A DNA stretch of 64,000 nucleotides from an uncultured delta proteobacterium (GCA_963816145.1 CAWFJP010000003.1:448001-512000); one strand, 5' to 3'; counted from the first letter of the stretch, positions 1 through 64,000 are shown. Made by a program: numbers and translations. Notes: generated from the sequence alone by a model not told the origin.

Positions 1-1079
1 GTCCCCTCGAGGTGCTGATGAGCGACCCCGAAGTCAGCGACATATTGGTCAACGATCACCAAACCGTCTTTATCGAGCGACACGGCAAAATCGAAGAGAC
101 CGACGTGCGCTTTCGCGACGAAGCGCACCTGATGCAGATCATCGGCCGCATCGTCAGCCGAGTCGGCCGCCGCATCGATGAACACTCGCCGATGGTCGAT
201 GCCCGCCTCCCGGACGGGTCTCGCGTCAACGCGATCATTCCGCCTTTGGCCATCGACGGCCCGATCCTGTCGATACGCCGCTTCGGCGTTGAGCGGCTCA
301 CGATGAAAGGCCTCATCGAACTCAATACGATGCCGCAGCACATCGCCGAAGTCCTAGAGGCCTGCGTCAAGTCGCGGCTAAACATCTTGATCTCCGGCGG
401 CACGGGCTCGGGCAAAACAACCTTGCTCAATTGCCTCTCCAATTACGTTCCGTCCACCGAGCGCATCGTCACCATCGAAGATTCCGCCGAATTGAAGTTG
501 CAGCAGAGACATGTGCTGCGGCTGGAGACCCGCCCGCCCAACATCGAAGGTAGCGGCACGATCACGCAGCGAGACTTGGTGCGCAATGCTCTGCGCATGC
601 GGCCGGATCGGATCGTCGTCGGTGAGGTGCGCGGCGGCGAAGCGCTCGATATGATGCAGGCGATGAATACCGGACACGACGGCTCGATCAGCACCATTCA
701 CGCCAACGCGGCTCGCGATGCCTTGGCCCGGGTCGAAACCATGATGATGATGGCGGGTTATGGTCTGCCGGAACGCGCCCTGCGCGAGCAAATCGCCTCG
801 GCCCTGGACATTGTAATTCAGCTCGCTCGTTTGAGTGACGGCAGTCGCAAACTCGTGGAGTTCGCTGAGATTACCGGAATGGAAGGCAACGTAATTTCAA
901 CCCAAACCATCTTCGGTTACGAACAGGTCGATGTCGACGCGGGCGGTAAAGTTGTCGGCAATTTCTATGCTACCGGCGTCATGCCCGCATTCATGACTCG
1001 CCTCGAGCGCTACGGCTTCAAGATTCCTGCCAATTATTTTTTGGCCTCGGATGAGCCGGCCATAAAGAAGGCGAGTTAG
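1..1079 (+). CDS. cpaF: CpaF/TadA-family pilus assembly ATPase (5'-truncated by window edge)
   Basis: Walker [46 protein letters not shown]; frame is open upstream of 12 (..[17 protein letters not shown]). Confidence 0.92.
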
Positions 1080-1171
1080 AGCGGTGAAACAATGCCGCGG
1101 GCGGAAACAACGCAGCCTGCGGCGTATCAGCGGCTCGCTAAACTCAAACGCTGATATGCTCGGACAAATTC

Positions 1172-2218
1172 TCACCGCGGCGGCAACGCACCGCCCTCGG
1201 CATAGACTTTGTAAAGCGCGACGGTCTCCGGATCGCGCGGCAACTCCCGCACTACCTTCTGAACCTCTTCCCCCGTGAGCGGCGTCGCCTCGCGCCCCAT
1301 GAGCTTTTTGAACTCCTGCTGGAACTCGGGATCTTTGAAAGTCCGCGCCATCGCCTCGCGCAGGATCTTCACCAATTCCGGCGGCGTACCCGGCGCCAGA
1401 TGATGCGGCCAACGCGGGACTTGAAAGGCGCGAAACAGCTCGATCACCTTGCGCTCGCGGTCGTTCTTGGCGAAGCTGTCGAGGTCAGGCAGTCCCGGCA
1501 AACGTGGATCGAAACGACCCTTGGGATTAGAAATGGTCGCGTGGAAGTGAACCTGATCGCGCAGGTCCTTGAGAACGCTATCGATGTTCCCTGACGTCCG
1601 GCCGTCGAGCTCACCGTTAACGAACGCGATGTCCATCTCCGGGTCATTGAAACCGACCACGAAGCGCGGCTCTTTCAAATCCAGCAGATGCGCGAACATC
1701 CGGCCGGTAATGTAGACGGAGTGGCCCACCGAATGGGCCCCCACGCGTAGACCACGCGCACTGCGAACTTTGTCGAGGCTATCGAAACTCGCAGTTTTGC
1801 GGCTGAAGAACACATACGGATTGCCGGTTTCCGTCGAGCCAATATAGGGAAACTTATCGATATCATAGTGGCTGCCAGATAGGCCGAGAATCGGCCCGGG
1901 AATCATGTTCCCCGCCGAGGCGATCTTCAAACCGTCAGGCTTCGCCGTGTAAAAATAATTGGCCGCCTTGCGACCCGAGGCGCCGTCCATAAACTCCATG
2001 ACGATGGTCGGGTTTCCCGGAACATATTTTTTCAAATAGGGTATCAGCGCGCGAGACTGAAACTCCCCGGAGCCACCGGCGCCGCCGCCGCGCACGATCG
2101 TGATAGTTTTGCCGGCATAATACGGAGCTTGAGCGCGGCTTTGGGTTGCCGCTAACAGCACCCCAAGAACCATCGCTGCTCGCGCAAAATTTTGAGTTCG
2201 GTTGATCAACTCCCGCAT
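1172..2218 (-). CDS. Bug/TctC-like tripartite tricarboxylate transporter substrate-binding protein
   Basis: Signal peptide, YYAGKTITIV..GG, PGNPTIV..M.GA.G, PDGL, PGTP motifs; start moved to ATG 2218 (AGGAGG RBS) because the longer ORF runs through a repeat. Confidence 0.82.
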   Translation of the reverse strand: MRELINRTQNFARAAMVLGVLLAATQSRAQAPYYAGKTITIVRGGGAGGSGEFQSRALIPYLKKYVPGNPTIVMEFMDGASGRKAANYFYTAKPDGLKIASAGNMIPGPILGLSGSHYDIDKFPYIGSTETGNPYVFFSRKTASFDSLDKVRSARGLRVGAHSVGHSVYITGRMFAHLLDLKEPRFVVGFNDPEMDIAFVNGELDGRTSGNIDSVLKDLRDQVHFHATISNPKGRFDPRLPGLPDLDSFAKNDRERKVIELFRAFQVPRWPHHLAPGTPPELVKILREAMARTFKDPEFQQEFKKLMGREATPLTGEEVQKVVRELPRDPETVALYKVYAEGGALPPR

Positions 2219-2255
2219 CTGCGGTCCTCCTACGAATCGTAATGCCGATTGAATG

Positions 2256-2450
2256 ACCCTCGGCTTTAAACTGAGGGTTTCCAAATACGTCGACTGACGT
2301 TCACTCTTCGTTCCGTCATTCCGGCGCAGGCCGGAATCCAGGTTTTCTTGGGCCTTGCAGCGCTGGCAAAGATGGATGCCGGCCTTCGCCGGCATGACAA
2401 ATCTACACTTCGCCTGAAGGCGAGGGACTTCAAGCGTCCCTGAACGGTAC
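2256..2450. repeat. Composite palindromic intergenic element, copy A (outer hairpins plus inner REP-like doublet 2315-2398)
   Basis: Aligns by eye along its length with 24077-24299. Confidence 0.75.
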
Positions 2451-2603
2451 ATTCATAGAGCCGTCGCGGCTGCGCCGTCAAGGGCAACCGCCGCTGCTGT
2501 AACACGTGGCGACTGGAGCAAGGTTCATGCTATGTTTTTTATCGGGGTGATAGCGTACCTCAAATGATCTGGCTGTGGCAATTATTTTAGCGTGGAGGTT
2601 GTC

Positions 2604-3059
2604 ATGAATGATAGCACCGAAAAAAAAGCCCGGGCTCTGGGAATCAATCATGTCGTCCTGGAAGTCGACGATTTGGACAAGGCGTTGGAATTCTATGGCG
2701 CGCTATTCGAGTTCACTCTGCGCGGCAAGAGCGCACACAACGCCTTTATCGACTTAGGCGATCAATTCATCCAGCTAACTCTCGGCCGCAGCCAGGTCGC
2801 CGACACCAAGCGCCACTTCGGCTTTGTCGTCGACGACCGTGACGCCGTGCGCCGAGCGATGGACAGACTCGGCATGAAAAGCATCAACGACCGGCTCAAT
2901 ATCCTCGACCCATGGGGTAACCGTATCGAGATCGTCCCCTACGCCGACTGCCAGTTCACTAAAGCGAGCCACATCCTCAAAGGCATGGGCGTCGAAGTAC
3001 CGGCGAAGACCGCTAGCGCTATCGAAGAACTTCACAAGAAAGGCATGGCACCCGAGTGA
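2604..3059 (+). CDS. VOC/glyoxalase family protein
   Basis: GINHVVLEV.DLD.A..FY, HFGFVVDD, DPWGNRIE; GGAGG RBS. Confidence 0.85.
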   Translation: MNDSTEKKARALGINHVVLEVDDLDKALEFYGALFEFTLRGKSAHNAFIDLGDQFIQLTLGRSQVADTKRHFGFVVDDRDAVRRAMDRLGMKSINDRLNILDPWGNRIEIVPYADCQFTKASHILKGMGVEVPAKTASAIEELHKKGMAPE

Positions 3060-3622
3060 ATAAATTGGTGGGACTCCGGACGACCAAGTCGAGTGTCTCG
3101 ATGTCATCAACGCGCGGTAACACTCCGGCCTTCTGGTCGGGGACGACCACGCCGTTGGGACGGCTGTACATAGCCACCAACGACCGAGGATTGTGCGCCA
3201 TCAAGTTTGGCCGACTTGAACCGGAGCTTGAGCCGCTGATCAAATCCCGCGCCCGGCGCGATCGCGACAGTCAATTGTCAAATCTAGTTTGCACCCAACT
3301 CCAAGAATATTTTTCGGGGCGACGACGGCTTTTCGACCTTACGCTGGACTTATCCGCGCTGACTTCGTTTCATCGCGAAGTTTTGGCCGTCACGAGCCGG
3401 ATTCCGTGGGGAGAAGTTTGGAGCTATCAGCGCGTCGCCCGTAAACTGGGACGACCCCAATCCAGCCGAGCCGTCGGTCAAGCCTTGGGGCGGAATCCGA
3501 TTCCGATCGTCATCCCCTGCCACCGCGTCATCGCCAGCGACGGTGGTCTCGGCGGCTATTGCGGCAAGACCGGTCTAGAGTTGAAGAGCTGGCTACTGCG
3601 CCATGAAGGCGCGCAGTTGTGA
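3056..3622 (+). CDS. ogt: Methylated-DNA-protein-cysteine S-methyltransferase
   Basis: RAVGQALGRNPIPIVIPCHRVI active-site motif; start uncertain (3056 or 3101). Confidence 0.9.
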   Translation: MNKLVGLRTTKSSVSMSSTRGNTPAFWSGTTTPLGRLYIATNDRGLCAIKFGRLEPELEPLIKSRARRDRDSQLSNLVCTQLQEYFSGRRRLFDLTLDLSALTSFHREVLAVTSRIPWGEVWSYQRVARKLGRPQSSRAVGQALGRNPIPIVIPCHRVIASDGGLGGYCGKTGLELKSWLLRHEGAQL

Positions 3623-4536
3623 ATTCACGCGATACCGCTTCGTCTCACCACAGCGGCTCATCGGTAATGATCTGGACAGCGTTATCCGCAGTCTATCTGA
3701 TTTGGGGTTCGACCTATCTGGCGATTCGTTTCACCGTCGAAACTACGCCGCCATTTTTATCGGCGGCTGCACGCTTTATTGTTTCCGGCGCGGCGTTGTA
3801 CCTCTGGCGGCGCCTGTACGGCGATGCCACACCGAGCGGGAGCGAATGGCGCAGCGCCACAGTGATCGGCATCCTCTTACTCGTCGGCGGCAACGGCGCA
3901 GTGGTCTGGGCCGCGCGTTATATTCCGTCGAGTCTGGCAGCCTTACTGGTCGCCACTTGTCCGCTGTGGCTGCTGCTGTTCGACTTCATCCGGCGCGGCG
4001 GAGAAAAACCTGGGCCACGTGCTCTGTCAGGAATATGCATCGGCTTCTGTGGCGCAATCCTATTAATCGGCTGGTCGGCCAACGGCTCCACACCGAATAG
4101 TTTCGCCGGCGCAGTCGTCGTGGTCTTGGGCTCGATCTTTTGGGCCGGCGGGTCAATTTACGGCAAGACCGCCAAGCTGCCGTCATCGCCCCTGCTTATC
4201 ACCGGCATGGAAATGCTCAGCGGCGGCGGCGCCCTGCTCCTTATTGCCCTCGCCACCGGCGAAACGAGCTCTTTCGATATCGCGCAAGTTTCAACGCGTT
4301 CTGCCCTGGGCTGGATCTATCTGACCGTCATCGGCCCCATCGCCTTCGTCGCCTACGCATGGCTCCTGCGCAATGCGCCGATTCCGCTAGTTGCGACCTA
4401 CTCCTACGTCAATCCGCTGGTCGCCATCCTGCTCGGCTACTTTCTCGGCAAGGAGATTCTGGCCCTGCGAGTTCTGCTCGCCGCCGGATTGATCATCGGC
4501 TCGGTGGTCTTGGTTAGCGTGCGTAGAACGCCCTAG
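3619..4536 (+). CDS. EamA/DMT family transporter (YedA-like)
   Basis: YLIWGSTYLAIR, YSYVNPLVAILLG, about 10 hydrophobic helices. Confidence 0.88.
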   Translation: MNSRDTASSHHSGSSVMIWTALSAVYLIWGSTYLAIRFTVETTPPFLSAAARFIVSGAALYLWRRLYGDATPSGSEWRSATVIGILLLVGGNGAVVWAARYIPSSLAALLVATCPLWLLLFDFIRRGGEKPGPRALSGICIGFCGAILLIGWSANGSTPNSFAGAVVVVLGSIFWAGGSIYGKTAKLPSSPLLITGMEMLSGGGALLLIALATGETSSFDIAQVSTRSALGWIYLTVIGPIAFVAYAWLLRNAPIPLVATYSYVNPLVAILLGYFLGKEILALRVLLAAGLIIGSVVLVSVRRTP

Positions 4537-4539
4537 AGC

Positions 4540-4571
4540 AATTCCAAATTCCAGATTACAGATTCCAAATT
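4540..4571. repeat. Heptamer tandem repeat (ATTCCAA-like x4)
   Basis: attccaa attccag attacag attccaa, intergenic. Confidence 0.7.
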
Positions 4572-4605
4572 TTCTGATATGTGCTGACAAATAAGTGGAG
4601 GCTCT

Positions 4606-5214
4606 ATGGCGATAAAACTTTATCACGACGTACCGTCCACCAATTGCGACCGCGTTAAAATCGTCCTGGCGGAAAAAGGACTCTCCTGGGAGGGGATTTG
4701 GGTCAAGCTTGGGAAAATGGAACAAAAGAGTCCGGAGCATTTGAAACGTAATCCCTACGGTAAAATTCCGGTGATCGACGATGACGGCAAACTGCTTTTC
4801 GAGTCTTGCATCATCAACGAATATCTTGACGAAAAATATCCCAACCCGCCGCTGCAACCGAAAGACCCGTATCTACGCGCCCGCGGCCGCATCCTGGTCG
4901 ACTATTTTTTGAACTATCTGCACGGTCCTTACTGGGCGCTGCGCGGCGAAATGATCAAGAAGAATGAAGCTGAACGCGACCAGAAGCTCATCACTGAAAC
5001 CAGAAAAGAAGTTACCGCGCGGCTTCAGTATCTCGAAGAAGCTCTTGGCGACAAACCTTTCTTCCTTGGCGAATACGGCCTCACCGATATCGCCATGCTG
5101 CCGCGCTTTCCGCGACTGGCGCAGTATGGCGTTTTGCCGAGCCCGGCGCTGCCCAAGTTAACCGCCTGGTTCGAGCGCATGAAACAGCGCCAGGCCGTGC
5201 AGGCAATCCTGTAG
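4606..5214 (+). CDS. Glutathione S-transferase family protein
   Basis: NPYGKIPVI.DDG..LFES.II.EYLDE; C-terminal helical domain with L.DIA motif. Confidence 0.9.
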   Translation: MAIKLYHDVPSTNCDRVKIVLAEKGLSWEGIWVKLGKMEQKSPEHLKRNPYGKIPVIDDDGKLLFESCIINEYLDEKYPNPPLQPKDPYLRARGRILVDYFLNYLHGPYWALRGEMIKKNEAERDQKLITETRKEVTARLQYLEEALGDKPFFLGEYGLTDIAMLPRFPRLAQYGVLPSPALPKLTAWFERMKQRQAVQAIL

Positions 5215-5315
5215 AATTCTATGGAATAAAAACAGCGTGAGAAGTGCAAAGTGAGTTGTCCGGAGAGATCGTTTCGAGCTCTTTACTCCTCACTATTCAC
5301 TCCTCACTGCGCCCC

Positions 5316-6326
5316 CTATTTCCCCCCGAACACCTTGGCGAGAAAACCTTCTTTCTCAAGCTCAGCGACGTATTGATACAAGACGTAATCTTTCGCCTGA
5401 ATATCCTTGGCCTCCGGGCGGTTTCTTTTTAAGATTTGCGCGGTGAACTCGACCCCTTCGAGGGTCGGATACGGCTTAGTCGGAAAGGTTTTGCTGTAGT
5501 AGCGGTAGGTTTCTTCCAGCTGATCTTTTTGCTTTTCTGGATCAAGACGCAAATACTGCGCGATGGATTTCAAAACTTGCGGCTTCTTCGCCGGATCTTT
5601 CCATAGGCTGAGTCCCTCGATGAGCGCGCGCAAGGTGCGCATGGTCATGTCGGGATTGCGATCGAGGAAATTTTTGGTCGCGACGATCAGTTGGTGCGCG
5701 TAGGCAACACCGCTATCGGATAGATCGATGACTTCGTTAAAACCCAACTGCCGGCCGGCCAGATTGAGCGGCGGGCTGACAATAGCCCCATCGACAACCC
5801 CGGCCTTGAGCGCCGCGAAACGCTCGCTCTGACCGCCGCCTTGGAGAATGAATACATCCTTGTCCGGCTTGAGTCCATATTTCTCCACCGCGGCGCGCGC
5901 GGCCGTATCGGAGGATGAGCCGAAGCGGCTGATGACGATTTTCTTGCCGCGCAGGTCCGCCGGCACCTTGACCTCGGGCCGCGAAAGAATAAGAAACGGA
6001 AACGTGTTGATCATGCCGCCGACGAAATAAATATTCGCGCCGCGCAAATTGGCCGTCAAGGTCGCGACGCCGTCCTGGGTGGCGAATTGAATGTCGCCGG
6101 CGATCAACGATTGCATCCCCACAGTGCCGCCCGGGAACGATATCAATTCCACGTTGAGGCCGTACTTCTGAAATAACCCGGCTTGCTTGGTCACGAAATA
6201 GTGACTGTTGGTTCCCGCGGGCGCTTCGATGCCGATGCGCACCGTCGGCAGCGGCTTCTGCGCCCACGCCGCCACCCCGGACGACAAAATCACCATTAAG
6301 AGTCCTAGAAGGGCCAATCGCTTCAT
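5316..6326 (-). CDS. ABC substrate-binding protein, SsuA/NMT1-THI5-like
   Basis: Signal peptide, GLFQKYGLNVEL, DLRGKKI.ISRFGSSS. Confidence 0.85.
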   Translation of the reverse strand: MKRLALLGLLMVILSSGVAAWAQKPLPTVRIGIEAPAGTNSHYFVTKQAGLFQKYGLNVELISFPGGTVGMQSLIAGDIQFATQDGVATLTANLRGANIYFVGGMINTFPFLILSRPEVKVPADLRGKKIVISRFGSSSDTAARAAVEKYGLKPDKDVFILQGGGQSERFAALKAGVVDGAIVSPPLNLAGRQLGFNEVIDLSDSGVAYAHQLIVATKNFLDRNPDMTMRTLRALIEGLSLWKDPAKKPQVLKSIAQYLRLDPEKQKDQLEETYRYYSKTFPTKPYPTLEGVEFTAQILKRNRPEAKDIQAKDYVLYQYVAELEKEGFLAKVFGGK

Positions 6327-6460
6327 AGTAACGCTCCTTGCTTGTGGCGCCGTTGTAGCGGTAAGCGGCGAACCCTGTCAAGCACAGAACCTTGGCTTTC
6401 CAGTTGATCGTTGCCTGAGACTCGACTACGGTCGTCAGCGATCGAAGCTATTGCAGTTCG

Positions 6461-7696
6461 ATGGAACGATCCCGTATGGCGCCGCAAGTCACACCCTGGC
6501 AAGTTCTCAAGGAGCGCGACTTCGGTCTTTTCTGGGCGAGCCTGCTCTTTTCCGCCGTTGGCAGCCAAATCTCCACGGTGGCAATCGCCTGGCAGATTTA
6601 CGAGATCACCAACTCGCCGTTTCAGTTGGGCTTGGCCGGACTGTTCCGGGCGCTGCCGATCATGCTTCTGTCGATTCCTGGCGGCGTGGTCGCCGACCGA
6701 ATGGACCGGCGTTGGCTGTTGATCATCACCCAGGGCGTCGCCGCGCTGTTAGCGCTTTCGTTGGCGCTCCTGAGTTTTTTCAGTCAGGTACAGGTCTGGC
6801 ATATTTATGCCGTGACGTTTCTCTCCGGCGCCGTGGGAATTTTCGATTCACCGGCGCGCACAGCTTTGATTCCCGCGCTCGTGCGCCCCGAGCAGCTGGC
6901 GACCGCCTACGCGCTGAACATCTCCTGGCGCCAAATCGCCACGCTGTCTGGGCCGTTCATCGGTGGCGTCATCATCGCCAGCGTCGGCCTCAGCACCTCA
7001 TACTTTATCGATGCTGTAAGCTTCCTAAGCGTGATCTTCTGTCTCGCGCTTATGCGCGCGCGCCCGGCGCCAACCTCTGATGTTAAGAAGGAATCGCCGA
7101 TGGATAGCGTGCGCAGCGGCTTTGCATTCATCCGCGACAACACCGCCATCCTGGGCTTGATGAGCATGGACACCTGCGTGCAGTTTTTCGGCGCCTATCG
7201 CTCGATGATGCCGGTGTTCGCCCGCGACATTCTCGCCGTCGGCCCCGCCGGCCTCGGCGCTCTGCTCGGTGTCCCGGCCTTCGGCGCCCTCGCCGGATCG
7301 GCCATCGTCTTGGCGGTGGGAAATCCTAAACGTAAAGGCGAGTTAATTATCACCGTCTCGTTGATCTACACCGCGGGGCTGATTTGCTTCGCCCTTTCGC
7401 GCTCGCTGATTCTGTCGTTGGCGATTGGCTTTCTCCTGGGCCTGGTCGACGCCGTCGGCGAGACCCTGCGCGATACCCTGGTCCAGCTGATCACCCCGGA
7501 CCCGATGCGCGGCCGGGTCAAAAGTTTCGATCAAGTCTTCATGTCCGCCGGCACTTACTTGGGCCATGCGCAGATCGGCGCGGCGGCGACTTTTCTCGGC
7601 GTCCCCGGCGCCTTGGTCATGGGCGGTTGTCTCGGTTCCGCGGGAGTTCTCTTGGTTGCGAAGTACGCGCGCGGTTTGCGCGAGATCGATGCTTGA
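6461..7696 (+). CDS. MFS transporter (EntS/MFS_3-like)
   Basis: GGVVADRMDRR MFS motif A, about 12 TM segments, TPD.MRGRV. Confidence 0.88.
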   Translation: MERSRMAPQVTPWQVLKERDFGLFWASLLFSAVGSQISTVAIAWQIYEITNSPFQLGLAGLFRALPIMLLSIPGGVVADRMDRRWLLIITQGVAALLALSLALLSFFSQVQVWHIYAVTFLSGAVGIFDSPARTALIPALVRPEQLATAYALNISWRQIATLSGPFIGGVIIASVGLSTSYFIDAVSFLSVIFCLALMRARPAPTSDVKKESPMDSVRSGFAFIRDNTAILGLMSMDTCVQFFGAYRSMMPVFARDILAVGPAGLGALLGVPAFGALAGSAIVLAVGNPKRKGELIITVSLIYTAGLICFALSRSLILSLAIGFLLGLVDAVGETLRDTLVQLITPDPMRGRVKSFDQVFMSAGTYLGHAQIGAAATFLGVPGALVMGGCLGSAGVLLVAKYARGLREIDA

Positions 7697-7708
7697 TCTC
7701 CGCTGTGG

Positions 7709-8683
7709 TTAACGCAGTCCCAGCTCTCTTTGCGCTTCTTCGAGAAACGACAGGTTGGCAATTTGATTGTGCGACACCTGTTTTTGCGATTTATTGGCCT
7801 TAAGGGTTTGTTGAATCACGTTTTCGATGGCACTGTCACTCGCCGCGCCGTTGGCGCTGAAGGTCTTGAGCATCACTTGATAGCTCTTCTCGGCGATATC
7901 CGGTTCAATCTTCCATTGTTTGGCGATCATCTCGACGACCCGGTTCTTTTCCTTGCGTAGAAACACCAGGCTTCTGACGAAGCCGCGCACCATGCGTTTC
8001 ACCTGGCCGGGGTTGCGCGCAATCTTGTTGTCCGAAGTCACCAGACCCGCTTGCAACTGTTCTTTAACGACGTCGCCGGCCCAGGCGATGACGCGAAACC
8101 CTTCCTTTTCCATGATGACATCATAGGGCGGCGTGAACAGCGCCGCCGCCACCGCGCCGGTGCGCAGCGCGGTTTGATTATTGGCCTGACTGCCCAACCC
8201 TTGGGTAACGATCTCACGGTCGGAAATGCCAAACGAGCGTATGATCTCGCGGGCGACTAAATCCGTCGTGCTGCCAATGGAAGTCACCGCTACGTTCTTG
8301 CCCTTGAGATCGCCGGGACTCTTAATTTCAGGGCGCACGTTCAGCGCCAAGGCCGGGCGAATACCGCCGAAGGCTATAACTTTGACCGGCAAGCCGGTGG
8401 TCGCGGCGCGCATCATGGTGTCAGCCAAGGTCGAATAGTCGAGATCGCCCTGCAACAACGCCGGCCCGACCAATCGTCCATTCATCAAGACGATTTGCAC
8501 ATCGAGCCCTTCCTCGCGAAACAGCCCGAAGCGCACGCCGGCATAGGAGGGCAATTGACTCAGCGCCGTGACCGGGATGGCGAGATTGACCCGTTCCAAC
8601 TTGTCCTGACACTGGCCGGAGTCCATAGCCAAAAGAATCGTAATGAGACTCAAAGCTAACCCGATGACGTAACCCGTCTTCAT
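7709..8683 (-). CDS. ABC substrate-binding protein, SsuA/NMT1-like
   Basis: GLFREEGLDVQIV, DLKGKNVAVTSIGS; start moved to MKTGY (signal peptide). Confidence 0.83.
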   Translation of the reverse strand: MKTGYVIGLALSLITILLAMDSGQCQDKLERVNLAIPVTALSQLPSYAGVRFGLFREEGLDVQIVLMNGRLVGPALLQGDLDYSTLADTMMRAATTGLPVKVIAFGGIRPALALNVRPEIKSPGDLKGKNVAVTSIGSTTDLVAREIIRSFGISDREIVTQGLGSQANNQTALRTGAVAAALFTPPYDVIMEKEGFRVIAWAGDVVKEQLQAGLVTSDNKIARNPGQVKRMVRGFVRSLVFLRKEKNRVVEMIAKQWKIEPDIAEKSYQVMLKTFSANGAASDSAIENVIQQTLKANKSQKQVSHNQIANLSFLEEAQRELGLR

Positions 8684-8843
8684 AATTTGGCGAACTCGGT
8701 TCGGGGCCGATAGTAGCGGAAATGAAAACTTGGCGTCAATCGAACCCCGGTAAGAAATCTTTGCTAAACTCTCCCACCGGCGGTTGAATAATCGGCGCGG
8801 CATCAGCTATTGTCCAGCCGTCAGTGTCGAGAGGAGCAACGCT

Positions 8844-9686
8844 ATGCCTTACGCAAACGTCCGCGGCATCAATATGAATTATCAAATCCTCGGCAGCACC
8901 GGCCCGTGGGCCGCGCTCTCCCCCGGCGGACGGCGCGACATCAGCGGTATCCAAAACCAAGCCGGCAAACTCGCCGATCTCGGATACCGCGTCGTCATCT
9001 TCGACCGGCGCAACTGCGGCGCGTCGGATGTCGTCATCGACGGCAACGACTCGGAATACGAGATCTGGGCCGATGATGTCCATGAGTTGCTGAATCAATT
9101 GGAAGCGTTGCCCGCCATCGTCGGCGGCAGCTCGTCCGGTTGCCGCACTGCTCTGCTTTTCGCCTTGCGCCATCCGGAGTCCGTGCGCGCATTGCTTCTG
9201 TGGCGCATTACCGGCGGAAGATTCGCCTGCGAACGCTTGGCCGAAGAATACTACGGCCAGTTCATCACTGCGGCCAAGAGCGGCGGCATGGCCGCGGTCT
9301 GCGGCATGGAGCATTGGCAAGAACGCATCAAAGCGCGCCCCGAGAACCGCAACACGCTGATGCAAATGGACCCGCAGCATTTTATCCGAGTCATGTCGCG
9401 CTGGCGCGAATACTTTCTTAAGGGCGCCGATCTCCCCGTCATCGGGGCGACCGAAGCCGATCTGCTCACGATAAAAGTCCCGGCCTGCATCGTCCCCGGT
9501 AACGATCTCACCCATGGACGGCAAACCGGTGAAACCCTCGGCCGCCTACTACAAAAGAGCGAAGTCCATGTGCTATTTCCCAAACACTACGACGAACCCT
9601 TGAGTCCGCGCGAGGAATGGGACGCCAAGGCCGGCGAGATGGCAGCGCTGTGGCACGAATTCCTCAAACGCTCGAAAGTTGTGTAA
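8844..9686 (+). CDS. Alpha/beta hydrolase
   Basis: YRVVIFDRRNCGAS, nucleophile elbow GSSSG; GAGGAG RBS before ATG 8844. Confidence 0.82.
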   Translation: MPYANVRGINMNYQILGSTGPWAALSPGGRRDISGIQNQAGKLADLGYRVVIFDRRNCGASDVVIDGNDSEYEIWADDVHELLNQLEALPAIVGGSSSGCRTALLFALRHPESVRALLLWRITGGRFACERLAEEYYGQFITAAKSGGMAAVCGMEHWQERIKARPENRNTLMQMDPQHFIRVMSRWREYFLKGADLPVIGATEADLLTIKVPACIVPGNDLTHGRQTGETLGRLLQKSEVHVLFPKHYDEPLSPREEWDAKAGEMAALWHEFLKRSKVV

Positions 9687-9711
9687 TAGCTATAGGAAAT
9701 GACGAAAAGGT

Positions 9712-9794
9712 TTCACCACGAAGTTCACGAAGAGCACGAAGGCATTGGACAAAGACATTTCCGAACTTCGTGCGCTTCGTGTCCTTCGTGGTGA
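9712..9794. repeat. Inverted doublet of 9-bp units (CACGAAGnn)
   Basis: caccacgaag..cacgaag..cacgaag / cttcgtg..cttcgtg..cttcgtggtg; also at 20137 and 28309. Confidence 0.8.
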
Positions 9795-9839
9795 GAAACG
9801 ACTACCATCAACACGCAGCAATCACACAAGGAGACAACA

Positions 9840-10520
9840 GTGATCGAACCGCTAGACGCACTGAAAGACAAAATAGTGATGGTCGCCAAGATCCTGCAGC
9901 ACGAACGCGTGATCGACGGCTACGGCCATATCACGGCACGTTTACCGGGATATAGAATCCTCAGCACGCCGCATATGCCGCCAGGTAAAGTCGCCGTCCG
10001 CGATTTGATCATTCTCGACGCCGATGGGAAAAAACTCGAAGGCCACGGCGACCCCAACGGCGAGACCGCCATGCACACGTCGATCTATAAGGCACGCCCG
10101 GACGTAGAGTGCATCTTGCACTACCACGCCGACGAGCTGGTCGCCGTCGCCGCCACCGGCCAGGAGATCAAAGTGATCTCGAACTGCGGCGTCAACTTTC
10201 ACCGCGGTACGCCAATCTATGACTCGCCGGTGCTGATCCGCAACGAACAACTAGGCGACAAAGTTGCGACTACCCTCGGCGACAAAGTCGCCGTCCTCCT
10301 GCGCGGCCACGGCGGCACCGTGGTGGCCAAGAACTTGGACCAGCTCTGCCGACTCGGTCTCGACCTCGTGCGCAGCGCCAAACTCCAGATCATGGCCGCC
10401 CCGCTCGGAGCGGTGAAAGTCCATAGCAAAGAGGAATGCGAGGCGATGACCAGGATCGAAACCCGGCCGGACGTGCATCGCCGCTTCATGGATTACTACA
10501 TCTCGGAAGTGGTTGACTGA
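9840..10520 (+). CDS. Class II aldolase/adducin family protein
   Basis: GHITAR, E.AMH.SIYKARPDV.CILH.H, VLLRGHG. Confidence 0.88.
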   Translation: MIEPLDALKDKIVMVAKILQHERVIDGYGHITARLPGYRILSTPHMPPGKVAVRDLIILDADGKKLEGHGDPNGETAMHTSIYKARPDVECILHYHADELVAVAATGQEIKVISNCGVNFHRGTPIYDSPVLIRNEQLGDKVATTLGDKVAVLLRGHGGTVVAKNLDQLCRLGLDLVRSAKLQIMAAPLGAVKVHSKEECEAMTRIETRPDVHRRFMDYYISEVVD

Positions 10521-10588
10521 TTTTTTAACATGATCCCAGATAGTGTTAGTGGTTCACTTGGAGTTGGCCGAACGTTTTCAGCGTGAGA

Positions 10589-10659
10589 AAGATTTCTCGC
10601 TTCGCTCGAAATGACAGCAGAATACTCTCCTTGTCATCTCGAACGAAGTGAGAGATCTC
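10589..10659. repeat. REP-like palindromic pair (GTCATYTCGA..GAGARATCT family)
   Basis: agatttctcgcttcgctcgaaatgaca ... tgtcatctcgaacgaagtgagagatct; related pair at 43588-43652. Confidence 0.7.
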
Positions 10660-10695
10660 GATCTAACTGAACCACCATCAGAGAGTTGATTCGCA

Positions 10696-12213
10696 ATGGC
10701 AGACCAAAATCCTTTTGCCCCGCTACCCGCTGGCATGAAAGTCACCGCTGCCGCGGCGGCTTTCGTCGAGAACGTGACATTCGATGCTATCCCTGCCGAG
10801 GCGTTCCGCATCGGCACGCGCTGTTTGCTCGACGGCCTGGGTTTGTTCGTCGCCGGCTCGGAAGAGCACACGGTTCAGTTGCTCGTCGAAGAAGCCGAAG
10901 AGATGGGAGGACGGGCAGACGCGCTTCTCTTGAGCCGCGGCAAAGTCAAAGTACCTGGCCCCATGGCCGCACGCGTGCTTGGCACTGCGGGTCACGCCCA
11001 CGACTGGGATGACAGTCAGGTCAGCGTCGATCCCGCCCATGTCTATGGCTTGTTAACCCATCCGACCATACCGCCGCTGTCGAGCGCGCTCGTGATGGCG
11101 CAGAAGCTCGACAACATCGACGGCAAGACCTTCATGCTCGCCTTCCTCACCGGTTTCGAAGTCGAGTGCAAAATCTCCGAGTGGATGCTGCCGCAGCACT
11201 ACCTGCGCGGCTTCCACACCAGCGGCACCGTCGGCACCTTCGGCGCCTTCGCCGCGGCGGCAAAGCTATTGGGATTGAAAGGCGAGCAACTGCGCAGCGG
11301 TTTCGGTATCGCCGCCAGCTTCGCCGCCGGCATCCGCTGTAACTTTGGCACCATGACCAAGCCTCTACATGTCGGCCGGGCCGCGGAAAGCGGCGTCACC
11401 GCGGCGCTGCTCGCGGCGCGCGGCTTTACCGCCGACCCCGACGCCTTCGACGGTCCATGGGGCTATTTCGCCGTCCAAGGCGGCGGCGTCAGCGCTGAGA
11501 AGATTTCCCAAGGCTTCGGCAAGACCTGGACCATCGTCGAGCCCGGGGTATCGATCAAGCCCTACCCCTGCGGTGTGCTCACCCACCCAACCATCGACTT
11601 GATGTTGAAGCTAGTGAGCGGAAACAACGTGAAACCGGACGATATTGAAAGCGTAAAAGTCTACGCCGGCTCGAATATCTTGAATCCAATCCGCTACCCG
11701 ATCGCGGCGAATCATTTGCAAGCGAAATTCTCCCTCCCCTCAGCACTGGCCATGATCGCGCTCGCCCGCAAAGCCGGCAAGACGGAATTCTCCGACCCAT
11801 TCGTCGCCTCCGCGCCCATGCAAGCCATGCAAAAGCGTATCACCACCGAACTCGACTCCGAGATCGAAAAAATGGGCTTCGATAAAATGCGCTCGCGCAT
11901 CGCCATCAATTTGAAAAGCGGCAAAATCATCGAAGGCTGGGCCGACGAACGCTACCGCGGCGGCCCGGACAATCCATTGAGCGACGGCGACTTGGAAGCC
12001 AAGTTCCACTCGTGCTGCGAAGGCGTTCTTGATGGAGGCCGCCAAGCGAAGTTGATTGATGCAGCTTGGTCCGTCACCAAGCTCCCCAATCCCCATCAAC
12101 TACTGCTGCTTCTGAATGGCGTCAGTAATCAGACTAGATCGATCCAACTGTTGCGCACGACATCGACCAATCAAATTAAGATTCACAAGGAGGTCACTCT
12201 TGAAGATCGCTGA
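10696..12213 (+). CDS. MmgE/PrpD family protein
   Basis: HAHDWDD, LTHP, GFHTSGT, TKPLHVG, IKPYPC, AKFS. Confidence 0.9.
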   Translation: MADQNPFAPLPAGMKVTAAAAAFVENVTFDAIPAEAFRIGTRCLLDGLGLFVAGSEEHTVQLLVEEAEEMGGRADALLLSRGKVKVPGPMAARVLGTAGHAHDWDDSQVSVDPAHVYGLLTHPTIPPLSSALVMAQKLDNIDGKTFMLAFLTGFEVECKISEWMLPQHYLRGFHTSGTVGTFGAFAAAAKLLGLKGEQLRSGFGIAASFAAGIRCNFGTMTKPLHVGRAAESGVTAALLAARGFTADPDAFDGPWGYFAVQGGGVSAEKISQGFGKTWTIVEPGVSIKPYPCGVLTHPTIDLMLKLVSGNNVKPDDIESVKVYAGSNILNPIRYPIAANHLQAKFSLPSALAMIALARKAGKTEFSDPFVASAPMQAMQKRITTELDSEIEKMGFDKMRSRIAINLKSGKIIEGWADERYRGGPDNPLSDGDLEAKFHSCCEGVLDGGRQAKLIDAAWSVTKLPNPHQLLLLLNGVSNQTRSIQLLRTTSTNQIKIHKEVTLEDR

Positions 12214-13330
12214 GATAGAAATCATCGAGCTGCAAAACATCCCCGTCACCCCGCCGCTGTTCAAACAGCCGTTGCGCACCGGGGTGCGGCTGCTGAAACT
12301 CAAAACCGACGACGGTTTGGTCGGCTTGTCGCAGATTGGCGGATTCTTACACGCCGCCACGGTTGCGGCGATCAAGCAGGAATTGCTGCCGTTCTTGAAG
12401 GGCAAAGACCCGCTGGAGAACGAGCGCTTGATGCATCAGATGCTCTGGAAGTTCAACACGCGCGCGCACGGCGGCGTGTGGAATTATGCCGTCAGCGCCA
12501 TCGACGTCGCACTGTGGGATATCAAGGGCAAGCTCTACAACACGCCGGTGTGGCGCTTGCTCGGTGGTGCGCAGAAAATGATTCCCGCCTACATCACCTT
12601 CGGCCTGCGCGCTTACACCCGCGACGAGCTGGCGGCGGCGGCGAAGCACTGGCAAGCAAGCGGCCAGAACCGGCTCAAGGTGCAAGTCGGCCGGGTCAAC
12701 ATCCGCGGCGAAAGCGATCCGGGAGGAGCGAGCGCTGAACACCGTGCCGATAATCCGGCCGAAGATGTCGCGCGCATGAAAGCCGTGCGCGAAGCGGTCG
12801 GAGACGATGCCGAGCTCATGGCGGATGCCAACTGTTTGATGAAACTCGATACCGCAGTGCGCTGGTGCAAGAGCTTCGAGCCGTTTAATCTAACCTGGTT
12901 CGAAGAGCCGATCGTTCATAATGATCCGCACCTGCTGGCTCAACTGCGCAAGCAAACCAGCATTCCCATCGCCGCCGGCCAGTGGGAGAATTTCTCCCGG
13001 CTCGCCGATCTGGTCAAAGCCGACGCCGTCGACTTCCTCAATATCCACGTCCTATCCATCGGCGGCTTTACCATGGGCATGAAAGCCGCAGGCTTGGCCC
13101 AGGCTTACAATCTGCCCATCGGCAACGGCGATCATTTCGACTTCCACCTCCATGCCGCGGTGCCCAACGGCTGGCGCGCCGAGATTCATGTCAACAACTG
13201 GCTGACGGCCAACGCGGTTTACAAAGAATTGCCCACGCTTGCCGACGGCTGGGTGACGCTGAGCGAACGGCCGGGACTTGGGGTCGAGCTCAATGAAGAT
13301 GCGGTGAAGGAATTTCGCGTACCTGCGTAG
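12200..13330 (+). CDS. Mandelate racemase/muconate lactonizing enzyme family protein
   Basis: SAIDVALWDIKGK..PVWRLLGG, LMADAN, WFEEP, RPGLGVE; TTG start after AAGGAGG. Confidence 0.88.
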   Translation: MKIAEIEIIELQNIPVTPPLFKQPLRTGVRLLKLKTDDGLVGLSQIGGFLHAATVAAIKQELLPFLKGKDPLENERLMHQMLWKFNTRAHGGVWNYAVSAIDVALWDIKGKLYNTPVWRLLGGAQKMIPAYITFGLRAYTRDELAAAAKHWQASGQNRLKVQVGRVNIRGESDPGGASAEHRADNPAEDVARMKAVREAVGDDAELMADANCLMKLDTAVRWCKSFEPFNLTWFEEPIVHNDPHLLAQLRKQTSIPIAAGQWENFSRLADLVKADAVDFLNIHVLSIGGFTMGMKAAGLAQAYNLPIGNGDHFDFHLHAAVPNGWRAEIHVNNWLTANAVYKELPTLADGWVTLSERPGLGVELNEDAVKEFRVPA

Positions 13331-13394
13331 ATTAATTTTCTCGCCACGGACCGATATCCCGCAACTGAATTAGCCAAGGCCAATGCTCAATGAT

Positions 13395-13515
13395 TCTAAA
13401 TTCATTGACTACAAGTCGATTCGCCAATGTCGTCATTCCGGCGGAGGCCGTAATCCCGGATTTCTTTGGCTGCGTCGCGCAACCGAAGATGGATGCCGGC
13501 CTGCGCCGGCATGAC
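13395..13515. repeat. Partial composite element: left flank plus REP-like doublet (13432-13515)
   Basis: ttctaaattcattgactacaagtcgattc matches the 24101-24129 flank, followed by gtcattccggcgg..tggatgccggcctgcgccggcatgac. Confidence 0.7.
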
Positions 13516-13557
13516 AATACGACGGCCGCACTACTATCCAAGCCGACAGGACTGAAA

Positions 13558-14778
13558 ATGAACCGCCGCCAATTTAACAAAACATTGCTCACCGCCGCCG
13601 CGGCTGTACTCGCTCCATTCAACATCGTCCGCGCGCAGTCGAGCAAGCTCAAAGTCGGCGTCCTGCTGCCCAAATCCGGCTTACAGGGCTTGATCGGCCA
13701 GTCTTGTCAGAAAGGCGCCAATCTCGCGCCTTTCGTCATTAAAGAGCGTCTCGGCGTCGACATCGAACTGCTCAATGCCGACACCGAGACGAACGTCGAC
13801 ACCGCGCGCACGCGAGCGGAAAAACTGATTCAAGAAGGCGCGCATTGCCTGGTCGGTCCGTTCGATTCCGGAGCCGCCGCAGCCATCGCCCAAGTCGCCG
13901 AGCAGCGCGGCGTGCCGTTTATCATCAACATCGCCGCTGCACCGCAGATCACCGAGCAGGGTTACAAGTATGTTTTTCGCAATTTCCCGATCGCCACGGA
14001 ATTGGTCAGCAACGGCCTCGCCCTCACCGACGCGCTGTTCAAGGTCACCGGCACGACGCCGCGCAGCGCGGTGTTCATGCATGTCAACGACACCTTCGGC
14101 CAGGCCAATGCCAAGGCGATCGGCGCGATCCTACCGCTGTTGAATTTGCCGTTTAAACTTGTCGACACAATATCCTACGATCCGGCAGCCAAGGACTTGA
14201 CGGTGGAAATCGTCAAAGCGAAAGCGACCAAAGCAGACTTCTTGCTGCTGGTTAGCCGCTTGAACGATGCCATCGTGTTGCGCCGCGAGATTGTCAAGCA
14301 GCGCTGGAATGTCATGGGCATCATCAGCCCGGGCTCCCCGGGCATGTATGAGAACCAGTTTTTTCAGTCGCTAGGCAAGCTATCCGAAGGCTGCATCTCC
14401 AATGTCCCATGGTTCGATCCCAAAGCGGCAATGACGAAGTCCGTCGATGCTGCCTTCAAAAAGCAAAATCCCAAAGACCAGTTAAAGTTTCACGCGCTCA
14501 ACGTCGGCTATACCTTTGAAGCGTTGCTGATCGCCGCCGACGCGTTCAAGCGCGCGAAATCGACCGATGCCCAGCCGTTGACCGAAGCGATCCGCCAGAC
14601 CGAAATAATGAACCGCATGATGATCGGCGCGCCGATCAAGTTCAACGCCAAGGGCCAGGTCGAAGGCAACCTGTCTGCGTGCATTCAGAATCAAGGCCAG
14701 CAACCCGTGGTCGTTTTACCCGCGCCATCCGCGGAAGCGAAGCCAAAGTTTCCTTGGGCGGAATATAAACGAGCGTAA
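13558..14778 (+). CDS. Branched-chain amino acid-type ABC substrate-binding protein (Tat signal)
   Basis: MNRRQF twin-arginine signal, LKVGVLLPKSG, LVGPFDSG; upstream of livHMGF-like genes. Confidence 0.87.
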   Translation: MNRRQFNKTLLTAAAAVLAPFNIVRAQSSKLKVGVLLPKSGLQGLIGQSCQKGANLAPFVIKERLGVDIELLNADTETNVDTARTRAEKLIQEGAHCLVGPFDSGAAAAIAQVAEQRGVPFIINIAAAPQITEQGYKYVFRNFPIATELVSNGLALTDALFKVTGTTPRSAVFMHVNDTFGQANAKAIGAILPLLNLPFKLVDTISYDPAAKDLTVEIVKAKATKADFLLLVSRLNDAIVLRREIVKQRWNVMGIISPGSPGMYENQFFQSLGKLSEGCISNVPWFDPKAAMTKSVDAAFKKQNPKDQLKFHALNVGYTFEALLIAADAFKRAKSTDAQPLTEAIRQTEIMNRMMIGAPIKFNAKGQVEGNLSACIQNQGQQPVVVLPAPSAEAKPKFPWAEYKRA

Positions 14779-14783
14779 CATTC

Positions 14784-14866
14784 GTCATGCCGGTGGAAAC
14801 CGGCATCCAGGTTGTGGTTCGCGGGGATGGGTTCAAAGACTGGATTCCGGCCCGCGCCCGAATGAC
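14784..14866. repeat. REP-like doublet
   Basis: gtcatgccggtggaaaccggcatcca ... tggattccggcccgcgcccgaatgac. Confidence 0.8.
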
Positions 14867-14907
14867 GTTACAGAATCGATCAACTCAGTTTTGACATTCA
14901 TTTAACC

Positions 14908-15783
14908 ATGCCCATCGACTTCGTCAGCCTAACCAACGTCATTATTTCAGGAATCCTCACCGGTCTGGTCTACGGCCTGATGGCGCTCGGTCTTTCAGTT
15001 ATTTTTGGTGTCGCCCGCGTGGTCAACTTTGCCCATGGCGAGATGATGACGCTCGCCATGTACGCAAGCGTGATACTGTTCAGCACCTTTGGGCTAAATC
15101 CTTTCATCGCCGTTCTACCGGTCGCGGCGTTTTTCTTTGTTTTGGGTTACGGCTTGCAGCGCTGGATCGTCAATCCGTTCGTCACCCGCCCCGACCATGC
15201 GCAGTTCATGCTGCTGCTCTCGATCGCCATTATCCTGACCAACGGCCAATTGATCTTCTTCGGCCCAGACGCCCGTAGCGTGCGGCTCGACAGCATGCTC
15301 GAATCCATCGAACTCGGCCCGCTTTTGATCGACCGCGGTAAACTCTACGCCGGGCTGGTCGCCGTCGGCACGGCCGCTGGGCTGTTCAGCTTTTTCCGCT
15401 TCACCCGCCGCGGCACGGCAATCCGCGCCTGCGCCGATAACTGGCTCGGCGCCAAGGTCGTTGGCCTCAACGTCAATCAGCTCTACGCGTTGGCGTTCGG
15501 GTTGGGCACGCTCTGTGTCGCGGTCGCCGGCTGCATGATGGTCCTGCTGATCGACCTGACGCCGGCCATCGGCCCGGGCTACACGCTGCTCGCGTTTGTG
15601 ATCGTCATCGTCGGCGGCCTCGGTTCGCTGAACGGCGCGCTGCTCGGCGGCGTCCTGATCGGCTTGTCGGAAGCGCTGGCAGGTCTGTTCATCCTGCCGT
15701 CGGCGAAAGGCATGTTTAGCTTCGCCTTGCTGATCGTTGTCCTGCTGATTCGTCCGCGCGGTCTGTTAGGCGGCCAGCGGTGA
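14908..15783 (+). CDS. livH: Branched-chain amino acid ABC permease (LivH-like)
   Basis: YGLMALGLSVIFG..VVNFAHGE, IVGGLGS. Confidence 0.88.
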   Translation: MPIDFVSLTNVIISGILTGLVYGLMALGLSVIFGVARVVNFAHGEMMTLAMYASVILFSTFGLNPFIAVLPVAAFFFVLGYGLQRWIVNPFVTRPDHAQFMLLLSIAIILTNGQLIFFGPDARSVRLDSMLESIELGPLLIDRGKLYAGLVAVGTAAGLFSFFRFTRRGTAIRACADNWLGAKVVGLNVNQLYALAFGLGTLCVAVAGCMMVLLIDLTPAIGPGYTLLAFVIVIVGGLGSLNGALLGGVLIGLSEALAGLFILPSAKGMFSFALLIVVLLIRPRGLLGGQR

Positions 15784-16751
15784 ATCGGCGTCCGTCATTC
15801 TTGCTGTTCTTATTGTCTGCCGCGTTGATCGTCCTGCCGGCGTTCGCCGACAATTACGTCCTATCCGTTGCCACGCTCTTCCTGTTTTTCGCCTACACCG
15901 GCCAAGCGTGGAACATCATGATGGGCTTCGCCGGCCAACTGTCTCTCGGCCATGCCTTGTACCTCGGCGTCGGCGGCTATACCGCCGGCGCGCTCTATTT
16001 TCACTATGGCGTCAGTCCTTGGATCGGAGTCTGGCTGGCGGTCTTTGTTTGCACCGCCCTCGGCGCTTTGCTCGGCGCCCTCGCCTTCCGTTACGGCATC
16101 TCCGGCGTTTACTTCACGCTCTTGACCATCGCATTCGCCGAGTTCGCGCGCATCGGCTTCGATCATTTCGCCTGGGTCGGCGGCTCGGCGGGCCTGTTTC
16201 TCAAGGTCGGCCCGCAGGATCGGATTGATTGGCTCAATCTGCGCGGCCCGCCGGCGATGTATTATTACGTCATGTTACTGCTTGCGGCGTTCGCTTTCGG
16301 ACTGTCCGCCTGGCTGATACACCGCCGGCCGGGCTACTATTGGCAAGCGATCCGCGAGAACGAAGAAGCCGCGAGCGCTCTCGGCATCGATGCATTCCGC
16401 TGGAAAATCCTCGCCGTCGCTATCAGCGCGGCTATGACCGCCGTCGCCGGTGTGTTTCTAGCCTTTTATTACAACAACCTGTTTCCCGAGCAGATATTCA
16501 GCATCAACCGCTCCGTCGAAATCATCTTGGGGCCGATCATCGGCGGCATGGGCACGCTTTTCGGTCCGATTATCGGGGCTGCGCTGGTCACCTTGCTCAC
16601 CGACGGCGCGACCGAATTTGTTGACGTGCTCGGCTGGAACATCCCCGGCGTCAAGCAACTTATTTATGGTGTCATCTTATTTGCCGTGGTCGTGTTTCTG
16701 CCCCATGGCATCTGGCCGTCTATCGCGCGCAAGCTGAAACTCGAGCGATGA
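15780..16751 (+). CDS. livM: Branched-chain amino acid ABC permease (LivM-like)
   Basis: GFAGQLSLGHA, AIRENEEAA.ALGI, IGGMGTLFGP. Confidence 0.88.
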   Translation: MNRRPSFLLFLLSAALIVLPAFADNYVLSVATLFLFFAYTGQAWNIMMGFAGQLSLGHALYLGVGGYTAGALYFHYGVSPWIGVWLAVFVCTALGALLGALAFRYGISGVYFTLLTIAFAEFARIGFDHFAWVGGSAGLFLKVGPQDRIDWLNLRGPPAMYYYVMLLLAAFAFGLSAWLIHRRPGYYWQAIRENEEAASALGIDAFRWKILAVAISAAMTAVAGVFLAFYYNNLFPEQIFSINRSVEIILGPIIGGMGTLFGPIIGAALVTLLTDGATEFVDVLGWNIPGVKQLIYGVILFAVVVFLPHGIWPSIARKLKLER

Positions 16752-17473
16752 ATTTACTCGAAGTAGAAAAGCTCGGAAAATCTTTTCGCGGCCTGCGCGC
16801 CGTGAGCGAGGTATCGTTCAGCGTCGCGGAGAATTCCATCGTCGCCCTCATCGGCCCCAACGGCGCCGGCAAAACGACGCTGTTCAATCTCATTGCCGGC
16901 GCGCTGGTGCCGGACTCGGGGACCATCTCTTTTGCCGGCACCAGAATCGACGACCTGCGACCCGACCAGATCTGCGCTCGCGGCATCGGCCGAACCTTTC
17001 AGATCGCCAAACCCTTTGCCGGACTGTCCGTGCTCGATAATGTCGTTGTCGGCGCGCTGCAGCGATCGCCAAATGTTGCAGCGGCCCGGGTTTGTGCCCA
17101 GGAGATTCTCGCCAAACTCGGCTTGGAGTCCAAGCGCGACATGCCCGCCGCCGCACTGACCCTGCCGGACCGTAAACGGCTCGAAGTCGCGCGCGCCTTG
17201 GCAACCAAGCCCAAGCTCTTGCTGCTCGACGAAGTGATGGCCGGCCTGCGCCCGACCGAGTGCGATGAGGTGGTCGCGACGCTGCGCGAATTCAACCAGC
17301 GCGAAGGTATAACGATGCTCTTGATCGAACATGTCATGCGCGCGGTGATGGCTTTGGCCGACAAAGTCATCGTGCTGCATCACGGCGAAATCATCGGCCA
17401 TGGGAAGCCTGCCGACATTGTCCGCCAACCGGCCGTGGTGGCGAGCTACTTGGGTGAGAATAGCGACTTATGA
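16748..17473 (+). CDS. livG: ABC ATP-binding protein (LivG-like)
   Basis: GPNGAGKTT, GIGRTFQ, LLLLDE. Confidence 0.9.
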   Translation: MNLLEVEKLGKSFRGLRAVSEVSFSVAENSIVALIGPNGAGKTTLFNLIAGALVPDSGTISFAGTRIDDLRPDQICARGIGRTFQIAKPFAGLSVLDNVVVGALQRSPNVAAARVCAQEILAKLGLESKRDMPAAALTLPDRKRLEVARALATKPKLLLLDEVMAGLRPTECDEVVATLREFNQREGITMLLIEHVMRAVMALADKVIVLHHGEIIGHGKPADIVRQPAVVASYLGENSDL

Positions 17474-18183
17474 GCGCCCTACTGCAAGTCACCGACCTCG
17501 CCTTGAACTACGGCGGCGCAACGGCGCTTGCCGGCGTCTCGCTGGCGATTGAAAAAGGCGCGACGGTCGCTCTGGTCGGCGCCAATGGCGCCGGCAAGTC
17601 TTCGTTCATCCGCGCCATCGCAGGAATCGAACGGCCGATCACCGGGAAGATTGTTTTCGCCGGCCGAAACATCACCACGCTCGAATCCCATGAGATTTGC
17701 AACCTCGGCATCGGCCAGGTCGCCGAGGGGCGCCAGCTTTTTGCCACATTGACCGTTATGGAAAATTTGCAGATGGGCGCGGTGCCGGCGCGCGCCCGCG
17801 CGCGATACAAACAGTCGATAAACGAAGTCTTCGCGCTCTTTCCCCGCCTCGCCGAACGGCGCAAGCAACTAGCCGGCACGCTTTCGGGCGGCGAACAGCA
17901 AATGCTCGCCATCGGCCGCTGCCTGATGGGCTGTCCCGAACTGATCATGCTCGACGAACCGTCCTTGGGCTTGGCGCCAAACCTCGTCGAGGAAATGCTG
18001 CGCGCCGTTCACTTGCTGAATAGGCAAGGCCTGACGGTGCTCCTGGTCGAGCAGAACGTGGCCGCGTCGTTGAAGCTGTGCCAGCGCGGTTATGTGCTCG
18101 AAAACGGCCGCGTCGCAATGACTGGCACGGGAAACGAACTTCTGAACGATGACCGCGTTCGCCAAGCTTATCTCGGTTTATAG
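17470..18183 (+). CDS. livF: ABC ATP-binding protein (LivF-like)
   Basis: GANGAGKS, LSGGEQQMLAIGR, LDEPSLGLAP, AYLG C-terminus. Confidence 0.9.
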   Translation: MSALLQVTDLALNYGGATALAGVSLAIEKGATVALVGANGAGKSSFIRAIAGIERPITGKIVFAGRNITTLESHEICNLGIGQVAEGRQLFATLTVMENLQMGAVPARARARYKQSINEVFALFPRLAERRKQLAGTLSGGEQQMLAIGRCLMGCPELIMLDEPSLGLAPNLVEEMLRAVHLLNRQGLTVLLVEQNVAASLKLCQRGYVLENGRVAMTGTGNELLNDDRVRQAYLGL

Positions 18184-18222
18184 GCTCGTCGGCTCCGCTT
18201 AAACCTCGGTGTATCATACCGA

Positions 18223-18252
18223 CCTTGAACTTTTGAACCCTTGAACCTTGAA
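18223..18252. repeat. TTGAAC-type short tandem repeat
   Basis: ccttgaac ttttgaac ccttgaac cttgaa; near-identical tract at 48529-48559. Confidence 0.7.
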
Positions 18253-18358
18253 TACCAGGCGCTTTGCGCCCTTACCCCTTGCGACAAAACCATTTCCCAG
18301 ATAACAAAGAGAGTCGGTTGATCCTCGGCGACAACCATAATTATTAGGAGGCCTCCGC

Positions 18359-20128
18359 ATGGCAGACGATAAGATCAAAAAATCCACCGAACGTTGGCAG
18401 TCGGACATCATCGTTGACTTGATCAAGCAATTTAATTTTCCCTACATCGCGCTCAATCCCGGTGCCAGTTACCGAGGTCTGCATGACTCATTGGTCAACT
18501 ACGGTGAGAATAAGCCGGAGATGCTGCTGTGCAACCATGAAAAGATCGCCGTGCAGATCGCCCATGGCTATGCCAAAGCCACCGGCAAACCAATGATCGC
18601 CATCGTCCATAACGTCGTCGGCCTGCTGCACGCTCCCATGGGCATCTACTACGCCTATATCGACCGCAGTCCGGTGTTCATCATCGGCGCCACCGGTCCC
18701 ATGGACGAGAAGCTGCGCCGGCCGTTTATCGACTGGATTCACACCGCCTTCGCGCAGGGCGACGTCGTGCGAGGCTTCACCAAGTGGGACTACCAGCCCG
18801 GCAGCATTCATGGCGTGCCGGATTCGTTCGCGCGCGCCTACTCGATCATGATGAGCGAACCGCAGGGGCCGGTATACATGGTTTACGACTCGGCGATGCA
18901 GGAAGCCAAGTTGACGGAAAATGTCCCGGTGCCGAATTTTCATATCAAGGTGCCGTCCCGCGTCGCCCCCGAGCAGTCGGCCATCGACCACGCCGCCGAC
19001 ATGCTGGTGGCGGCGAACAACCCGCTGCTGTTGACCGAATACGCGGCGCGCATGCCCATGGGCTTTGGCTCCACCGTCGAGCTCGCCGAAACCGTCGGTG
19101 CGTCGGTCTATGACATTAACAAGCGGCTGGGTTTTCCCAACAAGCATCCCCTGAGCGTCAGCTTCCACAACGACGCCTTCAACGGCGTCGATCTGGTCAC
19201 CGCTCTCGATGTCGTCGACTGGACCCGCGGCTCGCATAAGTTGAACACCCAAACCCGCGAAGTTCAGGTGGCAACGGCGGCCGACTGCAAATGGATCGAT
19301 GTCGGCTTCGCCGATATCGAGATCAGCAAGTGGGCCACCGACTATAACAAGCATCATAACTGGGATCACCGAGTGTTGGGCGACAGCGCGCTGTCGATTC
19401 CCGCGCTCACCGCCGCGTGCAAAAAGCGCATCGACGGCAACCAGGCACTCACGAGTCGCATTGCCGATCGCAAGAAAGCCATCGGCGAGCGCCACAATCG
19501 ACAATGGCAAAAGTGGCAGGATCAAGTGAAGGAGCAGTGGAACGAGCGGCCGATGACTGAAGCGCGCCTGGCCCATGAAGCCTGGCAGGTGATCAAAGAC
19601 GAAGACTGGGTGCTGACCGCCAATACCTTGAAAGAATGGGTGCACAAGGTTTGGGACTTCGACAAGCCCTATCGTCACCTCGGCCGTGAACTCGGCACCG
19701 GCACGCAGATCGGCATGTCCATTGGCGCCGCCCTGGCGTACAAAGGCACCGGCAAGCTGGTCGTCGACATCCAACCCGACGGCGATCTGATGTTCGACTT
19801 GGGCGCCCTGTGGATGCCGATCAAATACAACATCCCGATGTTGATCCTGATGTACAACAACCGCGCCTACTACAACGACTGGGCTCATCAAATCCACATG
19901 GCGCACCAGCGCGGCACCGACCCGCAGCGCGCCTACATCGGCATGGATTTGGAAGGCCCGCCGCCCGACTTCGCCCATATCGCCAAGGGTATCGGCTGGT
20001 ACGCCGAAGGCGTCATCGAAGACCCTGCCGAAGTCGGCCCGGCGTTGAAGCGCGCCATCGCCCAGGTCAAAGCCGGCAAACCCGCGCTGGTCGACGCCGT
20101 CGTCTGGCGCCGCGGCGAGAATGCCTAG
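18359..20128 (+). CDS. Thiamine diphosphate-binding enzyme (acetolactate synthase/benzoylformate decarboxylase superfamily), copy 1
   Basis: NPGAS..GLHDS, catalytic HE motif (NHEKIA), QPDGDL...YNNRAY ThDP-binding motif. Confidence 0.88.
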   Translation: MADDKIKKSTERWQSDIIVDLIKQFNFPYIALNPGASYRGLHDSLVNYGENKPEMLLCNHEKIAVQIAHGYAKATGKPMIAIVHNVVGLLHAPMGIYYAYIDRSPVFIIGATGPMDEKLRRPFIDWIHTAFAQGDVVRGFTKWDYQPGSIHGVPDSFARAYSIMMSEPQGPVYMVYDSAMQEAKLTENVPVPNFHIKVPSRVAPEQSAIDHAADMLVAANNPLLLTEYAARMPMGFGSTVELAETVGASVYDINKRLGFPNKHPLSVSFHNDAFNGVDLVTALDVVDWTRGSHKLNTQTREVQVATAADCKWIDVGFADIEISKWATDYNKHHNWDHRVLGDSALSIPALTAACKKRIDGNQALTSRIADRKKAIGERHNRQWQKWQDQVKEQWNERPMTEARLAHEAWQVIKDEDWVLTANTLKEWVHKVWDFDKPYRHLGRELGTGTQIGMSIGAALAYKGTGKLVVDIQPDGDLMFDLGALWMPIKYNIPMLILMYNNRAYYNDWAHQIHMAHQRGTDPQRAYIGMDLEGPPPDFAHIAKGIGWYAEGVIEDPAEVGPALKRAIAQVKAGKPALVDAVVWRRGENA

Positions 20129-20136
20129 AACCCTTG

Positions 20137-20207
20137 CACCACGAAGGACACGAAGCGCACGAAGTTCGGAATAATAAACTTCCGAAACCTTCGTGACCTT
20201 CGTGGTG
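20137..20207. repeat. Inverted doublet of 9-bp units (CACGAAGnn)
   Basis: caccacgaaggacacgaagcgcacgaag ... cttcgtgaccttcgtggtg. Confidence 0.8.
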
Positions 20208-20249
20208 AAGAATAATTTCTGTTTGAATTAATCTAAGGAGGACATCTGC

Positions 20250-22023
20250 ATGGCAGATTCAACAGTCAAAAAGTCCGAGAAACGCTGGCAGTCCGACGTG
20301 ATCGTCGACATGGTAAAAAAATATAATTTCGAGTACATCGCGCTCAATCCCGGCGCGAGCTACCGCGGCTTGCATGACTCGCTGGTCAATTACGGCGAGA
20401 ACAATCCGCCGATGCTCACCTGCCAGCATGAAAAGATCGCCGTGCAGATCGCCCATGGCTATGCCCGCGCCAAGGGCAAACCGATGATCGCCATCGTCCA
20501 TAACTTGGTCGGCTTGCTGCACGCGCCGATGGGCATCTACTACGCCTATCTCGACCGCGCGCCGGTGTTTATCATGGGCGCCACCGGACCGTTGGCCGAA
20601 CCCAAGCGCCGGCCGTTTATCGACTGGATTCACACGGCCAACGTCCAGGGCGAAGCGATTCGCAATTTCGTTAAGTGGGATTACCAGCCGTCCACCGTCG
20701 ACGGCGTGCCCGGAGCATTCGCCCGCGCCTATTCGATCATGATGAGCGCGCGCCAGGGGCCGATCTACATGTGCTATGACGCCGGCTTGCAGGAAGCCGA
20801 GCTCGATCATGATGTCGAGATGCCGCTGACTGGCGCAGTCGAGGTTCCCGACCCCGCCGGCAGCCGAGCCGGTCGCCCTGGCAAAAGCCGCCGACACGCT
20901 TGCCGCGGCCAATCGTGTCGCGATCATCGCCGACTTCGCGGCCCGTCCGCCCCATGGTTGGAACCATGTGGTCGAACTTGCCGAAACGCTCGGCGCGTCG
21001 GTCTGGGATGTCGGTTCCCGTTTGAACTTTCCGACCGATCATCCTTTGAATCTGACCATGGATCCCGAAGGTTGTTACGACGGCGTCGACGTCGTCCTCA
21101 CCCTCGATATCGCCGATTTTGAAAAGCCGACCCATGTGCGCGACATCGCGACCCGCACGGTGGTCAGCAAAGTTGCGGCGGGCGCCACCTGGATCGATAT
21201 CGGTTTCACCGATATCGAAACCAGCAAATGGTCCATGGACTATGCCCGGCCCTATTACGCCCAGCAGCGCATGATCGCCGACGTGGTGACCGCCGCACCC
21301 GTTCTGACCAAACTCTTGAAAGAGCGCATTGCCAAGACCCCAGGCCTGGCGGAGAAAATCGCCAAACGAGCGGAAGCCATCGGCAAGCGTCACGCCGAGA
21401 CCCGCGCCAAGTGGGCCAAGCAAGCCCAGGAACACTGGGATCAAAAACCGATGACCGTGCCGCGCCTCGCCAGCGAAGTGTGGGAAGCGATCAAAGGCGA
21501 AGACTGGGTGCTCACCGCCGGCGACCTCGGCTCCTGGGGCAAAAAGCTCTGGAACTTCGACCGCCCCTACTGCCATGGCGGCCGGGAACTAGGAACGGGC
21601 ACGCAGATCGGTCTGTCCTTGGGCGTAGCCCTGGCAAACAAAGGTACCGGCCGTCTGGTGGTCGATTTACAGCCGGACGGTGATTTGATGTTCGACGCCG
21701 GATCGCTCTGGATCGCGGCAAAATATCAAATCCCCATGTTAGTCGTCATGTTCAACAACCGCGCTTACTACAACGACTGGAACCATCAGCTGGTTTTGGC
21801 GCGCACCCGGGGCACCGACCCGAAGCGAGCCTATATCGGTATGGATCTCTACGGCCCCGACCCTGACTTCGCCGGCTTGGCGAGGTCCATGGGCTGGTAC
21901 GCTGAAGGTCCGTTTGAAAACGGCGACGACCTCAAAGGCGCGCTGAAACGAGCCATCGAGCAAGTCAAACAAGGCAAACCCGCCCTCATTGATGCCGTCT
22001 GCGACCGACGGAATCACGGCTAA
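20250..22023 (+). CDS. ThDP-binding enzyme, copy 2, split by a +1 frameshift near 20847-20849 (probable assembly error or recent pseudogene)
   Basis: ORFs 20250-21122 and 20968-22023 match the N- and C-halves of copy 1; removing one C from gttcccg gives VPTPPAAEPVALAKAADTL, collinear with copy 1. Confidence 0.82.
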
Positions 22024-22037
22024 TCACCTTCGCTACT

Positions 22038-22064
22038 CCCCCGCGTCCTTCGCGGACGCGGGGG
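22038..22064 (+). terminator. GC-rich hairpin after the ThDP enzyme pair
   Basis: cccccgcgtcc-ttcgc-ggacgcggggg; weak U-tract. Confidence 0.55.
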
Positions 22065-22309
22065 TACGTTTCTCATCGCTGGCAAAACCTCCCCGTAAAG
22101 CGCATAGTGCGGAATCGCTAAATCGCCGCTTTGGCAATTTAACTGGATATTCTTACTCGCAGACAACCTTGACAGAGGGCTCTATCGTCATTACGTTTTC
22201 ATTCACAAAGTCCATCAATTATTTCGATCAAATAGCTAAAATCAAAGATATTTACTCGTGCACCGATAATCTGATTAACTCACTTAGTACCAAATCAGAG
22301 CAAATCTTG

Positions 22310-22343
22310 GGAACGGATCGACCGCTTGGCGCGTCTAATGCTA
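22310..22343 (+). promoter_or_regulatory. Overlapping sigma54-type (-24/-12) and ECF-type promoter motifs
   Basis: TTGGCGCGTCTAATGCTA (GG-N10-GC) at 22326-22343 and GGAAC-N17-CGTCTAA at 22310-22338; AT-rich tract upstream. Confidence 0.45.
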
Positions 22344-22415
22344 CAGCCCTAAAGTAGCGACAGCGAATGTTTCGGAACCCGAATAGCCCTTCACGGGTTA
22401 TCCAAGGAGAGTACA

Positions 22416-23945
22416 GTGGTAAGCGAATTCGACATTGATAAGCCTATCGAAGAGATCTTTGACGAAAAGGAGATTTCCGACCTGGCGCCCGCAGATGCGG
22501 AGATGAGCTTCGGCTCCATCAACGAAACCGGCGCAGAAGCCGAGCCTGAGGTCAAGGAATCCGACTTCGCCATGAGTTCGGTGCAGCAATATCTGCGCGA
22601 CATTGGCGCGGTACCTTTGCTCAGCCGCGAGCGTGAGATCGAATTGGCCATGCGCATCGAGGCTGGCCAAAATGAGATCCTGCGCGCGTTGTTTTCTGCG
22701 CCTTCGGCGGTACGCTACGTTGTCCAACTCGGCCGCAAAATCGCCGACGGCGAATTGGAGATCAACGAAGTTCTGGAAAAGCCCGACGATCACGACAAAG
22801 AAGCGAGCGAAGGACAGGATCCTAAGGTTTTCTTGCAAGCGGTCGCCAAATTGCGCCGATTGGGCCAGAGCCAAGAAGAGATTCATCGCGAGCTAGGACA
22901 TAAGCGCATCTCGAAACAACGCTATCGGGCGTTGAGTGAAAAAGAAGTGGCTCTGACCGCGAAGATCTGCGCCTTGATCGAGGACCTCCACCTTGCCGCT
23001 CCTCATGTCGAAGCCTGGATCGTCCGGCTCAAACGCGCCGCCAATCGAGTCGAAGAATTGGAGCAGCAAAGGCCGCGCGCCACTCGAACGCAAAAAAGCA
23101 GCATCGCCGAGGAAATCGAGTCTATTGAGGAGTCGGTCGGCCGCGATGTGACCGTAATCAAGCGGCTCGCCGGCGAACTTGCCCATGGCGAGCAGATGGT
23201 TCAGATCGCCCGCAAAGAATTTACCGAGGCCAACCTGCGGCTAGTCGTTAGCATCGCCAAGAAGTACATGAATCGTGGATTGGCGTTTCTCGATCTCATT
23301 CAGGAAGGCAATCTCGGTCTCATGCGCGCTGTCGACAAGTTCGATTACCGGCTGGGCTTTCGTTTCTCGACCTACGCCAGTTGGTGGATTCGCCAGGCGA
23401 TCACCCGCGGCTTGATCGACACAGGTCATACGATTCGCGTGCCGGTGCACCGGGTCGAGTCGCGCAACAAAGTCATGCAAACCGCCCGTGAAATGCAGCG
23501 CCGACTCGGCAGAGAGCCTATGCCCGAAGAGCTGGCCAAGGAACTGGGCCTCTCGGTCCAGGAGATGCTCAATTCCGTGCAGAGTCATGGTGAACCCGTG
23601 TCGCTGCACACCCCGGTTTGGGAAGATGGCGACGAGCTCGGCGATTTTGTCGAGGACCGCATTGGACCCCAGCCTGAGAGCCAAGCCTTGGAAAGCACTT
23701 TGTGCTCCGAAGTGCGCAAGGCGCTGTCAGTTTTGACGCCACGCCAAGAAGCGGTGCTGCGCATGCGCTTCGGCATCGAGCTCAAGCGCGACTACACCCT
23801 CGAAGAACTGGGACAGAAGTTTTCCGTCACGCGCGAACGCATTCGTCAAATCGAGCAAAAGTCGCTGCAAATCCTGCGCAACCCCAACCGGCGCAAACCG
23901 CAGGTACCGATGACGAAAGACACCGCAGCAACGCAACTCAACTAA
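22416..23945 (+). CDS. RpoD-like sigma-70 family RNA polymerase sigma factor (no clear region 1.1)
   Basis: Region 1.2 [20 protein letters not shown], region 2 [46 protein letters not shown], region 4 [20 protein letters not shown]. Confidence 0.9.
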
Positions 23946-23961
23946 CAAAGCCATCAAACCC

Positions 23962-24026
23962 AAAAGGTTCAACGTCCGGATTCGCCAAATAAAGGCGGAT
24001 CTTCGGAGGTTGAACCTTTTTCTTTT
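23962..24026 (+). terminator. Rho-independent terminator-like long hairpin
   Basis: aaaaggttcaac..ggattcgcc / ggcggatc..gttgaacctttttctttt. Confidence 0.65.
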
Positions 24027-24076
24027 CCGGGACCGGCAATACCGCGCGCACCAACGGCAACCGAACCATACTAAAC

Positions 24077-24299
24077 AACCCTCGGCTTAAAGCCGAGAGG
24101 TTCTAAATTTATCGACTGGAAGTCGACTCTTCCGGGACGTCATTCCGGCGTAGGCCGGAATCCAGGTTTCGTTTAGCCTTGCAACGCGCACGAAGATGGA
24201 TGCCGGCCTGCGCCGGCATGACAAACCCTCTCTTCACCTCAAGCCTGCCCTGAGCAAGGTCGAAGGGGCGAGGGATTTCAACCATCCCCTAAAGGGACC
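24077..24299. repeat. Composite palindromic element, copy B, with an extra ~24-bp insert (24244-24267)
   Basis: Same architecture as 2256-2450; REP-like doublet 24139-24222; insert cctgccctgagcaaggtcgaaggg is absent from copy A. Confidence 0.75.
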
Positions 24300-24423
24300 T
24301 TAATTTTTCTTGGTTGGCGACCCGGACCTGGCTAGTAAGGCAGCGTTAGCCAGACCATTGGAAGCTTTCGGGGAACCAAACGCATTGAAACACTCAGATC
24401 CCCCAACGCGATAAGTTGCACAG

Positions 24424-25587
24424 TTAGGTATCCCGCTCGCTGGTCGGCCCGACCTCGCCGGTGCACCAGGGAATAAACGCCTTCATCTTGCAAGTCGCGC
24501 CGTGGGCCTTGAGTTCTTTCTCAAAGATCTGGTGAATCTCGCGCTCCTCATCCTCGTACTCAATCTGCCAGCCGCCTTCCTTCAAACTGCGATCGGCATT
24601 TTCGCCGCCACCGCCACGCCCTTTTTTGTAGAGACCCATGTCGCCGGGACGGAGCGCAAGGTAGCGTGCGCGCGTCGTCCCCGAGTTAAAGTGCTGATGG
24701 TAGCAGTTGTCGTTCGGCACCGTGACCATGGAGCCTAACGCCCAGTCGCACTTGATCATGTCCGAGCGGTCTTCCTTGGTCCAGATGAGCGAGTAACCGC
24801 CGGTGCCACTGAGCAGCACCAAGTGCGCCCCCGGACCATGTCGATGGGCTTTTTTGTAAGTACCGATGGGAAATTCGGAAATATGACTCTTGGTGTTGTT
24901 GTCGGCCATTTCCAACATGGCGTTGATGCCGCCGGCGCCGCGCTCTTTCCAGCCGTAGAGCAACATATCGGGAGCGTTGGCGATGAAATTGGACTCCCAG
25001 ACGCGGCGGGTGAACAGCTTGCCCTTGCCGCTGAAGTAATCCTCTTCGCCGGCGTAGCGGGAAGTGAACATATAGGGGTTGTTGAAAATGAAATTGTTGT
25101 CGCGGTACAGCCGCATCATCGGCGGCGCGTTGGTCACGGCGATGTAACGGGCCGGTTCCTGGCCGCTGCCGTTAAAGTTCTGGTACCAGCAGTTGAGCGG
25201 AATTGAAAACAAGCTGCCCGCCTGCCATTCGAAGCTGCTCTTCTTTTTCTCGTCCTGCCAGATCGACGTCGCGCCGCGTCCCGAAACCACGTAAATCGTT
25301 AGTTCGTACATGTGATGCTCGGGCTCCGACTTGCCGCCCGGCTTGATTTCGATCACATGGCAATCATTCGGCATATGATTGTTGTTGATGTGGACCACCG
25401 CGCCGCTGCCGCCTTTGCGCTCCCACGGTCCCAACTCGATCTTGGCCAAACTCGGGAAATAGTATTCTTCGTAGACGCGCACGCCTTCATTTTTCAGCCA
25501 TTCCGAATAAGGATCGACCTTAATATACTCTTTGAGCGCCTCTTTCGGGGTCTCGGCAACTTTCATATCGGTACCAAGCATGACCAC
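24424..25587 (-). CDS. Bicupin (cupin-domain) protein
   Basis: EHHMYE..YVVSGRG and KKAHRHGPGAH..HQHFN cupin motifs; paralog of 32081-33121. Confidence 0.8.
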   Translation of the reverse strand: MVMLGTDMKVAETPKEALKEYIKVDPYSEWLKNEGVRVYEEYYFPSLAKIELGPWERKGGSGAVVHINNNHMPNDCHVIEIKPGGKSEPEHHMYELTIYVVSGRGATSIWQDEKKKSSFEWQAGSLFSIPLNCWYQNFNGSGQEPARYIAVTNAPPMMRLYRDNNFIFNNPYMFTSRYAGEEDYFSGKGKLFTRRVWESNFIANAPDMLLYGWKERGAGGINAMLEMADNNTKSHISEFPIGTYKKAHRHGPGAHLVLLSGTGGYSLIWTKEDRSDMIKCDWALGSMVTVPNDNCYHQHFNSGTTRARYLALRPGDMGLYKKGRGGGGENADRSLKEGGWQIEYEDEEREIHQIFEKELKAHGATCKMKAFIPWCTGEVGPTSERDT

Positions 25588-25689
25588 GGGTATATCCTCC
25601 TCTAATAAACCAACAAAAAAAACTCATGTATTTATCTACATCATTAGAAATATCCGATGCCAGGCAAAGTTGTCAACGAGCGGGGCGGA

Positions 25690-26112
25690 TTATCGCCGGT
25701 CATAATAAATCGCCGACTCGGGCCGAATCTCCATGAGCTCGATGACATTGCCGTCGGGATCGGCGACAAAGGCGATCCGATAATGGGAGCGTCCTTCGCG
25801 CGCGGCGCGCTCGGGATGAACATTCATCGTCGCCAAATGGCGAATCGCTTCATCGATATCGTCCACCACCAGGCAATAATGCTGATAACCGATGGCATTG
25901 GCCGGAGTCTGAAACCTCTCCGTGCCGTTGGTAAAGATCTCGATATGTTGCCCAGGGGCAAATTCCAAGAACATCAACTCCTGGCGGCCCACCTGTGGCT
26001 CGCCATGAAATACTTTGCGCGCGCCGAAAGCGTCGGCGTACCATTTTACGGCACGATCCACGTCGGCCACGCGAAACGCCACATGGCCAAAACGAACTCC
26101 TGAAATCGCCAT
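25690..26112 (-). CDS. VOC/glyoxalase family protein
   Basis: FGHVAFRVADVD.A..WY, QHYCLVVDDI, FVADPDGNVIEL. Confidence 0.87.
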   Translation of the reverse strand: MAISGVRFGHVAFRVADVDRAVKWYADAFGARKVFHGEPQVGRQELMFLEFAPGQHIEIFTNGTERFQTPANAIGYQHYCLVVDDIDEAIRHLATMNVHPERAAREGRSHYRIAFVADPDGNVIELMEIRPESAIYYDRR

Positions 26113-26146
26113 TAATTATCTCCTCGAGGTCAGTCGCCGGGAATCA

Positions 26147-27154
26147 TTATTTCTTAGCCCATAGTTTGTCGAAAAAGCCGTCTTTTTTTAGCCCGTCGAG
26201 ATAGCGCCGATCGATCAGATCTTGGACCTTTAGCTTATTCGCCCGGGGGTCGAGCTTGCCGGTCTCGTCGATAATCGCCTGCAGCGCCTCGTTGCGAAAT
26301 TCCAGTCGGGGTTCCAATACTTTAATCTCCTCATCATAGGCCGCATCCAAAACCTTGCGATCGCTAATGCGCAGTTGCTTGGCCAAGACGCGGTAAGTTA
26401 GCTCTTTATCGGTGAATATCAGTTTCATCGCTTCGGCCGTCACTCTGACAAATTTTTCAATCGCCAGGCCCCGGGCATTCAACACCGAACGGCGCGCGAT
26501 GAGCGTTGCCGCGGCAAACGGTATCTGCAGGTCCGGACCATAGACGAGATAGCGAAACCCCTGAGCGGTCGCCCGGCTGCCGCCCGACGGGCCGGTCATC
26601 GTCGCGGCATCGACGGCGCCGTTGAGGAGCGCGGCAAGATTTTCCACTTGGCCGCCGGTTTGGATAAAGTGGACATCCGCTGGATCGATTCCGCTTCTCC
26701 GCAACGCCTGAACGACAAAATAATGCGAGTTACTGCCTAAGCGTGACAAGCCAAGCTTCTTGCCTCGTAACTCCTCGGCTCTTTTGATCTCCGCCCTGGC
26801 GACGATACTATGCGTGAGAGTGTTCTTCGCGCTGGCGATAAATACCAGGTCGGTTGCGCCCTGGGCGACGGCACGAATGATAGACTCACCGCCGCCAATT
26901 GCAATTTGACCATCTCCGCTAAGGATCGCGGCAGTAACCATTTGCGACGACGATATATAAACCAGCTGGAAATCTAAATCGTACTTGCGAAACAAGCCGA
27001 CTTCCTCGGCGATCCACGGCATCGCCTGGGACATCGTCCGCGCCGATTGAAAGCCAACGAGCTTATCCGCCGCCGTTCCGTCGCCAGCCACAGATAGAAC
27101 GCAGCATCCAAAGACCAAGTTTACGAGCGAACGAACAACACGCGATGTTGCCAT
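26147..27154 (-). CDS. ABC substrate-binding protein, SsuA/NMT1-like
   Basis: GLFRKYDLD, ELRGKKLGLSRLGSNS, signal peptide. Confidence 0.85.
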   Translation of the reverse strand: MATSRVVRSLVNLVFGCCVLSVAGDGTAADKLVGFQSARTMSQAMPWIAEEVGLFRKYDLDFQLVYISSSQMVTAAILSGDGQIAIGGGESIIRAVAQGATDLVFIASAKNTLTHSIVARAEIKRAEELRGKKLGLSRLGSNSHYFVVQALRRSGIDPADVHFIQTGGQVENLAALLNGAVDAATMTGPSGGSRATAQGFRYLVYGPDLQIPFAAATLIARRSVLNARGLAIEKFVRVTAEAMKLIFTDKELTYRVLAKQLRISDRKVLDAAYDEEIKVLEPRLEFRNEALQAIIDETGKLDPRANKLKVQDLIDRRYLDGLKKDGFFDKLWAKK

Positions 27155-27342
27155 AGGTACAACCTCCTGAGGCTTTCAATCTCATCGAACGTTTCGCTAA
27201 GCAAAGCGACAGTATCAAAAAGCGCGGTATCCGACTACAGCGAATGAACGCTCCCCTCCAGCACGGAAAAACTTCCCAGGCCTTGACCGCAAGCTCATGG
27301 CGATGTTACGCAATCATTCACCATCACTCTGTGGAGGAATGA

Positions 27343-28293
27343 ATGAAAATTGTCACCTATGGACCGGAGCACCGCGTCGGTGCATTAACCGGTAACAATA
27401 ACCTGATCGATTTGAATCGCGCTTCAGCGCAGCTACCAGCACGGTTGTTGAGTTTTATCGAAGCCGGCAAACCGGCCCTCGACGAGGCCGCGCGCGTTAT
27501 CGACAAATACGCCAACGCAGCAGCCGCCGGCGACGGGATTGTTCAGAGTCTGGATCAGGTCCAACTCCACGCCCCCTGGCCGGAACGGCGCATCGCCTGC
27601 GTCGGCGGTAACTACGCCAAGCATCTACTCGGCATGTGGGCCAATCGCCTCGGCAAAACCGATATCACCGTCGAAGAAGTCGCCGCAGAAGCCAAGAAAG
27701 CCGGCCAATGGGGATTTTGGAAAGTGCCGGCAGAAGTCACTGGACCCGGCGGCAACATTCCCTTTCCCAAGCGTGTCACTTATTTCGATTACGAAGGTGA
27801 GGTCGCGATCATCATCGGCAAGCGCGGCAAGAACATCCCGGCCGGCAAGATCAACGACTATGTCTGGGGCGTCACGCTATTCCACGACTGGTCAATTCGC
27901 GACGGCGGCGGCACCGACCGGGCCGTCAGTTACAATTTGCAAAAGAATTTCGACGGCGCCGCCTCCATGGGCCCTTGTATCGTCGTCAGCGAGACCGACC
28001 AGCAAGATGTCGATGTCGAAACGCGAGTCAACGGCGTGGTGCGCCAAAGTTACAGTACTAGCGAAATGATTTGGAACTTTGGCGAAGTGCTCGAATACCT
28101 ATCGCAAGACTTCACCTTCGTGCCCGGCGACGTCATCGCCGGCGGCACCTCGGCGGGCACCGCCGCCGACAAGTCGCGCCGCAGCCCCGACGGCAAACGA
28201 CCCCTCGATTTGTTTCTCAAAGTCGGCGATATCGTCGACGTGTCGTCATCGAAAATTGGCTCCCTGTCGAATAAGATCGTTGCCAGCGCTTAG
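27343..28293 (+). CDS. Fumarylacetoacetate hydrolase family protein
   Basis: CVGGNY, DYEGEVAIIIGK, HDWSIRD, KNFD, PGDVIAGGT. Confidence 0.9.
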   Translation: MKIVTYGPEHRVGALTGNNNLIDLNRASAQLPARLLSFIEAGKPALDEAARVIDKYANAAAAGDGIVQSLDQVQLHAPWPERRIACVGGNYAKHLLGMWANRLGKTDITVEEVAAEAKKAGQWGFWKVPAEVTGPGGNIPFPKRVTYFDYEGEVAIIIGKRGKNIPAGKINDYVWGVTLFHDWSIRDGGGTDRAVSYNLQKNFDGAASMGPCIVVSETDQQDVDVETRVNGVVRQSYSTSEMIWNFGEVLEYLSQDFTFVPGDVIAGGTSAGTAADKSRRSPDGKRPLDLFLKVGDIVDVSSSKIGSLSNKIVASA

Positions 28294-28308
28294 GAAGAAA
28301 GAGCCTTC

Positions 28309-28386
28309 TCACCACGAAGGCACGAAGGACACGAAGGCTTCAAAAACTATTCTCCGAACTTCGCGCTCTTCGCGTCTTCGTGGTGA
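28309..28386. repeat. Inverted doublet of 9-bp units (CACGAAGnn)
   Basis: tcaccacgaaggcacgaaggacacgaag ... cttcgcgctcttcgcgtcttcgtggtga. Confidence 0.78.
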
Positions 28387-28413
28387 AACACATTCCGCCA
28401 TAAAGGAAATAAT

Positions 28414-29580
28414 ATGGACTTTAACCTGCCCGAAGAAATACAAATCCTGCGCGACACGGTGCGCCGATTCGTCGACAAAGAGCTGATTCCGCTCGAGCGC
28501 GAATACCGCCACGATAGCGAAGGACCTATGCCGGATTATCTGCTCAAGCCGCTGCAGGAAAAAACCAAAGCGATGGGGCTGTGGATGCTCGACGTGCCAT
28601 CGGAATACGGCGGCGCCGGCCTTGGTCTGTTGCCGCGCTGCATCATTCACGAAGAAATCGCCCGCGCTGCGTCGCTGCCCTTCCGCAGTCTCGAACTATT
28701 CGGACCGGAAGTGCGTCCGGTGCTGTTCTATTGCAGCGATGAACAGAAAGAGCGTTTTCTCAAGCCGGTGCTGCGCGGCGAAATGAAATTCTGTTTCGCC
28801 CAAACCGAACCAGACGCCGGCAGCGATCCGGCCAACATGCGCACCCGCGCCGTGCGCGACGGCGATGACTTTATCATCAACGGCACCAAGCGCTTTATCA
28901 CCGCCGCCGGGCGCGCCGACTACGTGCAGCTGATGGCGGTCACCGATCCCGAAAAAAAAGCGCGCGGCGGCATCAGCTGCTTTGCGGTGGATTTGAAAAG
29001 CCCCGGCGTCAATCTTGAGCGGCAATGGCCGGCGATGATGGGCGAGGCGCCCTGGCAACTGTATTTCGAAAACGTCCGCGTGCCGGCGAACAATGTCATC
29101 GGTGAAATCGGCGGTGGCTTTTCCATCGCGCAAAAATGGATCGGCGAAGGCCGCATCCGCGGCCATGGCGCGCGCCCGGTGGGCATCGCGTCGCGCGCCC
29201 TCGACATGATGATCGAATACTCCAAAGTGCGCACCACCTTCGGCAAGCCGCTGTCCGAACGCCAAGCGATCCAGTTCATGATCGCCGACTCGGCGATGGA
29301 GATTCATTCCGTGCGCAACATGGTCTACGAGTGCGCCTGGAGAGTCGACCGCGGCGAAGACGTCCGCGATCTATCCTACATGGTCAAGGTGATGGCGACG
29401 GAAATGGCCAGCCGCGTCGTCGACCGCGCCATCCAAGTCCACGGCGGCTTGGGATTGATGAAGGAACTACCGCTCGAATGGTGGTACCGGCAGATTCGCA
29501 GCACGCGCATCACCGAAGGTGCCAACGAAGTGCTGCGCTGGCGTTTGGGCCAGAATCTCATTCGCGCTCATAAAGGCTAA
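28414..29580 (+). CDS. Acyl-CoA dehydrogenase
   Basis: FAQTEPDAGSD, INGTKRFIT, R.TFGKPL, AIQVHGGLG, RITEGANE. Confidence 0.92.
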   Translation: MDFNLPEEIQILRDTVRRFVDKELIPLEREYRHDSEGPMPDYLLKPLQEKTKAMGLWMLDVPSEYGGAGLGLLPRCIIHEEIARAASLPFRSLELFGPEVRPVLFYCSDEQKERFLKPVLRGEMKFCFAQTEPDAGSDPANMRTRAVRDGDDFIINGTKRFITAAGRADYVQLMAVTDPEKKARGGISCFAVDLKSPGVNLERQWPAMMGEAPWQLYFENVRVPANNVIGEIGGGFSIAQKWIGEGRIRGHGARPVGIASRALDMMIEYSKVRTTFGKPLSERQAIQFMIADSAMEIHSVRNMVYECAWRVDRGEDVRDLSYMVKVMATEMASRVVDRAIQVHGGLGLMKELPLEWWYRQIRSTRITEGANEVLRWRLGQNLIRAHKG

Positions 29581-29604
29581 ACAGAGAACTTAACTATTGG
29601 AGGA

Positions 29605-30423
29605 TTGAAGATGATCAATACCGCAACGTCACGCGTCGTAGCAGTGGCCTTCGCATTAACAATGTTCGCCGCCGCGCCGACGCCGCGCGTGTTCGCCGCG
29701 CAAGAGTTTCAACCGCAAGTTGGCCAGGATGGCAAAGACGTAATCTGGGTGCCGACCCCGCAGGGCTTGGTCGACAAGATGCTCGATATGGCCAAGGTCA
29801 CGCCCAAAGATTACGTCATCGATCTTGGTTCCGGTGATGGACGCACTGTGATCACCGCGGCAAAACGAGGCTCCAAGGCGCTCGGCATCGAATACAACCC
29901 GGACATGGTGGATATCTCCAAGCAGAGCGCGGCAAAGGAAGGCGTCAGCGATAAAGCGAGTTTCGTTAAAGCGGATTTATTCGAGAGCGATTTTTCCCAA
30001 GCGCAGGTCATCACCATGTTTTTGCTATCGAGCATCAATCTTAAACTGCGCCCGAAGATCCTCGATTTGAAGCCCGGCACGCGCATCGTGTCGAACACTT
30101 TCGACATGAGCGATTGGAAGCCGGACGAGACCGCGACCCTGCCCGGGTGTAACTCCTGGTGCACGGCGCACCTCTGGATCGTCCCGGCCAAAGTCGCGGG
30201 CACATGGACCTTACCCCAGGGCGAACTGACGCTCAAACAAACCTTTCAGAACATCACCGGCACGCTGAAATCTGGCGCTATCGAAACGCCGGTGACCGGC
30301 AAGTTAAACGGCGAGCAGATCAGTTTCACCGCCGGCGCAGCCGAATACAGCGGCCGTGTGGCGGGCAACACCATCGAAGGCGTCGTCAAGCCCGGGGGTA
30401 AATGGACGGCAACGCGGCGCTAA
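29605..30423 (+). CDS. Class I SAM-dependent methyltransferase with predicted signal peptide, copy 1
   Basis: DVIWVPTP, VIDLGSGDGR motif I, GTRIVSNTF; hydrophobic N-terminus ending VFA-AQ. Confidence 0.85.
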   Translation: MKMINTATSRVVAVAFALTMFAAAPTPRVFAAQEFQPQVGQDGKDVIWVPTPQGLVDKMLDMAKVTPKDYVIDLGSGDGRTVITAAKRGSKALGIEYNPDMVDISKQSAAKEGVSDKASFVKADLFESDFSQAQVITMFLLSSINLKLRPKILDLKPGTRIVSNTFDMSDWKPDETATLPGCNSWCTAHLWIVPAKVAGTWTLPQGELTLKQTFQNITGTLKSGAIETPVTGKLNGEQISFTAGAAEYSGRVAGNTIEGVVKPGGKWTATRR

Positions 30424-30578
30424 GCGATCGTCTACGACCATCGTCGTATAGATTTTCAGCCACACCGAGACCCGAGCCATCCCGGCTTGGGCCTTCACGT
30501 TTACCTGCCGAAATAATTCGTTCGCCTCTCCACTATTCGAAAGCCGCCTGCTATATTTCCCCGCTAAGGAGGATCAAC

Positions 30579-31394
30579 ATGGATCTAAAAAAATTAACCG
30601 CTAGTGTATTTGTCAGTGCGGCACTCGTAGCCAACGTCGCGGGGAATCTCAGCTATGCCCAGCCGGCGAAAGAATTTCAGCCGGAAGTCGGCCAGGCCGG
30701 CAAAGATGTCGTCTGGGTACCGACGCCGCAGGCGCTCGTCGACAAAATGTTGGAGATGGCCAAAGTCACACCTAAAGACTACGTAATCGATCTCGGCTCC
30801 GGTGACGGCCGCACCGTCATTACCGCCGCCAAGCATGGCTCGAAAGCTCTCGGCATCGAATACAACCCCGACATGGTCGAGCTGTCGAAAAAGAATGCTG
30901 CCAAAGAAGGCGTGAGCGACAAAGCGAGCTTCATGAAGGCCGACTTGTTCGAGAGCGATTTCTCCCAAGCGCAGGTCATCACCATGTTCCTGCTGCCGAG
31001 CATCAACTTGAAGCTAAGGCCCAAGATCCTTGATTTGAAGCCCGGCACGCGCATCGTGTCGAACTCCTTCGACATGGAAGATTGGAAGCCGGACCAGACC
31101 GAACGGGTCGAAGGCTGCACCAACTGGTGCACCGCCCACCTTTGGATCGTCCCGGCCAAAGTCCAGGGCACCTGGAAAACCGCCGCGGGCGAGATCGCGC
31201 TCAAACAGACATTTCAAAACATCACCGGCACGATCAAAAACGGCAATGTCGTCACGCCGATCAACGGCAAGCTGAACGGCGAGCAGATCAGCTTTTCCGG
31301 CGCCGGCGTTCAATACACTGGCCATGTTCAGGGCAATAACATGGAACTCAACGGCGGCAGCGCCAAAATCAACGCCACCCGGGCCGCGAAGTAA
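30579..31394 (+). CDS. Class I SAM-dependent methyltransferase with predicted signal peptide, copy 2
   Basis: Core nearly identical to copy 1; AAGGAGG RBS before ATG 30579; signal ending SYA-QP. Confidence 0.85.
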   Translation: MDLKKLTASVFVSAALVANVAGNLSYAQPAKEFQPEVGQAGKDVVWVPTPQALVDKMLEMAKVTPKDYVIDLGSGDGRTVITAAKHGSKALGIEYNPDMVELSKKNAAKEGVSDKASFMKADLFESDFSQAQVITMFLLPSINLKLRPKILDLKPGTRIVSNSFDMEDWKPDQTERVEGCTNWCTAHLWIVPAKVQGTWKTAAGEIALKQTFQNITGTIKNGNVVTPINGKLNGEQISFSGAGVQYTGHVQGNNMELNGGSAKINATRAAK

Positions 31395-31411
31395 TCAATC
31401 CAAGTGACACG

Positions 31412-31452
31412 AAAAAAGACGCGCACTCCCGAAAGGTGCGCGTCTTTTTTTT
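31412..31452. terminator. Bidirectional rho-independent terminator
   Basis: aaaaaagacgcgcac-tcccgaaag-gtgcgcgtctttttttt between convergent genes. Confidence 0.85.
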
Positions 31453-31478
31453 CCAATGGACTGCGACTTTTTATGATC

Positions 31479-31547
31479 GTCACCCCGGTGAAAACCGGGG
31501 TCCATCCCATTCCCCTCAACCTGGATACCGTCTTTCGACGGTATGAC
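31479..31547. repeat. REP-like doublet (variant)
   Basis: gtcaccccggtgaaaaccggggtcca ... tggataccgtctttcgacggtatgac. Confidence 0.72.
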
Positions 31548-31616
31548 GGATACTGCCCGTCATGTGGATCCGCACTTTTGCGGCAGCAACGCGCGTCACA
31601 ATTAAGCCGTTTACCC

Positions 31617-32009
31617 CTACCCGACCTTCGCTCCAGGCCCGGCATAAATCTCCAGCTTATTGCCATCCGGGTCGAGGAAGTACGCCTGCGGCCCCCAGAA
31701 CACGCCGGTATTGCGGTCTTCAATATTGAACACTTCGACACCATGCTGGCGCAGATGGTCGATGGACGACTGGAACTCCTCCGGCTTCACCCTGAACGCG
31801 TGATGCACCGGCGTGCTCTTGTTGGTGTCGTATTTGAGCGGTTCGTCGCCCTTGGCAAGGATCAAGTAGTCGTCGCCGGTTTGGAGAAACACCATGCGCG
31901 GCGATTGCTCGACGACTTTCAGGTTGAGCACGCCTTCATAGAACTGCCGGCTGCGATCGAGATCGGTTACCGCCAGACTGAAATGCAGCATGCCTTGGGT
32001 CTTCAGCAT
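31617..32009 (-). CDS. VOC/glyoxalase family protein
   Basis: HFSLAVTDLDRS..FY, HHAFRV, YFLDPDGNKLE. Confidence 0.88.
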   Translation of the reverse strand: MLKTQGMLHFSLAVTDLDRSRQFYEGVLNLKVVEQSPRMVFLQTGDDYLILAKGDEPLKYDTNKSTPVHHAFRVKPEEFQSSIDHLRQHGVEVFNIEDRNTGVFWGPQAYFLDPDGNKLEIYAGPGAKVG

Positions 32010-32031
32010 CTTCGCTTTCCTCCCTTATCCC

Positions 32032-32057
32032 GTCATTCCGGTGCAAACCGGAATCCA
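32032..32057. repeat. Single REP-like unit
   Basis: gtcattccggtgcaaaccggaatcca. Confidence 0.7.
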
Positions 32058-32080
32058 TCTTAAGATCTTTCCCAGCGACG

Positions 32081-33121
32081 TCAATCCTCCACCACCTGCA
32101 CCGCTGCCTCGACGCCGTTGCGCTTGAGGATCTCGACATACTCGCGCTGGATCGCCGGATCTTCGTCGGCCATTGGAATCATCGTCCAGGCCGGATTGCG
32201 AAATCGGTCATGGCTGTATTTGGGACTATCGCCGCGCATGGCGAAGTGGCGCATGTTGCCTTTGCCGGTATTGAAATGGCCATGCCACATGAGATCGTTG
32301 GGCGAGTAAACCGTGCCGACTTTGAATTCATGGCGCTGGCGCTCCTCGCCATCCCGCCACAACACCACATAACCCTCGCCCTGGGTGATGATGATCACCG
32401 CCCCTGGCCCGTGCCGATGAAAGGTGCTGCGGCAACCGGGCGGAAACTCGGACACATGACAGCCGTAAGTCGTATCCGCCAGCGTGTAGCGCATATGCTT
32501 GACGTTCTTGCCCTTCATCGGAAAGTCGTCGAGAGGGAAATGATTGACGTCCGGCACCAAGTTGGTCTCCCAGTAGCGGTCGGTGACATGCTTGTTGTAA
32601 CGCAAAAACTCGTCGCCCTCATGAAAGCGGTCGCGGAAATTGAACGGATTACGGAAAATAAAATCCTCGTTGTGAAAGATATTGATCATCGCCGGGCAAG
32701 TCGTGCCGACAAACAAACGGATTGGCTCGCTGCCCGAACCATTGAAGTGGATATAGGTGGAATTTAGCGGGATCGCAAAGATCGCCCCCGGCCCCCATTC
32801 GAACGTGACTTTGGACTTCTCGTCCTGCCACACCGAGGTCGCGCCGCGCCCTTTGGCGACATAAACGATCTCCTCGAATAAATGGCGCTGCGGCAAAGTC
32901 TGGCTGCTCGGCGGGATCTCGCAGACGTAAGCGTCGGTGCGCTGCTGATTGGAAAGGTTGAGATAGCAGCCCAACACCCCCATGCGCTCCCATTTGCCCA
33001 GCTCGAGGGTGGTCACGTCATTGACAACATTGCCCCTGACAATAGGAATACCTTCCTTTTGCAGCAATAGATCGTACGGCGTCGGGCCAAAATCCAAATG
33101 TTCGCGAAACGGTAATAGCAT
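32081..33121 (-). CDS. Bicupin (cupin-domain) protein
   Basis: QRHLFEEIVYVAKGRG, FHRHGPGA, WHGHFN. Confidence 0.8.
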   Translation of the reverse strand: MLLPFREHLDFGPTPYDLLLQKEGIPIVRGNVVNDVTTLELGKWERMGVLGCYLNLSNQQRTDAYVCEIPPSSQTLPQRHLFEEIVYVAKGRGATSVWQDEKSKVTFEWGPGAIFAIPLNSTYIHFNGSGSEPIRLFVGTTCPAMINIFHNEDFIFRNPFNFRDRFHEGDEFLRYNKHVTDRYWETNLVPDVNHFPLDDFPMKGKNVKHMRYTLADTTYGCHVSEFPPGCRSTFHRHGPGAVIIITQGEGYVVLWRDGEERQRHEFKVGTVYSPNDLMWHGHFNTGKGNMRHFAMRGDSPKYSHDRFRNPAWTMIPMADEDPAIQREYVEILKRNGVEAAVQVVED

Positions 33122-33198
33122 CGCTGGTTCTCCCCATTAGTCTCGTATCTCATAGCACGACGCGAGGCAACGATCACTCAAATCGACCGATGATGTTT

Positions 33199-33261
33199 AA
33201 TTCTCCATTATCAATTCTCCATTTTCCATTCCTCCCTCCTGTTGCCTAATGCCTATTGCCT
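33199..33261. repeat. Heptamer tandem repeats (ATTCTCC-like x4, TGCCTAW x3)
   Basis: aattctccattatcaattctccattttccattc; tgcctaatgcctattgcct. Confidence 0.65.
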
Positions 33262-33277
33262 CTCCTATATTCCGCCA

Positions 33278-33676
33278 ATGAAAGATAGCCTCTGTCCCGG
33301 TCTCACCCGAACCGCGTCCTATCAAACCACCATCGATATGCGCGCGCGCCAGCTCAAAGCCGATGTTTTCTCGACGCCGTCGATGATTAGCTTGATGGAA
33401 CGAACCTGCACGGAGCTTACAGAACCCTATCTCGATGACAATGAACAGACTGACGGCATTCACATCGACGTGCGCCACTTGGCATCGACGCGCATCGGCC
33501 AAGGCGTCACCATGAACGTCGAGATCATCGAGGTCAAAGGCCGCAAGATCCGCTATGCCATCGACGCCTACAACGACGCCGGCGTGAAGATCGGCGCGGG
33601 CACCCAATGGCGCGCGGTTGTCGACACCCAGCGCTTCGCCGGTGGGATCGACCGGGAGGCTGACTCTGCGGGCTAA
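33278..33676 (+). CDS. Hotdog-fold thioesterase (fluoroacetyl-CoA thioesterase FlK-like)
   Basis: VFSTPSMISLME, G.HIDVRHLA.T.IG, IG.G...R.VV. Confidence 0.8.
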   Translation: MKDSLCPGLTRTASYQTTIDMRARQLKADVFSTPSMISLMERTCTELTEPYLDDNEQTDGIHIDVRHLASTRIGQGVTMNVEIIEVKGRKIRYAIDAYNDAGVKIGAGTQWRAVVDTQRFAGGIDREADSAG

Positions 33677-33817
33677 AAATACTCGGCACCTATCCCCCAC
33701 GGAGCCATGTCGGCGAGTGCCATGGTTCGAGCGGCGCCTTGGCGACAATGAATTCTTGTTGCACCAGTGCGCCCGAACGGCGTAGATTCCACCATCAGAC
33801 GAAACTAGGAGGTCTTC

Positions 33818-34378
33818 ATGAAGCTATTTACCTACCGGCCTTGACCCTACGCCCACCGGACAAGGATTGTCCTGGCGGAAAAGCATCTCCCCTATGAGAC
33901 CATCGAGTGCGATCTCAAGAACAAATCCAAGGAATTGCTCGAACGCAATCCCTACGGCAAAGTGCCGGTGCTGGAAGACGACGGCGCGGTAGTCTACGAG
34001 TCGGCGATCATCGACGAGTATCTCGAAGAAAAATATCCGGCGGTTCGCTTGATGCCGAGTGACCTGGCCGAGCGCGCCCGCGCGCGCATCTGGATCGACT
34101 ACTGCAATACCCGCCTGCAGCGCGCCGGCGGCTTCGTCGCCCATGATTACAAAGTCGAGCAGTCCAAAGCGGAGATCGTCGAGTATTTGAGATTTCTCGA
34201 CGCCCACATGCGCGGCCGCGACTATATCGCCGGCGAGTATTCGCTCGCCGATATCACTTTTATCCCGTTTTTCACCCGGCTTGACCGTTACCAAGCAACC
34301 GTTGGCGATGACCTGCCGAATGTCAAAGCATGGGTGAAACGGTTGTTGGATCGACCGGCGGTGCGAGAAACGCTATAG
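33818..34378 (+). CDS. Glutathione S-transferase family protein, probable selenoprotein (UPYA; Sec at TGA 33842-33844)
   Basis: AGGAGG RBS, then ATG AAG CTA TTT ACC TAC CGG CCT TGA CCC TAC GCC CAC CGG, in frame with ORF 33935-34378 (NPYGKVPVL, YES.II.EYLEE, YSLADI). Confidence 0.82.
33850..33877 (+). promoter_or_regulatory. Candidate bacterial SECIS hairpin
   Basis: CGCC-cacc-GGACAA-gga-TTGTCC-t-GGCG; the G-initiated apical loop starts after a 19-nt spacer from the UGA. Confidence 0.65.
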
Positions 34379-34424
34379 TCAATTGGAGTGATGTGGCTAC
34401 GCTAGACCGCTGGCCGCCAATTCC

Positions 34425-34505
34425 GTCATGCCGGTGAAAACCGGCATCCAGGGGGGAGTGGCGGGGCGGAATCGAAGCCTGGATTCCGGCCTCCGCCGGA
34501 ATGAC
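34425..34505. repeat. REP-like doublet
   Basis: gtcatgccggtgaaaaccggcatcca ... tggattccggcctccgccggaatgac. Confidence 0.8.
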
Positions 34506-34547
34506 AGACACGGGAATAACAAACATGAACGGAGACTTATTTCGATC

Positions 34548-35536
34548 ATGGTTAGTTTCTTGGGATTACTAATTTTCATTTCATTGTTGGAGCGCCAGCA
34601 AACCTAGTCCATGCCGCCACCAACCTGACGAAAGTCCTCCTCACTACCGGCTCGGTGAGCGAGCGCGAAGCGGCCGTTTACGTCGCCCAAGAACAGGGCT
34701 ACTTCCGCAAATACGGTGTCGAAGTCCACTTCGTCCAGACGCGCAACGGTCCGGTGGGCATGGCGGCGCTCAGTTCCGGCGAGTCTCAGTTTCACTGGGG
34801 CTCGGTAACCGGCGCCAACCTCGGCGCCATCGCCGAAGGTGCCGATATCGTATTCGTCGCCGGCTTCATCAATCGCCTAACCGGCATGTTCATGGCCAAC
34901 CCCAAGATCAAGACCCCTGCGGAGTTGCGCGGCAAGAGCGTCGGCGTCAACAGTCTCAGCGGCGGCGGCTGGATCTTTTCCATGCTGACATTGGACCATT
35001 GGGGCCTATCGCCGGAGCGCGACAAGATCCAGTTCCGTTCCCTCGGCGATCAAAGCGTCATGGTCCAGGGGCTCATGGCGGGCACTGTCGACGCCGCCCT
35101 GGTCGGCTACGCCCATGGGAGAAATTTGCAGAACAAAGGCTACACAGTGCTCGCCGATGTGGAAAAGCTGCCGATTCCTTACCAAGGCTCAGGATTGATG
35201 TCGCGACGCAACTTCATGCGCGCTCAACCGGCGGTGGCGGAAAGTGTCTTTCGCGGCTTGATCGACGCCGTCAATTTTATCCGTAATCCGGCCAATAAGG
35301 CCGAAGTGATGCGCGCCGTCGCCAAGGGCATGCGCTTGGCAAAAGTGGAAGACGCCGAGGAAGGCTACAAAAGCCTGCCGACGATATACGACCAGAAAAT
35401 TTACCCCAGCGTCGACGGCATCCGCAATGTCATCCGTCTGCTTGGCACGACCAATGAAAAGATTCGCAAATTGAAGGCAGAAGATCTGATCGAAGATGCC
35501 GTGCTCAAGAAGCTCGAAAAGGAAGGCCGGTTCTAA
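34548..35536 (+). CDS. ABC substrate-binding protein, SsuA/NMT1-like; probable frameshift in the signal-peptide region (~34575-34585)
   Basis: GYFRKYGVEV, ELRGKSVGV; the main frame extends upstream (IVGAPANLVHAA) without a start, while MVSFLGLLIFI begins at 34548 in another frame. Confidence 0.72.
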
Positions 35537-35571
35537 AGCTCTACTCGCAAAATCGATGCTGTCACTCGTTC

Positions 35572-35652
35572 GTCATTCCGGCGCAGGCAGGAATCCAGGT
35601 TTTCTTCGAGTTCGCGAAAACCAAGATGGATGCCGGCCTGCGCCGGCATGAC
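35572..35652. repeat. REP-like doublet
   Basis: gtcattccggcgcaggcaggaatcca ... tggatgccggcctgcgccggcatgac, between convergent genes. Confidence 0.8.
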
Positions 35653-35659
35653 ACCCCGC

Positions 35660-36857
35660 TCAATTCACGAATTCGATCACGTCCAGGCCACGTTCCTTAT
35701 CCGTGACCCACAGTAAACCGCGGTGGTCCTTGACGACGTCGTTGGTCAGCGGCGCCGCCACCCCATCGCCTGGTTTCGGAATGAAGTATCCGCGCTCCTT
35801 GGGGTTCTCCGGGTCGTTGATGTCGATAATACGCAAACCGCCGGCGAACCAGGTGACGTAAAGCAGATTGTCCGCGTCCACCCGCTCACGTAATTGATGG
35901 GTGCCAAAGCGTACCTTATCAGCCGGATACGGCGTCGCTGACTCGGCCAAATAACGGGTGTGAAGCAGCTTCGGTTTCGTCGGATCACTGACATCCCAAG
36001 TCCGTAGCGGCCCGTGCGGCTTGCCGGTATCGGCGCCACGGTGGGTGCGTTCTTCCTCCGTCGAGACAGCGATGCGCTTACCGCCGATGGCATGGGGAAC
36101 TTTGAGAAAGGTGTGGGTCGGCTCCGGGCAAGGCGGGTCATATTGCACTGCATCGTAATGCGACAACGTGCGCGGCGCCATGATGTCACTGACATCAATG
36201 ATCGCGACGCCCGACATCCAGCAGCCAGCATACATTTCGTTGCCGCAGCGCATGGCATGGTGCAATCTGTGCTCGGCATGCTTCGGGTGCGGTGCGTCGC
36301 CGCCGGCGACATGCTGCCCCTGCATCCACCAACGGGAGACTTCCACCGGTTTCACCGGGTTGCGGATGTCATAGATGACTAGAATATTGCCGACGAATCC
36401 TTCCATCTCCGTGGAGATATAAGCGTAGTTCTCGTCGCAATCGAAGCGATGCACACCCTTGCCATGGGTTTTCACGAAGGTGATGAGCTTAGGATTTGTC
36501 CTGTCTTTGATATCGTAGATCCGAAAGCCGCCGTCGGGATAATCCCCGTGTTGACCGGGACCGCGCTCGAACTCGGAGTTGACCAGCATCAGAGTCGCCG
36601 ACCACACGCACCTTGTGCGAGTGCGACCAGGGGTGGTTTGGCATCAGCGTGCTGACGACCTTCGGCTTGCGTGGATCGGCAATGTCGAGGATCGTCGTTC
36701 CCTGGACCCGGTGTTGATGGCCGACATAGGCATAATTCTTATCAAGGACGATCTGCCCGCCGCCCTCAAGCTCCATCCGGCTAAGATGGCGAATATTCGC
36801 CGAACCGCGCGGCGCGTTGCCGCTGTCGCTTTCCGCTGTGGCCAAAACTTCATTCAT
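35660..36857 (-). CDS. LVIVD-repeat beta-propeller protein, split by a 1-nt insertion near 36593
   Basis: Repeated YAY..G..I.DI.DP..P units; HSHKVRVVGD continues as LMLVNSE in the next frame. Confidence 0.75.
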
Positions 36858-37075
36858 GTTACACCTCCATTTGCAGCCGCGGTCTCTAGCGGCGATGCCT
36901 TATAACAAGTCAATTTGCGTGTTTCGCGTCGTTCGCAGATTACAATTATCCGCTTCGGAACATCAACCGCTTGCAGATAATTCTCGGCTTGCGGCCCTTC
37001 TGCTGACTTCCTTTCAATCTCGTCCGGCCCGCTCGTGGCCCTTGACACCTGTAGCATATAGGCTACACTCCGCCC

Positions 37076-37363
37076 ATGCGCGTGAGAATGACCGAAGTCT
37101 ATCAAGACTGGATCAATTCTCTGAGAGATCGGGTCGCCCGCGCTCGTATCCAGGTTCGCGTCGATCGTTTAGTCCACGGCAACCCAGGACAATACCGAAA
37201 TCTGACCGACGGCGTCTGCGAATTGAAAATGGATTTCGGTCCCGGCTATCGCGTCTACTACACGGAGCGGGCCGGCGCCTGCGTCATATTGCTTGCCGGC
37301 GGCGACAAATCGACGCAGCAACGAGACATCAAAACCGCGATTGCCTTAGCTAAAAACCTTTGA
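37076..37363 (+). CDS. Type II toxin, RelE/ParE superfamily (addiction module killer, HI1419-like)
   Basis: RL..GNPG, GVCELKMDFGPGYRVYY, LLAGGDKSTQQRDI. Confidence 0.88.
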   Translation: MRVRMTEVYQDWINSLRDRVARARIQVRVDRLVHGNPGQYRNLTDGVCELKMDFGPGYRVYYTERAGACVILLAGGDKSTQQRDIKTAIALAKNL

Positions 37364-37373
37364 AGGGACTGCC

Positions 37374-37691
37374 ATGCGAAAGAAAACCGCCAAAGCCACT
37401 GCGAAAACCAAGACCGTTCCCTACGACGTAGCCAACCAGTTGCGCACACCCGAGGAAATGGCTGCGTATCTGGACGCGTGGCTCGCCGATGCGCCCGACG
37501 ACGCCGCCGGGATCGCCCGCGCCCTCGGGGACATCGCCCGTGCCAAGGGCATGTCGAAAGTAGCGCGCGATACCGGTCTAAGCCGGGAAAGCCTTTATAA
37601 GGCGCTAAGCGACACCGGCAACCCAAGCTTTGACACCGTGCTGAAAGTCGCCAGAGCGCTCGGATTACGCCTGCACGCAGAGGCGGCTTAG
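37374..37691 (+). CDS. Addiction module antidote, HTH protein (HI1420-like)
   Basis: [47 protein letters not shown]. Confidence 0.88.
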
Positions 37692-37713
37692 CGCTCGATG
37701 AGCGCGTCGACTT

Positions 37714-40786
<3,073 letters not shown>

Positions 40787-41854
40787 GCCTCGATGATCGC
40801 CTTGCGAATATCGCCCTCGCCCGACTGGTTGGACGACATCGAGCCATTGGCGAGGACAAACCCTGCGAGTCCGGTGGGCGCGAGGTGGTGGATGAAGTGT
40901 TGCACCCAGGCGTAGTTGGCGTTGCGCAGCGGGCGGCGTGCCGTAGACCCAGCGCTTATCGTTCTTGAGCAGTTCGCCGCGCCAGTCGCTGTCGTTGAAC
41001 GGCGGATTGGCCAACACGTAGTCGGCCTTTAAATCTGGATGCGCGTCGTTGTGAAAGCGTATCGCCATGGCCGATCTGCGCATCGATGCCGCGGATGGCG
41101 AGGTTCATCTTGGCCAGGCGCCAGGTCGTGTAATTGCTCTCCTGGCCGTAGATCGAGATATCGCCGAGCTTGCCGCTGTGCGACTCGATGAACTTCTCGC
41201 TGCTGACGAACATGCCGCCCGAGCCGCAGCAGGGATCGTAGACGCGGCCCTTGTACGGCGCGAGCATTTCGACCAGCACGCGCACGACACTCGACGGCGT
41301 GTAGAACTGCCGCCGCTCTTGCCATCGGCACTGGCGAAGCGCGAAAGAAAATATTCGTAGACGCGCCCCAGCGTATCCTTGGCGCGATCGGCCGCGCTGC
41401 CGAGCGCGATGTCGCTGACGAGATTGATGATCTGGCCGAGCCGCTGCTTATCGAGTCCGGGCCGGGCGAAATCCTTCGGCAACACGCTCTTGAGCGACGG
41501 GTTGTCGCGCTCGATCGCCGTCATTGCATCGTCAACTAATGTGCCGATGGTCGGCTGGGGCGCGTTCGCTTTTAGATACGACCAACGCGCTTCCTTCGGC
41601 ACCCAAAAAATGCTGGCGGCGCGGTACTCGTCCGGATCTTCCGGCTCGGCGCCCTGCGCCCTCTGCGCTTCAAGCTCGGCGTGCTTGGCCTCGAAGGCGT
41701 CGGAAATGTATTTGAGAAAAATCAGGCCGAGGACGACATGCTTGTACTCCGCCGCGTCCATGTTGTTGCGCAGCGCATCGGCCATCTGCCAGAGCTTCGC
41801 TTCATAGCCGAGATTGGCGGCGCTGTCGTTCTTCGTAGATGTCGGTCTTGCCAA
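40787..41854 (-). pseudogene. hsdM: Type I restriction-modification methyltransferase subunit M, frameshifted and C-terminally truncated
   Basis: [56 protein letters not shown], then a jump into HsdR sequence. Confidence 0.85.
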
Positions 41855-41901
41855 TAACCACCTCTGTTGCGAATCTGACCTAAGGTGTGGGACGAATCCA
41901 G

Positions 41902-42894
41902 CTAAATCTTGAACGCCTCCACCGTCTCCCGGGCGAACAATTCATCCAAAACTAAGCTTCTGCTTGGTCAAGCCCTTGCTCGAACAGATAGCCGTTCAAC
42001 GTTTCGAGATTGTGGCGGTTGGGCTCCAGACCATAGGGCCAGTAGTCTGTCGACATCAGCGCGGCAGTGTCTTCGAACTCGGCTGAAGTCCAGGGCAGAG
42101 CTACGCGCAGGATATTGGTGTCGTAGAGATCGCGCATGCAGATTTCTTTCGACGCGCAGAAGGCTTTGTATAACGTCTGCGCCACCCAGGGGTCTTTCTC
42201 GTAGATCGACCGCTTGATCACCAGGACATGCATGATCGGAAACAGGCCGGTAGTTTTGAAAGTAATCCATCTCGACCTGCCGGTAGTTGGGGAACAAACG
42301 CTTCACTTTGGGCGAGCCCTGGAGAAAACAGGTCGGCATGCGCGGCGACATCATGGCGTCGATCTCGCCGTTTTCGATCATGACATTCAGCGTCGTGTCG
42401 GGGCGGCTTTCCATGGTCACGCCCGCCGGCATCTCGAAGTCGACCCGGTCCTTGCGTCCGGGATGCTCCTCGCCCGCCTGCACCCAATGAATCGCCGACG
42501 GCGGCACGCCGTACTCATGCTCGAACATGCCGCGCAGCCACACCGCCGCGGTCATGGAATACTCCGGCACGCCCATGCGCCGGCCGCGCAGGTCTTGAAC
42601 GGATTTGATCCCCGAATCGGTGTTGACGAAGATGCAGCGATGGCGAAAGGTCCGCGACGGAAACACCGGGATCGCGACAAACGGCCGGCGCCCGCGCGAC
42701 GCCGCGGTCAGAAACGCGCCCATGGATAGTTCGGAAACGTCGAACTCCTCGTACTTCATCATGCGCCAGAAGATTTCCTCCACCGACATGACCATATAAT
42801 TGAGCTCGATGCCCTCGGGTTTGACGATGCCGTCTTTGAGCGGGCGCATGCGGTCGTAGTCTTCGCAAGCCAGGGTGAGATGGAGATTCTTCAT
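41902..42894 (-). CDS. 4,5-dihydroxyphthalate decarboxylase-like / periplasmic-binding-fold protein; frameshifts near 42255 and 41960
   Basis: [41 protein letters not shown]; C-terminal part ([16 protein letters not shown]) lies in another frame; ends EAFKI-TAG. Confidence 0.72.
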
Positions 42895-43565
42895 TTGCCG
42901 CGCTTTCTAATCGTGTTCTTTGTCGCTTGGGCTCGAGCGACCAGCTTGACGAACTGTTGCATCTCTTTGACCAACACCTTCTTGCCTTTGCCTGTGAGCA
43001 AAGCGCCAAGGTACGCGCTGCCGAGACAGATGCCGGTGACGCCGACTCGAACGTACTCTTGAACGTTTTTCAGGTTCACGCCTCCGGACACCATGAAGCG
43101 CACTTCGGGAAACGGCCCCTGCATCTGGCGAATGAAATAAGGCCCGCCGGCCAAGTCCGCGGGAAATATTTTGACCAAGTCGGCATGAGCCCGCTGCGCC
43201 GCGATGATCTCGGTCGGCGTCGCCGCGCCGGGGAAACAAGCGATGCTAGCCGCATGGCAAAGGCCGACTAGGTTCAGCTCCAACGAAGGCGACACAATGA
43301 ATTCGGCGCCGACGCCCATCGCCCGCTCCGCTTGCTGCGGCGCCAATACCGTCCCGGCACCGACGTGAATACCGCCGCGCCGGGTCAATTCTTTGATCAC
43401 GTCCAGTGCGCCGGGAACGCTGAAGGTGATTTCGACGAACTTGATGCCGCCGTCGGCTGCGGCGTTGGCCAGCGTAAGGGCGTCATCCGCGCTCTGCGAT
43501 CGCACGACGGCGACCAGGCGACTGGCGTGGAGTTCGGCAACCAGTTTGATTCTGTCAATGCTCAT
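42891..43565 (-). CDS. eda: KHG/KDPG aldolase family protein
   Basis: VEITF, VGAGTVL, AEFIVSP, PGAATPTEI, VKIFPA, GGVN. Confidence 0.87.
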   Translation of the reverse strand: MSIDRIKLVAELHASRLVAVVRSQSADDALTLANAAADGGIKFVEITFSVPGALDVIKELTRRGGIHVGAGTVLAPQQAERAMGVGAEFIVSPSLELNLVGLCHAASIACFPGAATPTEIIAAQRAHADLVKIFPADLAGGPYFIRQMQGPFPEVRFMVSGGVNLKNVQEYVRVGVTGICLGSAYLGALLTGKGKKVLVKEMQQFVKLVARAQATKNTIRKRGK

Positions 43566-43587
43566 CTTTCTGGATCCTGAACACTCG

Positions 43588-43652
43588 TTGTCATTTCGAG
43601 GCAAAGCCGAGAAATCTCTGCGAAGAGATCTCTCACTTCGTTCGAGATGACA
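43588..43652. repeat. REP-like palindromic pair (GTCATYTCGA family)
   Basis: ttgtcatttcgaggcaaagccgagaaatctc ... gagatctctcacttcgttcgagatgacaa. Confidence 0.72.
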
Positions 43653-43671
43653 ATTCGCAGGCGGCGTCTCA

Positions 43672-44439
43672 TTAGCTCAGACTCAAGCCGCCGTCGACCA
43701 ACAGAGTCTGCCCGGTGACAAAATCCCCGCCGGTGATCAATCCGAGGATCGCCCCCGCTATATCCTCCGGCGTCGCGATGCGTTGCAGCGGATAGCCCGC
43801 CGACGCTTTGGCAATCACCTGCTGGTAGTCCGCGCCGAAGTGCTGGCTCATCCACGGCGTGTCGGTGAATGCCGGCGCCACGCAGTTGACCCGCACCTTC
43901 GGCGCCATCGCGACGGCTAAACCCTTGGTCATGTAAATCAACGCGGCCTTTGCCGTACCGTAAGCCAAGGAAGAAATCGTTGACGGCGCCAGCACGCCGG
44001 AGATCGACGACACGTTGACGATCATGCCCTGATTCGCTTCGAGCAGCTTTTGCGCGGCGCGGGCGCAGCGAAACGCGCCTTTGACGTTGACGTCGAGTAT
44101 CTCATCCCATATCGGATCGGTGAGCCCTGCGAGATCCGCCAGCTTGACCCAATGGGTCACACCGGCGTTGTTGACGACAACATCGAGACGGCCGAACTTA
44201 TCTTCGATCGTCTGAATCATCCTCCGCACTTGGGCATCGCTCTGAACGTCGGCCTGTAAAGCCAGCGCCTTGACGCCACCGCGCTCGAGATCCAGCGACA
44301 ACGCCTCGGCTTCCTTACTCGATTTCCGATAGTTCACGACAATGCCCGAGACACCAGCCTGCGCCAGCGCGCGCACCACCGCCCCGCCGATCCCACCGGC
44401 GCCGCCGGTCACGAGTGCCACTCTACCGCTTAGTTCCAC
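43672..44439 (-). CDS. SDR family oxidoreductase
   Basis: TGGAGGIG, VNNAG, YGTAKA (YxxxK), RVNCVAP, GQTLLVDGG. Confidence 0.9.
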   Translation of the reverse strand: MELSGRVALVTGGAGGIGGAVVRALAQAGVSGIVVNYRKSSKEAEALSLDLERGGVKALALQADVQSDAQVRRMIQTIEDKFGRLDVVVNNAGVTHWVKLADLAGLTDPIWDEILDVNVKGAFRCARAAQKLLEANQGMIVNVSSISGVLAPSTISSLAYGTAKAALIYMTKGLAVAMAPKVRVNCVAPAFTDTPWMSQHFGADYQQVIAKASAGYPLQRIATPEDIAGAILGLITGGDFVTGQTLLVDGGLSLS

Positions 44440-44516
44440 AAAACCTCTATTGCTAATTTGCGAAAACACCGGGCTGGTTTGGCAATCGCGCGTATGAGAT
44501 AAAACCCGCTGCTGCC

Positions 44517-44597
44517 GTCATGCCGGCGAAAGCCGGCATCCAGGTTCGCATTGCGCATCGGTTCCAAAAGATGGATTCCGGCATACGCCGGAATGAC
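44517..44597. repeat. REP-like doublet
   Basis: gtcatgccggcgaaagccggcatcca ... tggattccggcatacgccggaatgac. Confidence 0.8.
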
Positions 44598-44652
44598 GGA
44601 TACGAAGGCTCGATGTCGAAGCAAGATCACCTCCATTACCATCCGCAATTCT

Positions 44653-46401
44653 CTATCCTCGACCCGAGTGTTTCGCATTCGCCGTTCGCCGCAACTCCGC
44701 CGTCCGCGCCGTATCGACAAACCAATTCCCCGGCAACTTCACCAAGTCATCGACTTTGCCCTTATAGCGAATCGCCACCCCGTAACTCTTCTCAGCCTCA
44801 TTCGCCGTCACGTAACCTTCGATCACATCCCAGAGAACTTTATCCGGGTCGCGTTTGAACGGATCGCCGTAACCGCCGCCGCCAGGCAGATTGATGTGAA
44901 TAACCTCACCCTTGGTTAAATCCTTGAGCGCCTTGGCGTGAAGCTTTTTGCCATCGTCGGTGGTCACTTCCCCAGGCGCGCCGGATCTTCCACCGAGCAG
45001 TCCGGGTGCGGGATACTCGGTGCGATCGGCGATGGAGCTGACGCTCCATTTGCCTTCGCCGCGCCGGGTAAATTCGGTCAACTGTCCGAGCCCGCCGCGC
45101 CAGGTCCCAGGGCCGCCGGAATCGGCGCGCAGTTCGCGCCGCTTGAGCACCACCGGCGACAGGCTTTCGATTACTTCCGCCGGCACGCCGGCGACACCGC
45201 TGGGAAAGCCAACCGCATTCAAGCCGTCTTTCGACGGCCGAGCGCCGGTGCCGCCGACTTGGAAGACGGTTAAAGTAAATGATGGATTCTGGCCGCGCCA
45301 GACACTGAGCCAGATCGGATCCGCGCCCGGCGCCATCAATCGTCCCGGCAGCGCGCCGGACATGGCAGCGAAAATCGCGCTTGGAATGAAATGGCCGATC
45401 ACCTGACGGCTCGCCACCGGCGCGGGATCGAGGGCGTTCAAGATGCTGCCTTCGGGCGCGCTCACATGCACCGGGCGAAAGCTGCCCTCGTTGTGCGGCA
45501 CGTCCGGACAGATCGCGGCTTTGATGGCGAAGCTGGCATAGGCATGAGTGTAGTTGAGCACGACGTTGATGCCGCGGCTGCTCTGCGGTGAGGAGCCGGT
45601 GAAGTCGATGAAGATATCTTCGCCGGCGACTTTCACCGTGCAGCGCACCAGGATCGGCTCTTCAAAACCGTCGCTCCAGGTCTCGCTCGACCATTCGCCG
45701 GCGGGCAATTTGGCGATCTCGGCGCGCACCGCGGTTTCGGAACGGCGGATGATTTCTTCGGCAACCTCATCGATTGAATCGAGTTGGAATTCGTCCATCA
45801 TTTCGAGCAGCGCCCGGCCGCCGGTTTCATTGCACGAGGTCTGGGCGTAAAAGTCACCGATCACTTCGTCGGGCTGGCGCACGTTCGTGCGGACGATTTG
45901 CATGAGAATCTTGTTGGGCTCGCCGCGGTCGAACAGCTTCATGATCGGGATGCGCAACCCCTCTTCGAAGACTTCCCGCGCTTCGGCGGAAAGAATCCGC
46001 CCGCCGATGTCGGCGCTATGGCAGGTGTTGGCGAACAAGGCGATCAGCTTGCCGTTTTTGAAGATCGGCGTGGTGATGGTGATGTCGTTGATCTGCCCAG
46101 CGGTTTGCCACGGATCGTTGGTGATCAAGACATCGCCCGGCGCCAGCCGGTCGGGCGGAAACGCGGCGAGAAAATGTTTCATCGATGTTGCCATAGCGTT
46201 GATATGGCCGGGCGTGCCGCTGATCGATTGCGAGATCATCCGCCCCTTGGTGTCGAACATGCCGCAGGCTAAATCCTGGCTTTCGCGCACAATGGTGCTG
46301 AAGGCGGTGCGGATGAGCGCGTCCTGCTGCTCGTTGGCCACCGATAAGAAGCGGTTCCAGATCACCTCCAAAGTAACCGGATCGATGACTTTATTTTCCA
46401 T
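44653..46401 (-). CDS. Hydantoinase B/oxoprolinase family protein
   Basis: DPVTLEVIW, RTAFSTIVRE, NDP, H.ADIGG, EEGLRIP, DSGGPG.WRGG, PGGGGYGDP. Confidence 0.9.
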   Translation of the reverse strand: MENKVIDPVTLEVIWNRFLSVANEQQDALIRTAFSTIVRESQDLACGMFDTKGRMISQSISGTPGHINAMATSMKHFLAAFPPDRLAPGDVLITNDPWQTAGQINDITITTPIFKNGKLIALFANTCHSADIGGRILSAEAREVFEEGLRIPIMKLFDRGEPNKILMQIVRTNVRQPDEVIGDFYAQTSCNETGGRALLEMMDEFQLDSIDEVAEEIIRRSETAVRAEIAKLPAGEWSSETWSDGFEEPILVRCTVKVAGEDIFIDFTGSSPQSSRGINVVLNYTHAYASFAIKAAICPDVPHNEGSFRPVHVSAPEGSILNALDPAPVASRQVIGHFIPSAIFAAMSGALPGRLMAPGADPIWLSVWRGQNPSFTLTVFQVGGTGARPSKDGLNAVGFPSGVAGVPAEVIESLSPVVLKRRELRADSGGPGTWRGGLGQLTEFTRRGEGKWSVSSIADRTEYPAPGLLGGRSGAPGEVTTDDGKKLHAKALKDLTKGEVIHINLPGGGGYGDPFKRDPDKVLWDVIEGYVTANEAEKSYGVAIRYKGKVDDLVKLPGNWFVDTARTAELRRTANAKHSGRG

Positions 46402-48469
46402 CGCTCAACTCCACAACAACATTGAGCTTATCGTCGACCCGCGCCCGGCCCCGGGCGCCGACGATCAAAGTCGATTCGCGCTCCTCGACGATCGCCGGGC
46501 CATTGAACCGCATACCCGGCTCAAGCGCGTAGCGATCATAAATCGCGGTCTCGACGTAGCCATTGGTCTCAGGAAAGAATGCCAAGCGCGAGCCTTTGCG
46601 CGCGTCACCGCCTTTGGAGGAACCACGCGGCAGCTTCAAACTCATGTCCGGCCGTGGCCCGCTCGCGATTACACGCCAGTTGATTACTTCAAGCGGCACA
46701 TCCGGTCCTTTGCGGCCATAAAGCGATTCGTAGGTGCGCTCGAACTCGGTGCCAATGCGCGTTAGATCGCCGGCAGCGAGCACGCCATCGGGCAGCGCCA
46801 CCGAAACCTCATGACCTTGACCGATATAGCGCAAGTCAGCTGTGCGCTGGTAGCGAATCTCGCTGGAATCTAAACCGGAACTTTCCAAAACCTGACGCCC
46901 TTCTTGAGCCATGCCATCGAGCAAGCGATTGGCCAAGTTCCAATCCAGCTCATCCATCCGGCTATAGGCGCTGCGCACAAAGTCGAAGGCCAGCGGCGCG
47001 CTGAGCAAACCGAATGTCGAACCAACGCCGGCACCGAACGGCGAGATCAAAGCCGGCAAGCGCAAAATCTCGGCGACCCGATAGCCATGCACCGGTCCGG
47101 CCCCGCCGAAGGCGTACATCGGCATGCGCCGGGGGTCTTTGCCCCGCTCGCCGAGATGCGCGCGCGCCGCGTTGGCCATATTCTCATTGACGATCTGATG
47201 GATGCCCCAGGCAACTTGCTCGGCAGACATTTTCAATGGTTTGCCCAATCGTTCGAGAGCCTGTTTCGTGCGCTCCATATCGAGCTTCATCCTGCCGCCG
47301 AGAAAATAATTCGCATCGAGATAACCAAGCATCAGATCAGCGTCGGTCACCGTAGGCTGAGTGCCGCCCTGGTCATAGCACACTGGACCGGGATCGGCGC
47401 CCGAACTGTCCGGACCGACCTTCAGCAATCCGAGAGAATCGACCCGGGCGATGCTGCCGCCGCCGGCGCCGATCTCGATCATGTCGATCACCGGAATGCG
47501 CACCGGCAAACCGCTGCCCTTGCGGAAGCGATAGACACGGTCGACTTCGAATTCGTGGGTCTTGAGCGGCTGGCCATCGTCGATGACGCACAGCTTGGCG
47601 GTCGTGCCGCCCATGTCGAAGGAGAGTAAATCGCGATGGCCCGACCGCAAGCCCGCTTCCGCCGCCGCGATGGCACCGGCAGCGGGACCCGATTCAAGCA
47701 GGCGAACGGGAAATCGTGAGGCGGTTTCGCGCGTGGCGATACCGCCGCTCGACAGCATGACGAAAAAGCTGCCGTGAAATCCGACCTTGTCCAAGCGCGC
47801 TTGTAACTGGGCTAAATAATCGGCCACCCGCTCCTGGACGTAAACGTTCGCCAGCGTAGTGCTGGTGCGTTGAAATTCACGAATCTCGGCCACCACTTCG
47901 GAGCTCAGCGACACGCGAATACCCGGCGCGACCTCGGCGATGATTTCGGCGCTGCGCTTTTCATGAGCCGGATTACGAAAACTGTTGAGATAACAAATGC
48001 CGATAGCCTTGATGCCCTTGTCGCGCAGCTCGCCGACCAGCTTGCGCACATACGCTTCGTCCAACTTTTCCAGGACGCTGCCATCGGCGGCCAAGCGCTC
48101 GGGCACATCGAAGCGCAAATGGCGCGGCACCAAAGGTTTGGGCAGATCTAAATTGAGATCGTAAAGCTCGTAGCGATGTTCCCGGCCGATCTCGACGGCA
48201 TCGCGAAACCCGGCGGTCGTCAGGAGCGCAGTCAAAGCGCCTTTGCGCTCGATCAATGCGTTGGTCACCAGTGTCGTGCCATGAATCAGCGTGCCGCGCG
48301 CGCGGGTATCCACCGAGCCGTTTTCCAACACCGGCCGCAGCGCGTTCTCCACCGCAAGGCTGGGATCCCCCGGTGTGGTCAAAGTCTTAGCAATGACGGC
48401 GCGGCCGTCGTCGCCGACCAACAGCATATCGGTAAAGGTGCCGCCGATATCGATGCCTACGCAAAACAT
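46391..48469 (-). CDS. Hydantoinase A/oxoprolinase family protein
   Basis: GIDIGGTFTD, HGTTLVTN, ESGPAAG, DMGGTT, IGAGGGS, FGGAGP. Confidence 0.9.
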   Translation of the reverse strand: MFCVGIDIGGTFTDMLLVGDDGRAVIAKTLTTPGDPSLAVENALRPVLENGSVDTRARGTLIHGTTLVTNALIERKGALTALLTTAGFRDAVEIGREHRYELYDLNLDLPKPLVPRHLRFDVPERLAADGSVLEKLDEAYVRKLVGELRDKGIKAIGICYLNSFRNPAHEKRSAEIIAEVAPGIRVSLSSEVVAEIREFQRTSTTLANVYVQERVADYLAQLQARLDKVGFHGSFFVMLSSGGIATRETASRFPVRLLESGPAAGAIAAAEAGLRSGHRDLLSFDMGGTTAKLCVIDDGQPLKTHEFEVDRVYRFRKGSGLPVRIPVIDMIEIGAGGGSIARVDSLGLLKVGPDSSGADPGPVCYDQGGTQPTVTDADLMLGYLDANYFLGGRMKLDMERTKQALERLGKPLKMSAEQVAWGIHQIVNENMANAARAHLGERGKDPRRMPMYAFGGAGPVHGYRVAEILRLPALISPFGAGVGSTFGLLSAPLAFDFVRSAYSRMDELDWNLANRLLDGMAQEGRQVLESSGLDSSEIRYQRTADLRYIGQGHEVSVALPDGVLAAGDLTRIGTEFERTYESLYGRKGPDVPLEVINWRVIASGPRPDMSLKLPRGSSKGGDARKGSRLAFFPETNGYVETAIYDRYALEPGMRFNGPAIVEERESTLIVGARGRARVDDKLNVVVELSDGK

Positions 48470-48478
48470 AAGAATTGG

Positions 48479-48560
48479 GTTCAACAGGTCAAACATTCAA
48501 GGTTCACGCCCACGGGATTCTTGTCCGGCCTTGAACTTTTGAAGCCTTGAACCTTGAACG
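48479..48560. repeat. Inverted GTTCAA/TTGAAC tandem-repeat pair
   Basis: gttcaacaggtcaaacattcaaggttca ... ccttgaacttttgaagccttgaaccttgaac. Confidence 0.62.
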
Positions 48561-48564
48561 GATA

Positions 48565-49584
48565 TTATTGGGCGAACAAATCCAGCAAAGGTTGCGTCTG
48601 ATGCGCCGCGGCCGGCCGAAGTAGCGGCACCTGTACCCCCGCGTCACGGTACTGCTGCACCCGCTTCTTGACTTCATCGGGCGTGCCGCTGGCGGTCATG
48701 CCCTCGACGTAGGAGTCGGGGATCGCTTTGATCAATCCTTCCATGCCGCCTTGAGCATGGGCTTTTTCAAATAGCGGAATATCTTCCTTGTGGATGTACG
48801 GCTCGCCGACGCGCATCTTCGGTCCGGCGATGAATGAGATTTGCACCGGGTCGAGCTTGGTCGCCACTTCCCAGCGCACCGCGTCGAGAGCTTTCTTGTG
48901 GTTGTCTTCGATGGAACAGTTGATGATTTGCGCGACGAAGAATTTGGAGAAGTCGCGCCCGGCCTGCTGCGCCGACTCCTTGATGATTCGCAAGGCGTTA
49001 ACGGTGTACTCCGGCGAGCAGACGGCGTTGAGTATCACGCCATCGCCGACGGCGCCGGCAAGTTTCAAGCCCACGGTGGCCGTCGCCGGGACGTAGAATG
49101 GAATATGCGAGCGCACCGGTTTCCAGCCCAAACCGACATTGTCAAAGTTCACGAACTTGCCGTGATAGGAAACCTTCTCGCCGGAAAACAACAAACGCAT
49201 GGACTCGATATACTCGCGCAACACTTCGCTCGGCGTGGCGCCGACGTCCTGCGGCAGCGCGTGCACCCGGGCGTGGCTCTTGGTGCAAGCTCCCGGCGCC
49301 GCCGTTATGCGCCCGCCGCTGAGTTCGTCCAAGGTCGCCAGCGATTGCGCCATCACCACCGGCCCGCGCAAGCGCACGATTTGGGTCGTCCCCATGATCA
49401 TGTTCTTGGTCGCCAAACTGATCGCCGTCAACGAACTCACCGAGTCGCGCATGAGCTCGATGGTCTCGGAGAAAAACGCCATCTCGAAGCCGCGCTCCTC
49501 GGCCTGCTTCATCACATCGGCCATCTCGCGCACGTTGGTAAACTTGCCGTAACCCAATGCGTAGCCCACTCGTGCTTTTGCCAT
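48565..49584 (-). CDS. LLM-class (luciferase-like) flavin- or F420-dependent oxidoreductase
   Basis: AEERGF, PVVMAQSLATLDELSGGR, LAGAVGDG, GTPDEV..R..YRDAGV. Confidence 0.82.
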   Translation of the reverse strand: MAKARVGYALGYGKFTNVREMADVMKQAEERGFEMAFFSETIELMRDSVSSLTAISLATKNMIMGTTQIVRLRGPVVMAQSLATLDELSGGRITAAPGACTKSHARVHALPQDVGATPSEVLREYIESMRLLFSGEKVSYHGKFVNFDNVGLGWKPVRSHIPFYVPATATVGLKLAGAVGDGVILNAVCSPEYTVNALRIIKESAQQAGRDFSKFFVAQIINCSIEDNHKKALDAVRWEVATKLDPVQISFIAGPKMRVGEPYIHKEDIPLFEKAHAQGGMEGLIKAIPDSYVEGMTASGTPDEVKKRVQQYRDAGVQVPLLRPAAAHQTQPLLDLFAQ

Positions 49585-49736
49585 GTACACTCACTCCTTG
49601 ATTGAACGGTTCGAATTGGCTGATACAGCCGTGAACACTAGACTTATTCCTACGCAAAGGTACCTGGCGAGTCAATCGCACGGGGCGTGATTACGGTCTA
49701 GGAGCTGGCAGACGAATTCACGGATCAGAAGATGAA

Positions 49737-50720
49737 TTATCTCTTTGGCAAGTCCTTTAACGCCTCGGCGAGATAACTCTGATCGACATACTTGGCCACG
49801 CTGGTCAGCTGGCCCTTAGCATTGATCTGGTCCATGTAGATGCGGATCGCGTATTCGGTTCCTTTGATGCTCAAGTCTCCGTCGGGGTGCCAGATTTGCT
49901 GCTGCGTGTAATACTCCCAACCGCGGCGGGCGTAAGCCGGTTTCAACTGCATTTCGTGGGCGAGGAAATCAATCGCGGCCTCCTTGTTGTCGTACATCCA
50001 CCGGTGCGTCAACGCGATCGCCTTCATGAACCGCACCGCGAGCGAACGATTCTTCTCGGCCCAAGAACGTTTCACCGCCAATGCGCTCAATTCGAATTCC
50101 GGCACCGCGTCGATCAACCGTCCGACGATATTCAAGCCGCTCTCCTCGGCGATATAATTGAGCGGGATGGCCACTGTGGTGGCGGCGATCTGGCCGGACT
50201 GCAGCGCGGCTAAATTAGCCGACGAGCCGCCGGCCAAGACAAGAATTTTATAATCGCGCGGATACTCGAGCCCCTTGGCTTTGAGTGCCGCCTTCATCGC
50301 CGTTACGGTGCCGCTCGTCAACGACGACGCGCCGAACGTCGCACCGCGCAGTTCTTCGATGGATTTGTATTTCTTGCCGGCGACGATGTCGTGGGTAAGT
50401 CCGTTGATGATACCGCCGATCATCACCAGATCGAGACCGCGCTCGGTGGCCTCGTAAAACGCCTCGGCGCCGCCCGAGCCGACATGCAGCGAGTTGGCTG
50501 CCAAGGCCTGAACGTTCATCGGCGTGCCGCGCAGCAAAACCAGCTGGCCGTCCAACCCTTGCTGCTCCAGAAATCCCTTCTTGACCGCAACCCAAAGAGG
50601 CCCGTAACCGAGAGTCTTGCTCGACGCGCCGAAATAGATCTTGGGTTTGTCCTGGGCTTGCCCGAGACCAATATCCGAGACTAAAAGTGCAAGCAAAGCG
50701 ATCAGAGAGCGGATAGCCAT
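49737..50720 (-). CDS. ABC substrate-binding protein, SsuA/NMT1-like
   Basis: PLWVAVKKGFLEQQGL, signal peptide, GGAGG RBS. Confidence 0.83.
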   Translation of the reverse strand: MAIRSLIALLALLVSDIGLGQAQDKPKIYFGASSKTLGYGPLWVAVKKGFLEQQGLDGQLVLLRGTPMNVQALAANSLHVGSGGAEAFYEATERGLDLVMIGGIINGLTHDIVAGKKYKSIEELRGATFGASSLTSGTVTAMKAALKAKGLEYPRDYKILVLAGGSSANLAALQSGQIAATTVAIPLNYIAEESGLNIVGRLIDAVPEFELSALAVKRSWAEKNRSLAVRFMKAIALTHRWMYDNKEAAIDFLAHEMQLKPAYARRGWEYYTQQQIWHPDGDLSIKGTEYAIRIYMDQINAKGQLTSVAKYVDQSYLAEALKDLPKR

Positions 50721-50872
50721 GCAACGCCTCCTTGGTCTCGGCCAGTTCCTTGTACGATTATTTGCCATCCCCACGCCGCCACCTGGGCGTCTGCCATACG
50801 CCCCTACACACGGATTCGTATTTTTTGTGTTCTATGTGCTCTTTGTGGACGCTTCCGACGCCGAGTCCAGCC

Positions 50873-51976
50873 TTACGGATGCACGCTCTCCAAAAACCAA
50901 TCCGTCGGCAGCTCCCGGCCTATGCCTTTGGCGACGGCTTCGCTGTAAACCGCGGCGCCGACCGCGGCGAATTGCAAACCGATGCCGATGTTGTTGAGAA
51001 AGCATGTCGACTCCTGAGCATTGGCGCGCCCCTGGGCTTTGCCCGTGACAAGATCTTTTAAATCCGGCGCCGACAACCAGAACGGATGCTCGACATTGAG
51101 TTCATGGGCATGGGCCGGTCCCAATTTGATTATGTCGATGGCGTCATGGGCATGAATGCCTTCTTCGCCGTAGCCGGCTATGTAATTCGCCGGCGCATGC
51201 TGGTGCGCATGAATCACCAAGCGGTCGACTTTGCGTATCGTATCGTCGCCCAACTCCGGCACGCGCACGCAGGTCAAATGCAGTCCGGGCTTGACCCAAT
51301 CAGCGCTAACCACGCGGGAAAGCGAATTGGTCGTCGCGGCGATAATATCGGCATCACGGATCGCCTCTTCCGGCGAATCCACCGCGCGCAGTTCGGCGCC
51401 CACTTTCGGCTGTAATTCTTTGACGAAGGTTTCGCGGTTGGCCTTGGTCGGGCTATAAACATTGATGCGCTTGAGCGGTCGCACCGCGCACATCGCCGGG
51501 ACATGGCTGCCGGCCTGCCAGCCGGAGCCGAACAGCGCCATGGTGCTGGCGTCTTCGCGCGCTAAGTAACGCGCCGCCAATGCACTGCTCGAAGCCACGC
51601 GCATGCGCTGGACGACGCCGTCAGGGAACATCGCCAGGGGTTCGCCGGTGACTGTAGAGAACAACATCACCAGGCCCACGTACTTGTCACCCGGCGCGGC
51701 GCGAAGTTTGGTTTTGATGGTTCGGTTGCCCTGTTGGGTCCAACGAATGATGTCGGAGTTGATGCGCATGGCGACAATCGGTGGATCGTACAGTCCGGCT
51801 TCCATCGATTTGAAAGCATAAACCCCGGCCTCGGTCGGCGACGGCATAACCAGATCGGTGCGCGGCCGGTTGATCGCCGTGCCCTTGTTCCAACTGGCGT
51901 AGGCTTTCTCCAGCGCGTCGATGCAAGTTTTGATAGAGAGGAACGACTCGATTTCTTCATTGCTGAGTATAATCAT
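50873..51976 (-). CDS. Ornithine cyclodeaminase/mu-crystallin family protein
   Basis: TGEPLA, RMRVASSSALAA.YLAR, FGSGWQA, IIAATT, GIGLQF. Confidence 0.87.
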   Translation of the reverse strand: MIILSNEEIESFLSIKTCIDALEKAYASWNKGTAINRPRTDLVMPSPTEAGVYAFKSMEAGLYDPPIVAMRINSDIIRWTQQGNRTIKTKLRAAPGDKYVGLVMLFSTVTGEPLAMFPDGVVQRMRVASSSALAARYLAREDASTMALFGSGWQAGSHVPAMCAVRPLKRINVYSPTKANRETFVKELQPKVGAELRAVDSPEEAIRDADIIAATTNSLSRVVSADWVKPGLHLTCVRVPELGDDTIRKVDRLVIHAHQHAPANYIAGYGEEGIHAHDAIDIIKLGPAHAHELNVEHPFWLSAPDLKDLVTGKAQGRANAQESTCFLNNIGIGLQFAAVGAAVYSEAVAKGIGRELPTDWFLESVHP

Positions 51977-52073
51977 GGAGCTGAAATATCAGCGCGGTCA
52001 GCTATCGTCAAGACAGTGATCATTGACTAAGGACACTGAACTCGATTAGCCTCGCGACCAGGAGAGACTAATT

Positions 52074-52931
52074 ATGAAAACCATCGCATTGCTTCATCCA
52101 GGCAATATGGGCACAACCATCGGCGCTTGCGCCGCGACCAGCGGCGCCCGGGTGCTCTGGGCATCGGCACTGCGAAGCGCCGCATCGCGCAAGCGCGCCG
52201 AGCAGGCCGGACTGATCGATGCCGGCGACCTAGCCGCCGCCGTCCGTCAAAGCGATATTGTTCTGTCGGTCTGTCCGCCGGAGTTCGCCACGGAAGTCGC
52301 CGTGAACGTCGCCGCGCAACAATTTGAAGGGATTTATGTGGACGCTAACGCCGTGTCGCGCGCGACCGCTGAGGAGATCGGCAAGATCGTTACGAAAGCC
52401 GGCGCCAGCTTCGTCGACGGCGGCATTATCGGCTCACCGGTCAAGAAAGCCGGCACGACCAGAATGTATCTCTCGGGAGAGAAAGCCGCGGAGATCGCTC
52501 AAGTATTTTCCGCCAGTATGTTGGATGCGCGCAGCATCGGCGCCATCGCCGGCGCAGCATCGGCTTTGAAAGTCGTCTATGCCGCTTGGACCAAGGGCAC
52601 GGACGCGTTAATCCTCGCCATTCGCGCGCTCGCCACCCACGAAGGCGTGGACAACGCATTGCTGGAAGAATGGAAGATCTCTCAACCGGCGCTGGAAAAC
52701 AAATGCCTGCGCGCCGCCGCCGTCGCCGCGCCCAAAATGTGGCGTTACGTCGGCGAAATGAGAGAAATTGCCGAGGCGTTCCAAGCCGCCGGCTTGCCGA
52801 GCGGATTTCACAACGCGGCAGCGGAGGTGAGCGAGCGGCTCGCCTACTTCAAGGATCAAACCGAGCCGCCTCTGTCAGTAGCAACGGTACTTGAAAAGCT
52901 GTTGTCAACTGGAACGCAATCCCCGCATTGA
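52074..52931 (+). CDS. NAD(P)-dependent oxidoreductase (6-phosphogluconate dehydrogenase-like N-domain plus DUF1932-like C-domain)
   Basis: LLHPGNMG, YVDANAVS, FVDGGIIG, ASALKVVYA..TKG, WRYVGEM.EIA. Confidence 0.8.
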   Translation: MKTIALLHPGNMGTTIGACAATSGARVLWASALRSAASRKRAEQAGLIDAGDLAAAVRQSDIVLSVCPPEFATEVAVNVAAQQFEGIYVDANAVSRATAEEIGKIVTKAGASFVDGGIIGSPVKKAGTTRMYLSGEKAAEIAQVFSASMLDARSIGAIAGAASALKVVYAAWTKGTDALILAIRALATHEGVDNALLEEWKISQPALENKCLRAAAVAAPKMWRYVGEMREIAEAFQAAGLPSGFHNAAAEVSERLAYFKDQTEPPLSVATVLEKLLSTGTQSPH

Positions 52932-53040
52932 CCAGTTTTGCCGCCATCGCTGCCTGAATTGACGAGGTCCTTCGCTTGCGCTGATCTAAGCAACCACGGC
53001 GATTGCCGAGACTGCGTCGGCAAGTTAATTCTTTGATCAA

Positions 53041-54144
53041 TTATTTGAAGAACATCTTGTCGAACAGCTCGACCCACTTTTCTTCCTTGTCGTAGAGTAG
53101 CTCCGGTGCGATGAAGTTGAACTTGGAGAACTTGCCGCCGCCGGCTTTTAGATCGGCAACTTTCGCCGGCACATCGGGATGGGCCGGCAGATAGTCGGCT
53201 TCCTGCAGAATCTTCTGACCGTCCTTCGACAGCAGAAAATCGATGAACAGCATGCTCGCATGCGGGTGCGGCGCATTTTTTGCCAGGCCGAGGGTCTTTA
53301 CCAGCGCCGGCACCGGTTCGATGGCCTGCCAGTCTACCGGCGCGCCGGCGGCGCGACTGATCACCGCATGGTAGTTGAACATGTTGATGCCGATGGCGTA
53401 TTCGCCGGCAACCACCATGTCCATGACCGCCCGGGCGCTGGCGGTGCTCTTGGCGACGTTCTGCGCTGTCAGCTGCTTCAGATAAGCCATGCCCTTCTGC
53501 TCGCCCAGCGTGATCAGCGTGTTGCCGAGAAACACCGGCGCGCCGGAGCCGCCGCTGGTGTTCCAAACCATTTTGCCTTTCCATTTGGGATTGAGCAGAT
53601 CGCTTAGCGACTTCGGCACTTCATTGGCAGCGACCAGCTTGGTGTTGTAGCCCAGCGTCATGAAATACAGGTTGGGCACCGCCCAGTAGCCCTGGGGCTC
53701 TTTGAGCCGGGCCGGATAGTCACGCAACTGGGGCGTCGAGAAACGTTGAATGTAACCGGCCTTCTTCAACATGACGATGGTCGAAGTGCCGTCGAGGACG
53801 TCGACGTCGTAACGCTTGGCCTGATACTCGGCCAGCATGCGCTGCGCCAAGGCCTCGGAATCGGCGCGATGATATTCGACCTGAACGTAAGGATATTTTT
53901 TCTCGAAGGCCTGCTTGATCGGCTTGAGCGCTTGGTTGACGATCAAGGTGGTATACCACAGGAGCTTGCCTTCCTTTTTGGCACCCTCTTCAAGCAGCGA
54001 TTGGCGGTTGACCGATGTCGTCAGCGCGACTTCCTCCACGGTGGCGCCTGCGGTCGCATTCGGTATGACAAGCCCTAACAGAGCGATAGTTAGCCCAAGC
54101 CGCAGCGACTGACGGTACACGCAATCCCATGACGTTTTCTTCAC
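53041..54144 (-). CDS. Extracellular solute-binding protein (Fe3+/thiamine-type ABC SBP)
   Basis: AKKEGKL.WYT, FEKKYP, YNTKLV..P.S..DLL.PKWKG, APHPHA..FIDFLLS. Confidence 0.85.
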   Translation of the reverse strand: MKKTSWDCVYRQSLRLGLTIALLGLVIPNATAGATVEEVALTTSVNRQSLLEEGAKKEGKLLWYTTLIVNQALKPIKQAFEKKYPYVQVEYHRADSEALAQRMLAEYQAKRYDVDVLDGTSTIVMLKKAGYIQRFSTPQLRDYPARLKEPQGYWAVPNLYFMTLGYNTKLVAANEVPKSLSDLLNPKWKGKMVWNTSGGSGAPVFLGNTLITLGEQKGMAYLKQLTAQNVAKSTASARAVMDMVVAGEYAIGINMFNYHAVISRAAGAPVDWQAIEPVPALVKTLGLAKNAPHPHASMLFIDFLLSKDGQKILQEADYLPAHPDVPAKVADLKAGGGKFSKFNFIAPELLYDKEEKWVELFDKMFFK

Positions 54145-54329
54145 TAACGCCTCCCGAAATCTCACCGCTTGATCCAATCGCGCCATATATAACGCCGCCT
54201 GGCTCAGAAAGAAACAAAACACTCAAATCGCACCCTGCCGTGCGTCTTTGTCATTCCTTTTGACATCGCCCGGCCGTTCTTATAGGTAACCGTCTAGCAC
54301 CTGGTGGAGGGGGACATCTCGACGACGAG

Positions 54330-54668
54330 ATGCGCAATACTATGGACAAGCTCGGATATATCATTTCGGAAGCGCCAGTCTTTTTCTTAGTGATCTGGGT
54401 TGCCGTGCGGCTGGTGCAATATCGCCGTTATCGAAACAAGCAGCCGCTCTTCTCGGAACGCGACAGGGCGATGCTGTTCCCGGAAAATAAAGTCGATTTG
54501 CGATCGCCGGCGCTGCGGGTCAAATTCGCCCGCTGTATTTTGCTTGCCACCGCCGCGACGTACGTCGAATTCCTCATGTTGGCGCCACTCGGCGCGGCGA
54601 TTTTGTGCATCGCGCTGGTGCTCACCACTGCCGGCATCGTGCAAGGCATCCTGTTCGATCAATCTTAA
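54330..54668 (+). CDS. Hypothetical small membrane protein
   Basis: 112-aa ORF with three hydrophobic segments, filling an intergenic gap. Confidence 0.55.
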   Translation: MRNTMDKLGYIISEAPVFFLVIWVAVRLVQYRRYRNKQPLFSERDRAMLFPENKVDLRSPALRVKFARCILLATAATYVEFLMLAPLGAAILCIALVLTTAGIVQGILFDQS

Positions 54669-54745
54669 TCGGCAGAATGGCCGCTGAACTCTCCAACCCA
54701 GAACCCAAAGGCGTAGCGATGCGGCGCTGAGACTGTTTTTTGAAG

Positions 54746-55207
54746 TCAGTCCTTTACCTGAACGATCACTTCATTTTCCACCGGCGCATTTTGACTCAAC
54801 GAAGCCACGCCGATGGCAGCCCGAGTATGCCGTCCGTTTTCGCCAAACACTTCTATCAGCAAATCTGACTCCCCGTTGGCGACTTTCGGCATATCGGTGA
54901 AGCCCGGTGCGACGTTGACGTAGCAGAGCACTTTGACGATGCGCTCGACTTTATCGAGATCGCCCAGCGCCGCTTTCATCGTCGCCAGATGATTGAGCGC
55001 GCAATTGCGTGCCGCGTCGTAGGCCTGTTCGAGGCTCACCTCGGCGCCGACTCTACCGCGGTATTTGATCACGCCGTTGATCCGGCCAATGTTGCCGCCG
55101 ATGAACAACAGATTGCCGACCCGCACGTAGCCGATGTAATTGGCCGCTGGTGTCGGTGGGTTGGGTAGTTCGATACCAAGAGCTTTGAGTCTATTGTCGA
55201 TTTCCAT
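54746..55207 (-). CDS. RidA/YjgF family protein
   Basis: RL.ALGIELP.P..P.ANY, VANGESDLL..VFG..GRH.R.AIGV..L..APVE. Confidence 0.88.
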   Translation of the reverse strand: MEIDNRLKALGIELPNPPTPAANYIGYVRVGNLLFIGGNIGRINGVIKYRGRVGAEVSLEQAYDAARNCALNHLATMKAALGDLDKVERIVKVLCYVNVAPGFTDMPKVANGESDLLIEVFGENGRHTRAAIGVASLSQNAPVENEVIVQVKD

Positions 55208-55585
55208 GGACACCTCCGCGCTTTTGAAATAATTCCGCAAACCCGACTGGACAGCCGCATCGCGAGACAAATCCCTGTGCAGTTAAACATAATCTGACCC
55301 AACGCTCCCTGAATTCTCGCCAATCGCAAGATTAGCTTGCAATTTCCGAAGCAAGTGGCGAATCTGCAAGGATTGAGAATTATCTCCCGACATTCAACAG
55401 CACAAACAAAATAGTCGACGATCAACCAGAGTTGTGCACCGAAGAACCCGATAGCCGGGGACCAAAAAACCCACTGTTTCTACTCCGTGTCACCCAGAGT
55501 TCTGCAAGCTGTCAGGAAATATAGATCCAATAGGGCAAAATCATGGGCTTAACATGTTGCACGACTTTTGCGCTAGGACGAGGTC

Positions 55586-55882
55586 ATGAGCAACTTTGAG
55601 AGTTTACTCCGCGAGGACCCCGAAGCCTTGATCGACCTGCTGGAAGATATCGTCGCATCGTATCAGGATAACGACTCACGCCCGGCCGACGCGTTAAATC
55701 TATACCGGCAACGAGTTACACTGGGTGCGAGCTATCGGGTCAAACTCGCCAAGGGGTTTGTTGTCGTCGACGGTGGAGCGAGTCATCGACCGGTTCGCCG
55801 GTACCGCAAATCGAACGGCCAGTTTGACCAGTCCCACCTCAAGCTGGTGGCGAAAAACATGTTCCCCGTCGCGACACCCTAG
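55586..55882 (+). CDS. Hypothetical protein
   Basis: 98-aa ORF with GAGG RBS after an AT-rich region; no recognised motif. Confidence 0.5.
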   Translation: MSNFESLLREDPEALIDLLEDIVASYQDNDSRPADALNLYRQRVTLGASYRVKLAKGFVVVDGGASHRPVRRYRKSNGQFDQSHLKLVAKNMFPVATP

Positions 55883-55921
55883 CCTGCCGAACAACGCGTC
55901 CAACCTTCCGGCGCCAACCAC

Positions 55922-56887
55922 TCAGCCTTGCCAATCATAAAACAACCCTGAGTAGTCGGTCGCATAACTGCCACCCTGCTTAACGCCGCGGGGAAACTGC
56001 GCTGCTTGGGGAATGTCCTTGCCGCAGTAAATCTCAAACAAATTGCCCGACGGATCGCGAAAATACATCAGCCCTTTCTTGCCATCGCGCGTCCAAGGCC
56101 CTGGCGCTACGACGCCGTTGCCCTTGAGCCAATCGATCATCGGTAGAAAATTCTCGCCATCTGCGTAAAACGCGTAATGCGGATACTCGGCATGCCGTCC
56201 GGTCCAAACCCCGCTCCGGGTCGACAGTCCGACGATCGCACCGGCGACTCGTACTTCGGTAAAGGTCGCGGGATCGCTGGTCGCCATCGGTTCGCCGCCC
56301 ATGACTTCGATGAAAAATCGCTTCGCCTGTTCGATATCCTTCACCGGAACGCTCAAGTGGGCGAAGCTCGCCAACCGCGGCCGGTTCAACGTCGAGGTGG
56401 CAACCCTGCCGTTCCAGTGATAGTTAAGCGCCGCGAGCGGTAGCGGCACTCCACCCTGGCGCGGTCCCAAGGCTAGGTTATTAATTTCTCCGTAGCCGCT
56501 CTCACAGTAGAGCTCGAGCAAATTTCCCGATGGATCGCGAAAATAGAGCAGCGCAGTTTTGTAATTGCGCGTCCACCCATGGGTCGGCACGCCGCAGCCA
56601 TCGAGCCACGGTTGCGCTAAAGCGAAATCCTTCGGGTCGATATTAAATCCGTAGTGCGGATACTCGGCGTCCCAGCCGGTCCAGCCTTCCGATTGTTCCG
56701 ACAGGCCGACAATCAGGCCTGCCAGCATCACCTCGGCAAAGCCCGGCGTGTCGTGATATAGCTCACCGCCCAAGACTTCAATGTAGAACCGCTTCGATTC
56801 CGCGAGATCGCGGCAGGGTAAACTTACATGATGAAGATAGGCGAACTGTGGATGGGTCGAGAGTGTGTGGGAAGCCAGGTTTTCCAT
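55922..56887 (-). CDS. Two-domain VOC family protein
   Basis: Internally duplicated H.S.P..D...KRF..EV.GGE / AEYPHY.F / YFRDPSGNL.E.YC. Confidence 0.85.
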   Translation of the reverse strand: MENLASHTLSTHPQFAYLHHVSLPCRDLAESKRFYIEVLGGELYHDTPGFAEVMLAGLIVGLSEQSEGWTGWDAEYPHYGFNIDPKDFALAQPWLDGCGVPTHGWTRNYKTALLYFRDPSGNLLELYCESGYGEINNLALGPRQGGVPLPLAALNYHWNGRVATSTLNRPRLASFAHLSVPVKDIEQAKRFFIEVMGGEPMATSDPATFTEVRVAGAIVGLSTRSGVWTGRHAEYPHYAFYADGENFLPMIDWLKGNGVVAPGPWTRDGKKGLMYFRDPSGNLFEIYCGKDIPQAAQFPRGVKQGGSYATDYSGLFYDWQG

Positions 56888-57136
56888 GGTTCGGCTCCTA
56901 ATTGAATAGCTGAACGGAGTCTTACACCAAACATTCAACACCGACAAGGTAATTCGTCTTGACCAGCATCTGTAGGTTCCAATTCACCAACTAACCCAAG
57001 AATTTCTGGTTTCAACGTTCAACGTATACTCGAGCGGTTGCTGGACAGCATCCCGGAGCGCCAAAAGCGTCAACCTAGCGGGCCCCGCACGGGCGGGCGC
57101 CTCCAGATCGGCCAAAAGAGTAAACTGCGAGATTTG

Positions 57137-57165
57137 GTAAACCTTTCCCCTTTGGCGCCGTCTAA
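57137..57165 (+). promoter_or_regulatory. ECF sigma-type promoter candidate
   Basis: GTAAAC-N16-CGTCTAA shortly upstream of a Spy/CpxP-like gene. Confidence 0.45.
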
Positions 57166-57198
57166 TCGATCAAAATCTCACACCCTTAAGGAGGGAAT

Positions 57199-57711
57199 AT
57201 GAATAAAGTAACAGCTTTAATATTCGGTGGTGCGGCGCTGGCGGCGGTCGCGCTGGTCTCCGCACCCATGGCAGCAGCCCCGGACGGAGGCGGACCCGGT
57301 GGCGGACCCTTTGCCCATCGCGCCCGTATGGGCGGTGGGTTTGGCGGCGGCGCGCCGTTGATCAACATCGCGCTCCAGCATAAGAGCGAGCTCAACTTGG
57401 CCACCGATCAGGTAGCTAATCTGGAAAAAATCAAGAGCCACTACCAAAGCCAGGTGGCCCCGCTGCACCAACAGATCCAAACGGCCGAAAAGGAGATCGC
57501 CACCCTGAGCCAGCAATCGCCGGCGAACTTGATTCAGATCAAGGCAAAGATTCAGGAGACTGAGAAGGTCCGGTCGGAGCTTCGTTACCTGGGGGTCGAA
57601 GCGTTGGAAAATGGCCGGTCGGTGCTAACCGTCCAACAGCGTGACCAGCTGAAGACCCTGATAGGCTCTCGCCAGCAGAATTTCCGCCAGATGCACAAGC
57701 AACCGTCGTAA
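57199..57711 (+). CDS. Spy/CpxP-like periplasmic helical protein
   Basis: Signal peptide, Gly-rich linker, LNL..DQ and VLTVQQR (LTxxQ) motifs. Confidence 0.78.
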   Translation: MNKVTALIFGGAALAAVALVSAPMAAAPDGGGPGGGPFAHRARMGGGFGGGAPLINIALQHKSELNLATDQVANLEKIKSHYQSQVAPLHQQIQTAEKEIATLSQQSPANLIQIKAKIQETEKVRSELRYLGVEALENGRSVLTVQQRDQLKTLIGSRQQNFRQMHKQPS

Positions 57712-57737
57712 AAAACAAGGTAATGATTCGAGCCAAT

Positions 57738-57771
57738 GGCGGTCAAGCTCAGCGAAGCTTGGCCGCCTTTT
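57738..57771 (+). terminator. Rho-independent terminator
   Basis: ggcggtcaagct-cagcga-agcttggccgcc-tttt. Confidence 0.7.
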
Positions 57772-57851
57772 ATTCAGGCGAACCGACAGCAAGGCCCAGC
57801 TGATGCATTGTCGGCGAAAGTTCGGTAAAATTATCGGGAGATTAAGTAACG

Positions 57852-58505
57852 ATGATCACCACGGTTATTTTCGATCTCGATGGCCTGCTGGCCGACACCG
57901 AGCGGCTCCATTGCCAAGCTTACCAGATGGCGCTGCTTGAACACGGTGTCCAACTCACCGAAGCGGACTACGGTGAGCATTGGGTGCGCTGCGGCAAAGG
58001 GATCTATGAGTGGGTCGGCCAACAGGGGCTTGAACTCGATCCCGGCGCGTTACGAGCCCGCAAGGCGACGCACTACCAGGAATTGCTACGCTCGTCGCTG
58101 CGTCCCATGGAGGGCGCCGAAGCGCTGTTAAATCGATTAACCGGCAATATGCGCATCGGTCTCGCCTCCTCTTCCCATCGCGACGCGGTCGACGGCGTCA
58201 TTTATGGTTTAGGGATCGCCAACTATTTTGAAACCATCGTTAGCGGCCTCGATGTCGCCCGAGTGAAGCCGGCGCCGGATATTTTCCTTGAAACCGCTAA
58301 TCGTCTTGGCGTCGCTCCCACCGAATGCGCCGTACTTGAAGACGCTGAGAAAGGCGTACTCGCGGCCCACGCCGCCGGCATGCGCTGCGTAGCCGTGCCC
58401 AATGATTACACACGGCAACATGATTTTTCCAAAGCGAGTCATATTTGCTCGTCGCTCAACGACGTTACGGTCAATTTATTGCGAGACCTCGGAATAAACT
58501 TGTAG
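57852..58505 (+). CDS. HAD-IA family phosphatase
   Basis: FDLDGLL.DTE, LASSS, KPAPDIF, LEDAEKG. Confidence 0.9.
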   Translation: MITTVIFDLDGLLADTERLHCQAYQMALLEHGVQLTEADYGEHWVRCGKGIYEWVGQQGLELDPGALRARKATHYQELLRSSLRPMEGAEALLNRLTGNMRIGLASSSHRDAVDGVIYGLGIANYFETIVSGLDVARVKPAPDIFLETANRLGVAPTECAVLEDAEKGVLAAHAAGMRCVAVPNDYTRQHDFSKASHICSSLNDVTVNLLRDLGINL

Positions 58506-58528
58506 ACGGAGCAACTATTTTTAGCTCT

Positions 58529-59251
58529 ATGGCCGCCTTTCTGCACAAGTATTTCTCGCTTCTCCTAGTGCTTTCGTTGCTCGCTCCGCTTTGGCTCGGC
58601 GTCGTTTCGGCGCCGGCACCGGAACTCCCCGGCGCGCTTCATACCGCTACGGTTTGGAGCGGCATACTTCTGGGAGGATGGACGGTTCTCCGCTTTATCC
58701 AGCGTTACCATGTACGAGGAATTTGGCGCAGCCCGACCCGGCAGGAGTCGTCCTTATACATGCGACTGTTGCTCGCCGTGTTACTGGTCGACTTCGGATC
58801 GAAAGCATTGTTCTTTCGCTGGGATCGCCCGGAACAAGTGGAGATCTTTCCAAACTTTGGCCTCCATTCGGTTTTTCATGTGACCCAATTCGAGACTTTT
58901 CACATTTATTTAATCCTTTACTTCGCCTATGGCTTTCTCCTCGGACCGTTGTTTTTCCGCTTCGCCAATCCGGCCCTCGACCGGCTCTGGCTCGGATCGG
59001 CTCCCTTCGCCTTGGGCGGCGCCTTGGCGCTGAGCTTCGAACGCTACCTCTTCGGCGGGGTGCACAATTCATTCTACGTCGCCGGACCGCTCATGTGGAT
59101 TTGCCCGCCATGTGCATCGCCGGCGTTTAGCAGTTACGCCTGGACCCCAGCCGACTTTTTCGTCCACGCGGCGATACTCCCCTTCTTCATTTTGTTGTTG
59201 TCTTACTTCCCCTCGACTCGACCATCTGTTGGCGAGATCAACGGTCGATGA
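58529..59251 (+). CDS. Membrane protein resembling a degenerate signal peptidase II (LspA-like)
   Basis: LLVDFGSK, LGGALALSFERYLFGGVHNSF, AWTPADFF in LspA motif order. Confidence 0.5.
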   Translation: MAAFLHKYFSLLLVLSLLAPLWLGVVSAPAPELPGALHTATVWSGILLGGWTVLRFIQRYHVRGIWRSPTRQESSLYMRLLLAVLLVDFGSKALFFRWDRPEQVEIFPNFGLHSVFHVTQFETFHIYLILYFAYGFLLGPLFFRFANPALDRLWLGSAPFALGGALALSFERYLFGGVHNSFYVAGPLMWICPPCASPAFSSYAWTPADFFVHAAILPFFILLLSYFPSTRPSVGEINGR

Positions 59252-59358
59252 GTCCGCGTCGAGGACCGGGCACGGCCCGGGAAAACTCTCTTGCAGTCAG
59301 CGAAACCCTATCGTAGGTTGATGGACCAAGAATTTAGATAAGGAGCTAAAGATTCATT

Positions 59359-60357
59359 ATGGCCTCAGCTGAATTGATCGTCGACGTCCATCACCACTAT
59401 ATGCCGGCCCAACTGTTCGATCGTCTCGCCGCCCAAGCCGGCGGCAAACGGATCGTCACCAAGGAAATCAGTCTAACGCTGCACCCATCGCGCAAAGACC
59501 TCGACGCCCACATCAAAGCGATGGACGAAGCCGGGGTCACGGTATCGATCCTCACCGACCAAGTGCAGGTCATGGGCGCTGACGTGGCCCGCGCCTTGAA
59601 CGACGGCGTCGCCGCGGTGGAGAAAAAACACCCGACGCGCTTTCGCAGCGCAATCCATATGGCGATACACGAACCCGAAAACGCCAAGCGTGAGCTCGAG
59701 CGCGGCATCCATGAACTCGGACTGCGCTCGGTCGCCCTGCTCGCCTGTCACCTCGATATCCAGCTCGACAACCCGCAAATGTTTCCGCTTTACGAGATCA
59801 TTCAAAAGAACCATTTGCCGATCATTATTCACCCCCAATCCAAACCGACCGGTTCGGAGACAACCTACAGCTTGGACCGCTGCGTGTTTCGGCCGCTCGA
59901 AACCACCCAAGCGATCGTGCGCATCATGAACGCGGTCCTACCGCGTTTTCCCGAACTGCGCTTCATCATCCCACATCTGGGCGGGGCAGCGTCGTCGCTC
60001 AAAGGGCGCATGATGGCGTTTTTCGAAACCGATGACGCGCCGATTCCGGCGGATATGCGCGGCTATTTGAAAACTCAAAACGAACAGAAAAAGTTCGGCG
60101 TCACGGAAAGATTTGAAAAACTATTTCAGCGCTTATATTTCGATACTGCCGGAACCGGCGCCTGGCTGCCGTCGATGGCCGCGGCTTTGAATATCACCAC
60201 CGCCGACCGCATCATGTTTGGTAGCGACTATCCGCTCGAGTGCAAGAGCGCCGCGAACATCATCGAGTCCATCGATATGGTGCGCCAAGCGCCCTGCTCA
60301 AGCGCGGACAAAACCGCAATCCTAGGCAATACCGCCGCCGGCGTTTTCAATCTATGA
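59359..60357 (+). CDS. Amidohydrolase_2 family protein (ACMSD/LigI-like)
   Basis: VDVHHH, IIHP, IPHLGG, LYFDT, IMFGSDYP. Confidence 0.88.
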   Translation: MASAELIVDVHHHYMPAQLFDRLAAQAGGKRIVTKEISLTLHPSRKDLDAHIKAMDEAGVTVSILTDQVQVMGADVARALNDGVAAVEKKHPTRFRSAIHMAIHEPENAKRELERGIHELGLRSVALLACHLDIQLDNPQMFPLYEIIQKNHLPIIIHPQSKPTGSETTYSLDRCVFRPLETTQAIVRIMNAVLPRFPELRFIIPHLGGAASSLKGRMMAFFETDDAPIPADMRGYLKTQNEQKKFGVTERFEKLFQRLYFDTAGTGAWLPSMAAALNITTADRIMFGSDYPLECKSAANIIESIDMVRQAPCSSADKTAILGNTAAGVFNL

Positions 60358-60917
60358 AGATATTTTTCATGGGCGCGCTCGTTGCATTACTTGCAGCAAG
60401 CGCGCCGGTGGAGAATCGACCGCGTCAAAGCGAACTGCCGACATCCGGTCGGTTCGACCCGACAGCCAAGGTCAACGTTCCGGTTATCCTGTGCATCGAT
60501 GACAAACCGACCCTAGGCGGGCAACCCTCGGGCGATGCTTACGCCAAGGCCGCGGCCAATGGCTTTCGCTCGGTGCTTACGCTGCGATCACCGAAAGACG
60601 GCGTGGACACGTTGCGCGAGCGCTTCTTGGTGGAAAATAACCGGATGCGCTACTTCAATATTCCAACCGCCAAATCGATACCGAACACCAAGCAGGTCGA
60701 CGAATTTCTCCAGCTCACCGCAGACCCAAACAATCATCCGATGTTGGTCAATTGCGCCTTCGCCGAGCGGGTCGCTCCCTACATGATGATTTTCCGCATC
60801 CGGGAGGAAGGCTGGAGTGAACAAAATGCCCTGGAGGAAGCCGTTCGATTAGGACTGCCGCAAGACGAAATGCGCAAGTTTGCCCGCAGCTATTTAACAC
60901 TGCGATCAGTGAAATGA
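60354..60917 (+). CDS. Exported phosphatase-fold protein (DUF442/sulfur-transferase-like)
   Basis: Signal peptide, GGQPS, GFRSVL.LR, Y.NIP, P.LVNCAFAERV (CX4R). Confidence 0.65.
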   Translation: MKIFFMGALVALLAASAPVENRPRQSELPTSGRFDPTAKVNVPVILCIDDKPTLGGQPSGDAYAKAAANGFRSVLTLRSPKDGVDTLRERFLVENNRMRYFNIPTAKSIPNTKQVDEFLQLTADPNNHPMLVNCAFAERVAPYMMIFRIREEGWSEQNALEEAVRLGLPQDEMRKFARSYLTLRSVK

Positions 60918-61471
60918 TCCGGTGTCACAAGGGCACTTAAACAAGTCTGGATAAGAATCTTAGGATCCGAGTCAAAGAACAGTTTACCAAGGCTCGGTTT
61001 CCGACAGACCTCGACGATTTTCTTGATGTGATCCGCCACCCCGCCGCTGCCCTGTAAAACACCTATCACCTTGCCCTCATCGTAAGCGATGGTGAATTCG
61101 TTCAAAGTTCCGGTGGCACCGCCCAAAATGATCACGATGTCTGACGAGCGAATGTTAATGACGTTGCGCCCCTTGTATCCAAACCCCGTGTAAACGATCA
61201 CATCCGCGCCGTCATCGGGCAAGCCGTAGCGCTGCACATGCTGAGCGTTATTCTCAGCGGGCGAAATTCCCAAAGCAAACCCACCTTGCTTGCGAAACGC
61301 AGTGGCCACCATGGCTGGTAACCCCGTCGTCGCCCCGGTGACCAAGAAACAGTCCGCTTGCGCAATTGCGGTCCCCAGACATTCAGCAAGTTGTTGCAAT
61401 CGCACCGACGCAATATGACTGAGACCATCATTTGCCGAGGCGCCCATGACGCCGATGACTAGCTTGCGCAT
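60890..61471 (-). CDS. SLOG/LOG superfamily protein (TIGR00725-like)
   Basis: IGVMG, LVTGATTG, GISP, TG.G..GRN.IN..SSD, GG.TGTLNE. Confidence 0.8.
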   Translation of the reverse strand: MRKLVIGVMGASANDGLSHIASVRLQQLAECLGTAIAQADCFLVTGATTGLPAMVATAFRKQGGFALGISPAENNAQHVQRYGLPDDGADVIVYTGFGYKGRNVINIRSSDIVIILGGATGTLNEFTIAYDEGKVIGVLQGSGGVADHIKKIVEVCRKPSLGKLFFDSDPKILIQTCLSALVTPDHFTDRSVK

Positions 61472-61531
61472 AGCTCCCTCCAAATCGGATTTTTGATTGA
61501 CAGCAGCACAAGTTTTGATAGTTTCGCGCCA

Positions 61532-62569
61532 ATGGTCAAAATCTATGTGCGAATCGGTCTGCCTTCCGCCGCGCTCGTTTTCATCCTAACAATCGCCGAG
61601 AGTTTCACAACCAGTTTCGCGGCGGAAGTCGCGCTCTTCGAGAAGGCTAAGGCTGAAGGCAAGTTGGTCGCCTATCTAGCCATGAACGCTGCCGATGCGG
61701 TCACGGTTCAAGCCAGCTTTGAAAAGAAATATTCAGCCATTAAAGTCGAACTCGTGCGCATGGGCGCGCCCTCTATCTTGCAAAGGATTTTGACTGAGCA
61801 GCGCGGGGGGAAGACTTTCGCCGATGTCGTGCTAGGCTTTGGCTTTGTCCACTATGAACTGGCCCAACAAAAACTTCTTGCCAAGTACGACTCGCCCGAG
61901 CGCAAAAACTATGTCGGCCAATTCAAGGATGCTGAAGGGTATTGGACAAACGTCATGCCCATCGTCCACACCATCGCCTACAACTCCACACTTGTACCCA
62001 GCAGCGAACTGCCGACCCGTTACGCCGACCTTTTGCAGCCAAAATGGCAAGGTCGATTAGGCTTGAACAGCAACAACTTAATGTTCCTGGCCGCTATGAT
62101 GGCCCATTTCGGCAGGGATGCCGGCATGGATTTCTTACAAAAGCTTGCAGCCCAATCACCACAGGTGCGCAGCGGTGGTACCTTACTAGCAACCTTGGTT
62201 GCCGCCGGTGAGTTTCCTTTAGGATTTTCGATCAACGAAAACAACGTCGAGAATTTGAGACTCAAAGGAGCGCCCGTGGATTGGCTGAAACCGGCCGACC
62301 CATTCTACGGGGAACTGGTGCCCATCGGCATCATGGCGGGAGCGGCGCATCCGAATGCGGCGCGGCTTTTTATCGATTATGTGTTGTCGAAAGAAGGACA
62401 GGAGCTATTTCGCAATATGGGAAAGATCCCGGCGCGCGGCGATGTCACGCCCAAGATCAATCTCGATCGCGATAAGATCCGCATGATTCCGCCGGAAGAA
62501 TCGGCGCGGACCAATTATTACGCCAAGCTTTTCGATGACCTGTTCGTGAAACGGACGACGGTCAAATGA
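61532..62569 (+). CDS. Extracellular solute-binding protein (Fe3+/thiamine-type ABC SBP)
   Basis: AKAEGKL..Y, YNSTLV..LP..Y.DLLQPKWQG, AAHPNAARLFIDY.LSKEGQ; paralog of 53041-54144. Confidence 0.85.
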   Translation: MVKIYVRIGLPSAALVFILTIAESFTTSFAAEVALFEKAKAEGKLVAYLAMNAADAVTVQASFEKKYSAIKVELVRMGAPSILQRILTEQRGGKTFADVVLGFGFVHYELAQQKLLAKYDSPERKNYVGQFKDAEGYWTNVMPIVHTIAYNSTLVPSSELPTRYADLLQPKWQGRLGLNSNNLMFLAAMMAHFGRDAGMDFLQKLAAQSPQVRSGGTLLATLVAAGEFPLGFSINENNVENLRLKGAPVDWLKPADPFYGELVPIGIMAGAAHPNAARLFIDYVLSKEGQELFRNMGKIPARGDVTPKINLDRDKIRMIPPEESARTNYYAKLFDDLFVKRTTVK

Positions 62570-63761
62570 CTTTATCGCGCTGCAACCCTTCTATGGCGGC
62601 GGCATCGTAACCCAGCTCAGACAGGATCGCCGCATTATTCTCACCTAGACCTGGAATGCGGTCATAGCGCGCGTCGCTCTTCGACATCTTAAGCGCATTG
62701 GCGATCACCGGAATCTTGCCCACTGGCGACTCTGCCTCTCGTATCAACTTGCGGGCCACCACCTGAGGATGCGCCAGCACTTGCGCGATGCCGCGCACGA
62801 TGCCGTGCGGCAGATCGGCTTTTTTCAGTTGTACCAGCCAATGTTGGTGGTCGCGGGACGCGAAAATATTCTCGATGGTTTCTTCCAGCGCGTTGCGGTT
62901 CTTGCGCCGATCTTGAACCGTGGCGAAGCGCCCGTCGGTCAGCAATTCCGGCTTTTCGATCACGACTTTACAAAATACATCCCAATCCGCCGGACTCGCC
63001 ACAGCCAAATTCACATACTCGCCGTCGCCGGCCAAATACGGGCCGTAGGGACAAACATAATGATGCCGCATACCGACCCGGCCGGGCTCCTCTCCGGCAT
63101 GCCAATAATGATGCGGGAAATATCCAAGCCAGGAGACGATGGAATCGAGCATGGAAACATCGACGAGCTGACCCTCCCCGGTCTTTTCCCGCTGGTAGAG
63201 CGCGAGCAAAATACCAATCGCCGCGTACATGCCGGATGCGATATCGGCGATGGCGATGCCGGCGCGCGCCGGCTTGTCCGGATAACCGGTGGTGGCGATG
63301 ATCCCGCCTTCGCCCTGAATCAGCAGATCGTAGGCTTTCACGTCGCGATAAGGACCGTCTTGACCGTAACCGGAGAGCGAGCAATAGATCAGCCGCGGAT
63401 TGAGTTCAGACAATTTTTCGTAACCGAGCCCAAGCCGGCCGGCGACGCCGGGGGCATAGTTCTCGAAGAAGATATCCGATTGCTGCGCCAGCTTTTGAAG
63501 TATTTCCCGCCCCTGATCTTTCTTCACATCCAGCGTCAAGCTGCGTTTGTTGCGATTGAGCCAAACGTAACCGGAGGACAGACCCTTCACGACCGAATCC
63601 CAGGAGCGAATCACATCACCCACGCCCGGTCGCTCGACCTTGATTACCTCCGCCCCCATGTCCGCCAGCAAACAAGTCGCGAACGGCCCCGAGAGCACCT
63701 GCTCGAAAGCAAGAATCTTAACTCCATCCAGCGCTCGCAAGGGTTTCGAATTACTGGCCAC
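62562..63761 (-). CDS. CaiB/BaiF family (class III) CoA-transferase
   Basis: LDGVKIL, GPF...LADMGAEVIKVE, NRNKRSL.LD, SGYGQDGP, AYD. Confidence 0.92.
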   Translation of the reverse strand: MASNSKPLRALDGVKILAFEQVLSGPFATCLLADMGAEVIKVERPGVGDVIRSWDSVVKGLSSGYVWLNRNKRSLTLDVKKDQGREILQKLAQQSDIFFENYAPGVAGRLGLGYEKLSELNPRLIYCSLSGYGQDGPYRDVKAYDLLIQGEGGIIATTGYPDKPARAGIAIADIASGMYAAIGILLALYQREKTGEGQLVDVSMLDSIVSWLGYFPHHYWHAGEEPGRVGMRHHYVCPYGPYLAGDGEYVNLAVASPADWDVFCKVVIEKPELLTDGRFATVQDRRKNRNALEETIENIFASRDHQHWLVQLKKADLPHGIVRGIAQVLAHPQVVARKLIREAESPVGKIPVIANALKMSKSDARYDRIPGLGENNAAILSELGYDAAAIEGLQRDKVI

Positions 63762-63789
63762 ACTTACCTCGGTTTTCTTGAATGACGTT

Positions 63790-63823
63790 TTGAACGGCTT
63801 GAATGATTTAAACCTATTGAACG
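63790..63823. repeat. Degenerate TTGAAC 9-bp tandem repeat
   Basis: ttgaacggc ttgaatgat ttaaaccta ttgaacg. Confidence 0.55.
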
Positions 63824-63826
63824 AGT

Positions 63827-64000
63827 CTATTTCTTGTCTTCTTTAATTTCCGGAAACAAATCGTTCTTCGGCGCGAACGCTTTCTTCCAAACCATCACGC
63901 TGCGGGCGTAATCGATCACCACCTTACCCTCCTGCTGGATACCGCGGGTGCGCACTTTGAGGATGCCCCATTGCGGTTTCGACTTAGACTCGCGCTTCTC
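63827..64000 (-). CDS. MaoC-like dehydratase, C-terminal part (5'-truncated by window edge)
   Basis: Manual translation EKRESKSKPQWGILKVRTRGIQQEGKVVIDYARSVMVWKK...KK-stop; typical hotdog dehydratase tail, upstream of a CoA-transferase. Confidence 0.7.
   Translation of the reverse strand, partial: EKRESKSKPQWGILKVRTRGIQQEGKVVIDYARSVMVWKKAFAPKNDLFPEIKEDKK

Follow-up and report, generated by a model that had tools for sequence, protein, structure and literature searches.

The question raised by the locus described here is whether a TGA triplet at the ninth codon of a reading frame ends that frame or instead specifies selenocysteine (Sec) at the catalytic position of a glutathione S-transferase (GST). 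The locus lies in a 64,000-nucleotide stretch of DNA from an uncultured delta proteobacterium, which is referred to as the window and whose positions are counted from its first letter (Table 1). The initial annotation of the window described an AGGAGG box, an ATG at 33818, a TGA at 33842-44 and a hairpin downstream of it, all of which are found in the sequence exact to the base. It also held that the frame opened by this ATG is 186 residues long and continuous with an ORF that begins at 33935, and the frame is open through that point to the TAG at 34376-78. Translation of the frame to this TAG, with the TGA rendered as U, gives MKLFTYRP-U-PYAHRTRIVLAEK; the N-terminus reads MKLFTYRPUPYAHRTRIVLAEK, and the TGA is the single one in frame. 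It is very probable that positions 33818-34378 of the window constitute one intact gene which encodes a 186-residue, cytosolic-type GST whose catalytic residue is Sec, specified by the UGA and the hairpin that follows it. The observation goes beyond chance because the GST_N_3 domain spans the TGA, and because both the TGA and the hairpin recur in relatives.

Table 1. Coordinates of the predicted Sec-GST gene, its elements and its neighbours in the window.
Feature	Position	Strand	Remarks
Two-cupin protein	32084..33121	-	divergent, upstream context
183-aa ORF, no family	33200..33748	-	divergent, upstream context
Shine-Dalgarno AGGAGG	33807..33812	+	5 nt upstream of ATG
Predicted Sec-GST CDS, 186 aa, U = residue 9	33818..34378	+	ATG 33818-33820, stop TAG 34376-78
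UGA predicted to be read as Sec, residue 9, motif U-P-Y-A	33842..33844	+	TGA conservation, Cys alignment, site preceding helix 1
Predicted bacterial SECIS hairpin	33856..33874	+	98% pairing, covariation, synonymous freeze, MFE fold
147-aa TTG-start ORF, truncated form	33935..34378	+	sole table-11 gene call at the locus
NMT1/THI5-like solute-binding protein	34655..35533	+	downstream context, kept beside the gene in close relatives

The expectation that standard pipelines would shorten such a gene is borne out both in the window, where translation table 11 yields the 147-aa ORF, and in public databases. In a collection of 5.8 billion proteins, 119 of the best 120 matches are N-terminally cut forms of 129-177 aa that cover 69-94% of the query. 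Another protein among the best 120, P0018, has 211 aa, and in this protein codon 9 is translated as W. Missing from the product that starts at 33935 are strands 1 and 2 and helix 1 of the thioredoxin-like domain, and with them the catalytic residue.

The read-through product has the domain content of a GST. In Pfam it matches GST_N_3 (3.1e-22) over residues 3-75, a segment that spans the TGA, as well as GST_N_2 (PF13409, 3.6e-21) and GST_C (1.6e-12, residues 113-180); N- and C-terminal GST domains together with one Sec are the make-up of the GST-like selenoprotein family. No NCBIfam model scored above its own cut-off, the best being SspA (3.9e-24, 85.2 bits versus a cut-off of 314). A sequence search of the PDB returned a tau GST as the best match (2.2e-28) along with SspA homologues and human GSTO1 (2.6e-25). 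The alignment with GSTO1 pairs residues 2-183 of the query with residues 25-213 of the chain and, if ungapped, places U9 opposite residue 32. We take Cys32, in the motif C-P-F-A, to be the catalytic residue of GSTO1 (PDB 1eem).

An AlphaFold model of the Sec-GST, for which a 28-row alignment served as input, has a mean pLDDT of 97.1. Strand 1 of the model comprises residues 2-5 and helix 1 comprises residues 10-21, and U9 therefore caps helix 1 at its N-terminus, a site that is the catalytic position in thioredoxin-fold enzymes. Foldseek comparisons with solved tau, SspA, omega, zeta and nu GSTs gave TM scores of 0.84-0.93. Residues C/U9, P10, V49, P50, E61, S62 and D145 are invariant in the 28-sequence alignment. 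V49-P50 presumably contains the cis-proline, E61-S62 would be the gamma-glutamyl-binding Glu-Ser pair and D145 the helix-capping Asp, and since all of these are invariant the glutathione-binding site (G-site) looks intact, as judged from the alignment. The cis-Pro, the Glu-Ser G-site and an S-x-A-D capping motif are hallmarks of the cytosolic GST superfamily, and the predicted protein possesses all of these (its capping motif being SLAD) as well as a helical C-terminal domain.

Conservation of the UGA was followed in 41 genomes that belong to the same genus and order, the source genome (G000) included. Exactly one TGA occurs in 57 of the 58 matches with at least 50% identity, and the lone exception is a match that starts at residue 15 and thus leaves the codon outside it; every match with 45% identity or less contains no TGA. 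At least one such gene is present in 38 of the 41 genomes, and the three genomes without one are 65%, 92% and 93% complete. The genes that were extracted for closer comparison number 71, of which 30 are loci from the 41-genome search, 40 come from a scan in which each species was represented by one genome, and one is the second copy in the window's genome; the 30-locus set and the species scan overlap in many genomes. Codon 9 is TGA in 69 of the 71 genes, which represent 55 distinct sequences, and TCA (Ser) in the two others, which are 38-40% identical. Removal of one row (L028, from genome G005) makes no difference to the results. Relatives whose identity is as low as 44-53% still have the eight codons that precede the TGA, the ATG and the Shine-Dalgarno box, the box in the extracted genes being purine-rich, GGAGG-like and located at an equal distance upstream of the start. 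The UGA is thus kept in other organisms, as is expected of a bacterial selenoprotein gene and as the initial annotation had proposed to check among orthologues. It had also called for the TGA to be checked in raw reads. In contigs assembled from other sequencing runs the triplet is likewise TGA, and those of two other DNA runs span the codon and show no difference at it. One of these two runs may be the source sample.

A further mark of a bacterial selenoprotein gene is the alignment of its UGA with Cys in homologues. The 150 best representatives of clusters formed at 50% identity were compared, and the 124 of them that cover the site have Cys in 91 cases, Ser in 32 and Asn in one, in agreement with the earlier statement that Cys occupies the homologous position. 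The nearest full-length homologues, which are 45-46% identical, read CPFAHRTR and CPYALRTR across this region. Judged by these alignments, the UGA and the Cys of the homologues are a classic Sec/Cys pair. The catalytic residue of the GST gene is almost certainly selenocysteine.

The element predicted to recode the UGA is a hairpin located within the coding sequence. Its stem in the window consists of six base pairs, GGACAA/UUGUCC (33858-63 with 33867-72), which enclose the loop GGA (33864-66), and at the base of the stem a C33857.U33873 mismatch is followed by the pair C33856-G33874. The source of the mismatch is codon 14, which is CGG in place of AGG (A-to-C) in the window as well as in the close relatives L016 and L020, and this change weakens the base of the hairpin. 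Among the 55 distinct sequences, the consensus that follows the UGA is CCCUACGCCCA and then CAGGACAA-GG(A/C)-UUGUCCUG, so that the stem of the family is 8 bp in length (CAGGACAA/UUGUCCUG), as it is in most relatives. The hairpin starts 11 nt after the UGA in the consensus and 13 nt after it in the window, and the loop starts 19 nt after the UGA in both.

The initial annotation had recommended that conservation and covariation of the hairpin be examined, and both are evident. Of the 440 cells that make up the 8-bp stem in the 55 distinct sequences, 98% are paired. Compensatory two-sided changes occur in three of the eight pairs (six cells), and they convert C-G to G-C, G-C to A-U, and A-U to G-C or U-A. 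None of 500 shuffles reached the observed pairing and covariation, although this test overstates the result since the rows are kin; when the 3' arm is slid by 1-3 columns as a control, pairing falls to 25-50%. The other five pairs have no standard-pair variation, four of them being invariant and one departing by unpaired cells only, and much of the 98% pairing therefore reflects conservation of the coding stretch (HRTRIVL), which the Cys homologues also keep as protein. Synonymous codon choice was analyzed in 51 full genes with an amino-acid cut of 80%, by which codon 17 was excluded. The mean synonymous entropy is 0.24 bit for the five hairpin codons within codons 14-19 versus 1.16 for 92 other conserved codons, and the lowest of the 92 six-codon windows is that at codons 13-19 (mean 0.22 bit), which is the strongest suppression in the gene. 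The nearly fixed codons of the hairpin are AGG, ACA, AGG, AUU, GUC and CUG, while the flanking codons for Ala, Glu and Lys vary freely.

A published model of bacterial SECIS elements, as set out in the legend to Fig. 2 of a recent review, specifies a loop of 3-9 nt, an upper stem of 4-16 bp, a G in the first two loop positions, a distance of 16-37 nt from the UGA to the loop, and an MFE of -7.5 kcal/mol or lower (PMC13188914). The element in the window falls within these constraints, with its GGA loop, 6-bp stem, spacing of 19 nt and energy of -12.1 kcal/mol. This energy is that of a 44-nt fold in which the hairpin is present in the MFE structure, but for which z is -0.97 and 32 of 200 shuffles are as good; folds of the hairpin from relatives have z values of -1.7 to -3.0. 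In a 65-nt fold around the UGA, z is -0.01 and the MFE structure differs from the hairpin, and thermodynamics alone therefore gives the element no support. The case for the hairpin is made by its conservation and covariation, the fold in the window not being thermodynamically exceptional.

The palindrome is flanked in the window by CGCC (33850-53) and GGCG (33874-77), which had been drawn initially as the lower part of the stem. The GGACAA-GGA-TTGTCC core of that drawing holds, whereas the CGCC/GGCG extension does not, the conserved stem being the 8-bp one given above. As a conserved feature the extension was rejected: the pair 12-39 is unpaired in 29 of the 55 rows, and the pairs 13-38 and 14-37 are uninformative, as they are formed by the invariable GC of two Ala codons. 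The CGCC/GGCG lower stem can form in the window's own fold. An Rfam scan of the whole 64-kb window at the gathering threshold gave no matches. The predicted element has in common with the SECIS of the E. coli fdhF type its position in the coding sequence about 11 nt after the UGA and its small apical loop led by G. It differs in its short perfect stem, in its 3-nt GG(A/C) loop, and in that it lacks a bulged U, a feature which the fdhF SECIS possesses.

The source genome (7.8 Mb in 31 contigs, 99.5% complete with 6.7% contamination) has the machinery for Sec insertion. Genes for SelA (3.4e-160), SelB and SelD (1.8e-113) are located together with a tRNA-Sec(UCA) at 562714-576851 of contig 30. 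The selB frame is 653 aa long and has a wing-domain match of 1.1e-19, the selD frame itself contains one TGA, and the tRNA-Sec scores 74 bits, its anticodon being TCA according to ARAGORN. The prediction that selA, selB, selC and selD would be present elsewhere in the genome was thus correct for all four, the contamination of 6.7% leaving slight room for a mis-binned contig. A strong selA match is found in 38 of the 41 relatives, and the three without one are 60%, 65% and 93% complete. ARAGORN found no tRNA in the 64-kb window. With respect to the presumed cosubstrate, the source genome has matches to GSH-S_ATP (2.4e-68) and GCS2 (2.2e-69), and because of these two matches glutathione is plausibly available in the source organism, as far as gene content can indicate. 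PF04262 (gshA type 1) was not found in the source genome, and the GCS2 family also includes ligases that do not act in glutathione synthesis.

Explanations of the locus other than a Sec-containing enzyme have to be weighed against these results. If the TGA were a true stop, the locus would hold a decayed or N-terminally shortened GST which starts downstream, for example at the TTG of 33935 (147 aa). That is the only ORF that table 11 yields, shortened forms make up 119 of the best 120 database proteins, and no ordinary stop is commoner in the window than TGA, which ends 33 of the 60 stop-to-stop frames of at least 250 codons. A protein made from 33935, however, would be deprived of its catalytic residue along with strand 1, helix 1 and strand 2, and the upstream codons, the ATG and the Shine-Dalgarno box would hardly be expected to persist in relatives as distant as 44-53% identity. 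Moreover, fixation of a nonsense mutation at the same codon is not to be expected for 69 of 71 genes from two paralogous clades, and we regard termination at the TGA as extremely unlikely. Translation of the UGA as Trp or Cys, either by a near-cognate tRNA or under a reassigned code and with the hairpin serving as a pause or read-through stimulator, is quite improbable. The W at this codon in P0018 agrees with such a reading, and Sec is told apart from another residue here by sequence alone. The frequency of TGA as the commonest ordinary stop in the window nevertheless indicates that the code is standard and not reassigned, and Trp would be chemically senseless where homologues carry Cys or Ser. 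The loop sequence and spacing of the hairpin likewise fit the SelB-type model, and the Sec machinery is complete in the genome and, as gauged by strong selA matches, present in 38 of the 41 relatives.

It is also conceivable, albeit very unlikely, that the gene encodes a real Sec-GST which acts as a regulator or binding protein in the manner of SspA, a GST-fold transcription factor that is not an enzyme. SspA homologues are indeed among the top matches in both sequence and fold (NCBIfam, 3.9e-24; PDB 6v91 and 4qq7), but the NCBIfam score of 85 bits against a cut-off of 314 does not place the protein in the SspA family. The G-site residues are invariant, moreover, and the cost of having Sec as the catalytic residue points to redox chemistry. 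To our knowledge, every Sec that has been characterized in a bacterial protein is either catalytic or redox-active.

For a Sec-containing, glutathione-dependent enzyme, the following mechanism is proposed. A SelB-GTP-Sec-tRNA(Sec) complex would bind the hairpin loop with the UGA in the ribosomal A site, and Sec would be inserted without termination; this step is taken from the established bacterial SelB pathway. In the folded protein, glutathione would bind the G-site formed by the cis-Pro of V49-P50, E61-S62 and the SLAD capping motif. The selenolate would then attack a disulfide, an S-glutathionyl adduct or a hydroperoxide, the product would be an enzyme selenenylsulfide (E-Se-SG) or a selenenic acid, and further GSH would resolve it. 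By analogy with Cys-type GSTs and engineered seleno-GSTs, we infer that the Sec-GST would be a GSH-dependent thiol transferase, reductase or peroxidase and not a conjugating GST. GSTs in which Ser was converted to Sec are reported to have glutathione peroxidase (GPx) activity that reaches that of natural GPx (PMC9944854), and GPx activity of engineered seleno-GSTs is reported in a further source as well (PMC10812501).

In those engineered enzymes, as in the Sec-GST, Sec occupies the catalytic position within a GST scaffold that binds GSH. As reviewed in PMC9944854, they are laboratory constructs based on theta, zeta and other classes, made by chemical or auxotrophic replacement of Ser by Sec and without a SECIS, whereas the Sec-GST is a natural gene that has its own recoding signal and whose activity is predicted. 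A more specific possibility, which is tentative and on balance doubtful, is that the Sec-GST clade, with two paralogues per genome, consists of GSH-dependent hydroperoxide reductases and not thiol transferases. Such proteins would be GPx analogues on an unrelated GST scaffold, would operate through an Se-OH/Se-SG cycle, and would have obtained their SECIS purely from codon choice over a pre-existing helix-1 peptide, HRTR(I/L)VL. If this were true, a natural counterpart of the chemists' seleno-GST would exist in a widespread soil and sediment clade.

The class to which the protein belongs bears on the expected chemistry. Like the omega-class GSTO1, the Sec-GST has a catalytic chalcogen residue where helix 1 begins, within a (C/U)-P-(F/Y)-A motif, and by analogy chemistry of the GSTO1 type would be expected of it, namely formation of a mixed disulfide with GSH as in thiol transferase, dehydroascorbate reductase and deglutathionylation reactions. 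The two differ in that the Sec-GST has 186 aa, with eight residues before a catalytic Sec, while GSTO1 has 241 aa, is aligned from residue 25, and has a catalytic Cys. At the N-terminus, members of the omega class are extended by about 19 residues rich in proline, and at the C-terminus they have an additional helix. The Sec-GST has the omega catalytic motif, as U-P-Y-A ahead of helix 10-21, but neither the N-terminal nor the C-terminal extension. The best matches are tau GSTs and SspA-like homologues (4chs, 2vo4, 6ep7, 6v91 and 4qq7; 2.2e-28, TM 0.88-0.92), with which the protein has its domain order and G-site in common. Tau GSTs, however, have Ser at the aligned site (P-S-P-F versus P-U-P-Y in the Sec-GST) and conjugate GSH. 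Since the omega extensions are absent and the tau GSTs are closest in sequence, the protein is filed as a GST-superfamily selenoprotein only. The label "omega/xi/lambda-type" that it had been given initially is thus apt for the CP(F/Y)A-like motif but not for class membership, given that the N-terminal extension is missing.

The TGA-bearing relatives form two paralogous clades, both of which are represented in the source genome. The second Sec paralogue of this genome is located on contig 18 (167158-167715), is 53% identical, and also has the SECIS; since the SECIS is common to both paralogous clades, the duplication occurred later than the acquisition of Sec. In a quick maximum-likelihood tree, for which SH-aLRT support was computed without bootstrap, 23 Sec rows spanning both paralogous clades form one clade (SH-aLRT 99). 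A Sec form from SAR324 (L078, 44% identical, with TGA) lies beside this 23-row clade in a placement that is not fixed, and a further Sec form (L079) falls elsewhere in the tree with weak support. In a phylum-wide draw that consisted of the source genome and 300 others, two of the 301 genomes had matches at an E value of 1e-45 or better, which were the window's own gene and one of its family. According to run labels and records, the Sec-GST branch originates from soil, wetland and sediment assemblies.

GST-like selenoproteins have been catalogued previously. Published accounts place GST among 15 selenoprotein families first predicted in 2005 from the Sargasso Sea, with four sequences assigned to COG0625 (Zhang, Fomenko and Gladyshev; PMC1088965), give 12 GST-like selenoprotein sequences for GOS in 2008 (PMC2398784), and, in a 2026 review, list a GST family (PF13409, one Sec) among families described as largely uncharacterized (PMC13188914). 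The present gene is a further member of a type that has been predicted since 2005, and its description amounts to an annotation fix. The catalogued proteins resemble the present one in having a GST fold, a single UGA-encoded Sec, a bSECIS directly downstream and widespread Cys homologues, and they were predicted by computation only. The catalogued sequences are from the ocean, whereas the present branch is from soil, wetland and sediment and has two paralogues per genome. The SAR324 relative may link the catalogued marine sequences with the present branch.

Current understanding is not overturned by the finding of a Sec-GST. In the protein collections searched, the gene and its many relatives appear as GSTs shortened at the N-terminus and devoid of the catalytic residue, and two selenoproteins per genome have therefore been missed in a common uncultured group of soil, wetland and sediment. 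What selenium contributes to the GST scaffold, a matter that has so far been approached via engineered seleno-GSTs only, can be tested cleanly on this natural family. The near-invariant SECIS, CAGGACAA-GG[A/C]-UUGUCCUG located 11 nt downstream of the UGA, lends itself to use as a probe for additional members. Short pieces of other contigs match 33839/41-33882, which is the UGA-SECIS core, and have different flanks; one of these contigs is in an RNA library, where the UGA-SECIS stretch is that of a relative.

RNA-library contigs that match the gene itself cover its 3' part only (34146-34452) and convey neither level nor strand. They were dropped as proof of expression or translation, as carry-over of DNA is possible. 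The GST gene at 4606 that had been noted as a non-Sec form is present in the window at 4606-5214 and is of the Ser type, with the motif PSTNC. The gene neighbourhood was likewise set aside as a functional clue, no partner being conserved across the family or beyond the genus. The two-cupin gene, the 183-aa ORF and the gene for the NMT1-like protein adjoin the Sec-GST gene in several of the closer loci only (GST identity of at least 67%), and the two-cupin gene and the 183-aa ORF occur in no locus at the lower GST identities of 52-66%. The second paralogue is preceded by genes for a family-5 solute-binding protein and two permeases, which correspond to an ABC transporter of the peptide type.

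In the genome to which the window belongs, genes for tRNA-Sec, SelA, SelB and SelD cluster inside approximately 14 kb of contig 30. Because selD carries one in-frame TGA, its product is predicted to be a Sec-containing selenophosphate synthetase. The same genome encodes a second Sec-GST paralogue on contig 18, which is 53% identical to the window Sec-GST, begins MKLYTSYT-U-PYAHRTRIVL and has the same SECIS as the window gene. Directly 5' of this paralogue are genes for an importer of the peptide or glutathione type, made up of a solute-binding protein of family 5 and a pair of ABC permeases, and a homologue of ornithine cyclodeaminase/mu-crystallin is encoded on its 3' side.

More distant Sec-GSTs, which are 44-46% identical and have the UGA at an unchanged position, occur at two further loci (L078, from a SAR324 record, and L079). 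Their hairpins have the shape seen in the window clade but differ in stem sequence. These proteins may link the soil clade with the marine GST selenoproteins. Within the Sec-GST gene, synonymous variation is lowest in the SECIS region and second lowest at codons 105-114, where it is 0.53-0.61 bit versus a mean of 1.16 bit.

Coordinates of features in the window and at related loci
Feature	Location	Strand	Remarks
selD	contig 30:565877-566803 (L011)		one in-frame TGA
Second Sec-GST paralogue	contig 18:167158-167715 (L088:4159-4716)
Distant Sec-GSTs	L078:1553-2128; L079:3001-3591
Distant Sec-GST hairpins	L078 and L079 loci		AGAACGA-GGC-UCGUUCU; GAGGACGA-GGA-UCGUCCUC
Sec-GST codons 105-114	window 34130-34160
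Two-cupin gene	window 32084-33121	-	divergent
LVIVD-repeat gene	window 35663-36607	-	315 aa
Palindromic repeat	window 34419-34510		GTCATGCCGG-TGAAAA-CCGGCATCCAGG
Repeat copies	window 34425-34452 (core), 14784-14811, 44517-44544	all same	0-2 mismatches

Among the neighbouring genes, the two-cupin protein is far more conserved than the GST (98% versus 90% identity in relatives' loci L046, L047, L049 and L050), and where GST identity is 67-71%, that of the two-cupin protein is 84-88%. Conservation of the 183-aa ORF between these two genes is much lower, at only 36-68% identity. An LVIVD-repeat protein is encoded 1.3 kb away from the Sec-GST, and the two genes remain neighbours at four loci from at least two genomes of close relatives. 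The LVIVD-repeat protein scored below threshold against SBP56, the family of 56-kDa selenium-binding proteins (3e-7, 30 bits, cut-off 34).

A palindromic intergenic repeat lies just 3' of the Sec-GST, and the window holds three copies versus none expected by chance. The repeat is a high-copy element common to many contigs, since the summed depth of soil metagenome contigs was 225-874 across positions 34416-34517 versus 3-28 over the remaining stretch.
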